A stretch of DNA of 64,000 bases. Origin: Mobula hypostoma (Eukaryota). Numbering within the stretch: the first letter of the stretch is position 1; each line of letters begins with the position of its first letter. Of the stretch, positions 1 to 64,000 are shown piece by piece. A program made the position numbers and the translations under genes. The notes beneath the pieces were generated by a model. It saw only the letters and a list, made by a program, of their open reading frames with translations, made no database searches and was not told the origin of the DNA. The stretch lies in the NCBI RefSeq assembly GCF_963921235.1, contig NC_086107.1:112780001-112844000 (forward strand). Reading direction: 5' to 3'.

Positions 1-1355
1 TCTTCCAGACTCTGAACTGTTTCAAAAATGATCGCTGGTAATAAAAGCAGGCTTAGTGGGGAAAAAAGAACAACTCAGTCCATTGTCACATTTCATTCCC
101 ATAATATTAAGTATTCATGCATAACAGCAAGCACTGTGGAACTCATGCTGGCTGCCAGTAGAGAGAAAGAGAGACAGAGAGAGAGGGGGGCAAAAAAGTG
201 TAAGCGTCTGTAGAATGGGATTTGCAGGTGACGATGACAAGGGGCAGTAGTTGCATAGAGCAGAGTGTTTTCAAAAACTACTAACGGATGATGCGCGTTT
301 CAGAGGGAGGAGCAGAAGGGAACAGTTTCAGGAAGTTCCAGTCTTTTTGCATGTACAATACCTTAAGCAAAAGGTTAAATAAAAAAAATGCCCACCCATT
401 AACTTTCGATGGTGACATTGAAACAGCAAATTTAACATAAGAGACCACTGACTAACTTGGTCGTACAGGTATTTCTATCCAGCTCTAAGAAAGAGTTATA
501 TACAGATACATTTTACAATTACTTCATACATTTTTTTTAATATAAGAAATGACTATATCGATTAACAGCGAGATGGGACATCAAGTCTTTTGGTATTCGG
601 GCATCACCTCCTTTTGAGGTCTGTAAAGACAGCGAGAAAGTGAAAATGGTGAGGCACCCTGCATCTACTGGACACCGTCTGCTCAGAATCCTCCCGTTCT
701 CTGACAGCAGTCACTCCCCACTGGAGATTAGGCATTAAGCAGTATAGCCTGCCTATATCTCCATTGACAACCTTGTTAGGACATTCAGCTGTGGGGTAGT
801 GGGAGTCACCAAGCACTTCAAAAGGGGCACACTGCCCAATCCCCATTTCTGAAGGGAGCTGCCATCTTGTCACATCCTGGTCTGTACCTGGGTCGCCGCA
901 GTACAGTGTGCATACAGGAGCAGGGAGGAGCCATCATTCTCACTCTGAGATTAATGATCATCTGACTCTCCCTGCTTCAGCAAAGATTTACAATCTTTAA
1001 ATGCCCCTCATCACCTTGACTGAGATGTACCACAGGACGCAGTTATGCCAGGGGGTCACGTCGACTTCACTGTAGCCTGATGCCAACTCTGCCCACCTAC
1101 TGCACAGTCTGATGCCTCGTGTACCAAAGAACTTTCCAAATCCCTCCACAATAGCAACAGAAGGAAAACCTCCACAAAACAATCACGTAAACATATACTG
1201 TAGTTAAGAGGACGTCACATGATACTTGAAGATTTCACTGGACGTGGCATGGATATAAGACCTTCATGCACCCGTGCACACACACGTACGCACACTCACT
1301 CCCAGACTCACACAGACACAGTATAGTGTAAGAGATCGATTACATGGAGGAGACT
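1..1355 (-). other. Probable 3' UTR of AP2A1 (true end unknown)
   Basis: Follows the stop codon and lacks the transposon families that fill the introns; candidate ATTAAA at 541-536 on the minus strand. Confidence 0.6.
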
Positions 1356-1433
1356 TTAGAACTGTTGAGACAGTAAACCACATAGTCGTTTCGACACAGT
1401 CTCCTTGCTTGTGCGTAGTGTGAGGCGGTACAT
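1356..1433 (-). CDS. AP2A1: Last coding exon, [25 protein letters not shown]
   Basis: CT-rich tract, cacag acceptor; TAA stop at 1358-1356; conserved alpha-adaptin C-terminus. Confidence 0.96.
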
Positions 1434-2458
1434 CTGTGGATGAAGAGAGAGAAAGAGAGAGAAGTGAGAGGTTACAGAGCAAAGCAGTTCCAGCCAGCAA
1501 CTCCTAACCATGGGGGAACAGGACAAAGGTGGTCGTGCAGTATAAACCCACTAAAAATGTCAGGGCAATGGGCACTCCTCACCCACTGAAACCCATCCAC
1601 TGGGGTCCTCATTTTTACCCAACACCTATTCTAACATAAAGATAAACAGTCTCTCAATCTACCTCATCACGGGCTTTGCATTTTGTTACTTTCTCCGCAA
1701 CTATAAAACTATTAGCTTCTCTTTCTATTCCTGCTTTGGTTCTAGCTCAGCGTATTTCAAAATGGAACGATTTGTCTTGTCTTAAAGACAACATTAGCTT
1801 CATTTGTTACATGTGCATCGAAAGAGTGAAATGCTCCATTTGCATCAACATCAACAGCCACAGCCTGGGGGCAGCCCGCAGGCATTGCCACGCTTCCAGC
1901 ACCAACAGAGCATGCCCACAACTCACTAACCCCTATGTGTACGTCTTGGGAACGTAGAAGGATACTGGAACATCCGGAGGAAACTTGCACAGTCACAGGG
2001 AGAACACACGACAGCAGTGGGAATCGAGCCTGGGTCATCGGCACTGTAATGCATTACACTAACCGCTATCTCTCAATCTAGCTCGTCATGGCTTTTGTAT
2101 TTTGTCTACCTGCACTGCACTCTCTCTGTAATTATAACACTGCATTCTTCCTTTGGTTCTACCTCAATGCACTTGAACATCAAACAAAAGCTTTTCACTA
2201 TATTTTGGTCCACGTGACAGTAACGAACCAGTTTCCAGCTCCACTGCATGCTCTGCTGATGCAGAGGAAGCAGCCGAGAACCACTTCGGGCACCACCACT
2301 GGACACCTGCAGGCTGTCCTCTGATCGGGCCCAAGTGTCTGCTCAAACTCAGACAACAGAGGTCACCTAGTGAGCTCTCATTCTCAAATGACGCACGGGC
2401 GGTAAGCTGATCCGAAGCAGCCGCGGCTCTAAATAACTCAGCGCTAAATGTCACAAAC

Positions 2459-2593
2459 CTGTGCCTGACTGTTGGGTTCCAGCCGCAACAAGCACCCAAC
2501 CTGGATGGATTTTGTGTGAATGATTCCTGCACCAACGAAGTTGTCATGGTTGGGGTCGACGTCCTGCAGCAGAGCTGTGCCGAACCCTATCAA
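2459..2593 (-). CDS. AP2A1: AP-2 alpha exon (~23), [45 protein letters not shown]
   Basis: ctgtag / gtttgt; 135 nt, phase 0-0. Confidence 0.96.
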
Positions 2594-2728
2594 CTACAGA
2601 AAGAATGGAAAAAGCAGAAAACAAACTGAGAGAAGTGCCCCAGCGGAGGTCACTCACTGAGCTTATCCCACAGGTTCCCATTTACTGAGTGTCTGAGGTG
2701 GTTTCAGGCTGTGGGCTGCTGTCTGGTG

Positions 2729-3001
2729 TTTATTTATCTATCTACAGGCACAGTGTGGAATAGGTCCTTCCAGCCCTTTGAGCCACGCCACCAAGCAACC
2801 CCCGATTTAACCCTGGCCCAATCCCGGGACAACTTACAATGACCAATTAACCTGCTAACCTGTACATCTTTGGGCCACGGAAGGAAACCCACGCATTGCA
2901 CGAGGAGGGTGTATAAACTCCTTACAGAGGACGCTGGGATTGAACTCTGAAGCCCCGAGCTGTAATAGCGTTGCACTAACCGTTATGCTACCATGGTGAC
3001 C
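2729..3001 (-). mobile_element. V-SINE
   Basis: Same family. Further copies at ~1845-2070(-), 4030-4232(-), 12271-12490(+), 23133-23408(-), 25452-25720(-), 34520-34778(-), 35677-35998(+), 47630-47918(-), 51300-51427(+) and 55533-55832(+). Confidence 0.8.
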
Positions 3002-3398
3002 AAACTACCAATGTTACAACACAATCTTATGATGCAACCCACCATGCGAACTCCTTTCCCTAAAACTCCCTTCTAGAAAGTGCTATAGGCTATGAAAAAA
3101 AACACTTCACACCAACTTAAATGATTCCTCCCTCAGGTAGTTAATTTGATCAGCCATTCACGTTAGACCCCCCCCCCCCACATCTATCTAGAACCTCAAG
3201 TCACTGCACTTTACAGAACGATAAATCACTTTTTCTAAAGCTGTTTACACCGTAAATACATGCTGGTATTTATCTATTTATTACCATATCCATACTTTAA
3301 CCTCTATATTTTATATAAATGTTTATTCTTTATAATTACAGAATGTTGGCGACTTTTTGTTGCATGTTGGGCCAACACATCACAGCAAATTCCGAATT

Positions 3399-4269
3399 CA
3401 GTGGATTCTGGTTAATTGGGACAACTCTTAGAGAACAAAAACTAACCGAGGAAATAGCTGAGATTTCCTTCATTTATTTGGGACAGGAGATTGCTACCGA
3501 ACAGTTTCTAACCAGCATCAGTTGCGTGCACTTGTGTGGTTGTTAGACACTACTTAAAACACTTTGTAAAAAGCGTGATTTGCTTTTGCTCGTGTTATGT
3601 TATCCATTTGGGCGGACGGAAGCAGAATAAAAAAAAAGCAGTGATTTTTGATCATTTTGTTTTTTTTTTATTCTGACTTAAAAAAATTTCAGACCCTTCC
3701 AAGATGCCGCAAAAAGATTTGACTCCAGCCAAAAAAATTAACTTACTGGACCACATTAAAAGCCAGGTGCATGTGCTGATTTTGTTCATTTACAGTCAAA
3801 CAAAAGAACATGACAGTGTACAATGGATGAATTCCTCTGTCGATAACTATTAGGAACTAATACAGTTTTATAGTACTCTGGTAATATTGGTAGTGTTCTA
3901 ATTTGTTCTGTATTTAATTAAATTTGTTACTTAGTTAAATGGTAGTTTGTCTTTTTTTAAAAAATATACATTTTAAGCTATTTCCATGAAACTTTGGCTA
4001 ATTGGTACAGCCACTTAATTGGGCCAAAATTTATTTATTTATTGAGACACAGTGCGGAATAGGCCTTAGTCCCTTCGAGCTGCATCACCCAACAACCCTG
4101 ATTTAATCCTAGCCCCGTCACAGGACAATTCACGATGGTGAGTTAACCTACTAACCAGTACGTCTTTGGACTGTGGGAGGATGCCAGAGCACACAGAGGA
4201 ATGCCACACAGTCACAGGGGAGAACGTACATACAAGTCCCATTGTGTCCCAAGTTAACCCACATCACTG
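3399..4269 (+). mobile_element. Non-autonomous pogo/Tigger-like DNA transposon with a SINE inside
   Basis: Imperfect TIRs CAGTGGATTCTGGTTAATTGGGACA / TGTCCCAAGTTAACCCACATCACTG-TA; remnant MPQKDLTPAKKINLLDHIK resembles a CENP-B-like N-terminus. Confidence 0.6.
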
Positions 4270-4657
4270 TACACATAGATGTAAATGGCGAATAAAGTTG
4301 ATCCTCAATTGAAAAATAAGACCTGGCTGGTTCATTCCACTGGAAGGTGGGAGTGTTTTAGGAACACCTTAGAGAATAATAGGGCTTTATTCTGCACTTT
4401 ATAGGTTTACCAAACAAATCACGTTAACACCTTTGCACCCCTTGAAAGAGAATTAGACATCAATCTACAAATAGGAACAACAGAAACGCAGAAAGGAAGT
4501 GGTGAATATGGCTTTAGTTGCAGTATTTAAGAGGTGTTTGTAGAAGTACATGGATGAAGGGGTATGGAGGGTTATGGTCCAGGTGCAGGTCACCGGCACT
4601 AGGCAGAATCACAGTTCAGCACGGACTAGATGGGCTGAAGGGCCTGTTTCCGTGCTG

Positions 4658-4951
4658 TTTTATTTTATGTAGCGATACAGCACAGAGTAGGCCTTTCCAG
4701 CCCTTTGAGCCGTGTCGCTATCAATCCCGATTTAACCCAAACCTAATCACAGGACAATTTACAACGACCAATTAACCTACTAACCAGTACGTCTTTGGAC
4801 TGTGGGAGGAAACTGGAGCACCCGGAGAAAACCCATGCAGTCACAGGGAGAACGTACAAACTTTTTAAAGAGGATGTCAGGATTGAACTTCGAGCTCTGA
4901 TAAACGAAGCTGTAACAGCGTCACGCCTGAGGCTGCGCTACCATGGCGCCC
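4658..4951 (-). mobile_element. V-SINE
   Basis: V domain TTTGTACGTTCTCCCTGTGACTGCATGGGTTTTCTCCGGGTGCTCCAGTTTCCTCCCACAGTCCAAAGACGT on the minus strand. Confidence 0.85.
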
Positions 4952-5732
4952 TGAACTACTGACTCTGAAAGCTTGGAAGAATTAATACTGAAATAATTTG
5001 GCTCGGGGAGGAGGCATTGAGATTCTCCAGATTTTAAGGACCGTGGAACACCACAAAACCATAGATGTATCCACAAACTAATTAGTGAGCACAGCCGTAG
5101 GATTACATTAGAACAGGGTTACTTGCTATTTTACATTCAGAACACCATAAAGGAATAAGATATCATATGATCAAGGGTGCTGCTACATTTTTATTTGCAG
5201 GGATTTGGGGACATGGAAGAAATTTAGAGATTGGAGAAGCAGGGAAGGCTTCTTCCTCGTGGATAAAGAAGCAGCTCAAGATCACATCCATGAAGTGAAA
5301 ACGAATATACAGGTGTTGTGAAACTCTGACATGGATGGTCCCAAGCCTGGCTTCAACAGGGGGAGGGTTGGATATGGGGCCAGCAAGCAACTTCATTCTG
5401 TAAAAACACAGAGCTACAGAAATGCCAAAGAAGTTCCAGGGATCTCACTCCTGCAAGAGGGCGAATCTTTGCCTGGAAGATGTATTAAGTGGTGTGGTGA
5501 AAGCCGATCACCACTATTCTTCCATACACACTGCTGCCTAGGAGGATAGGAGCCTTAAGGAGTCATTGAGCACCACCCTGTCCGTGCCAACTATAGACTA
5601 CCAATCCCTTTCACCTGCATTTGGTCTGTCACCTTCCACGACTTTCCTGGTTGGCACAGTTTGTTCTCTTAGTCTGCCTGCAAAGATGAGGAATTTTTTT
5701 TTGGATTCATGGATGGAGAGAAGAAATCTTAC

Positions 5733-5802
5733 CTTGGCCTTGGTGACCTCTGTGTCCATGGGGTGATTAGCTTTGAATATCTTCTGAGCTTCCTGCTGGG
5801 GA
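5733..5802 (-). CDS. AP2A1: AP-2 alpha exon (~22), [24 protein letters not shown]
   Basis: cttag / gtaaga; 70 nt, phase 2-0; [10 protein letters not shown] is AP2A1-type. Confidence 0.96.
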
Positions 5803-6098
5803 CTAAGCGACAAAATGTTCTATAAATAACACAGGCTGCCTGCAACACCATGGGCTGAAGGCCCCTACTTTGCCGTACTGTTCTATGTCCTTGCCAGTAT
5901 TGAATTGTTTATTCAGGTCAGAGCAGTAACAATATAAAAGAGCCATGCCATCTAAAAACATTTCCCACGCACAAACTCTCCATTCCTGCTATATATAAAA
6001 TAACAACATTTCATGATGACACATGCCAGTGATATTAAACTTGATTCTGTTTCTGAACAGATATAAACTAATTTGAATCCAAATGATTCTTCCTGTAC

Positions 6099-6215
6099 CT
6101 GCTGAGCTGTCTCCAACGCTGAAAGAAATCTTCGGATGCCATCTCTGTTGGCTGGAAAAACTTGTTGACAGTTATGGGCAGTTTTAGGGTGATATTTTGC
6201 AAGGTTCCACCATAC
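6099..6215 (-). CDS. AP2A1: AP-2 alpha exon (~21), [39 protein letters not shown]
   Basis: ggtag / gtacag; 117 nt, phase 2-2. Confidence 0.96.
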
Positions 6216-6479
6216 CTACCAAAGGAAAAGGATTTCAACAATGACAATAATGTACAAATTAGTGTCATGAAAGACTTCAGGGAAATGGGACTCATAACTG
6301 GGTTAAGTGTCGTCATTCTCCTCTCAGGCCTGGGTTCAAAGTCTGTTGCAGAGAACTTTACACCTTCTTACAGGGGTGAAATGTGAGAGCCAAGCTAAAT
6401 ATAGTGAACAGATAAGGGAACCAGAAAGGAAAATAACAAGGAAAGGAAAAGAGAAGTGAACAGCTGTTAGCATAAAAAC

Positions 6480-7130
6480 AAATTCTGATAAGCATTTAAG
6501 GCAAAGATCAGGAGCAGGTACTAGTGAAGAAATAGCAGATGGCATTTAACCAGGACACACGTGAAGTGTTGCACTTTGGTCAGGTCAAACATAAAGTGAC
6601 AGTACACTGTTAAGGGCAAAATCCTTAGTAAGTGTTGATGAACAGAGGGATCTTGGGGTCCAAGTTCATAGTGATTACACAGGTTGATAGGATGTTCCAT
6701 AAGGCATGTTGCCTCTATTAATCAAGGCACCGAGTTCAAAGGTCAGGAGGTTATATTGTAGCTTTATAAAACTCTGGTTGGGCCACATCTGGAACATTGT
6801 GTACAAATCTAGTCGCCTCATTCCAGGAAGGATGTTGAGGCTTTGGACAGGGGGCAGAAGAGGTTTACCAGGATGCTGCCTGGTTTAGAGGGCGTATGCT
6901 GGATAAACTTGGGTTGTTTTCTTTGGAGCGGCAGAGCCTGAGGGGAGATCTGATAGAGGTTTACAAGATTACGAGGGATATAGGAGTAGACAGTATCTTT
7001 TTCCCAGGGTTGAAATCTCTAATACCAGATTCACGGAAGGCTACGGAGCAAGTGCAGGTAAATGGGGTTAGTGCAGATGGATACTTGATGTTTGCAATGC
7101 ATGAGGTGTGTTTCTATGCTGTACAACTGT
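6480..7130 (+). mobile_element. Degraded CR1 LINE 3' fragment
   Basis: LGLFSLERQSLRGDLIEVYKI. Confidence 0.85.
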
Positions 7131-8253
7131 GTCTTCTAGTCATACAAGTAGTGTGTAGTAAGAGGAGCAGGGCTGGCTGAGTGCAAAGGAGGTGATGCTA
7201 GCATAGCTGCAATACTAACTGAGTTCTTTGTCTTTACCAAGAAGGAAGATTGTGGCAAAACATCATGATCAGGGGAGGTAGGAGAATTAATGGGCAATTG
7301 AAACTTGAGACACGAGAGACACACACAAAATGCTGGAGGAACTCAACAGGTTAGGCAGCATCTATGGAGAGGAATAAACAGCTGGATGAAGGGTCTTTAC
7401 CTGAAACGCAGACTGTATATTTCCCTCAGCAACCCCAGATGCTGCCTGACCTGCATTTTGTGTTGATAAGGAGAGAAAACGAAAGGGCGGCTGCAATTAA
7501 GAATGAAAGAAGTCATCAAGTACAGAAGGGTTTTATCCCAGATTGGTTGGAGATGTGTGGCTGGATGTTGCTGCTGGCTCTCCTTGATGCTCCAATGCTC
7601 GTCCACACAGGGGACAAACCTTAAGTTCTCTTTCAGAGAAAGTTCAGCAGGAACTCAGGGGTTCACAGACAAACCGATATTTATTGCCACTGCCAATTCC
7701 CCTGAGAAGGCACCTGCTTGAACTCTGCAGACAACTGATGGGAGTATACCATCAATGCTGGTGGGCAAGTGATTAATGGATGGAGACCTAGTGATCACGA
7801 AGGGCCAGTGGTACTTTCCCCAAATTGGGATGGTGTGGGACGAAGAGGAACCTGCAAGTGGTAGTGCCTGAACCGTATCAGATCGATTGTGAGATCGTGG
7901 CAAGTACACATGGGGTTGATTGATTGTGCAGTGAATCGACTGGGGTTCCTACTCTCTCTTTTTGTGTGGGGTTTCCTGCATGCACGTTTTTGTTTCAGTG
8001 GGCCTGGTTGCTGCCCAGGATGTACAGTGGACAACAGGACTCACTAAAATTATTTAAACCTACAGGTCTGTTTGTCATTCATGCTCCGCACTTATATAAC
8101 AGTGACCCCATTAGGCACCAGGCATCCACAGGCTAGTAAATTCAAACTTCAGGTGAAACTCACAGAAGCAAATAATAAGGAAAAAACATGAAAAGGGTCC
8201 GAAGAACTTGGGCTGATAAAGGTAAGCAGGCAGGGATTGATCCACAAAGGCAA

Positions 8254-8537
8254 GGGCACCATTGTAGCGCAGCGGTTAGTGTGACACTATTACAGCCGTT
8301 GGAGTTCAGAAGTTCAATTCCACACAGTTGGTAAGCAGTTTGTATGTCCTCCCCAAACAAACCGTGTGTGTTTTCTCCAGCTGCTCCAGTGTCCTCCCAC
8401 AGTCAAAGACGTACCAGTTAGTGGGTTAATTGGTCATTGTAGATTGTCCTGTGATTAGTCTAGGGTTAAACAGGTGGGTTGCTGGACAGTGTGGCTCATT
8501 GGGCCTGTTCCGTGCTGTATCTCTAAACAAATAAATA
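8254..8537 (+). mobile_element. V-SINE (HE1-like, tRNA-derived), full length
   Basis: tRNA-like head, V-domain-like TTTGTATGTCCTCCCC...CTCCCACAGTC, CR1-like tail ending AAATAAATAA. Confidence 0.8.
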
Positions 8538-8977
8538 ACGTTTCAAACAGGCTGAATGGCATTCAATGAACTAACAGCTCTATAATTGTAATGAGGAAAG
8601 TGCTACAGCTACACGGTATAGTTAATAACAGTGGAAATGACCCACATATGCTTTGCTAATCCAGTGAACACCTTGATGGGAACTTACAGAGCACAATTAG
8701 TTTTATTCTGGGTCATTAGAATATTCTACCTTGTTCAATTTCCAATTTGTTTGCTGCCCAGTTGAATAGCAAATATGGCACAAGGCTGCGGAAGGCTTGA
8801 CTAAGCCTGAATGATTCTTGTCGTGGAGAGAGGGAATGTCATCCACTAGGTTGCAGAGTGTGGTGGGTGCATGGGTGGAACAGAGTGAGGAGAGCAGGGG
8901 AGAAAGCAGCAGAGGGAAAGAGAAAGCAAGAGGTTTTACACAACAGCGAGAAGTTGGTAACGTGAAGAACCCAGTAC

Positions 8978-9101
8978 CTGAACTGAATGTTGAGCAATGG
9001 GGCTTCGGTGAAATCAGATAAGCACTCGATGTTAATCACTTGCTGAACCTGTGCTCCACCTTCCACAATGGGCTCCACGGGTTTAGCCTGAAGATTCAGC
9101 T
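8978..9101 (-). CDS. AP2A1: AP-2 alpha ear exon (~20), [41 protein letters not shown]
   Basis: AC acceptor of the U12 intron / gtactg donor; 124 nt, phase 1-2. Confidence 0.95.
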
Positions 9102-9299
9102 GTGACAAGTGTTAAGGAACATATCATGGCATCTACAATGAAGCATGCACTCGCTGTATGTTCTCCCAATTCATTTCTAAGAGGACTCAATGGATACAGT
9201 TCAAACATTAAGGACCCTCAGCGTCTAGAAGATTTAGTCTTCTCATTGCTACTATCAGGGAGAAGAAGCCTGAAGAGACACCCAACGTTTTAGGAACAG

Positions 9300-9710
9300 A
9301 TAAACTGTTTATGGGAACACAAGTTGGTGGTATGGAGACATGATCCACTGTTGCTGATCTGGGTACCCGAAGACTGAGAAGGATGCCACTTCAACTGGGA
9401 CAGCGCAGCAGTTCTGGCGCAGGCATACGTGAAGCAGGCACGAGAATCTTTAGAAGTGTGGTTCTCTTCTGATAACTCCATAAACAAACATATCGATATA
9501 GACGCCATCTATGAAAGGGCTAAAGTAACACGAGCCAATAGAATTCAGAAGGTCAACTGACAGGATAGCCAGTCAGGATAGAGACAAGTGAGCAGAGGTC
9601 TATATAAACACGAGCACTCCCAGAGAGAAACAACAGCAACTGTGCACAGAGGATGCCACCTTGACTGGTGGTGAAACGTCTGCAAAGCTAATTGCCGCAA
9701 CGTCAAACAG
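9300..9710 (+). mobile_element. Penelope-like element 3' fragment (family 2) inserted in a Rex1 remnant
   Basis: Translates HFNWDSAAVLAQAYVKQARESLEVWFSSDNSINKHIDIDAIYE (GIY-YIG C-terminal pattern); AACAG repeated at both junctions. Confidence 0.75.
9643..9684 (+). ncRNA. Minimal type I hammerhead motif (PLE family 2), one core substitution
   Basis: UGCA-CAGAGGA-U-GCCACC-UUGACU-GGUGGU-GAAA-CGUC|UGCA; stems I and II pair; CUGA changed to CAGA. Confidence 0.65.
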
Positions 9711-10856
9711 CTTCATCCCCTCCATCAGATTTCCAAAAAGTCCATGAGCCAATGAACACTAGCTCATTATTTTTGCTTTCTTTTTGTACTAATTTTTTGT
9801 ATTTCTTATTGTGACTTAGAGCATTTTTAAGTACTGCACTGCTGCTACAAAAGTTCATGACACATATCAGTGATAATAAACTTGATTCTGATTAGACTCC
9901 TGACACTACATGACTGTATAAAGAGCATCACTGATCACCACAGCTAGACTCCGAGTCCACGGAAATCTACAGTCAACCATAATAGAGCTTGCCTTCTGCC
10001 CAGCAAACACTGGGGCAGCATCAACTCCAACCTGGACACTGTGCCACACTGCCCCGGTGGAGCACAGCGGCTCTGCCACCTCCCCCCTGGCAGTTGTAAG
10101 TAGGCGACACTGCTGCTTCAGACCTACATTTTGCTACAAGCAAGGCTATGCAGCTCCCCGCCATCTGCCAAAAAAAGCAGTGAATCGGGCTTGCAGCATT
10201 CTACATTAACAATGTCAAAAAGGGTCTTGCGATGACAAGAAAAGCGACTAAGACGGTTACTCGTTATTGGAATGCACGCCTCCTTCACTCACCGACTCCT
10301 CCGAAGCCTCACTGATGCGTGCTGTAGCACGATCTGCACCGTCCATCCTCTTCAGTTTCTCCACCAATGAGCAACTCACTGCTGCGGTCGACCTGCAGTA
10401 CTTTAAGTTTTTGCATATTGCATATTATCTGAAGGTGGTGACAATTGTCCTTGCTTTTCAGTGTGGAAATTGTCCTGTTGGTTGGTTTAAACCAATAGCC
10501 GTCATTTCTATAACGCTTCAAACACGAGTTGCAACAACCGTTTCAGGCAATACATTCAGAATTAAGACTTCTTCTGAAGCCCATCACGCCCCCTGGGGCA
10601 TAGGCTGTTGACAGCAGCCCGCCGGAGTCCTCTGACCTGGGCCGGTAGAAGGCTGATTAGCCGCTGTGGCTTCTGCTTTCACCACACGACTTCATACATC
10701 TCCTAGGCAAAGATTCTTCCTCTCCCAGCGATGAGGCCTTTGGAGCTTCCATTGGCATTTCTGTAGTTCTGCGTCTTTACAGGATAGCCCTAGGCCCAGA
10801 AATGAAACTTGCTGAATTATAACACAAACACGAGGAATGCAGATGCTGGAATTTCA

Positions 10857-11061
10857 AGCAACACACATCAAAGTTGCTGGTGAACGCAGCAGGCCAGGCA
10901 GCATCTCCAGGAAGAGGTACAGTCGACGTTTCAGGACTAACTGAAAGAAGAACTAGTAAGACTTAGTAAGACGAAGGGTCTCGGCCCGAAACGTCGACTG
11001 TACCTCTTCCTAGAGATGCTGCCTGGCCTGCTGCGTTCACCAGCAACTTTTGTGTGTTGCT
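10857..11061. repeat. Fold-back element made of two inverted PLE family-1 termini
   Basis: Near-perfect ~75-bp inverted arms at 10857-10932 and 10988-11061. Similar fold-backs at ~7320-7465, 24048-24243, 30622-30742, 31240-31408, 44445-44625, 48395-48618, 58915-59088 and 60292-60523. Confidence 0.85.
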
Positions 11062-11927
11062 GATTTATAAATTAATTTTTCCTCCTTTGGTAAATTATAT
11101 TCAACTTGACTCTAGTAACTCACCAACTTAACAGTGGGAGCAATTTCTTATCAATTACCTGCTGGAGGAACTCAGCAGGTTGAGGAGTATCAGTAGGAGG
11201 AAAGGAATTATTGACTTTTCAGGTTAAAATTCTGCTTCAGGACCAGTGAATTTCTTATCCTGACAAATCCCATCAAATATCTGGGAGCCTCTTCAGTGTC
11301 TCCTTACCTCATCTGCTCTAGATTCTCCCTACTCTCCACCCAAGAATCTCTTCACTAATCACAGATATTTCTGCCAGTCTTTGTTGATGCATCCATGAGG
11401 TAATATACACTTTTTGTAAATCTCCCTTTTGATCCTTTCACACCCTCTCGGAATAAAAAAGCAATGCGGCAGACTGCAACATCGTAACAGCGACTGCTTG
11501 TTGGTCTCCCCGCTTGCTGCGTAATGGGCGACATCCCTCTGTCCCTTGTTAATGAGAGAGGGAGCCTGTGGCACATCAAATTATCGGGTAAACAATGGTT
11601 TTTGTTGGACTGCAGATCATGGTCTCTCTTTGGGGGCTTTGCTGTTGCTTGCTTGGTGGGTGGTGGGAGCTGCTGAAATGGATGGGGAGGGGGAGGTTGA
11701 TGCTTTATTGCTGCCTGTGTATGGGGGGGGGAGACGGGGCTTAATCTTTTTCTTTCTGTCATTAATTCTGTGGGGTTCCCTTCTGTTTTTGTGGATGTCT
11801 GTGAGGAGTAAGAATTTCAAGTTGTACACTGTATACATTCTCTGATATTAAATGGAACCATTGAATCACCTCAAGTTGAAAACAAATGTACTCCCCTTCG
11901 TTTGCCAAACAAAATCAAAAAGGATAT

Positions 11928-12017
11928 CATTCTGCAGCTCTCCAGGACAGCTAACATTCACTGCGAAGTTGAGGAACTGGACGGATGTCTTGTTCCCAAA
12001 GAACAGGTACATTCGAC
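11928..12017 (-). CDS. AP2A1: AP-2 alpha ear exon (~19), [30 protein letters not shown]
   Basis: tctag acceptor; ends at a U12 donor ATATCCTTT; 90 nt, phase 1-1. Confidence 0.94.
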
Positions 12018-12756
12018 CTAGATGCATAGATACAAGAAAGTAACAGTGCTTTTGATGACCATGTAAAAAACCTGTTCATGAAGAAATTTGATCTTCAAAA
12101 CTATAAGCAAGCAACCCACTCAGAGCCAAAATATTGTTTTATTTTAAACAGACCTCAAATGGCTTTATTAAAGTGACATTGTGACATCCCAGGAAGATGT
12201 ACCCTGTGATAGAGATTTGGGGTACTACTCCCACACTCTGTGAATGACCTGATACCCTTCAAGTGATATTGGGCAGCACGTTAGTGCAACACTATCAGAC
12301 TAGCACCAACCCGGTTCAATTCCTGCTGCTGTCTGTAAGAATTTGCATGTTCTCCTCATGAATGTGTGGGTTTCCTCCCACATTCCAAAGACATTCGAGC
12401 TAGGAAGTTAATTGGTCACATGGGTGCAACTGGGCAGTAGAGGTTTGTTGAGGCGGAAAGACCTGTTACCGTGCTGTAAAGCAAAATAAATATTGGGTGC
12501 CATATGTACAGTACTCTGCCAAAGTCTTATTTGTATACAACGACTTTTCGAAGCATGCTGCAGGAGGGCAGTGCTTTCAGGAAAATGGAGGGAAAAAAGC
12601 TTGGGGAAGAAGGAATAAAAAGACTTGAATGAATGTTTTCAAACACAAAAGGGATTTTTACATTGCAAGTAAGCTGCAAGAGCAAATCCCCGAAACTGCA
12701 GTAGTTTATCCCAACCAAGGGCCGTTAAGCTGAAGGAAAGGGTCCCAGTCACTCAC

Positions 12757-12839
12757 CCAGGTTTTGCCTGTATTCTGATTTTATTCCAATCTGGAGAAGC
12801 TGGTTTTCAAATAGGACCCCATTGTTCTTGCAGACAAAC
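12757..12839 (-). CDS. AP2A1: AP-2 alpha ear exon (~18), [27 protein letters not shown]
   Basis: tgtag / gtgagt; 83 nt, phase 2-1. Confidence 0.96.
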
Positions 12840-13544
12840 CTACATTGGGAAGAGGAGTGGACAGACAGCAAGTAAAGAGTCAGTAATGTTGGCAAGTTAC
12901 TGTTATCAGCTACAGCTAAGGGAACACACTGATAGAAATAGCAGTCACCAAACCCCACCCCAAAGCAGAAGTGCCAACACCCCAGAAAAAAAAGGAAAAT
13001 CCATTGTTTATATTCATTTACCCCCAAGGCTTGCTCCCAATGTCAAGGGTGATTCTGACACCATCTGGATCCCACTGTTACAACTCTAAGTGCTCTCTTC
13101 AAATCTAACACCAGCCAGGAAAGGCAGAATTGAAATGGGTAACTTCCAAAAATTCAAGAGTAAAAGTGTGGCAATTTCAAAAGTAAAATCTTATTGAACC
13201 CCAATGAGACTTCATCCTGTATTATCCCAGTTTTTGTTTTTAAGTCACAAATAAAAGAGTCCCATTTGCAAGACATCTGGTGACTGTTCACTGCACAGTA
13301 GGACTCTAGGCTGAGGCCACCTCACCTTGCAGTCAAAATCGAGGCCCCTCAATTCAAAACCTCTCACAAACTGCACCCCCCCCCGTTCAATAAGCATCTG
13401 CCTCTCCACACACATTTACACTCCAATGAGTGACTGGCTGAGGGTGCAGTCTAGCTAATATTTAACTTGGTTGACAAATCCCAATTTTCAGGCCATCAGA
13501 AAGTTCAGCAATCTGATGTAAGTTAGCCTTGGCCAGCACAGGGT

Positions 13545-14180
13545 CATAGAAAAGTACAGCAGCTCAGCTCTAGACTGCGCCTACGCCCATTGCCCTGCAC
13601 TGGGACGATAGCCCTCTGTAACCCTACCATCCATGTACCGATCCAAACTTCCCTTAAATGTTGAAATCAAGCTCGCATACACCTCTTGTGCTGGCAGCTC
13701 ATTCCACACTCTCACCACCCTCAGTGAAGAATTTCCCCCTGATGTTCCCCTTAAATGTTTCAACTTTCACCCTTACCTCCCATGACCTCGTTTTAGTCCC
13801 ACCCAACCTCAGTGGAAAAAGCCTGCATGCATTTACCCTATCTACTCCCTTTATAATTTTATATACCTCTATCAAATCTCTCCTCAACCTTCTACGTTCC
13901 AAGGAATAAAGCCCTAACTTATTCAATCTTACTTTATAACTCAAATTAGGCTTCACCAACGTCTTATACAACTTCAACATAATATCCCATCTCCTGTCCT
14001 CAATACTTTGATTTATGAAGGCCAATGTGCCAAAAGCGTCCTTTACAATCCTATCTACCTGTGACGCCACCTTCACTGAATTATGTACCTGTATTCCCAG
14101 ATCCCTTTGTTCTATCACATTCTTCAGTGCCCTACTATAATCTGTGTAAGACCGACCATGGTTGGTCCTACTAAAGTATA
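13545..14180 (-). mobile_element. CR1 LINE 3' fragment with an internal deletion
   Basis: ORF 13699..14205: QRDLGIQVH, AFGTLAFI, LGLYSLERRRLRRDLIEVYKI. Confidence 0.88.
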
Positions 14181-16438
14181 GCTTCCACTCTAATACTACT
14201 CTCATGTATTTAATTCAGTCTCAAATGCTGAAGATAAACTTGGCTTTTGTGTTAGTGTGGTCCATGCTCGTGTGGTTAAGACTGTAATTTCCCCCCGTAC
14301 ATACTTGGTATCAATAATACATTTACTCTTTCCTGATGCACGGGTTAATTTATCTGTGTTAGTGAACTAACTTTGTTGAGATGTACAAAAATAAACTTTT
14401 TCATCTTCTCCAGTAATATACCGAATTTTAATGCATGCATTTCTAAACAACAATAAACGAGGACTGAGTGTCCTCATAATCTAATCACTTCCTTCTTCCA
14501 GCTTTTCCCAAGCTCTATATCCCAGTACCTTCCTAAGGAATTGACATTGAATGGATCCAACACTCATCTCTACAATTGACTGACCCTTACTGTATCTTAC
14601 AGTTGGAGTCGTAGAGAAGTACACCACAGAAACAGGCCAAAACCATTCAAGCTGCCATCAACCTGCACCAGGACCACAGCCTACCATGCTCCTACCAGCC
14701 ACATACCAGTTTCTACAGTCACAGGATTAAAAGATGGTAAAAAAAAAGAATCAAATTTCTAAAAGCTATAGAAAGCAAAATTTAAAGTCAAAATTAATTG
14801 CATCTAAAGAGAATTTTTTTCCATACAATGATGCCTTTTGTCAGAAGAGGCACTCCCGCTACTGTCCAGTAGGTGGTAGTGGCGTACCATGCAGAGTGGC
14901 AGAAGTACTCCATCTCCTCAGCTCCCCATTGGGGAGAGATTTCCTCAGATCACAGGCCTATCAAACTGCCCAGAAACTTCAATGAACACCTGTCTTTGCT
15001 TGTATCAAGATTCTCCAGCTCTGCTTAACTATCAGGCTAGCGATACCTGAGCGTGACAACAGTGCATCTCATGACAGGCATCAGTTGCTGCCAAATCAAA
15101 TACGAACACATTGCGATGTGACACCACGTGAACAGGTACTCAACTGCACTACCCAGTCCATTCAGCCCATCGTACTGTTCTATTTGATCATTGCTGACCC
15201 AATTTACACATCTTTATTTGATGCCACTCAAATCCCTTTCCCAAAAACAACCTTACCAAAATAAAAATACTCCCTCAAAAAGAACTGTTAGGGGGAAAAA
15301 AAAGAGCACCAGATATCCAGCACACTTTGTGTAAAGAAATGCTTTCTGACTTGGCTTCAGAACATCCCGACTGTACTTTTGTGTGACCTCTTTATTCTGG
15401 ACTTCTGCGCAAGAGGAAATAATTTCTCTCCACATCATGCCCTTAATTAACTTGAACAAATTGATGAGAATAGTTTGTAATCTGCAATAATCAAGAGAAT
15501 ACGTTGAGCGCTTTACCACATCTTTTTAGCCCTGGTAACATTCCTGTGAATTCTGACTCAGACAGCATGGAAATAGGCATTCAGCCTAACTCACACCGAC
15601 TGCATTGCCCAGCGAGCTAGTCCCATCTGCCTGCATTTAGCCCATAGCCCTCTAAACCTTTCCTATTCATTTACTTAACTAGATGGCTTTTAAATATTGC
15701 TAATGTGCCTGCCCCAACTGCTATTTCTGGCAGCTCCTTCCAAACTTGCAGCATCTTTTGGTTGAAGTAGCTGCCCGATGTTCCTTTTTGAATCTGCCTC
15801 CGATCTGAAACACATGACTGTTTTTAACACCTCCTCCTTAGGAAAACAACTTTGCACTTCAACCTCGTCCATGCCCCTTATCAACTTGTATGCCCATAAA
15901 GCATGGGAGCACAATTAAGCCATTCGGCCCGACAAGTCTACTCTACTGATTTACTTTCCCTCTCAATTCCATTCTCCTGACTTCTCCCCATAATCTTTGA
16001 CGCCTTGTCACCCCCTCAATATCCCATGTTCCAGGTTACAAGCTCTCATCTTCACAGCCTCTGCTTGCAACTCAGGTGTACCCAATTCCAGGCAACATCC
16101 TGATAGATCTTTTCGACACTAAATGCCCCAAGGAAAATAGACCCCATGAAAAAAGGGGCACAAAACATCCCTAGATGAAAGACCTCCATGTTGGAAACAT
16201 TAAAACAAGCCACTGGATTAAAACTAACTCGGAGCATCAGGTCCAAAAAATAGCAATTCCGGATAAACAAAGAGTGATCACTTAAAGTTGCTGAACTTTC
16301 CTCATCTGTAGTGGAGGGAGAAAGGGGTGTCGTCCAGCAGAACACCAGCAGCCACAACACTGCTTTTATAAAAGGCATCTCAGCATTCTTGTATGAAAAG
16401 AAAGCACCCTGAAACAGAGAGAGAAGTAATCTCCTTAC

Positions 16439-16516
16439 TTGTTGAGGAGATCGTCAGCATCAGGCACAGGCAAAGAAGCATCCTCAGAGCCAGCAGTAGG
16501 CACAGTCGCGACAGCA
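16439..16516 (-). CDS. AP2A1: Hinge exon (~17), AVATVPTAGSEDASLPVPDADDLLN(K)
   Basis: Very long CT tract, cctcag / gtaagg; 78 nt, phase 2-2; resembles AP2A1-specific GPEDIGPPIPEADELLNK. Confidence 0.9.
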
Positions 16517-17297
16517 CTGAGGTAGAGCAAGAGGACAAACAGAGAGAGAGGTAGAGAGAAAAAAAATGACAGAGAAAGAGGCAGAGAGAGAAATTATTAG
16601 AGAGAAATGATGGAGTATAAAGCACAATTCTGTTAACAAGCATCAAATTGTTCGTAATGTATAATTTAAGGTTGAAACTTTAATTGAAGAAGTAGAACTG
16701 TTAATGGTACCAGGAGAAGATTGTTCAAATCAGGTTTAAAAATAAATAAATCCATGCTGGACTATGTTTAATCATATTCCTCAGGATAATTACACACAGG
16801 ATTGACTCTTCTCCTGAGTTTCTACCCCCCCCTACCCCCCCCCCCGCATCCCCAAAGGTGACGACTCTTCCTGCTCCTAAAGCACATCTTCCTCTGTTAG
16901 CTCAACCAGCAACTTGGCGACCAGAGACATCAGGACCATGTACAGTGCTGCCCTCGGTACACACAGGTTACTGGGATGCCTTAGATCCCACATCACCAGG
17001 TTCAGGAACAGTTATTACACTTCAACCACCAGGCACCTGGACCAGTGTGGATACCTTCACTCACCTCAACAATCAGCCAATTCTACAATCTATAAGACTC
17101 ACTTTCAAGGAGTTTCAACAAGTTCAATATTATTTATTGATATTTTTTGTATTTGCTACAATTTGTCTTCTTTTGTACATCGGTTGTTTGTCAGTCTGTG
17201 TGTGTAGCTTTTTATTAATTCTATTGTATTTATTTGTACTAACTGTGAATGCCTGCAAGAAAATGAATCTCAGGGTAGAGTATGGTGACATACATGT

Positions 17298-17770
17298 CCT
17301 TACAAAGGACTGTGAGAATAGCCGAGAGGATCACAGGGGCTTCCCGGCTAACCATCGGGGACGTTCATCAGGAGCGCTGTGTACGCAGGGCCCTTAGTAT
17401 TATCAAGGATCCCACTCATCCATCCAGCATCGTCTTTGACTTTCTACCATCAGGCAGGAGACTCCAATGCATATAGACAAGAATGGTCAGGATGGGAAAC
17501 AGTTTCTTCCCTCAGGCCATTAGGCTTCTGAACTCCAAGCATTCAAAGTGTCACTGGTTAATCTACCATAGTTTACAATATTAATTTAAGCACTTCAGTT
17601 GTTATTTATGCGTGATTTATCTGTAGATTTTATCCTTACCTTCATAAGTTATAGTATGTTGTGTACTACTGTGCTTTACACCCTGGTTCAGAGAAACATT
17701 GTCTCATTTCCATATACATTATATGATTACGTACATCATATACATGTATATAGTTAAATGACTTGACTAA
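17298..17770 (+). mobile_element. Rex1/Babar-type LINE 3' fragment
   Basis: LQRTVRIAERITG...IIKDPTHP...LPSGRRL. Related fragments at ~9200-9895, 33620-34050, 40105-40400, 44820-45200, 45970-46500, 56130-56830 and 61060-61480. Confidence 0.8.
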
Positions 17771-18341
17771 TGAATTTACTTTGAACTTTGAAGTGGTTAG
17801 AAACTGTGAACCGGGTTGTACCAGGATATGACTGATATGCTCCTGTTGTGAAGAATGGACTGAGTTATTTCTCTAGACTCGTCTGGACAATGCAGTGCAG
17901 CGTCCCGTGCCAGTCTGCCGCACTCCTCACTCTTTCCCATTTTCTCACCTCATTGTGCATGCCTGCTGACGTGGGACAAACTGACTACGCTAAGCCTCTC
18001 TGGTGACTGCGCGGGCCGCTGGCGTGGTCATTACCCAGGGCATGCTTGTGCGAAAAGCCTCACGGAGCGTGCAGGGTTAAACCAGGCAGGCATAGCAGTA
18101 CATTCCACATGGGAGAGCTGGAGGAAAAGCCCGTTACCGCATGCCAAGCCATTCCGTGCCCAAAGTCGGGAAGGTAAGGAGGAAGCATAGGCTTCTGTCT
18201 TGATACATATTGCACCGCATCTTCTGATTGTCAGCCATAGGCAGAATTGGTAGCAGGGCAGATGGGGTCAGAATAATGCTCCTAATAGTTAGGTTACAGA
18301 CAACAGGTACCAGATATCAGAGTGTTCTGTGCTACCATGCA

Positions 18342-20597
18342 AAACATAGAAACATAGAAACATAGAAAATAGGTGCAGGAGTAGGCCATTCGGCCCTTCG
18401 AGCCTGCACCGCCATTTATTATGATCATGGCTGATCATCCAACTCAGAATCCCGCCCCAGCCTTCCCTCCATACCCCCTGACCCCTGTAGCCACAAGGGC
18501 CATATCTAACTCCCTCTTAAACATAGCCAATGAACTGGCCTCAACAGTTTGCTGTGGCAGAGAATTCCACAGATTCACCACTCTCTGTGTGAAGAAGTTT
18601 TTCCTAATCTCGGTCCTAAAAGGCTTCCCCTCTATCCTCAAACTGTAACCCCTTGTTCTGGACTTCCCCAACATCGGGAACAATCTTCCTGCATCTAGCC
18701 TGTCCAATCCCTTTAGGATCTTATACGTTTCAATCAGATCCCCCCTCAATCTTCTAAATTCCAACGAGTACAAGCCCAGTTCATCCAGTCTTTCTTCATA
18801 TGAAAGTCCTGCCATCCCAGGAATCAATCCAGTGAACCTTCTTTGTACTCCCTCTATGGCAAAGATGTCTTTCCTCAGATTAGGGGACCAAAACTGCACA
18901 CAATACTCCAGGTGTGGTCTCACCAAGGCCTTGTACAACTGCAGTAGTACCTCCCTGCTCCTGTACTCGAATCCTCTCGCTATAAATGCCAGCATACCAT
19001 TCGCCTTTTTCACCGCCTGCTGTACCTGCATGCCCTCTTTCAATGACTGGTGTATAATGACACCCAGGTCTCGTTGCACCTCCCCTTTTCCTAATCGGCC
19101 ACCATTCAGATAATAATCTGTTTTCCTATTTTTGCCACCAAAGTGGATAACTTCACATTTATCCACATTAAATTGCATCTGCCATGAGTTTGCCCACTCA
19201 CCCAACCTATCCAAGTCACCCTGCATCCTCTTAGCATCCTCCTCACTGCTAACACTGCCGCCAAGCTTCGTGTCATCCGGAAACTTGGAGATGCTGCATT
19301 TAATTCCCTCATCCAAGTCATTAATATATATTGTAAACAACTGGGGTCCCAGCACTGAGCCTTGCGGTACCCCACTAGTCACCGCCTGCCATTCTGAAAA
19401 GGTCCCGTTTATTCCCACTCTTTGCTTCCTGTCTGCTAACCAATTCTCCACCCACACCAATACCTTACCCCCAATACCGTGTGCTTTAAGTTTGCACACT
19501 AATCTCCTGTGTGGGACCTTGTCAAAAGCCTTTTGAAAATCCAAATATACCACATCCACTGGTTCTCCCCTATCCACTCTACTAGTTACATCCTCAAAAA
19601 ATTCTATGAGATTCGTCAGACATGATTTTCCTTTCACAAATCCATGCTGACTTTGTCCGATCATTTCTCCGCTTTCCAAATGTGCTGTTATCACATCCTT
19701 GATAACTGACTCCAGCAGTTTCCCCACCACCGACGTTAGGCTAACCGGTCTATAATTCCCTGGTTTCTCTCTCCCTCCTTTTTTAAAAATTGGGGTTACA
19801 TTAGCCACCCTCCAATCCTCAGGAACTAGTCCAGAATCTAACGAGTTTTGAAAAATTATCACTAATGCATCCACTATTTCTTGGGCTACTTCCTTAAGCA
19901 CTCTAGGATGCAGACCATCTGGCCCTGGGGATTTATCTGCCTTCAATCCCTTCAATTTACCTAACACCACTTCCCTACTAACATGTATTTCACTCAGTTC
20001 CTCCATCTCACTGGACCTTCTGTCCCTTACTATTTCTGGAAGATTATTTATGTCCTCCTTAGTGAGGACAGAACCAAAGTAATTATTCAATTGGTCTGCC
20101 ATGTCCTTGCTCCCCATGATCAATTCACCTGTTTCTGTCTGCAGGGGACCTACATTTGTCTTTACCAGTCTTTTCCTTTTTACATATCTATAAAAGCTTT
20201 TACAGTCCGTTTTTATGTTCCCTGCCAGTTTTCTCTCATGATCTTTTTTCCCCTTCCTAATTAAGCCCTTTGTCCTCCTCTGCTGAACTCTGAATTCCTC
20301 CCAGTCCTCAGGTGAGCCACTTTCTCTGGCTAATTTGTATGCTACTTCTTTGGAATTGATACTATCCCTAATTTCTCTTGTCAGCCACGGGTGCACTACC
20401 TTCCTTGATTTATTCTTTTGCCAAACTGGGATGAACAATTGTTGTAGTTCATCCATGCAATCTTTAAATGCTTGCCATTGCATATCCACCGTCAACCCTT
20501 TAAGTGTCATTTGCCAGTCTATCTTAGCTAATTCACGTCTCATAACTTCAAAGTTCCCCTTCTTTAAGTTCAGAACCTTTGTTTCTGAATTAACTAC
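18342..20597 (-). mobile_element. CR1-clade LINE, 5'-truncated, uninterrupted ORF2 RT region and intact 3' tail
   Basis: ORF 18444..20690 has KSPGPDG, YRPVSLTS, YLDFQKAFDKV, GVPQGSVLGP, KFPDD, RPHLEYC; (TTCTATGT)n tail at 18342-18368; no endonuclease domain. Confidence 0.95.
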
Positions 20598-20802
20598 AAT
20601 CACAACAGTCTCAAAGCCCAGTGGGCACAGAAACATCGAACTGAATGAAATAAAAAGCTCAATGCAGAGCCAAGTGACTCTGTCTGACAATCAACAAATT
20701 TAGCTCCATCACAGAGCCTCAGGTGTAAGACAATGTTCATCGGTGATGAGACATCACTTGTCCAGAACTGGAGCTCAATTTTATTCAGACAAAAGGCAAT
20801 CC

Positions 20803-21292
20803 ACACAAAGTGCTGGAGAAACTCAGCACGTCAGGCAGCATCTATGGACATGAACAAACAGTTGATGTTTCAGGCCGAGACCCTTCTTCAGGGCTGAGAA
20901 GGAAGGGAGAAGATGCCAGAATAAAAAGGTGGGGAGAGGGCAAGGTGACAGGTGAAGCCAGGTGGGTGGGAAAGCTCAAGGCCTGGAGAAGGCGGAATCT
21001 GATAGAAGATGACAGTGGACTGTGGGAGATAGGGAAGGAGGGGACCCATGGGGGAAGAAATAGGCAGGTGTGAAGTAGTAAGAGATCAGATTGGAGAATT
21101 TGGGGGGGGGGGGAGGGAGAGAGAGAGAAGAGAAATTAGTTTTCCAGAAGGAGAAATCAATATTTATGCCATCAGGCTACACAAACAGAATACAAGATGT
21201 TTCTCCTCCACCCTGAGAGTGGCCTTGTCTCGGCACAAGAGGAGGCCATGGATCGACATGTTGGAATGGGAACGAGAATTGGAAGTGAGAAA
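20803..21292 (-). mobile_element. Penelope-like element 3' end (family 1): GIY-YIG C-terminal remnant, pyrimidine-rich UTR, degenerate hammerhead
   Basis: HSNMSIHGLLLCRDKATLRVEEKHLVFCL resembles the PLE ORF C-terminus; CTGAAGA-AGGGTCTCGGCCT-GAAA at 20896-20859. Confidence 0.8.
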
Positions 21293-23556
21293 AGAAAAGG
21301 CAGGCAGCATCAAACTGAAAATTATTTGGGCAACATTGAAGCATGCAAATCCCCGATGCACTGTATTCCATTTAATATTGGTTTGGATTAAATCATCCCC
21401 ACACAGAGCCACAGAGAAGCTAGCTTCATTCAAGCCACCTAAAAACATTAGTTCAGTTTGAGCATGTAACAGGACAGGCAAAGAACATTCCCTAGTTGAT
21501 GCACACAAACTAACATGTGACAAATGCGGGAAGCATTACGTGAATCGATGCAAGTTATCCTTTATGTCACCCTGTCAATCTCCAGGCAGTGTCACTCAAG
21601 AGAGTTGAACTAATTTTATTTTGTGTCTGTACGTGCTGGATGGTAACTATGTGTGCTGTGTGTGACTGTATGTAATGTGTTTTACACCTTGGCAGCAGAG
21701 GTACGATGTTTCGTTTAGCTGTATACATGTGTTTGGCTGAATGACAATTAAACTTGGACTTAAGTTGGCCTATCTCCTTACTTCACGCTACATATCTACT
21801 TCAGATTCAGCGACTGGCTTCATAAATCTCACTGCATAATATATAAATCACGTTTATTTTTACTAATTCACTGGCAAGTATTGCCCATCCCTAGGCATAG
21901 AAGAACATCTTGTAGCCGCTCCAGAGGACAGTTAAGAGGCACGAGCATTACCGTGGGCATCAGAGGCAAGGACAACCATTTCCCTCCCTGAACAATTCTA
22001 TAACTTTGCGCAAAAAGATTCGGATAATCTGGCATCCACTGTTTGGACACCCTCTGGTTCACTTGCTAGCCAAGAACATGAACCAGAGGTCCAAGAGAGC
22101 AACTGCGAATGTGCAGCAAGAGCTGGAGCCAGGCCTAGACAGTGGACCAGGAGTTGGGAACCAGGAACACGAAAGGGGTTGCAGCAGGATCTGAGATCCG
22201 GAGCGCTTGCACACCTCCCACTCTGTAAAATGTTCCAATGTCTATAGAATATGCAAAACAGAAAGTGAAATAATGTAAATGAGTAATTGGGCATTAGTAA
22301 CAGTTACAGCCAACAGAACAGGAAATCAGCTTGCACTATCAAAGTTTTACTTAACCACTGACATTTAAAGAAAAAAATTCCAGGTTTATTTAATTTCCTG
22401 AATTTAAATTCCTCAGCTCCTGTGGTAGCTCAGGCTTTGTATACCTGTAACTTGCTTTCTAAGCCTACACAGAGTGGATGTGGAGAGGATGTTTCCTATG
22501 GTAGGGCAGTCTAGGACCAGACGGTACAGCCTCAGAATAGAGGGACGTCCTTTTAGAATGGAGAGGAGGATGAATTTCTTTAGCCAGAAGGTGGTGAATC
22601 TGTGCAATTCATTGCTACAGTTGACTGTCGAGGACAAGTGATTGGACATGTTTAAAGCGGAGGTTGAAAGATTCTTAATTAGAAAGGACATCAAAAGTTA
22701 AGGGGAGAAGGCAGGAGAATGAGGTTGAGAAGGATAACAAATCAGCCATGGAATGGCAGAACAAACTTGATGGGCTGAATGGGCTAATTCTGTTCTATGT
22801 CTTATGCCACCATACCCGAACATATCCTAACTGTACTTGGTTGGCAGCTCCCCCCTCTCTGCTCACCATTAAACCACAGGTGTATTTTTTTGTTTCTTGG
22901 ATTATCACTACACGTAACTGACTCAAAAGGAACATATTAACATGTTCCTGTGAGATTCATTTGCCTGAAATCTTGACAAAAGCTTCAAACTTGAAAGTGA
23001 TAAATTTTCAAGATATGATCGTGGCGTTGTGGGCAGTGATATGTTCTAGTAATTAAGCACTCTAAACAAGAGCAGTTTCTGGATCCTTCCTACCTACTTG
23101 TAACTGCAACAGCCTAAATAAAATACAGTAATTTATTATTTTTAATTTAGAAAAACAGTGCATAGGCCCTTCTGGCCCTTCGAGTTGCAAACCCCGACAA
23201 CCCAGATTTACCCCTAAATGAATCACGGGATAATTTACAATGACCAATTAACTTACTGACCGGTATGGCATTGGACTGTGGGAGGAAACAGGAGCACAAG
23301 GAGCAAACTCATGCATTCCACAGGGAGGACATACAGAGAATGTCAGGACTGAACTCTGACACCTCCACTGTAATAGCATTGCGCTAACCACCATGTTATT
23401 GTGGCGCTCGTGGTATAAAGTCACTCGGGAGTAACCAATATTTCAATTTGGGGGCCTGGACACAGCTTCAGAGCGGATTGTTTGGGGGGTGGGGTGGGGT
23501 GAGCGGGGATGGAGGGATCTGAACAGTCCAGGTTTATTCAGCATTACGTAGCTTAC

Positions 23557-23616
23557 TCTGCACAGAGGGCTGCATCCACCAACGAGGCAGGGCTCTCACC
23601 CGGCAGATCCAGGCTT
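23557..23616 (-). CDS. AP2A1: Cassette hinge exon (~16), (R)SLDLPGESPASLVDAALCA(D), homologous to the neuronal AP2A1 insert
   Basis: Long pyrimidine tract, GAGCAG|AAG tandem acceptor, gtaagc donor; 60 nt, phase 2-2; resembles mammalian [22 protein letters not shown]. Confidence 0.8.
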
Positions 23617-23787
23617 CTGCTCCATCCCAAAGCAGAGGCAAGCGTGCAGAGGAACAGAGGGAACAAAAGGAGAGACCAAATCAATGCAACCACCATAGAA
23701 CTACGCAAAATAAACATCGAGTCACAAGGCTTCTCCTTTAAATTTATGGATTTAAAAACTAACATTATAAGACATTTTGTAGACATA

Positions 23788-24592
23788 CTCTCAGTGGCCA
23801 CTTTATTAAGTACACCTGCTCATAAATGCAAATATCTAATCAGTTAATCATGTGGCAGCAACTCAATGCACAAGAGCATGCAAGCATGATCAAGAGGTTC
23901 AGTTGTTGTTCAGAACAAATATCAGAATTGGGAAGAAATGTAATCTAAGTGACTTTGATCGTAGAGTGATTGTTAGTGCCAGATGGGGTGGTTTGAGTAT
24001 CTCAGAAACTGCTGATTTCCTGGGATTTTCACGCACAACAGTCTTGTTCAAACACAAGAAAATTTGCAGATGCTGGAATTCCAAAGCAACACACACAAAA
24101 TGCTGGAGGAACCCTGTAGGCCAGGCAGCATCTATGGAAAAGAGTAAACAGTCGACGTTGTGGGCCGAGAAGTCCTGAAAAGGGGTTTCGGCCTGAAACA
24201 TCGACAGTTTACTCTTCTCCGTAGATACTGCCTAGTTTGCTGTGTCTACAGAGTTTACAGAAAATGGTACAAATAACAAAAAAAAATCTAGTGAGCAATA
24301 GCTCTGTGGCAAAAACACCTTGTTAATGACACACACACAAAATGCTGGAAGAACTCAGCAGACCACGCAGCATCTATGGAAAAGACAGAACAGTCGACGT
24401 TTCGCGCCAAGAACCTTCTTGTTAATGACAGAGAGGTCAGAGGACAATGGCCAGATGGGTTCAAGCTGATACGAAGGTGATAGTAACTCAAATAACCGTG
24501 CCTTACAACAGTGCAGAAGACCACACCAGGTTCCACTCCTGTTGCCACTTCATTAGGCACACTCCTGTACCTAATAAAATGGCCACTGAGTG
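23788..24592 (+). mobile_element. Internally deleted Tc1/mariner DNA transposon carrying two PLE-end insertions
   Basis: TA flanks; TIRs C(T/A)CTCAGTGGCCACTTTATT; encodes IGKKCNLSDFDRRVIVSARWGGLSISETADFLGFSRTTV (transposase HTH); no DDE domain. Confidence 0.9.
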
Positions 24593-26286
24593 TACACGAG
24601 AGATGTTTGTGCAGGGAGGGTGATCTCATTTCAGACACCTGACATCAGGCACTGCATTGACCAGACCTGGAATAAAGCACAAACATGACCCCATTCCACT
24701 CTCGGATAGCAGAGAGCTTTCTGTAACCAGTTCACATGTTCAGAAGATGAAGGCCTATAGCAAAAGAAGGGCACTTTCACTCTTAGTTATCACTCTGCAT
24801 TCATAGCTGTGGACAACAGATCTCGGTAGAAACAAGTGTTGGAATCAGTTTTTAAAAATTTTTTTTATAGGATGCTGGTTGAATTAATGCAAGACTAAAA
24901 TCATAGTTTTATTCGTAGTTTCTTTCTTCCTGACATAATTTGTATTTTTAACTATTTGTATCTTTAACGAACAGGTATTTTTCACAGTATGTGGTGGTTC
25001 GTCCCCACTTACTGGCAGAGGGCAGTATAGCAGTTACACAACTGTTTACCACCCTTTTTCACTTTTAATTTGCACATTTACACGTGTTATAATTGTGTAG
25101 TCTTTTAATTGGTTTATCTTCATCTAAGGAATTTCTGTTATCTGGAGTATATGGGTAATAGGTTTTTCAAAAGCGCCATACTGAATCTCTTTAAACTGTT
25201 TTGTTTCTCAGCTCCTTACTTTGTTTCAAGTGCTCTGTTTAAACTTTAAAATAAACAATCACGAAGAATCAGTTTCTCGCTCATTCCTGAACTAAAAGAA
25301 CGAAGGGATCGAAAATAGCCAGGATCTGACACTGGCTACAACTGGTTCACTTCTAAATGAGAGATGACACCAATCGTGTTTGGTCTGTGCTACAATTCGG
25401 CTCTGGTCCTTGGGGTGAAAAGAGTGCTGGTATCCTTTCGACACAGCCCAATTTTATTGAATTTGGAGATAGAATGTGAAACGGGCTCCTCCATCCACAG
25501 TAGCTGCACCACCCAGCAGCCCACCTCTTTAATCCCAGCCTAATTTACAATGACCAGTTGGCAGGTACATCTTTGGGATGTCGGAGGGAACCAGAACACT
25601 CTGAGGAAACCCACGCGCTCACAGGAAGGACGTACAAACTTCTCACGGATGGTGATGGGACTGATCTCCAACACCGCGAGCTGCGATAGGGTTTCGCTAG
25701 GTGCTAGACTACCGTGGCACCACAAAAGGTGTTTAAAAGAACTAACCAGGTGTGGAGGAAAGAAAAACATAGGCTACCATGTTCAGGTGTTGCTGTTGTT
25801 ACAGGAATTATTGCTGATGTCAGGGAAAAGCAACTCAAACAGTAATTTGCATCTTTTGGACACAAGTTTAAATCCAATACAGACTGCCAACAGGTAAAAC
25901 AGCATCAATGTTCAAGACAAGGTGAAATTAGTGAGTCTTGTTGTAGGTATTATTTGTACTAGGGGATCTTGGCCTTACAGAAGTGCATTGTAAACTCCAG
26001 AAAAGTGTGTGAAGAGGAAAACTTTGCTGTGTGACTAAAAGGCATCTGAATAAAACTATTAGAAACACCTCAAGACTTCTATATTTCTGCTATTATAACA
26101 ACACACACAAAATGCTGCAGGAACTCAGTAGGTAAGGCAGCATCGATGGAGTAAACAGACAGTCAAGGGCTTCTTCAGGACTCAGTTCTTCAGCACAAAA
26201 ATTGTTGTGGAGCACCTCGGAGGCAGAGAAACCACGAACAATATTGAAGATACCGGAGTTTAGCAGTTCAACAGTACACCCTCAAT

Positions 26287-26983
26287 AGTAAGGGGGTTTC
26301 GTCTCTTATGTTACTGCGTAGGCTCATTAAAATGGCTTCTTTGCTATGTTATACTTGGGAATGCTTCTTTGTTATGTTAAACGCTGAGAAAGTTTTTGCG
26401 GTAGCAGCTTGTTTTGGTTTAGAGTGTGATAAGAATATGTTACGAACCAATTGGGATAGTTGTTATGCTTTTGGTGTATTTGAAGATACTGTATGCGCGG
26501 GGTTTTGGGGCAGAAGGTGGGAGAGACAGACAGAGGATGGACCAGGTGCTGTGATGTCCGCTAACGGGGTTGGACCCCGAGCAGGGCGTTCGGCGAGGAG
26601 AGGAGACAGGGATGGACCAGTGTGGAGCGTCTGGTCGACCACCATTGTTGGTCCCAGGCGGGGGGTCGAGGTGGTCCCAGAGGTCGCAGGGTGAAGAAGG
26701 GCCCTGAGCTCCAACTGTTTGTGCACGAAGAGATTGAACTTTGATAAGTGTGGCGCCTTTTATTTTCCTTTTATATTTTATTCTCTATTAATTATATAGT
26801 TCCAGTAATATCTATAAACTGTAAATTATTTAACCATATCTGGTGTATTGTCTGTTATTTGGGTGGGGTGGGTTACATCACACAGCATCCACACAAACTA
26901 ATTACCCAGTTTGGCGGGGCAGAGGGCTGTTTCCCTAAACGACAGCGAGCCGAGCGACCCTGAGGTTGGCCAGGGGGGCTACA
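26287..26983. mobile_element. Putative solo LTR (Gypsy-like)
   Basis: ~700-bp CpG-rich block bounded by (a)GTAAGGGGG...GGGGGCTACA; no TSD seen. Confidence 0.4.
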
Positions 26984-27359
26984 TTTAGATTACACGTTCA
27001 AAATCATAAATATTCTGTTGTGAGAGATGAGACAGAATCTGTCCAAGGCAAACCAACAACTCGTGTGTGTTGCACTGAGTGATATCAGCAACAATATGAT
27101 GTACCTGGCTGGAGAAAACTTGAACTGCAGTATCTTCCTTTTGGATTGTGTACAGTTGCTGGATTTTGTATTTCATACAAACTCAAATATCAGGGACTCA
27201 GCATTTGTGGTTATCTGTGCAGTGCTCTGTATGGGGTAGGACACACCTAACAAAACTGATGAGAGTTTTTTTTTGAGGAGGTGACAGAGGAGCTTGAGGA
27301 TGAGGGCACAGGACATTGTCCATATGGAGACAATTTGATAAGCTCCCTCACAGTCAGTT

Positions 27360-27982
27360 GGATGGCATCCGTTAGTCTCACGAGACCATGGATCTGCGCC
27401 TGGAAAGTCTTGCTTCAGTCTCTCCAGGGCGTAAGCCTGGGCAAGGTTGTATGGAAGACTGGCAGTTGCCCAAACAGCAAGTCTCCTCTCTCCACGCCAC
27501 CGATGTTGTCCAAGGGAAGGGCAAGGGCCGATACAGCTTGGTACCGGTGTCGTTGAAGGAGTTGCCAGAGCAAGGTTGAAAGCAACATCGGACTGCCTTA
27601 GGGACTCCAGCTCCGGATTTGTCCTCGGGGTTTACTCCTGAAGCCGAATCCAAGGTTGTCAAGTTGAGGAGTGGTAGTGGGGCCAAGCTCCCACTACCTA
27701 TAAGTGCTCCTCACGGCATGCGCCTCAAATAGCTTCTGACAACCAAGTCCAACTCCTGGCCTTCTCGTGTGGCTTAGCCTCTAAGCCTGGTCGAACTCTT
27801 TCTACTGACAGAAGGGGCGAAGGCAGGTCCTGGTGCCTTAAAACCAGTGCTTTGGGTAGATGGAGCTCATCAACCTGGGAAGGCAGTCCATCTAAGAGAG
27901 GGAAAACTCTCATTTCAAACCTCCGCTGCCTTGCAGCCATACCCACTTATAGGAAAGGCTTCGGGAGTAAGCCCTGAGGACA
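27360..27982. mobile_element. RTE-like UTR-derived element with an internal inversion
   Basis: 27620-27644 TGTCCTCGGGGTTTACTCCTGAAGCC recurs inverted at 27957-27982. Confidence 0.5.
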
Positions 27983-27999
27983 GCCAGTTAATTCAAAAG

Positions 28000-29577
28000 A
28001 TAAAGGCGCAGGGGATCTAGGGTGAATTGTAAACATGGATTGAGAACAGGCTTCTGCATAGAAGATGGAACGCCGTTTGCTCTGGCTGGAGGTCCGTGAC
28101 TGGCGATGTTCTACAAGGACTGGTGCTGGTACTTTGTTGTTTGCAATATATACTCAGTGGCCATTTGATAAGCCTGCTCACTATTGCAAATATCTAATCA
28201 ATGTGGCAGCATCTCGATGCATAAAAGCATGCAGACATGGTCAAGAGGTTCTGTTGTTCAGACCAAACATCACAATGGGGAAGAAATGTGATCTAAGTGA
28301 CCTTGGCAGGGTGGTTTGAGTATCTCAAACTCCTGATCTCCTGGGATTTTCACGCACAACATTCACTGGAGTTTACAGAGAATGGTGTGAGAAACATAAA
28401 ACAGCAAGCGAGAGGCAGTTGTGTGGGTGAAAAAGCCTTAATAATGAGAGAGAATGGCCAGACTGGTTCAAGCTGACAGGAGGGCAACAGAAACTCAAAT
28501 AACCACACACTACAACAGTGGCGTGCCCAAGAGCATCTCTGAACGGACTACGTGACAAAACTTGAGTGGATGGGCTACAGCAGCAAAAGACCACACCAGG
28601 TTCCACTCCTTTACCCAACATATTGGCCACTGAGTGTACAGCACAAAATGTAGAAGGGTGGATCAGTAAGTTTGTAGATGACAGTAAGATTGATGGAGTT
28701 GTGGACAATGTAAGAGACTACCAAAGAACATGGCACGGTATAGATCAGTTACAGATATGGGCAGAGAAGTGGCAGATAGAATTTAATTTAGACAAGTGTG
28801 AGGCGTTGCACTTTGTGAGGCCAAATGAAAGGACAAAGTATACAGATAATGATAGACCCCTTAATAGCTTTAAGGCACAGAAGGTTCTTGGGAGGCAGAT
28901 TGATAGTTTACTGAAAGTGGTTTTGCAAGAGGACAAGGTGAAATTGGCAGGTCTGGTATGGCTGCCTTTGTTGGTAGGGATGTTGAGTATAAAAACACAG
29001 GATTCATGTTGTAATGATACAAAACTTCAGTCAGACCGCACTTGTCTGCAGCTCTGGTCACCCCATCACAGGACAGATGTGGAGATGAAGAGACTGTGGA
29101 GAGGGCGCAGAAGTAGTTTACCAGGACACTACCCAGATCGGAGGTTATGAGCTAAAAGATCGGACAAACTTGAGTTGTTCTCTCTAGAGCAAGGGTTTCC
29201 AGCCTAGGGTCCATGGCCCCCTCAGTTAATGGTAGGGGTCTGTGGCATAAAAAAGATTGGAAAGTCCTGCTCCAGAGCATTGAAGACCGAGAGGAGAACT
29301 GATAAAGGTTTCCAAAATTCCGACAGGCATAAAGAGGGTCAGCAGTCAGAATCTTTTCCCCCAGGGTAGAAATATCAAATACTACAGGACAAGCTTGAGG
29401 CTGGATTGGGGGATTGGACACTTAAAGGCAACATGAAGAACAAAGTTGTTTTTTTTTTTAAAAAAAGCACAATAATAGATGCCTGGAATGGGTTACCAGA
29501 AAGTAGTAGAAACAGACAGTTTGGTGGTGCTTTAAGTGACTTTTAGATAGGCACATAAAAATACAAGGAATGGAGAG
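28000..29577 (+). mobile_element. Degraded CR1 LINE fragment interrupted by a Tc1 derivative
   Basis: LFAIY...ISKFVDDSKI, WQIEFNLDKCEALHF (ORF 28566..29150). Confidence 0.85.
28151..28636 (+). mobile_element. Second copy of the deleted Tc1 element, nested in CR1
   Basis: TA flanks, same TIRs, MGKKCDLSD. Confidence 0.9.
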
Positions 29578-29643
29578 ACAAGCAACACACATCAAAGTTG
29601 CTGGTGAACGCAGCAGGCCAGGCAGCATCTCTAGGAAGAGGTA

Positions 29644-29681
29644 CAGTCGATGTTTCAGGCCGAGACCCTTCGTCAGGACTA
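29644..29681 (-). ncRNA. Minimal type I hammerhead ribozyme motif (PLE family 1), best-preserved copy
   Basis: UAGUC-CUGACGA-AGGGUCUCGGCCU-GAAA-CAUC|GACUG: core boxes intact and stem I pairs; ACGU changed to ACAU (likely CpG decay). Confidence 0.72.
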
Positions 29682-30941
29682 ACTGAAGGAAGAGTTAGCA
29701 AGAGATTTGAAAGTGGAATGGAGAGATATGGATGATTACCAGAAGAAAGACCCGTGCCTGTACTTGCTGTATTTTAAATGAATGCGGGGGGGGGGGGGAG
29801 AGGGAGAAGGGGAAGGGTCTCATTGAAACCCATCTAATATTGAAAGGCCTGGATAGAGTTGACGTGGAAAGGATGTTTCCTATTGGGGGGAGGGCTCTAG
29901 GGTCAGAGGACACAGCCTCAGAATAGACGGATGTCCCTTTAGAACAGAGATGAGGTGGAATTTCTTCAGTCAGAGGGTGGCAAAACTGTAGAATTCATTA
30001 CCACAGATGACCGTGGAAGCCAAGTCATTGAGTACATTTAAAACAGAGGTTGATAAGTTCTTGATTAGTAAGGGCATCAAGGTTTACGAGGAGAAGGCAG
30101 GAGAATGGGGTTGAGATGGATAATAAATCAGCCATGATGAAATTGCAGAGCAGTCTCAATGGGCTGAATGGCCTAATTCTGCTCCTGTCTTATGGTCTTA
30201 TTTAGTACACACTGGCATCAAGATCAGCACAACATAGTGGACCTATGGCCTGTCTTGTGCTATAATGCTCTATGCTTTAAATTGCATTGTCTGAATCCAT
30301 TAACGTCTTGTTCAAGAAATGCTCCCAACCCAAGAGATTCACCCCCATCATGTCACCTTTCCAAACTACAAAAAAGGTTGCCATGGCAACAGTACAATGT
30401 AAAAGACCGTGTCAGCGTAGTTACTCCATCCTTTGCGACAAGGGTGCAATACCAGCCAAGGGACATTACTTGTCTGGGCCTGAGACTGGATGACCAAACA
30501 TTAACAGTTCTCACTCTGGCCACAGGGTGGGGCACTTTGCGGTAAAACTACTACACAAAGGTGCAGACAAAACCTGCCCTGTGCACAGCTACTCCAGGAG
30601 TTCTGCAGATGCTGGAAGTTCAAGCAACACACATCAAAGTTGCTGGTGAACGCAGCAGGCCAGGCAGCATCTCTAGGAAGAGGTACAGTCGACGTTTTGG
30701 GCCGAGCCTGGCCTGCTGCGTTCACCAGCAACTTTGATGTGCGTTACCTGTGCACAGCTAACCATTTTAACTGGAGAGTGAAGCACAGTTTTGCCAGCAA
30801 TGAAAGGTTTGAAACAGGTTAAAAAAAACAACGCAGAGCTCTCTTTAATTCTCACCTGTGGTTTATATAGAAAATTTTTTAAAAAATTAATTCTGATCAT
30901 GTCCATATCTCTGCTTTGCAAGCGTCTACAGACGCTGGAAA

Positions 30942-31225
30942 TTTATTTATTTATGGAGATACTGCATGAAACAGGCCCTTTGAGCCACGACCCCCAGCAA
31001 CCCCCGATTTAACCCTAGCCTAAACACAGGACAATTTACAATGACCAATTAACCCAGTAATTGGTATGTCTTTGGACTGTGGGAGGAAACCAGAGCACCT
31101 GGAGAAAACCCACAGTCCATGGGGAGAACAGAGACTCCTTATAGATGACATTGGAATTGTACTCCAAACGCCGACGCCCTGAGCTGTAATAGTATTGCGC
31201 TAACCGCCACGCTACAGTGGCCCCC
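30942..31225 (-). mobile_element. V-SINE
   Basis: Head GGGGCCACTGTAGCGTGGCGGTTAGCGC, V domain, AAATAAAT tail. Confidence 0.85.
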
Positions 31226-31414
31226 GTGAAAATCTTGAGCAACACACACTAAAATGCTGGAGGAACTCAGTGGGTCAGACAGCATTCGAACTGAGAACTT
31301 TCATCATGACCTATCCTGATGAAGGGTCTCGGCACAAAACGTCAACTGTTTGTTTCCCTCAGTACATGGTACCTGCCTGCTAAGTTCCCCCAGTATTTTG
31401 TGTGTATTACCCTA

Positions 31415-31622
31415 CTGTGGTGGTGGTGCAGTAGTATCTGCACTGGACTTCAGAGCAAGAGGTCCCGGGTTCGAGTCCGGCTGGCTCTGTGCAGAAGTTC
31501 CACTCGTGCTGGGTTGTGCGTTGAGCTAGCAACTTGGCCTTGTGAAATTGACATGTGCTAAAGAAACACCAGGTTGCCACCCAATGTGCCCAATGGTGCA
31601 GGGAGGAACTTTACCTTTACCA
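31415..31622 (+). mobile_element. tRNA-derived SINE of a second family (probably RTE-dependent)
   Basis: A box TGGTGCAGTAGT, B box GGTTCGAGTCC, tail ctttacctttacc. Confidence 0.6.
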
Positions 31623-32088
31623 TGTCTAAAACTAACATACAGGAAGGGTGCCCAAATATCACAGCAGTGCTACAAAGCCTGAAATGTGAACCGAGGAACC
31701 TTAGTGGGCATAAGTGAAAGTTTAAAAAAACCTCACAGAATATTTACAATGTACTGTATGTCAACGAATCCACTCTTGCCAACCAGTACAACCCTCATCA
31801 CTACAGTATAGCAACATAATGATCACTTTCTACTTTGTTTTGTTCTAATTGTGTTCTTTCTTGTAAAAATGTGCATCATTTATGTTCCGTTCATGTCTTT
31901 CTTGTAAAAATGTGCATCATTTATGTTCCGTTCATGTTTTTCTTTGAACGCTGCCGATCTAATACTGTGTGTTTGTGATTCTGCTCCAAGTTCCTGCACC
32001 TGTGCACACGTGTAGCTTTGCTTCCGCCCCGGCTGCGTGTCTGCGGGCTCCGCGACAGTTACTTCGCTCTTCACTGCAGTGAGGCCCA

Positions 32089-32258
32089 GTTTGTGGGCCT
32101 GCTCCGGACTTCGTGTCTCCGGACTCTGTGACATTCAGTACATAGCGGAGTGAACGGAGGCCGAGGCTGTGGGCCTGATCCGGACTTCGTGTCTCAGGGC
32201 TGTGACATTCAGTACATAGCGGAGTGAACGGAGGCCGAGGCTGTGGGCCTGATCCGGG
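32089..32258. repeat. ~75-bp tandem duplication (GTGGGCCTGATCCGGACTTCGTGTCTC...GAGGCT); a separate 40-bp tandem duplication lies at ~31857-31937
   Basis: Direct reading. Confidence 0.85.
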
Positions 32259-32617
32259 CCTCATGCCTGAGGACTCACTTTCATTCTAAATGCCATTTGA
32301 TTACTTTTATTGTTTGCACAATTTGTTGTTTTCCCTCTTTCTCTTTGCACATTGGGTATTTGTCTTTTTATTTTAAATGGGTTCTTTTGGGTTTCCTGTT
32401 TTGTGGCTGCCTGTAAGGAGACGAATCTCAAGGTTGTACTTTGAACTTTGACAGTAAACTTAACTTTGACGTATGTATACGCTGATCAAACAGCCCGAAA
32501 TTGGCTTTGTACAGATTCATAGTTACACTGGCTGGATTGAAATTAAGTAACACCAGTGGCAAAAGCCCCTCCCAAACCAACAAGAGATTGGAAATTGACT
32601 GCATGCTCTACACTTAC

Positions 32618-32757
32618 CGGGAGAAATTGTCCTCAGCTCCTGGTGCCAGAGTCCCAGTGGTGGGCACAGTATCGGAAAATACATCCACCAGCAGACTGCC
32701 TCCACCAGCAGGAGCACTCTTCAAGCCAAGCAAGTCAGCAGAAGGGGAAGGCGTGGA
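32618..32757 (-). CDS. AP2A1: AP-2 alpha hinge exon (~15), [46 protein letters not shown]
   Basis: ctgtag / gtaagt; 140 nt, phase 0-2; carries the conserved DLLGL and LLVDVF hinge motifs. Confidence 0.94.
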
Positions 32758-32999
32758 CTACAGGAAACAGGAGATCCGGTTATAGAACAGCCAAATAAAT
32801 AAATAAATCACAGCACCGAATTACGACTCATTTATACTAAATGGGCAGGACCATCTATTTTTCCTCAACTGTAATTGCACAACTAGGTAGCCTGTGGTTG
32901 AAAAGTGGCTCCATAAAATTTGTGGGAATGCTGTTTCAGTGAGTGAATGGTTATTCTGTAGGAAAGGCTTTCTGAGGATTTACTGGAAGGAGATGGTAT

Positions 33000-33578
33000 C
33001 AAAGAAGTTTTGTAAGGCTTCGGTCAGACCGCACAGAGTATTGTTAGCAGTTCTGGCACCCCTCAGAAGAAAGAATGTGCTGGCATTGGAGAGGGTCCAG
33101 AGGGGGTTCACGAGAATGATCCCGGGAATGAAAGGGTTAATGTACGAGGAGCATTTTGTGGCTCTGGACCTATACTCACTGGAGTTTAGAAGGTTGAGAG
33201 GGGAATCTCACTGAAACTTACCAAATATTGGAAATCCTAGATGGAGTTGACTTGGAGAGGATGTTTCCCATAGTGGGGAGCCTAAGACCACAGGGCACAG
33301 CCTCAGAGTAAGAGGATGTCACTTTAGAACAGGGATGAGGAGGAATTTCTTTAGCCAGAGGATGGTGAATCTGTGGAATTCATTACCACAGACAGCTGTG
33401 GAGGCCAAGTCATTGGGTATATTTAAAGTGTAGGTTGATAGCTTCCTGTTTAGCTAGGGTTTCAAAGCTTATGAGAAGGCGGGAGAGTGGGATTGAACGG
33501 GTTAATAAATCGCTGTGATGGAATAGCAGACGCGATGGGCCAAATGTCCCAATTCTGCTCCTATGCTTGATGGTCTTT
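33000..33578 (+). mobile_element. Degraded CR1 LINE 3' fragment
   Basis: ALERVQRGFTRMIPGM...YSLEFRRLRG. Similar fragments at ~22465-22805, 29815-30200, 40400-40830, 47215-47620, 50990-51265, 54165-54490, 60200-60780 and 62095-62920. Confidence 0.85.
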
Positions 33579-35196
33579 AACAGAAATTGGGTCATTCACT
33601 TACATTCCAAAAAGGGTTGCTTTTGTAACTTTTGTTGACAATACAACTATTGTCGGCAGAATTTCAGACGGTGATGAGAGGGCATACTGGAGTGAGAAAT
33701 ATCAGCTAGTTGAGTGGTGTCCCAGCAACAACCTTCCACTCAACGTCAGTAAGACTAAAGAACTGATTATGTTCTCTTGGCTACCATCAGGAATGAACAC
33801 AGAAGCCTGAAAACACACTCAACGATTCAGGAACAGCTTGTTCCCCTCTGCCATCAGAGTTATGAATGGATACTGAACCCATGAACAATACGTCACTACT
33901 TTTTTCTATTTTTGCACTACTTATTTAACTATTTAATGTATATACACTTCCATTCACATTTTTTTTTCTATTATTATGTACTGCATTGCACTGCTGCCAG
34001 CAAAGACAACAAATTTCACGGCACATCAGTGATATTAAATCTGATTCTGATGATACAGAACATCAGCTCAACAATAATTGGGAGGAGTTACACAGGCAAC
34101 TGGGACTTGTACAGACTGGCACAATTTGTACAGACTCAGGCCAGAAAGGCCTGTTACCATGCTGTACAACTTTCCACCTGTTATAGTTTTTCATGCAAAC
34201 TCTAAAAGGGATGTGGATTTAGTGACTTATATCTGCAGTTGGCCAGCAACATCAGTATTAATTACTTCTATTTATTTTTTATTTTGAGAAGATAAGCTGT
34301 ATTGTGGCGGACTGCAGATTTCTGTGACATTCATGGACTCCGGGTCTGGAATTATTTTTTGTGCGACCGTATTTTACTGATATCTTACATGTGCTCACTC
34401 TCTTGTACGTGCTTTGTGCCGTGCGTGATGGTTGGTATTGTGTTTTGCACCTTGGCCCCGGTGTTTTGCATTTGGCTGTATTCATGTATGATTGAATGAC
34501 AAGTAAACCTGAATTGAATGTAGCACAGAACACTGAGCCACGCTGCCCAGCAGCCCACCAATTTAACCCTAGCCTAATCACAGGACAATTTACAATAACC
34601 AACTAACCTACCCAGTACGCCTTTGGATTGTGGGAGGAAACTGGAACATCCGGAGGAAACCCACTTGCTTATGGGAAGGATGTACAAACTTTCTCAGAGG
34701 ACACCAGAATTAAACTAAAAACTCCAATGTCCCAAGCTGTAATACTGTCACACTAACCGCTATGCTACTGTGGTGCCCAATTATGTTTCAGGAAGGTTAA
34801 AGGTCAATTATCTCCAGCACCAGATTCCTATGGTACGGTGAAGTAATTCATGGATTCTCATACCAGCAACCAGCTGGTGCTCCCATTGGTTCTGACATTC
34901 ATTGTGTCGGAAGAGCGACGCAAAGGACATATTTCAGTTTAGTCTCCTCTGGGTTTCTGAAGTTTGTTTTTCTGCACCAATTTACCTCTTCCCTTCTGGA
35001 AGTAGATGGAAGAGGCAGCTCCCAGCCTACTGTAATTAAGATACTATCTCTGACAGTGCAGTGTTTTCTCTATTCAGCACTGAACAACTGCTTGAATTTT
35101 GTGCTCAAGTCCCTGAAATGCAACTACAGCCTTCTGAATTGGAGGTAGGTGGTGCAATGTATAGTACCAAGTATGACACATGGTCAGAATTATATA

Positions 35197-35675
35197 CACT
35201 CAATGGTCACTTTATTACGTACACCTGCACAGATACCTAATCAGCCAATCATGTGGCAGCAACTCAATGCACAAAGGCTGCAGACTTGGTCAGTTGTTGT
35301 TCAGACCAAGCATCAGAATAGGGAAGAAATGTTATCTAAGTGACTTTGACTGTGGAACGACTGTTGCTGCCGGATAGGGTGGTTTGAGCACCTCAGAAAC
35401 TGCTGATCTCCTGGGATTTTCACGTTCAGTCTCTAAAGCTTAGAGAGAATGGTATGAAAAAGAATCCAGTGAACAGCAATTTTGTGGGCGAAAACACCTC
35501 GTTAATGAAAGAGGTCAGAGGAGAATGGTCAAACTGGTTCAAGCTGACAGGAAGGTGACAGTAGTTCAGATAACTATGCCTGACAACAGTGGTGTGCAGA
35601 AGAGCATCTCTAAACGCACAACACATTGAATCTTGAAGTAGGGGCGACAGCAGCAGAAGACCACGAACATACACA
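35197..35675 (+). mobile_element. Third copy of the Tc1 derivative, right end replaced by a SINE
   Basis: TA-CACTCAATGGTCACTTTATT left TIR; IGKKCYLSDFD. Confidence 0.85.
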
Positions 35676-36029
35676 TTGGGTGGCGTTGTAGTATGGCGCT
35701 TTTACGGCGCCAGCAATTAGAAGCCCAGTGTTCAATCCCGACACTACCTGTAAAGAGTTTGTACATTCCCTCCACGATGACAAGGGCTTCCTCTGGTTGC
35801 TCCGGTTTCCTCCCACATTCCAAAAGCTATGTATTAGGGTGAGTAAATTGTGGGCACACTATGTTGGCACGGGAAGCATGGCAACACTGGCAGGCTGCCC
35901 CCAGCACATCCTCGGAATGGGTTGGCCATTAATGCAAACAACACATTTCATTGTATGTTTCAATGTGCATGTGACAAATAAAGATAATCTTTATCCTTAT
36001 ATGGTTCTGAACAGATCAAAGAATAGTCA

Positions 36030-36400
36030 TAATTTATTAATCCCGGAGGGGAAATTGGTTTTCGTTACAGTTGCACCATAAATAATTAAATAGTAAGATG
36101 TAAATTATGCCAGGAAATAAGTCCAGGACCAGCCTATTGGCTCAGGGTGTCTGACCCTCCAAGGGAGGAGTTGTAAAGTTTGATGGCCACAGGCAGGAAT
36201 GACTTCCTATGACGCTCTGTGCTGCATCTCGGTGGAATGAGTTTCTGGCTGAATGTACTCCTGTGCCCACCCAGTACATTATGTAGTGGATGGGAGACAC
36301 TGTACGAGATGGCATGCAACTTGGACAGCATCCTCTTTTCAGTCACCACCGTCAGAGAGTCCAGTTCCATCCCCACAACATCACTGGCCTTACGAATGGA
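36030..36400 (-). mobile_element. Rex1-type LINE 3' fragment with its AATAAA-containing tail
   Basis: [18 protein letters not shown]...SHPLH...[20 protein letters not shown]; tail ATTTCCCCTCCGGGATTAATAAA. Confidence 0.85.
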
Positions 36401-36430
36401 ATATAGGCATTTCACCAAAGTCACACTCAC

Positions 36431-36598
36431 CACTGTGCTGGCATTCACAACAGGTTCGACACCACCGTTCACCTCTGTTTGTTCCTTCTTCCCTTCTTCC
36501 AAGTCAGTCATGGTGCCTGGTCCCTTCTTCTTCTTCAGCTTGGCAAGGATGGAGGATTCCCGCTCGGGGAATGGAGGCATTTCTTCCAGGACGGTGGC
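36431..36598 (-). CDS. AP2A1: AP-2 alpha exon (~14), [28 protein letters not shown]...VNASTV (end of trunk, start of hinge)
   Basis: gtatag / gtgagt; 168 nt, phase 0-0. Confidence 0.95.
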
Positions 36599-38239
36599 CT
36601 ATACGGTGGGGTGGGGGGGTGGGGAAGCAGAGATGAGGAGAGTAAAAATGAGAGAGCCCAAAGAGAAACAGACAGAAGTGGAGGGGAAAAAGTCAAAAGA
36701 GAAGTCAGTTACTAGGCTGGAGCCGATATGTCTACACATCATACCCAGCAGTTTCCCCTCCCCTCTGGGAAATCACATCAACAAAAATGGCTGAAATGCT
36801 TCCACTTTAAAATTCTTGCCCTCACTTTCAAGTCTTTCTATGTCCTCCCATGCCTCCCTTCCTGCAACTGAGTGATTCAGATCTCTCTGCTCCAGCAATC
36901 ATCCTTTTGATCATCGCGGAATTTAACTGCTCTTACTGCTGCCTCCTTGAGCTACTCTCTGAAATTCTCTCCCTGAACGTCTCCTTCCTCAAGGTGTCCT
37001 TAAAACCCGCAGCTTTTGCTTACCCATGATTCCCTTACCTGAAACGCTATCATATGTAATGCTCCCATGGGGTGCTTTGATAAGCTTTTGCCGCATTAAG
37101 GGTCCTACATAAAGAGAAGCCACTGTTATTGATGATTTTACGTGATGACCATAGGACCCGGGGGCAGAATCAGGCCATTTGGCCTATCATGTTTTCTCCA
37201 CCATTCCATCATGACTGACTTAATGTCTCTCTCAACCCCTTTCTCCTACCTTCTCCCTGTAACCTTTGACATTCTTACAAATCAAGAACCTATCAACCTC
37301 TGCTTTAAATATGCCCAATTTCTTAGCTTCCACAGCTGTTTGTGGCAATGAATTCCAGATTCACCGCCCTCTGGTTAAAAAATTTCCTCATCTCTGCAGT
37401 TTGTGTGTGTATAACATGACATTGTGAGTGATGATAAACCCAATTCTGACATATGGGTCTCTGTTGTGGACAGAGAGTGCGAAGGGGGCAGGGAGAGGGG
37501 AACCATGGATGGGACAAGGGGAAGGAATGGGAAGCACCAGAGAGACATTCTGCAATGATCAATAAACCACAATTGTTTGGAATCAAATGACTTTGCCTGG
37601 TGTCTCAAGATTGGATGCGCCTGCATCTGCTCCACCAACCTCTGGCACTCCTCCTCTGCCACCTGTCCCACACCCCTCCCTCAGCACTCCTCTTTCCCCA
37701 ACATCCGTTGCTCCTGGCAGCAGATTTACAAGCTTACACTCAGCTCCACTGACAAATACAGTGCTTTGCAAAGGACTTAGGCACCCCATATGTACTGCAA
37801 GCTTAGACTAAGAGTCGGTCTTGGGCAATTCTAGTTTGTGTGCCTCATCTACAAAACTTCCAACTATTTAGGAAATAAATAGGCGATGGAGGGGAAAGAA
37901 CAGTGAGGGTTAGTAATGAGTAAATAGGGATGTGGTTTGTGCTAACGTGGTAACCAGGAACCGTAGACAAAGCTTCTAAGTGGAGACCTAGAATGCAGTA
38001 GTGATGATGTCCAAGGTTCAGGAGTTTCATTGATTACGTAATAGAGTGCACCCAATGTTTTAATAGAAAATTGGATTTACTGTTAGACCTGTGGACAATC
38101 ATTTTACTTTGTAGTCAGGACCTTGTCCATTACTTAAAGTCTTCCTGTAGCCACCATTCTGTTATCAAAAGATAATTTTACTGGTAATCTTGTCAACTGA
38201 ATGTAAAAGCTCTATTTGTGTGATGTAGTTCTTATATGA

Positions 38240-39180
38240 AAATGTAGATGAGTGGGTTAGTAAGTTGCAAATGATATCAAGAGTGGTGGAGTTGTGGATA
38301 GTGTAGAAGACTGGCAAAGATTCAACATGATGTAGACCAGTTGCAGATATGGGCAAAGAAATGGCAGATGTAGTTCAACCCAGATAAATGGAAGGTGTTG
38401 CACCCTGGGAGGGCAAATGCAAGGAGACAGTACAGTGTTGCTGAGCAGAGAGATCTTGGGGTCTAAGTTCATAGCTCCATCAAAGTGGCTACACGGGTAA
38501 ATGGGGTGGTTAACGCAGCTTATGGAATGCTTGCTTTTATTAATCGAGACATTGAGTTAAAAAATCAAGAGATTATGTTGCAACTTTATAGAACTCTGGT
38601 TAGGGCGCGTCTGAGTATTGCAAACAGTTTTGGTTACCCCACTGTAGGAAGGATATTGAGGCTTTGGAGAGGGTGCAGAAGAGGTTTACCAGGATGCTGC
38701 CTGGTTTAGAGGGCATGTGCTATCATGAGAAGCTGGACAAACTTGAGTTGTTTTCTTTGGCGTGGCGGAGATCTGATAGAGGTTTATAAGATTATGAGAG
38801 GCAGAGACAGAGTAGACAGGGAGTATCTGTTTCCCAGGGTAGAAATGTCTAATACCAAAGGGCATGCATTGAAGGTGAAACGGGGGTAGGTTCAAAGGGG
38901 ATGTGAGGGGTAATTTATTTAAAAATTTACTTATGTATTTTTTTTTACTCAGAGTGGTGACCGTTACAGTGGTAGAGGCAAATACATAAGAGGCTTTTAA
39001 GACACATTTATATAGGCACATGGATGTGAGGAAGACAGAGGGATATGGACGTGGTGTAGGCAGGAGGGGTTAGTTTTTGGGAATTTTTGATTTACTTTTT
39101 TAGCTGGTTTGGCACTACACCGTGGATCGAAGGGCCTGTTCCTGTCCTGTCCTGAACTGTTCCATGTTCTATGTTCTAAC
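38240..39180 (+). mobile_element. Degraded CR1 LINE 3' fragment
   Basis: AYGMLAFINR...QLYRTLVR; 3' tail ttccatgttctatgttct. Confidence 0.85.
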
Positions 39181-41022
39181 CTGCAGGGATATGCATCTTG
39201 AATAAAAGAAATTGCAGTCAAAACTTGTTGTTAGCCTGTACATTACTAAGGTGTAAGACGAAGAATATTTCTCTCCTCGGGTGAATGAGGAAGCAAAGAC
39301 CAAAGCCTGAAAGTGTCCAGACTGAAAGAGGTCCGTGGGTCTGAGCATAAAAGCTGTTTCAAAGTGTCTGCTCCAGAGCAGAGCTGATTCCTTCTGTGCT
39401 CTGTAATTTACTCAAAGTTACATTAAGTTTTTATTAGAAAACCCAAATAGGAAAGGTGAAGGTCGATATTTTCTCAGCATTGCACTATAATTGAGGTCTC
39501 TCACAGGAACAGGGCCAGGCCATTCGGCCCTTACAGCTACTTTACATTCCAATGTCATGGCTGATCTGCGACCCAGCTTCGCCCAACTGCCATTTGCTTC
39601 TGCTTACCGCATCATTTTGAAGTTATTACCAAAATCTCATCCAACGGTCATAACCGCAAACAACAGTCGATAATGCATTGGAATTTGTTAGGTTTAGCTG
39701 TGTGTGGACAGGTTCCCATCTGCATAGGCAGCAAGCACTACCAACAACATACCACTTCTCAAGTACGGGTCATTCAGCTGTAAAATGGTAGTTAAGTCCC
39801 TAAAAAAAAAATCTTCTGTTATAGAAAGTCACCTTATGACAGAGCAGGCTGCAATTGCCTACGGAGCACAGATTTAAACGGGTTTTCCTGATCCCGGAGA
39901 GCTATGTTGGCTGGAGTCAGGGCTTCTTGCTTTAGTTCTACCTACGGTCACCCATGCCAAACAAGTCAAAGGGTTCTGATATGCTGAAGGAAATCCTGAA
40001 CACCACCAGAAATGAAGGATCTTCCTTGCTGCCCTAAATGACCAGTGGCATAATAGGGTGTAAGTAACCAGCACTGTGTCGTCTGAGTACCGTACCTTAT
40101 TCATATTGAATTGACTTTATTTCCTACATCCTTAAATACGTGAGGAGTAAAAATCTTTACGTTGTGCAAATTAGTTATTTGTAATAAATAGCTCATACAG
40201 TAAGTATACAACAGAACAGTTAATACAGATTAGAAATACAGTTGTGTCAGCATGAATTAATCAGTCTGACGGCCTGGTGGAAGAAGCTGTCCCGGAGTCT
40301 GTTGGTCCTGGCTTTAATGCTGCGGTACTGTTTCCCGGAGTTAACAGCTGGAACAGTTTGGGGTTGGGGTGACTCGGGTCCCCAATGATCCTGGATACTG
40401 TCTGGTTTAGAAAGCATGTAGGCTGAGTGAGCTGGGGCTTTCCTCTTTGGAGAGGAGGACGACGAGAGGAGAGTTACTACAGATGTACACAAAGCATAGA
40501 TCAAGTGGACAGCCAGATAATTTTTCCCAGGGTGGAAACAGTCAATACAAGGAGACACAACTATCAAGGGGGTGCAAGAAAAGTATGGGGAGGGCTTCAG
40601 AGGCAAGCTCTTTATAAAAACAACACATTGGAATGTGCTGTCAGGGATTGTGTAGAGACAGAAACATTAGGGACATTTAAGAGACTCTTAGATAAGCACA
40701 AAGATGAAAGTAAAATGGAAAGCTACATAGGAGGGAAGGGCCAGATTGATCTTGTAGCAGTAGGTTAAAGGGTCAGAACAACACTGTGGGCTGAAGGGCC
40801 TGCACTGTACAGTTGTACGTTTTATCTTTTAATCCATCAATTGAATTATAACAAATTTACATTAAGAAAACACAGGTTCTTACAGAACTACCTGCCCTTG
40901 GGCCACAGACACCAGCCTAAAGCATTCATTAGAACACATGCAAATACTACTCCATTATATATAGACCCTGTATGCAGCAACAGGAAACAGAAATGAAATG
41001 AGGGCGCTGGTGTTTTACATAC

Positions 41023-41254
41023 CAGAACATCAGTGCTGGCAATGGAGCTGAGCTTCAGGTACTCCACAGCCCGCTGCTGTAGCTCCACGTCAGAGTTCCG
41101 GAGCTGGCTGTCACTGCGCAGCACATCCTGGATGGTGGCCTTGGTCTCGGGGAAGAGGTTGACAAACTTGATGTACGAGGAGAGCAGAAGGGCACGAGTT
41201 GGCACACTGCACAAGTGGAACTTGGAATGAAGCAAGTTGAACTGAACCAAGGGG
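41023..41254 (-). CDS. AP2A1: AP-2 alpha exon (~13), [26 protein letters not shown]...ASTDVL
   Basis: tttcag / gtatgt; 232 nt, phase 2-0; ORF 40888..41379. Confidence 0.97.
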
Positions 41255-41324
41255 CTGAAAGATCGGGAAAGAAAGGGGAGAGAATAAATTAAATACGTCA
41301 CAATAATCATACACAGTGACTTAG

Positions 41325-41718
41325 ACATCGATTTCTTGAACTTCTGGTAACTGCCCCTCTTCTCCTTCACCATTCCCATTTCCCCTTACTCACCTTATCT
41401 CCTTATCTGCCCATTACCTCCCTCGAGTGCTCCTCCCCTTTCCTTTATTTCATGGCCTTCTGTCCTCTCCCATCAGATTCCCCCTTCTCCAGCCCTTTAT
41501 CTCTTTCACCAATCAACTTCCCAGCTCTTTACCTCACCCCTACCTCAGTTTCACCTGTCACCTTGTACTACTTCTTCCCCTCCCCCCACCTTCTTATTCT
41601 GACTTCTCGTCTCTTTTTTCCAGACCTGATGAAGCGTCTCAGCCCGAAATCCTGACTGTTTACTCTTTTCATAAATGCGGCCTGGCCTGCTGAGATCCTC
41701 CAGCATTTTGTGTGTGTC
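41325..41718 (+). mobile_element. Penelope-like element 3' end (family 1)
   Basis: Same CT-rich UTR and terminal motif as 20803-21292; degenerate hammerhead at 41621-41658. Confidence 0.8.
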
Positions 41719-42157
41719 ACAGTGACGAGTCTGGAAAGGACTTGCTGGTGAACTATACATCTCTGACACCTTGAACGTCTTCACCCTTGACAAGGCCTTG
41801 ACCAAGAGCACGTGTTTCCCAAATTGTGGACCACCAGTCTCAAAACTCCTCCACCATTCAGAATTGAAAATAAAGTGCTGTCCCTTTGTGGTCACTGGGG
41901 TAAAGTCCTGGAATTCCCTAGCCAAAAGGGACTGAGGTTGCTCAAGGTGACAGCATCCTGCCACCTTCAAGGAGCTAACTTGTGAATGGGCCAGATAGGG
42001 TGATATGGTGGCACAGTAGTCCGTGTAATGCTACTACAGCGCCAGCGACCCGGGTTCAAATCCGCCACTGTCTGTAAGGAGTTTGCACATTCTCCCCGTG
42101 ACCACGTGGGTTTCCTCGGGTATTCCAGTCTCCTCCCACTGTCCAAAGATGTACGGC

Positions 42158-44097
42158 TCTGGGCCTCTACTCACTGGAATCAAGAAAAATGAGGGGTGAC
42201 CCCACTGAAATCTATTGAATGTTGAAAGGCCTCGATAGAGTGCATGCGGAGAGGGGGTTTCCTACGGTGGGAGAGTCTAAGACCAGAGGACACTGCATGG
42301 AACGGAGATGAGGATGAATTTCTTCGGGTACATAAGTGTAAAAGAGGCGAGGGAGGACACTGGACTGTTGGAAAATGATGCTGGAGAGGTAGTAATGGGC
42401 AACAACGAAATGGTGGATGAACTGAATAAGTATTTTGCATCAGTCTTCACTGTGGAAGATGCTAGCAGTATGGTGGAAGTTCCAGGTGTCAGGGGGCATG
42501 AAGTGTGTGAAGTTACCATAGATAGAAGGTTCTTGGGAAACTGAAAGGTCTGAAGGTAGATAAGTCACCTGGACCAGATGATGTACACCCCAGGGTTCTG
42601 AAAGAGGTGGCTGAAGAGATCGTGGAGGCATTAGTAACGATCTTTCAATAATCACTAGATTCTGGAATGGTTCCAGAAGACTGGAAAATTGCAAATGTCA
42701 CTCCATTCTTCCAGAAGGGAAAAAGACAGAAGAAAGGAAACTATAGGCCGGATAGTCTGACCTCTGTGGTTGGAATAATGTTGGGAGTTGATTATTAAGG
42801 ATGGAATCTCAGGGTACTTAGAGGCACATGATAAAATAGGCCGCAGTCAGCGCTGTTTCCTCAAGGGAAAATTTTGCCCAACAAATCTGTTAGAACAAGC
42901 GGGATAGACAAAGGAGAATCGGTTGATACTGTGCAATTGGATTTTCAGAAGTGCCACACATGAGACCGCTTAACAAACTACGAGCCGATGGTGTTACAGG
43001 AAAGATTCTAGCATGAATAAAGCAGTAGCTGATTGGCAGGAGGCAAATAGTGGGAATAAAGGGGGCCTTTTCTGGTTGGCTGCTGGTGACTAGTGGTGTT
43101 CCACAGGGGTCTGCACTGGGACAGCTTCTTTTTCACGTTATATGCCAATGATTTGGATGATGGAATTAATAACTTTGTTGCAAAGTTTGTAGATGATATG
43201 AAGATAGTTAAGAGGCAGGTAGTTTTGAGGAAGTAGAGAGGCTACAGAAGGACTCAGACAGATTAGGAGAACAGGCAAGGAAGTGGCCGATGGAATACAG
43301 TGTCGGGAAGTGCATGGTCATGCACTTTGGTAGAAGAAATTAAAGGGTTGACTATTTTCTAGATGGAGAGAAAACACAAGAACTGAGACATAAAGGGACT
43401 TGGGAATCCTTGCGCAGGATTTCCTAAAAGTTAATTTGCAGGTCGAGTCTGTGGTGAGAAAGGCAAATACATATGTTAGCATTTATTTCAAGAGGACTAG
43501 AATATCAAAAGCTAGGATGTAATACTGAAACTTTATAAAACACTGGTGAGGCCTCACTTGGAGTATTGCGAGCAAGTCTGGGCCCCTTATCTTGGAAAGG
43601 ATGTGCTAAAACTGGATGGTTCAAGGGAGGTTCACAAAAATGATTCCAGGATTGAACGGCTTGTCCGAAAAGAGCATCTGATTGCTCCAGCCCTGTATTC
43701 ACTAGAATTCAGAAGAATGAGGGGTGACCTCATTGAAATCTATCAAATTAGGCAAGGCCTCAATAGAGTGCATGTGGACAGGACACTTCCTTTGGTGGGA
43801 GAGTTTAAGACCAGAGGACACAGCCTCAGAACAGGGGAGTCTTTTTAGAATGGAGACGAGGGGGAGTTTCTTTAGCCAGAGGGTGGTGAATCTGTGGAAT
43901 TCTTTGCCATAGGCAACTGTGGATGGCCAAGTCATTGGGTATATTTAAGGCAAAGGTTGATAGATTCTTGATTTGTCAGGGCATGAAGGGATATGCGGAG
44001 AGGCGGGAGATTAGGGCAGAGGGGTAAAATAGATCAGCCATGATGAAATGGCGATGGGCCAAATGACTTAATTCTGCTCCTATATCTTATGGCATTT
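42158..44097 (+). mobile_element. Degraded CR1 LINE sequence (composite) nested in a SINE
   Basis: ELNKYFASVFT, KSPGPD, RPHLEYC, YSLEFRRMRGD and FFSQRVVNLWNSLP remnants plus CR1 3' end. Confidence 0.9.
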
Positions 44098-47000
44098 TAG
44101 ATTAGTAGGTTAATTGGTCACATGGGTGTAACTGGGTAGTGCAGGCTCTTAGGTTTGGAGGGGTCTGTTACCGTCCTGTGTCTCTAAAATAAAAAATAAA
44201 TAAGCTGCTAGCAACTGCCATAAGCACAAAATGATGTTATAAAAATCAGAATGGTATGGCAAAGAAACGAGTCCTTCAGCCCAGCATATCTATGCCAACC
44301 TTTATGTCTACCTAGAGAATTGGAATTTGGTATTATTGTCAGATGTACTGAGATACAGTGAAAAGTTTGTCTTGCTTACTGTTCATACAGATCAGATCAT
44401 TACACAGTGCATTGAGGTAGAACAAGGTAAAACAATAACAATGCAGACACTAGAGTCTGTAGATACTGAAATCTGGAGCAACACTCAAAATGGTGTGAGG
44501 AACCCAGCAGATCAGGCAGCATCTATGCAAGGAAATGGACTGAAGAAGGGTCTCGTCCTGAAAACTCGATGGTCTATTTCCCTTTGTCGATATTGCCTAA
44601 TCTACTAAGTTCCTCTAGCATTTTGGAGAATTTTGCCGATCTTCATAAGTCTTATTTCAAAGGGCATGTGGTTGTGCATTTGACGGGTAAATGTGCAAGG
44701 CAGCTGGAGTGACAGTAATCCCAGGACTCAGTCAGGGGTAGCTGATCGAGAAGCGATCGCTAGGAAGTGTTAAAGGGCCACTGCACATATTATTCCCACA
44801 GGATGCATTTGCCAGGGGTGAGGTCAGCTCGATCATGGGCACTAGCCTCCCCAACATCCAGAACATCTTCCAGGGAGTGATGCCTCAATAAACATGGCCA
44901 CCATCATGAAAGACGCTCATCACCCAGGCCATACCCGTCTCTTCTCATTGCTACCAGCAGGGAGAAGGTGCAGAAGCCTGAAGGAACACACTCAACAATT
45001 CAGGAACAGCCTCTTCCCTTCTGCCATCAGATTTCTGAATGGACATTGAACCTGTGAACATTGCTTCACTACTTCCCCTCCCACTTTGTGCAATACTTAT
45101 TTAACTTAACTTTTTTAATATATATATTGACTGTAATTCAGTTTTTGTTATGAATTGCATTGTACTGTTGCCGCTGAACAACAAATTTCACAAAATTAAA
45201 TCGTTCACGATCGAAGAAGGGTTCTGCCTGATACACAGGACAATGGGAACTGGCACTACAGCATCAACATAGTAACACTGGACCAGAACTTTCTGTTAAT
45301 CAGACCATAAGACATGGGAGCACAATTAGGCCATTTGGCCTATCAGGTGTGCTCCGCATTCTAGCATGACTGATTTATTACCCATCTCAGCCCCATTCTC
45401 CTGCCTTCTCCCTGTAACCTTTGACACCCTTACTAATCAAGAATCTCTCAATCTCCGCTTTAAATATACCCAATGACTTGGCCTCCACAGCCAAGTTCAC
45501 CTACGATCTCTTTCTGTTTCATAGGTGAACATGTATACTGGGTGAGGACAAAACGCCACCAATGTCTCTCTAGGTGCTGTGTAAAGCAACACAATATTAT
45601 CACAATCGTTAATTAGCCACTCCTCCAACAGGACCACAACCTCGTCACTGGGTTTGGAGGCTTGTGTGCCTCAATGACCCAGAGAGCTATGCTGGCTGGA
45701 GTCAGAGCTTTGTGCTTTGACTCTTGGTGGGGTCACCCATGCCAAACAGGTCAAAGGGTAGAGGCCAGACTAAGAGTGGAGCATCCGTCCCCCAGTTCTG
45801 GGGGTTCAGCTCAGGGCTAACAACCCTGATAGGCAAAACAAAATTGTTACGGAAACGGCAATGAAGCACCCTTCTACATTGGAATGTGACAGTATTCCTG
45901 AGTCTCCACCCGGGACTTGCATGACCAACAGCAGTAAAAACCGAGAGGAAGCTACTGGCACGATGAAGAAATCAGAATCAGGTTTAATATCACGGGCACA
46001 CTCGTGAAATTTGTTGTCTTTGTGACAGCAGTATGTTGCAATACACAAGAGAAAAACTGAATTATCATATATTATATTTAATATATACAGTAAATATATA
46101 TATATATATATATAAAATAATTAAATTAAAAAGTAGTGCAAAAATAGAAATAAAAGAAAGTAGTGAGGTAGTGTTCATGGGTTCAATGTCAGAGGGGAAG
46201 AAGCTGTTCCTGAATCGCTGAGTGTGTGCCTTCAGGCTTCTGCACCTCCTTCCTGATGGTAGCAATGGGAAGAGGGCATGTCCTGGGTGATGGGGATCCT
46301 TAACGATAGACACCACCTTTTTGAGGCGTTGCTCCTTGAAGATGTCCTGGATACTACAGACATGCCCACAGTGCCCATGATGGAGCTGACCAAGTTTACA
46401 ACTCTGCAGTTTATTTTGATCCTGTGCAATAGCCCTCCCCTGCCCTCCATACCAGCTGGCGATGCAGCCAGTTAGAATGCTCTCTATTGTACACCAGTAG
46501 AAGCCCTGAACTAGAGATGGAGAACCTTCACTGCTGTCCTAAATGCCACCAGCGTAATGGGCAGCAAGTTAGTTAGCCAATATAAACTGAAATAGGGAAA
46601 AATCTAAACAACTTGCACGTCAGCCATTACACTCCTTGTGTGGTGATCACTGGCGATAGGAAAAAAACCAATTGCTCCGTGATGTTGTGGCAATAGGCTT
46701 CCCACATAAAAACAAAAACAGTGATGTGGGGAAACAAAATATAGATGAGTCACCATCACTAGAGAAATTTTGCAGCATGTACCCTTGTTCACAATAAGGA
46801 GAAAGAGATGCAAAATAATTGACTGCCAAAGTGGAAACCAGAGTGGACAATCTAGCTATGGGACACAGATCATGACTTGGGTTTGGAAGCAAAGCACCGC
46901 AGATGCTGGAAATCTGAAATAAAAACAAAAACTCACGACAGAAACTCGAGAGAAGTAAGAGCACTTAAGATAATTTGAAGGGTAGTACTAACACCCCCAA

Positions 47001-48650
47001 GTCCTGTACAACAGCTGTGGCTCAGATGTACAAATCATTATTTTCATTTCAGAAAGCCATATCAACTATCAAAAATAATGGTATTTTTTGTTAACTTTTA
47101 TCTTTAAAAGATGGATTCTAACCTTTTTCTGGAAGCAACTGATCTAGAGCACCCATTTTCCCTCTCTCCTTTAGATGCTGCCTTCCATTCTATTGGGAAC
47201 GCTCCAGAACCTGGAGGCTTCATTAGTCGGGGGGTGGGGGGGGGATTGAATTCAAGAGCATGAAGTAAAGTTGCAGCTTTATAAAATGCTGGTTAGACCA
47301 CACTTGGAATACTGTGTTCAGTTCTGGTCGCCTCATTATAGGAAGGATGTGGAAGCTTTAGGGAGGGTGCAGAGATTTACCAGGATGCTGCCTGCATTAG
47401 AAAGCGTGTCTTATGAGGACAAGTTGAATGAGCTAGGGCTTTTCACTAAGGAGTGAGAGGTGGACTTGATAGAGGTGTATGAGATAATTAAGACGTATTG
47501 ATCACGTGAATAGCCAGATAAATTTTCCAAGGGCAAAAATGGCTAATAAAAAAGGGCATAATTTTTAAGATGGTTGGAGGAAGATACAAGGGGATGTCAG
47601 AGATGTTCTTTACACAAAATGTGGTGATATTTTATTTATTTTTTATTGAGATAAAGCATGGAACAGGCCTTTCCAGCCCTCTGAACCGCACTGCCCAGCA
47701 ATCCCACCATTTAATCCTAGCCTAATCAAGGGACAATTTACACTGACCGATTAACCTACTGTACATCTTTGGACTGTGGGAGGAAACCAGAGCATCCAAA
47801 GGAAACTCACTCATTCCACAGGAAGGACGTACTGACTTCTCAAAGGGGTCAGAATTGAAATCTAAACTCTCGACGCCTCGAGCTGCAATAGCATCGCGCT
47901 AACTGCTACACCACCGCGTGTGGGAGAGATTATACCTTTCATGCAAATCCAACCCGAGAAGTTAAAAGGAAATTCGTCTTTTTCCAATAAACATATCTAG
48001 CTTAAAACATGGTGGATACCATCATATTACAGAAAAAGTAAAATAGCAACTCAATTTGTACATAGTCCGAAAGGAAGGCAGATGTTCTTAGAGCTGGGGA
48101 CGAAGGGGATATTATTCTTTCAAATATGTCACACATTGTGCAGAATGAGACATACAACTCACCAGTAATGAGCAAGGTTTCTGGCACAGATACAGAAAGC
48201 GGGTCACAGAATTCAGTGAAGGAAACAATCAGCTTTTGACAGGATATTGACAACACTCTAATGATGACTTTATGCCAAGTCACAGTGCTGCAGAGAAACA
48301 GCAAGACAAGCCCTGGCTAACTTCAAAACAGTGCTAATAACCACATTCTCAGAAGGATATGCTCATCTTAATACAAGTGACTGGCCGGCTCTTTTAAACA
48401 CAAGAGATTCTGCAGATGCTGGAAATCCAGATCAACACATTTGCAAAATGCTGGAGGAACTCAGCAGGTCAGGCAGCATCCTGGAGTGGAATAAACAGTT
48501 GGCATTTAATATCAGGATGAACTGTCCTAATGGAGGGTCTTGGCTTGAAACATTGACATTTATTCCTCCCCACAGATGCTGCCTGACCTGCTGAGCTCCT
48601 CTGGCATTTTGTGTGTTACTCTGGCCATCTGCTTTACCTTGTTTGCTCAC

Positions 48651-48748
48651 CTGGATCGTGGATCACCAGCAATCAGATTTCCAAATTCTCCTAGAATATA
48701 TCCACCAACTTTCACCATGTTCTCATGACAGGCTGGGGCCTGGAGTGC
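48651..48748 (-). CDS. AP2A1: AP-2 alpha exon (~12), [32 protein letters not shown]
   Basis: tttttaag / gtgagc; 98 nt, phase 0-2; ENMVK is the AP2A1-type residue. Confidence 0.96.
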
Positions 48749-49114
48749 CTTAAAAACAAAATGCAAAGTAGATTAATATAGAAAGAATAGGAGGAGGCAG
48801 TTTTCAAAACACTCCTTCCCACTTTTACCAAATTTGGGACAGCACAATGGTACAATCGCAGAGCTATTGCCTCAACTTCTGCAGTCTGGGTTCAATTCTG
48901 ACCTCCAGTGCTGTCAATGTGGAGTTTGCATGATGCCCTCCCCAAAACGGATGCCCTCAGATTTCTGTGGGTGTCCTTCCCAAATGTAGGCACTCCCAAA
49001 TTTCCACGGCTGCTCTTCCCAAATGTGGGTACTCCCAGATTTATCCATCCCAGTTCCTTGGATGCCATGGGGTTTTAGATTTTCTGATCAGTCTGCCATG
49101 AAGGATTGCATGAA

Positions 49115-49493
49115 GATGGATAGGAAGGACAGATAGACAGATGGGTGGATAGGAAGGACAGATAGACAGATGGATGGATAGGAGGATAGATAGATGGATA
49201 GGAGGATAGATAGATGGATAGGAGGATAGATAGATGGATAGAAGGATAGATAGATAGGATAGATAGATAGAAGGATAGATAGATAGATGGAAGGATAGAT
49301 AGATGGAAGGATAGATAGATGGAAGGATAGATAGATGGAAGGATAGATAGATGGAAGGATAGATAGATGGAAGGATAGATAGATGGAAGGATAGATAGAT
49401 AGATGGATAGATAGATAGATGGATAGATAGATGGATGGAAGGATAGATGGATGGAAGGATAGATAGATAGAGTGTGTGTGTGTGTGTGTGTGT
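49115..49493. repeat. Compound (GATA/GGAT/GGAA)n microsatellite, ~16-bp higher-order unit GGAAGGATAGATAGAT, followed by (GT)n
   Basis: Direct reading. Confidence 0.97.
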
Positions 49494-49494
49494 G

Positions 49495-49690
49495 GAATGG
49501 GCCCTTCAACTACGCAGTTGTTGATGTTCATCTCTGGGAGTGCTCGTGTTTACAATAGGCCCTTTGCCCACATGTCTGGGTCCTGATTGGCACTGAGGCT
49601 GTCACTTCAACTGGTGATGAACCGTCTGCAAGCTCAGCATATACCACAACATCAGAAGCCTCAACCAGAGCTACCAATATTCACTACCAT
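49495..49690. mobile_element. Penelope-like family 2 remnant with an inverted terminal segment
   Basis: ctctgggagtgctcgtgttta is the reverse complement of 9605-9625; decayed hammerhead GCA-CTGAGGC-TGTCAC...GGTGAT-GAAC-CGTC-TGCA at 49590-49630. Confidence 0.65.
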
Positions 49691-50467
49691 CCATATTCAC
49701 TACTATAAACTACCAGGTTAATATACTTGATGTACCATAACACAAGCAATCAAATAATTGTGCAAAGTCTTAATATTAAAAATTATTTATGCAGCAAAAA
49801 GGGAAAATGTTAACTAATTTATTAACATAACACTTCCCAAGCCACTTTACATATTGTCTTGTAGACGGATGTTATAACATTTAGACAGAAAGCAGACTTC
49901 AGAAGATGAAGTTTATTGTCATCTGATTGTACACATATATAATCAAACAAAACAATGTTCCTCCGGACCATGATGCACACACAAAGCACATATCACACGT
50001 ACCTTAATAGACACTCCCTGAGTAGGAGTGGACTATGTTGAACCAGATCATTTTAGTCAAGTGTGACTGACTAGGCTGCAGCTGATTGCTTTTAGAAGTT
50101 AAATATAAGTAAAATTAGGAGGGGCCTAGTTCGATTTCCCTTTGTGATGTGGTCAATAATTACAGGCAGATTTAAAGTAGTTAGTTGAAATAATAGATGA
50201 GAGTTGAGGACTATTTTCCCACCACCTCAAGAGTGGTGGGGCATCTGGAATTCAGTGACTGAGAGAGTGTGAAGGCAGAAGCCCTTCTCATACATCTAGA
50301 TGGACACCCAAAGTGCCAAAACTTAAAAGCTAAGGACAAGGAATTAGGAGGAAGAGATGGTCTGAATTCATAAATATGACATGTATGATGTGGAAAATGG
50401 TTTATTTTGGTGTTACTAACAACTCAAAGTTGTTGATTTCTTTCAGAATTTCAGGTCAGATACTTAC

Positions 50468-50650
50468 CTCAAACACAGTCTTTGCGGCATAGCCTTGGAC
50501 GTCGTCACGGTTAATAACAATCTGAATAACTCGGTACCACACCTCCTCGCTGACATAGTCCCCTGCAATGCGGATGAGGTTCAGGATGGTGTCGACGTAC
50601 CATGTGTAATCCACGGCGTACTTTTCTGCTAGGATTGCCACCTTCAACAC
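50468..50650 (-). CDS. AP2A1: AP-2 alpha exon (~11), [20 protein letters not shown]...YAAKTVFE
   Basis: atcag / gtaagt; 183 nt, phase 0-0; ORF 50456..50668. Confidence 0.97.
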
Positions 50651-51426
50651 CTGATACAAACAGAGCAAGTGGTTATTTTCTCAAACTCCAGAGGGTGTAC
50701 CGAGCACACGAAGCACGACCATCATTTCTGTGGTCCATTCCAAGACCAAGCAAGTCAATAGTTCGGTGCCTCTGCTACTTAATGCAGAGTCTGCATTGTT
50801 CTATCAGTGTGCTTGTACCAGATGCACTGCAGCCACTTGCCGGCACTGTACAGTCCCATTACCAATCCTTCATTTTGCCCAGGTGCTTTCTTGCCTCCTT
50901 CCCTCATACCTGCTAGCTGGCTCTTTCTCAGGTAAACCAAAGACATGTTTAACTGATAACTTGGCTTTGTAATCAAGTTTCTGCATGACATAAAGATAAT
51001 ACTGAAAAGTTTAAGGGGAACACAAGGGGAAACTTCTTCACTCAGAGGGTTGAGAGAGTCTGGAATGAGCTGCCAGCAGGAGTGGTGCATACAAGATCAA
51101 TTTCAACATTTAAGAGTAGGTTTGATAGGTACGTGGATGGTAGGGGTATGGAGGAGGGCTATGGTCCCAGTGCAGATCGATGGGAGTAGGCAGCTAAATT
51201 GGTTCGGTACGGACTAGATGGACCAAAGGGCCTGTTTCTGCACTGTACTTTTCTAGGACTATGACTCCAAGTGGAGTATGCAGAAGGACATCGAAAGATG
51301 TGGCACGGTATTGGTTAGCACAACACTTTACGATACAGGCAACCTGGGTTCAATTCCCACCGTTGCCTGTCTCCCCACGACTGCGTCCGGGTTTCCTCCG
51401 GGTGCTCTAGTTTCCTACCACAGTCC

Positions 51427-53100
51427 AAAAATAGGTGCAGGAGTAGGCTATTTGGCCCTTCGAGCCTGCACCGCCATTCAGTATGATCATGGCTGATCAT
51501 CCAACTCAGAACCCTGTACCTGCCTTTTCTCCATACCCCCTGATTCCTTTAGCCACAAGGGCCTTATCTAACTCCCTCTTAAATATAGCCAATGAACTGG
51601 CCTCAACTGTTTCCTGTGGCAGAGAATTCCACAGCTTCACCACTCTCTGTGTGAAGAAGTTTTTCCTCATCTCGGTCCTAAACGGCTTCCCTTCTATCCT
51701 TAAACTGTGACCCCTTGTTCTGGACTTCCCCAACATCGGGAACAATCTTCCTGCATCTAGCCTGTCCAATCCTTTTAGGATTTTATACATTTCAATAACA
51801 GCCCCCCTCAATCTTCTAAATTCCAGAGAGTATAAAAGTCCTATGGAAGTCATATGAAAGTCCTGCCATCCCAGGAATCAATCTGGTGAACCTTCTTTGT
51901 TCTCCCTCTATGGCAAGGATGTCTTTCCTCAGATTAGGGTACCAAAATTGCACACAATACTCCAGGTGTGGTCTCACCAAGGCCTTGTACAACTGCAGTA
52001 GTACCTCCCTGTTCCTGCACTCGAACCCTCTTGCTATGAATGCCAGCATACCATTCGCCTTTTTCAGTGCCTGCTGTAACTGCATGCCCACTTTCAATGA
52101 CTGGTGTATAATGACACCCAGATCACATTGCACCTCCCCTTTTCCTAATCAGCCACCATTCAGATAATAATCTGTTTTCCTATTTTTGCCACCAAAGTGG
52201 ATAACTTCACATTTATCCACATTAAATTGCATCTGTCATGAATTTGCCCACACACTTAACCTATCCAAGTCACCCTGCATCCTCTTAGCATCCTCCTCAC
52301 AGCTAACACTGCCACCCAGCTTCGTGTCATCCGCAAACTTGGAGATGCTGCATTTAATTCCCTCTTCCAAGTCATTAATATATATTGTAAACAACTGGGG
52401 TCCCAGCACTGAGCCGTGTGGTACCCCACCAGTCACTGCCTGCCATTCTGAAAAGGTCCCATTTATTCCCACTCTTTGCTTCCTGTCTGACAACCAGTTC
52501 TCTATCCACATCAATACCATACCCCTAATACTGTGTGTTTTAAGTTTGCACACTAATCTCCTGTGTGGGACCTTGTCAAAAGCCTTTTGAAAATCCAAAT
52601 ATACCACATCCACTGGTTCTCCTCTATCCACTCTACTAGTTACATCCTCAAAAAATTCTATGAGATTCGCCAGACATGATTTTCCTTTCACAAATCCATG
52701 CTGACTTTGTCCGATGATTTCACCGCTTTCCAAATGTGCTGTTATCACATCTTTCATAATTGACTCCAGCAGTTTCCCCACCACCGATGTCAGGCTTACC
52801 AGTCTATAATTGCCCGGTTTCTCTCTCCCTCCTTTTTTAAAAAGTGGGGTTACATTAGCCACCCTCCAATCCTCAGGAACTAATCCAGAATCTAAAGAGT
52901 TTTGAAAAATTATCACTAATGCATCCACTATTTCTTGGGCTACTTCCTTAAGCACGCTGGGATGCAGACCATCTGGCCCTGGGGATTTATCTGCCTTTAA
53001 TCCCTTCAATTTACCTAACACCACTTCCCTACTAACATGCATTTCCCCTCAGTTCCTCCATCTCACTGGGCCCTCGGTCCCCTACTACTTCCGGAAGATT
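51427..53100 (-). mobile_element. CR1-clade LINE, second copy of the same young family, truncated and frameshifted
   Basis: Visibly near-identical to 18367-20045; ORFs 52236..53042 (FADD), 51816..52133 and 51506..51853. Confidence 0.95.
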
Positions 53101-53114
53101 TTTTAAATATAGGG

Positions 53115-53870
53115 ACGTGTACGGTTATGCACTTTGGTAGAAGGAATAAAGATGTAGACCATTTTCTAAATGGGGAGCAAATTCAGAAATCAGAGGTGCA
53201 GTGTAAAGGGACTTAGGAGTAATCGTGCAGGATTCCTTAGTTTGCAGTTTGACTAGGTGGTGAGGAAGGCAAATGCAATGTTAACGTTCATTTTGAGAGA
53301 AATGGAATACCGAAGCAAGGATGTGAAGCTGAGGCTTTATAAGGGATTGGTCAGATTGCACTCGAAGTACTGAGAGCAGTTTTGGGCCCCTTATCTCAGA
53401 AGGAATGTGCTGGCATTGGAGAGGGTCCACAGGAGGTTCATGAGAATGATCACAGGAATGAAAGGGTTAATGTACGAGTAGCATTTGATGACTCTGGGCC
53501 TGTGTTTAGGAGAATGAGGGGTTGAGAGATCTCACTGAAACCTATTAAATATTGAGGGGCCTAAATAGAGTGGATGTGGCAAGAATGTTTTCTGTAGTGG
53601 GAGGGTCTAGGACCAGACGGCACAGCCTTAGAATACTAGATGTCCAGTTGGAACAGAGACGAGGAGGAATTTCTTAAGGCAGAGGGTGGTGAATCTGTGG
53701 AATTCATTGCCACAGACGACTGTGGAAGCCAAGTCACTGGGTGTATTTAAAGTGGAGGTTGATAGGTTCTTGAATAGTAAGAACATCAAAGGTTACGGGG
53801 AGAAGGCAGGGTTTGAGACTGATAATAAATCAACCATAATGGCCTAACTTTGCTCCTAGCATGTCTTATG
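53115..53870 (+). mobile_element. Degraded CR1 LINE 3' fragment
   Basis: VMHFGRRN...QRVVNLWNSLP remnants and 3' UTR. Confidence 0.85.
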
Positions 53871-54660
53871 GTCCAAATATAGGAAACTTATGCAGTCTAT
53901 ACAAGCAACACAACAGTAAGTTTAAAAAAAAAATGGAAACCCACTCTTTCACATCTCCAAACAGCTGCATTACGGAGAAAATAGTGGAGATCAGGTCAGA
54001 AAATACCCTCAAAGTCCCAAAGTCAGCACACATGAAAGCTGCTGATTTCAGGATGCAAGGCCAAAGGAGTAAACAGCCATTTATGTGAAGAATTTAGTGA
54101 GGTAAAGTAGGGGGAAGAATGATCCTTCTTTGCAAAGGTAAACAGTATTCATTCTAACCACCACTTGCAGAGGACGTTTCCTATGGTGGGAGAGTCTAGG
54201 ACCAGAGAACACAGCCTCAGAATAGAGGAGCATCTTTTTAGGACAGAGGTGAGGAGGAATTTCTTTAGCCAGAGAGTGGTGAATCTGTGGAATTTGTTAC
54301 CACATGTGGCTGTGGAAGCTAAGTCATTGAGTATACAAGGCAGAGTTTGATAGATTCTTGATTGGTCAGGGCATTAAGGGATATGGGGAGAAGGCAGGAG
54401 ACTGGGGCTGAGAGGGAAAATAGATCAGCCATGATGAAATGGTGATAGGCCAAATGGCCTAATCCTGCTCCTATATCTTACGGTCTTATTCAATGAAGAG
54501 AGTTTCACAGAAGTATATTAATTCACAAAGTTAATCTAAAAGAATCGGTTCATCTTCCCTACTCTCACTACACCAATGAGGGGACAGGACAGAAGAGAGT
54601 TTCTACATGCTAGTTATTGATGTAGATGACTTTTGAAAGAGACAAGAGAGCAAAACTCAC

Positions 54661-54798
54661 AATTTCTTCTCGAATGGAATAGTCAGCAGTCTCCAGGTAG
54701 CTTAACATTTCAGCCACAATCTGTGGTGCGTTTGTTCGATCACACATGGCATAAAGAAGGTCTGCAGCTCGCTGGCGCACACTCACATCCCGCTCAGT
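54661..54798 (-). CDS. AP2A1: AP-2 alpha exon (~10), [46 protein letters not shown]
   Basis: aacag / gtgagt; 138 nt, phase 0-0. Confidence 0.96.
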
Positions 54799-54957
54799 CT
54801 GTTCAACATAATGAACAAAAACTTAATCAGCAAGCAACTGCATCGCAATACATGTCTATGGGTGCTTGGTTCTCTGTAATATCATTAAATAGATTATGGC
54901 ACCTAGAAAGTGCAAAGAGAGAAAATATTGTTGCATATATTGAATTTGTCCTCCAAG

Positions 54958-55345
54958 AGGACCACATCCTTGTTGTGGTTTGGAGGCTCGTGTGCCTCAG
55001 CTATGTTGGTTGGAGTCCGGGCTTTGAGCTTTACCCTTTGACCTGTTTGGCATGGATGACCTTATCAAAAGCCAGAGGCCAGACTAGAGAAATCCACTGA
55101 TCCTCCAGGTTCGGGGGTTCAGCTCAGGGCTAACCACCCTGACTGGTAAAACAAGATTGTTATGGAAACAGCAATGAAGAATCCTTCTACGTCTGATTGC
55201 AACGGTATTGCAAAGTCTCTGCATGGGACTTGCATGACTGCCAGTAGTGAAAACCAAAAGGAAGCTACTGACATGATAAACACCACAAGAGATAGAGGGC
55301 CTTCATTGCTGCCTTAAATGCCAGCAGCACGATGGGCAGTAAGTA
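54958..55345 (+). mobile_element. Non-autonomous RTE-clade retroposon (5' end joined to 3' end)
   Basis: Rex3/Expander/BovB-like 5' motif CCTTGTTGTGGTTTGGAGGCTCGTGTGCCTC; 3' TTGCTGCCTTAAATGCC...GGGCAGTAAGT. Other copies at 45632-46575 and 39885-40065. Confidence 0.65.
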
Positions 55346-57194
55346 TATTGAATTTGTACTTGGAGAGAATTTATTCGAACCTCTACACGTGATCATTGGT
55401 ACTAAGGGCATAGAGATCGCACCCGTCCTTTTTCAGGCAGATTGTCAATACCTTGCCTAAAATCACAATGCTTCACTTTTATGAACTTACAGCCACGTGA
55501 GACACCACAGCCAAATGAAAAATTACTTCAACAGGGCAACACTGTAGCCTCGCGGTTCGCACAATGCTTCACAATGCCTGCTGTGAGATCAGGGCTCTAT
55601 GCCTGTCACCATCCGTAAGGAGCTTGTACGTTCTCCCTGTGACCGTGTGGGCTTTCTCCCACATTCCAAAGATGTGCAATTAGGATTAGTGAGTTGTGAG
55701 CATACTAAATTGGCACGGGAAATGTGGCGCCGCTTGCAGACTGTCAAGCGCTATTCCTGCTGATTTGATACAAATGACGCATTTCTGAAACTGTATGTTT
55801 TAATGTACATGTGACAAATAAAGCTAATCTCTTGCATCTTTTACCAGACAGCTCATTCACATGCCCTAAAAATGAATTGAGAATGGAAATTGGAAGGTGA
55901 TGTCAGGGCCAACCACTCCTTTCTTTGTGGCATCAAAGCTAATTCCATCCTCCAACTACACAGGATCAGACAGTCACAACCACGTATGAATCAGAGTTTT
56001 GGGGGGTTATGTCACTATCCAGACACAGAATGACAAACACCTAGGCTTGCATTTCAGTGCTGAGTGTTCACCGTCACAAGTGCCATCGTTCGGATGGGAT
56101 ATTAAACAGAGATCCTGTCTGCTATTCTAACAACTTTCTACAGGAGCACTATCGGGAGTGGCCTGTCTGGCTGCATCACTGTGTGGTGCAAAAGCTGCAA
56201 GGTCCGCATGACCCAGAGGATAGTAGCAACTGCAGAGCAGATCACTGGGGTCCCCCTCCCCACTACTTATGACATTTACCGGGAACGTTGCAAAAAAAAG
56301 GCCCAAAGCATTGTAGAGGATTCCTACCGCCCAATCCCAGTCTCTTTCAACCAGTACTGTCAGGGAGGAGGTACAGGACTATCAGGATTAGGACTGCGAC
56401 TGCCAGCTTCTTCCCTCAGGCTGCGTCACTAGGACAGCGAGCTGTTTACCTGTGCTCAGAATTACATGCATTTTGAATTGTATTTTATTAACTTATTTGA
56501 CGTAATAATTTGTTTTATGTACTAATTTAATTTAACTATTAAATTAGCACAAGTAGTGCAAAAATAAAAAAATTAGTGAGGTGGTGTTCATGGGTTCAAT
56601 GTCCATTCAGAAATTGGACGGCAGAGGGGAAAAAGATGTTCCTGAGTCATCATCGAGAGTATGCCTTCAGGCTTCTGTACCTCCTTCCTGATGGAAATGA
56701 CCAAGGTGATGAGAGTCCCTAATGATAGATGCCTTGAAGATGTCCTGGATACAATGGAGGCTAGCTGGAGCTGACTAATCTTCACAGCTTTCTGCAGCTT
56801 CTTTTGATCCTGTACAGCAGCACCACCCCCCCCACCCCCCAAATACCAGAAAGCGATGCAGCCAGTTTTGTGGTTGCATCGTGCTGTAGAGCAATGTTGC
56901 TTCGTTTGTTTGGCTGCATATATGCACAGTCTGAAGACAATAAATTTGACCTTGAACTTGACAATTTGAAACAAGGGCTGCAAAGTAGTTTTCTGGCATC
57001 CTGCCCATTATGTCTCACACAATAAGCATCACAAAATAGATATTTGGCATTCATCACATTATTATTTGTGGGATCCAGCAAAGTACCAATTTGTTGCCAC
57101 ATTTACTTTGACAGAATAGCAACTGTACTTCATAAAGCATGCCGACAGCAGCAAAGCATCTTGGAACACCTAAAGGGGATTTCAAAAGGTTTTA

Positions 57195-57373
57195 CAGTGG
57201 TGCTAGAAAGTTTACGAACCCTGTAGAATTTTCACTATTTCTGCATAAAAATGACCTAAAATGTGATCAGGTCTTCATGCAAGTCCTCAAAGTAGATAAA
57301 GAGAACCCAATTAAATAAATAACACAGAAACAGAGAAAATTGTGTAGGGTTTACAAACTTTCTAGCACCACTG
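57195..57373. mobile_element. Tc1-type MITE (~180 bp)
   Basis: TA-CAGTGGTGCTAGAAAGTTT...AAACTTTCTAGCACCACTG-TA. Confidence 0.9.
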
Positions 57374-57584
57374 TACTTAAGTACATACCTTAAGCCTATA
57401 AATCCCATTTGATGGTCATTTGGGACAGAATGACCATCCAATGCATCCATTCCTTAATGGTCTGTGCTAATGACCATTTCAGCCTTGGGATAATGACTTC
57501 AATAGGGTCTTGGGCAACAGTAAAAAATCAGTGCCAGTTGTTTTTGAGGTTGAAAAAATGCTAGCCAGCACTGAGAGGGAGGAA

Positions 57585-58505
57585 TCACATTGTCAAGTTC
57601 ACCAATGACAAGACAGCAGTGGGGCTCATCACCAACAACGATAAGACAACCTACAGAGAGGAAATGGAAAAGCTCAAGGCCTGGTGCCAGCCAGAGAGAC
57701 TCTTCCTTAATGTCAATAAGACTAAGGAGATGGTTATTGACTCCAGGAGAACTTGCACCCCTCATACCCTTCTTTACATCTGCGGCACAGCAGTGGAAAC
57801 TGCAAGCAGTTTCAGACTTCCTGGGAGTGCACATCTCCCACAGCCTCTCATGGTCCCAGAACATATCCTACACAGTCAGGAAAGCTCACCAACACTTCTG
57901 CTTCCTGAGAAGACTGAAGAAAGCTGGAATGTGCGTATATATACACTCACGTCATTCTACAGAAACACACGAGGGAGTATCCTACCGAGCTGCATCACTG
58001 CTTGGTATGGAAAGTGCACTGCAGCAGACAGGAAGGCTCCTTAATGGATGGGGAAATCTGCCCAAAGCTTTACCTGCACCAGCCTACCCATCAAGAACAT
58101 ATCTACAGAAAGGTGCCGGAAAAAAGGCCAGAAACATCACGAAGGATCCCACACACCCTGCTCGTGGACTGTTTGTCCCACTCCCACCAGGGAAGAGGCT
58201 ATGTAGCATCCATGCCAGGATGACCAGACTCAAAAACAGTTACTTTCCCCAAGGAGCAAGACCGATCAACATCTCCACCCACTAACTCCACCACTACTTT
58301 ATAATTTCCTGTCAGTCACCTTATGTATAGACATTCCTGTGCCTAGCATCACTTTATAGATACACAACCTAAAAGCTATCTTATGTACTTATATTTATTG
58401 CCTGTTTTTTACTATTGTGTTTCTTCACCTCTTAAGTCTTCCTCGTGCCGCAATGGATCCAGAGTAACATTTCGTTCTCCTTATACTTGAGTACAGGAAA
58501 TGACT
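57585..58505 (+). mobile_element. Rex1/Babar-type LINE 3' fragment (frameshifted)
   Basis: LNVNKTKEMVID, FLGVHIS, SCITAWYG, DPTHPARGLFVPLPPGKRL...RLKNSYFPQ. Confidence 0.85.
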
Positions 58506-58566
58506 AAACAATCTTAAAGCTTAAAAAAAAACACTTCGGTTCCTGCAAAAACAAAATGCAGCTTAC

Positions 58567-58735
58567 CTTCAGTGCGTTGATGACTGTTTCAATGTGGGTT
58601 TTGACAGCCTCGTGGGAGAATTCAGAGCCTGCCAGCAGACACATGCTTTCCAGGGCTAGGTACCGGAGGTTAGTCTCGCGGTGTTGCAGGAATTGGCCAA
58701 GCTGGTTACACGCACGCACCAACAGGTTAGGTTCG
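58567..58735 (-). CDS. AP2A1: AP-2 alpha exon (~9), [32 protein letters not shown]...INALK
   Basis: ggcag / gtaagc; 169 nt, phase 2-0; overlaps ORF 58504..58722. Confidence 0.96.
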
Positions 58736-59179
58736 CTGCCAGGAAATTTTAAAAAGCTATTAAAAGATTACATTCTCAAAACAAGCCACTATTTCCTCCC
58801 TCCAACAGAAGCAGTCAGCAGATTGCATAAAAACAGCAGTGAAAATAAAGAAAGTACCTTGGCCTTTTAGCCGATCACAGGATCCAGAAAATAATTCCAT
58901 ATCTATTTCAGAAAAAAGTTTGTGCAGAAGCTGGAAATTTTGAGCAATAAACACAAAATGCTGGAGGAACTCAGCAAGACAGGCAGCATCTATGAAGGGG
59001 AATAAACAGTCAATGCTTTGGGTCGAGATGTCGCTTTTATTCCCCTCCATAGATGTTGCCTGACTTGCTGAGTTCCTCCAGCTTTTTCAGTATATCAATT
59101 TCTCATACTTTCCCTCAATGCTCCACTTTCACACAGCTAAAATCAAAAGTCTCATTTAATTAAAGTTGCAGTGCACGCA

Positions 59180-59482
59180 TTATTTTATTTTATTTACTTA
59201 TTTATTGAGATGCAGCGCGGAACAGACTCTTCTGGCCTTTCGAGCCACACCACCCAGCAACACCCCTATTTTAACTCCAGGCTAATCACGGGACAATTTA
59301 CAATGACTAATTAACCTACCAACCGGTACGTCTTTGGACTGTGGGAGGAAACTGGTGCACCCGAAAGAAACCCATGTAGTCATGGGGAGAACATATAAAC
59401 TCCTTACAGGCAGTGGAGGGAATTGAACCTGGGCACCTGTACTGTAAAGCATTGTACTCTCCACCACGGTACCGTGCTGCCC
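59180..59482 (-). mobile_element. V-SINE
   Basis: GGGCAGCACGGT head, GGTTCAATTCC B box, V domain, (AAAT)n tail. Confidence 0.85.
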
Positions 59483-59898
59483 TACCATTATCCCACATCA
59501 TGGTCTTCCATTTACAGACCATAAGACTTGGGAGTAATACAAGGCCATTCGGCCCACTGAGTCTGCTCCACCATTCCCTCATGGCTGGCTTATTATCACT
59601 AGCAACTCTATTCTCCTGTCTTCTCCCCATAACCTTTGATGCCATTACTAATCAAGAACCTATCAGACTGGTATATATCCATCTGGGAGATGAGATCCAA
59701 CCTTTCGTTCCATGCTCACCTCCAGGTTACAGTTCTGGATGTCATTCGCTTTCACTCAACTGGCCGCATTCTAGGTGGGCCAATGTATGCGCATTAGTGG
59801 ACAATGAGCATGAAATAAAAAATCAAAACCATCTTGCGCAATCAATGCCCAAGCTACACCAATTCTATCACATCATTTATAAGCAGCATATCACATAC

Positions 59899-60049
59899 CT
59901 GTCATAATGTATAATAAGGCTGATTGCTTCGAAAAGAATTGCATTCTTAGCATTGGAGTGTTGTACCTTCTTGGATTTAGGTGGCTCTTGAGCTTTGTTC
60001 AGAATAGTTTCCATACATTCAATCAGGCGACCTTTCACAGCAGTGTCCT
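59899..60049 (-). CDS. AP2A1: AP-2 alpha exon (~8), [50 protein letters not shown]
   Basis: ttgcag / gtatgt; 151 nt, phase 1-2; translated by hand, absent from the ORF track. Confidence 0.96.
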
Positions 60050-60386
60050 CTGCAAGAGAATGAAATAGAAGTGTAGTAAAACAATCAAATCACACCGACT
60101 GATCAATTTAACAAGTTTTAATGATACAGCAAGGAGCAAACAATCTGACCTAAGTCTGTACTACTTGGTTCACTAGCCACTAAATATCAAACCACTCTTC
60201 TTGATAGAGATGTACGGGTAGTGACAGAGCTGGCAGCCAGAGACCATTTTTCCCCAGAGCAGAAATTACTAGTCCAAGGGGGCATGACTTTTTGTATTAC
60301 ACACCAAATGCTGGAGGAACTCAGTAGGCCAGGCAGCATCTATGGAAAAGAGTAAACAGTCAACATTTTAGGCCAAGACCCTCCAT

Positions 60387-60424
60387 GAGTCCTGATGAAA
60401 GGTTTCGGCCCGAAACATTGACTC
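60387..60424 (+). ncRNA. Minimal hammerhead motif (PLE family 1), partly decayed
   Basis: GAGUC-CUGAUGA-AAGGUUUCGGCCC-GAAA-CAUU|GACUC with a perfect 5-bp stem I. Confidence 0.6.
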
Positions 60425-61870
60425 TGTATTCTTTTCCAGACACTGCCTGGCCTGCTGAGTTCTTCCAGCATTTGTGTATATTACTTTGACTTCCAGCATC
60501 TGCAGATTTTCTCTTGTTTTTTTGGGCATAACTTTAAGGTGTTTTGAGGAAAATGTAGGGGAGACGTCAAAAGGGAGTTTTTTTTAAAAATTACACAGAC
60601 AGTAGGTGCATGGAACATGCTGCCAGGGCTGGCGGCAGGTACATTAGGGACACTTACACAGACACATGGATGAAAGAAAAATGGAGGGCTACGTGGGGAG
60701 GGAAGGGCTAGATCAGTCTTGGAGTCAGTTAAAAGGTCGCACAACAATGTGGGCCAAAGGGCCTGTACTGTGCTGTTTAAACCAATTTCAGGATCTGTAC
60801 ATCAGCAATTAATGTTCATTCCTAATGGCTCTTGAACAGAGTGCGTTCTAAGCCACTTCAACAACCACTTTGGTAAGCCAGATTTCCTCTCTTGAAGAAT
60901 ATTTATGAACCCAATGGGTTTGATCCTTTAATATTTTAACAGCTTTGTGGGTCATCATTACCACCAGTATCTTAAATATATTAATTCCAAATAATTAACC
61001 TACTTTTAATTTCGAGGATTACAGGATGTGATTTGAACCTGTGGTTCTAGATTGTACAGAGTTCAAAGAAAACTTATTATCAAGGTATTTAGATAAAAAT
61101 GCAATAGAATCAATGAAAAACTACACACATAGATGGACAAACGACCACAGTGCAAAAGGCAAATTCTGCAAACACAAAAAAAAAAATCAAATAATAAATA
61201 AATAATATTGAGAATACGAGTTGTCGAGTCCTTGAAAGTCCATAGGTTGTGGAATCAGTTCAGTGTTCAGGTGGGTGATGTTACCCACACTAGTTCCAAG
61301 ACCCTGATGGTGGAGGGTGACTAACTGTTCCTGAGCCTGGTGGTGTGGGGCCTGAGGCTCCCGTACCTCCTGCCTGATGGCAGCAGTGAGAGAGCACGGC
61401 TGAACGGTGGGAGTCCACGATGGTGGATGCTACTTTCCTGTGCAGCGTTCCATGTAGATGTGCTCAATGGTGGGGGAGGACTTTGCCTGAGATAGACTGT
61501 GACGAGATTATAGCCTTCAGATAAATAGTCTGCCGATTTAACCACTGATGTATCCTTATCTATATTTTTTAGAAACTTGCATTTGTGTAACATTTATTTT
61601 TGGTTGACAATTTCAGGATCATACTGTTAATACTGCAATTTGTTTTACTAATACTTCTTTATTCCGTTGGTGGTATGTCCATTAAATATCGCATTGCAGC
61701 GACACACAGGAGCGGCAAACCGTCCTGTCGTTGCACGGCCATCTTCTGTTTCACTGTTATATCTGTGTGTGAACCGATTCACTGGCGACGCTGCGGGTAA
61801 TTCAGTGGAGACAGATGTTTCCGATCACAACAGTGCAGGACACAGTCATTAGGTGATGCAAGAGCCTTAC

Positions 61871-61979
61871 CAGGTGGAGGATAGCACTGCAGGAGCCGCA
61901 GCAGTTTGACGGAAAGCCAGGGCGCTGGAACAAAGTAATACGTGTAATCCTGCAGGTCTGTGGAGGCTGAGGACACAAT
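61871..61979 (-). CDS. AP2A1: AP-2 complex subunit alpha, coding exon (~exon 7), [36 protein letters not shown]
   Basis: ttttcag acceptor and gtaagg donor; 109 nt, phase 0-1; translation matches the alpha-adaptin trunk (IVSS as in AP2A1). Confidence 0.96.
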
Positions 61980-64000
61980 CTGAAAATGTCAAGGAACAAG
62001 CACTGTACAAACTATCTCATTAAATGCGAATCAAACCTCTTCTGAAGCAGGCTCAGGAACATAGAGCATCAGAGTCAGGTGTATTATTGAGTTATAGAGA
62101 ACCACAGCACAGAAACAGACCCTTCAGCCCATCTAGTCTGTGGCAGACTGTTATACTGCCTCGTCTCATTGATCAGAACATGGACCATAGACCTCCATGC
62201 CCCTCCAATGCATGTACTTAGTCACGCTTTAATTAAACATTGCAACCGAACCCACATCCACCACTTGTGCTGGCAGCTTGTTCCACACTTGCACCATCCT
62301 GAGTGAGGAAGATCCCCCTCTGGTTCCCCTTAAATGTTTCACCTTTCACCCTTAACATATGGACTAGTTCGAGTCTCATCCAACACGGACTGAAAAAGCC
62401 TGCTTGCATTTACCCTATCTATACCCCTCCATCAAATCTCTCCTCATTCGCCGATGTTCCAGGGAACAAAGTTCGAATCTACTGATGCTTTGCTGCACGC
62501 TTGAGTGCTTAGTGGGGGAGTGCCGATTTTTGCTGGTTGTGGGGGGGGGGGGGAGAGGGGAGGACCGATACTTTGCTGCTGCTTATGTGTGGGAAGAAGG
62601 GGCTGGGAGGAGCTTTGGGGAATCTAACATTTAACTATCATTCATTGTTTGGGGCACACCTCTGTTTTCGTGGATGTTTGCGAAGAAGAATTTCAGGATG
62701 TATATTGCATACACTTCTCTGACATTAAATATACCTACTGAACTATTGAAACCTATTCAACCTTTCCCTACAACTCAGGTCCTCAAGTCCAGGCAATGTC
62801 CCTGTAAATAATCTCTGCACTCCTTCAATCCCACTGCTAACCTTTCTGCAGGTAGGTGACCACAACTGCACATCGCACTCCAACTCCGGCCTAACCGATG
62901 TCTCACACAACGTAACATCACTGACATATGTTGTGAAATCTGCTGTCTTGCAGCAGTACAGTGCAAGGTATAAAAATTACGATAAGCTGCAGCAAGTAGG
63001 CCATATAATCTCTTGAATTAGTATTACACACAGTATCATAGTTAATCTGATCTTTGGCTTCAATACTTTCCTCTCACCCTCATAACCACCAATTCTCCAA
63101 CAGTTCAAAACTTTCTCTCAACCTCAGCTAAAAATAAACTCAAGTGACTCATCACTTATCATTTTCTGATTCCAAAGACTGCCTTGAGTTTCAGAAAACA
63201 GATTCCTCCCCATCTCTGCCTTGTAATCAAATAATTTTTCTGAGACTACTCAGAAGCAGAGATGCTTACTAAGATGCATACCTTCTTCAGCACACATCTA
63301 ATTTTTATATGTATTTGATATTCAAAAAATACTTTATGCTAATTTATATTAAAAAAGGAAAAGTTTTATGCAAATTTTATATTCAAAAGAGTAAAAAATA
63401 TTTATTCCATTCCCCAGTATTCTCTTCACCCAGTGCAATCTCTGTTAACCATACCAGGATCAGCCACATCATGTCTGCTACTGTGTTCCAACCCAACCTC
63501 AGAACAAGGCAGTCTATTGAAGTGGGCAATATCTTACCATTTTGAAAATGTGCAAGACTAATTCAGTTAGTTTGGTGACAATCTGCAAGTTGGTAGTTTT
63601 ACACAGAGGTCAACATACCCCCCACTCAGAGGCTGACATCTCATTTCACCTGGAATGCAAGCCTCAATGTCCGATTGCAGGGACCTCAATATTTCAGGCA
63701 GGATGTAAAGCAAACACCCATAGATGAAGAACAAGCATCTAACCCACTGCACATTTTGGTTTCAATTTATGAAACTGTCCCTAGGGAAGCAGAATTTTTG
63801 ATTGAGAATATTGGAAAAGAAATGTGGGGCATGTGGCTCCAAACGATGGATGTTGAAGGGTCTTGTCCCAAAAGGTCGACTGTTTATTCTTTTCTACAGA
63901 CGCTGCCTAACCTGCATCTTATGTGGCCTGCTGAGTTCCTCCAGAATTTTGTGAGTTGCCCTACTGCTCTACTTCACCATTCCCATTTCCCGCTCTCACC

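Follow-up and report, generated by a model that had tools for sequence, protein, structure and literature searches.

A probable CpG-decayed passenger copy of a Penelope-like element hammerhead in an AP-2 alpha intron

The segment at positions 29644–29681 (minus strand) of the window, the whole 64-kb stretch of DNA that was analysed, is very probably a pseudo-LTR minimal type I hammerhead of a Neptune-type Penelope-like element (PLE), carried as a passenger on a 136-nt insertion, decayed at a CpG and most likely inert. The minimal hammerheads of PLEs are a kind known since 2014, and the flagged copy itself is of little importance. The family to which it belongs is useful material for the question of cutting in vivo, on which PMC4209133 describes low activity and PMC11167929 describes cleavage that is protein-assisted and dispensable in vitro.

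The motif and the insertion that carries it

From 29681 to 29644 the minus strand carries, sense to the AP-2 alpha-adaptin gene, a stem I of 5 bp with one G-U pair (5' strand UAGUC at 29681–29677, 3' strand GACUG at 29648–29644), a CUGACGA box that begins at 29676 and is followed by a bulged, extra A, a stem II, and a GAAA box at 29656–29653, after which come C-A-U-C and then GACUG. The predicted cut site lies between 29649 and 29648. Positions within the hammerhead are numbered by the usual convention. The earlier note had read this segment as a minimal type I hammerhead of a PLE, and the core boxes and stem I found at these positions bear that reading out. The stem II that it drew is present, but is better described as 4 bp (GGGU/GCCU) closing a CUCG tetraloop. 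Its composite consensus string fits the older subfamilies of the repeat, but is not present at 29644–29681 itself, which has the young-subfamily features of a U-G closing pair and CCU. As had been noticed, the stem III remnant at 29653–29650 reads ACAU where the family has ACGU: a G-to-A lesion at a CpG (29651, minus strand, position 16.2) disrupts the dimer palindrome and leaves AUC in place of GUC. Of 56 young copies, 6 have this A at 16.2.

With a profile made from six of the window copies, 25 matches are obtained in the window, 14 on the minus (sense) and 11 on the plus (antisense) strand, and 21 of the 25 overlap the ribozyme region. The repeat thus recurs as the earlier note had said, but its "roughly a dozen" copies was a slight undercount. 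A hammerhead descriptor made of the core boxes, a stem II of at least 3 bp and an NUH site is satisfied at three places in the 64 kb, and only 29644–29681 also has stem I. The ACGU palindrome is kept at none of the three and none of the 25 profile matches is intact, which agrees with the statement that the window holds no perfect copy. In 40 Markov-simulated 64-kb sequences the descriptor lacking stem I was satisfied by chance at a rate of 0.1 per window, and once a stem I of at least 4 bp was required the rate fell to 0.

Descriptor and Rfam searches had both been proposed as checks. The former finds the motif together with stem I; the latter, run on the window at E up to 10, returned nine matches and no hammerhead among them. 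The Rfam matches to mir-5681, mir-2 and mir-1288 are inverted PLE arms, and a reading as microRNA precursors was rejected. The Rfam null, together with little covariation, would suit a chance resemblance to a hammerhead inside a repeat. Such a coincidence is extremely improbable, since the published minimal motif is found, with all its elements, where PLEs carry it and the controls gave 0, and it is largely refuted by the pseudo-LTR position and the N7-only variation described below.

The motif sits in an insertion at 29579–29714 (minus strand), a young Neptune-type PLE that is 5'-truncated down to its 3' end. Its 136 nt are 96% identical over 130 nt to a full-length relative (L064+L065) and 97% identical to the young-subfamily majority. 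It stops 70 nt past the cut site, at the short end without the 30-nt tail, and is flanked by 12-nt target-site duplications (left copy 29567–29578, right copy 29715–29726, plus strand). A script search for the flanking DNA among the fetched loci gave no copies, and a setting within a LINE fragment was not borne out.

The earlier note had linked the motif to PLEs through a GIY-YIG remnant in the window. The remnant is real: at about 21306–21140 it matches a PLE GIY-YIG C-terminus from a natural full ORF (57% over 47 aa, E 8e-16, frameshifted), and a Pfam search of the remnant alone gave no match at E up to 1. However, it belongs to an older, separate PLE insertion 8 kb from the motif, at 20796–21306 (minus strand), which comprises the frameshifted GIY-YIG C-terminus, a 3' UTR and a decayed hammerhead. 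The ribozyme copy of this older insertion, at 20895–20796, lies ~240 nt downstream of the remnant, and its hammerhead (20891–20868, minus strand) has a broken stem I. A single element joining the remnant and the motif was rejected, the older copy being 73–78% identical to the young element as against 96% for the insertion that carries the motif. The motif is tied to PLEs because full-length relatives carry it, and not because of the GIY-YIG remnant.

The Penelope-like element family

The closest genomic matches of the repeat have a common 3' end and varying 5' ends. The full-length relative L064+L065 is a partial tandem in which a truncated copy is followed by a unit with a frameshifted ORF of ~3 kb encoding RT and GIY-YIG; its two hammerheads lie 3,522 nt apart (one 3.5-kb unit), and a 13-nt repeat flanks it. 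Pfam matches of the ORF to RVT_1 and GIY-YIG are weak, below the cut-off. In the full-length element one motif precedes the ORF start by ~140 nt and the other follows the stop codon by ~310 nt. The first in-frame ATG lies 138 nt past the cut, and the ribozyme is wholly upstream of it. In L064/L065 the ACAU variant is found in the downstream motif copy only. For an independent test of association, 20 of 39 other loci listed for the GIY-YIG remnant alone were fetched. The repeat region lies downstream on the same strand at 19 of the 20, with ribozyme sequence included at 18. These loci and L064+L065 uphold the association of the motif with PLE ORFs, on which the earlier note had made its reading depend.

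The Neptune clade has been defined by a CX2-5CxxC linker between the RT and a GIY-YIG placed C-terminally (PMC8557442). Upstream of the GIY-YIG core, one of the loci (L019) has the linker CKRNKCYTC (C-X4-C-X2-C), which agrees with this definition. Judged by the linker motif in its translated sequence, the element is a Neptune-type PLE, an assignment limited by the reduced linker that Nematis also has. The likeness to the clade described in PMC8557442 takes in the RT, the C-X4-C-X2-C linker and, C-terminally, a GIY-YIG with two internal cysteines, and that to Neptune EN+ PLEs takes in partial tandems, inverted 5'-truncated copies and a tail at one end only. The hallmarks of EN+ PLE insertion are seen here as 5' truncation, inverted copies and a tail of 30–40 nt at a single end. 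Genomic 3' ends are bimodal, falling at +58 to +78 and +96 to +116 from the cut (near +70 and +101), and correspond to the two RT start sites described in PMC11167929.

Inverted insertions of the element (for example at window positions 10827–11061 and 30595–30745, and at loci L003–L060) consist of two 5'-truncated arms joined head to head. The one at 30595–30745 is a young neighbour of the motif, in whose minus arm ACGUC-GACUG is kept, CUGANGA is absent and AAAA replaces GAAA. In all 14 inverted insertions scored at both ends the 30-nt tail is present at one end and absent from the other, and for 8 of those 14 the search query guaranteed one long end. Direct repeats of 10–17 nt, with one mismatch allowed, flank all 14 tested inverted insertions, and three of three solo long-end insertions are without a clear target duplication (6–8 nt). 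The paired long and short ends are what would be expected if both target strands were primed, with RT starting at two sites; together with the duplications they give genomic support for two internal RT starts, one per target strand.

Several further observations concern related repeats. Both arms of one inverted insertion have ACAU (L016:1632 and 2621), which suggests copying or conversion of a ribozyme that was already broken. At window positions 11243–11159 (minus strand), L030:853–769 and L063:1893–1825 the repeat end has more divergent relatives whose stem II sequences are others, possibly further PLE families that could serve in the study of covariation. Outside the PLE matches, the window has nested inverted repeats over ~2.4 kb at 43925–46320.

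Cervera and De la Pena (2014, PMC4209133) described minimal hammerheads (min-HHR) in the pseudo-LTRs of metazoan PLEs. The present family shares with them the type I fold, both core boxes, a helix I of 4–5 bp, an extra nucleotide after A9, a palindromic helix III remnant and, in full elements, a pair of copies separated by one unit, and also the occurrence of mostly solitary copies on truncated elements with some close opposite-strand pairs. Unlike the 6–8 bp of the Schistosoma and Drosophila motifs of that paper, helix II here has 4 bp, and the young subfamily differs from the published motif in having G10.1-U11.1, whereas the older subfamilies keep G10.1-C11.1. By its boxes, palindrome and pseudo-LTR position, as read from sequence, the repeat family is one of PLE minimal hammerheads, and the copy at 29644–29681 fails on the palindrome. 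No shark or ray example was met with in the text of PMC4209133 as consulted. The literature search listed no paper devoted to a shark or ray PLE hammerhead, though supplements might contain one.

Non-LTR retrozymes (PMC7229834; bioRxiv 10.64898/2026.07.22.740005) are similar in being described as abundant, PLE-linked type I hammerheads of lower vertebrates. They are short non-coding tandem arrays, whereas 29579–29714 is one truncated end from a coding element, and a retrozyme array was rejected here since this is one 136-nt insertion with a target duplication. The bioRxiv study reports retrozymes in one cartilaginous fish and their depletion from Xenopus introns.

The family is abundant. Exact patterns made up of a 3-bp stem I, the two core boxes and ACGUC gave 67,272 matches in the genome, and 53,304 remained when stem II and a 4-bp stem I were added (reversed control 0 for each); the ACAU version of the pattern gave 8,882 (reversed control 1). 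Over 3.48 Gb the core-intact motifs have a density of ~15–19 per Mb, so that roughly one intact copy would be expected in 64 kb and zero in the window is unremarkable. By published counts, obtained with descriptors that differ from ours, coelacanth has ~4,000 PLE min-HHRs and Xenopus ~9,000 (PMC4209133) vs. 53,000–67,000 matches here; in axolotl, 126,247 canonical hammerhead motifs were reported with another differing descriptor (PMC7229834).

The comparison of the three subfamilies drew on copies that span the motif, namely 56 from the young subfamily, 17 of the 20 old-B loci and, after filtering on the first box, 15 of the 39 old-A loci. N7 varies among the subfamilies (C, U or A), while the rest of the core is the same in all three when corrected for CpG decay, a correction supported by the prevalence of CA and TG among the departures. 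Raw majority differences within the 38-nt motif amount to 4, 5 and 2 of 38 in the three subfamily comparisons. After correction they are 3, 3 and 1, as against 29/127, 40/141 and 21/120 in the flanks (p 0.059, 0.009 and 0.028), in comparisons that are non-independent and have the CpG correction made in the motif only. The flanks of the subfamilies differ by 13–42%. Conservation of the core above its flanks, a second point on which the earlier reading had been staked, is seen within these limits.

Within the young copies, non-CpG core sites vary at 3/560 vs. 69/3,353 downstream (p 0.01), and CpG sites decay at 7–8% in core and downstream alike. The palindromic CG (15.2–16.2) is present in 44 of 56 young copies, the departures being mostly CpG transitions. 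The full descriptor is passed at 26/56 young, 1/39 old-A (many of them truncated inside the motif) and 0/20 old-B loci, so that intact motifs drop with age. This pattern of conservation would fit selection on source elements combined with neutral decay of inserted copies. Stem covariation is thin: 4 of 17 old-B copies have a double change in stem II, G-C to A-U, probably from one event, and the other changes are single-sided, G-C to G-U. The catalytic G12 lies in a CpG in the older subfamilies and is changed to A in 8/15 and 10/17 copies. With the young C11.1-to-U change this CpG is gone, and all 56 young copies keep G12.

Folding, cleavage and the element life cycle

The modelled active dimer has an energy of −12.7 kcal/mol for an intact pair, −6.9 for the 29644–29681 copy with an intact partner and −3.6 for this copy with itself; the symmetric dimer has two A-C mismatches in its 4-bp helix, and the pairing with an intact partner has one. 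In native context of 60–300 nt the hammerhead stem probabilities of the copy are 0.0. By nearest-neighbour energies even the intact dimer is disfavoured relative to two monomers (−12.7 vs. −23.2). Since the tertiary core is left out of these energies and even the intact dimer comes out unfavourable, they rank copies and do not predict activity. With both core boxes and stem I intact, the catalytic half might in principle act on the GUC of another copy. The copy itself is probably inert. The earlier wording of uncertain activity is too generous for a copy whose palindrome is broken and whose window has no intact partner.

In the young subfamily (for example L021:1961–2004) the C at N7 would let the core box pair with the cleavage triplet, G5-A6-C7-G8 with CGUC, and a self-locked monomer hairpin of −11.6 kcal/mol is predicted. 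This hairpin, the change of G10.1-C11.1 to G-U in 50 of 56 young copies and the low activity even of dimers described in PMC4209133 could be taken to mean that the motif has ceased to work as a ribozyme in this family and is kept as a structural or protein-binding signal by the RT start, or as a self-locked hairpin. We regard this as unlikely: the catalytic letters are invariant in three subfamilies whose N7 is free and whose flanks have diverged, and an Anolis PLE hammerhead did cut when protein was present, with C3/G8 rescue shown (PMC11167929).

According to PMC4209133, monomeric minimal hammerheads did not cleave in vitro and dimers cut weakly, and PMC11167929 reports that the Anolis hammerhead cut only with protein. 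The latter study (Frangieh et al. 2024) concerns the Poseidon element PAc of Anolis carolinensis, which resembles the present element in having a hammerhead near the ORF start and genomic 3' ends at two internal sites ~30 nt apart (the tail), downstream of the cut; the tail of the Anolis element lies between its two internal RT start sites. In contrast to PAc, the ribozyme here is wholly upstream of the first in-frame ATG and the protein has a Neptune-type Cys linker. The same study reports that cleavage was dispensable for insertion in vitro and that no RNA-seq reads ended at the cut, so that any role of the cut in the element life cycle is hypothetical.

A working ribozyme in the source elements remains our preferred reading, and the following sequence of events can be proposed. 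In a tandem element RNA, two hammerheads would pair via the ACGU palindrome and/or be refolded by the RT-endonuclease protein of the element. The paired hammerheads would then cut after GUC, trimming the precursor, and reverse transcription would begin internally, ~70 or 101 nt past the cut. With such an internal start, even the shortest 5'-truncated insertions bring the motif along as a passenger. The copy at 29644–29681 would be one such 136-nt passenger, which later lost its palindrome through CpG decay.

It is a distinctly doubtful, though consequential, proposition that intact sense-strand motifs in introns, if switched on by the element protein or by chance pairing with a neighbour, impose a genome-wide inducible cleavage load on host pre-mRNA. 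If so, intact, not CpG-broken, sense copies would be lost from introns, and the locked monomer hairpin of the young subfamily would be a safety catch. The tens of thousands of intact copies and the thousands broken at one CpG form a built-in control for a test of selection and strand bias.

The host AP-2 alpha gene

That the host gene lies on the minus strand is seen from Pfam adaptin domains, which match frames of that strand, and from a ray AP-2 alpha protein, whose alignment runs through the exons one after another from 61979 to 1359. The motif is within the intron at 32617–23617; the upstream hinge exon (32618–32757, minus strand) ends 2.9 kb ahead of it, and the first hinge cassette exon, of 60 nt (23557–23616, minus strand), follows 6.0 kb after it, so the earlier placement of the motif on the sense strand, in the intron upstream of a cassette hinge exon, was right. 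A second hinge cassette exon of 78 nt lies at about 16440–16517 (minus strand). Going by the annotated isoform lengths of relatives, the two hinge exons would be independent cassettes, their presence or absence explaining the lengths of 929, 950, 955 and 976 aa. NCBI names most cartilaginous-fish orthologues alpha-2. Two relatives are 89–90% identical to six tetrapod alpha-1 proteins vs. 87–88% to five alpha-2 proteins, and the two-cassette hinge resembles that of an amphibian alpha-1. By identity and hinge layout, AP2A1, the name used in the earlier note, appears to be the better call.

Three substrate halves lie on the sense strand of the motif's intron (30695, 24400 and 24158). Together with the sense orientation of the motif, its intact boxes and stem I, and the existence of domesticated intronic hammerheads in amniotes (PMC6155905), they could suggest that the AP-2 alpha pre-mRNA is cut by the copy, or by its catalytic half acting on ACGUC-GACUG at 30695, and that cassette inclusion is tuned in this way. 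We consider this very improbable. The insertion is young, at 97% to its subfamily majority, and is kilobases away from both flanking exons. At most 2 contiguous stem III pairs could form, and the co-fold predicted for the copy with the 30695 arm is not a hammerhead. Cassette isoforms also occur in sharks and a chimaera, so that the cassettes probably predate the insertion, and the window matches have no strand bias (14 sense, 11 antisense). Most likely, the insertion is without effect on AP-2 alpha splicing.

The domesticated RECK-type hammerheads of amniotes (PMC6155905) are similarly type I, intronic and on the sense strand. They are described as canonical and conserved across species, whereas 29644–29681 is a minimal, damaged copy of a young repeat; without helix III and with its palindrome broken, it was rejected as a domesticated ribozyme of this type.

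Two other retroelements were seen within the window. A 748-aa open LINE reverse transcriptase frame (18444–20690, minus strand; Pfam RVT_1 E 1e-32) lies in sense between the cassette exons, and a second LINE reverse transcriptase copy, which is broken, lies near 51500–53050.
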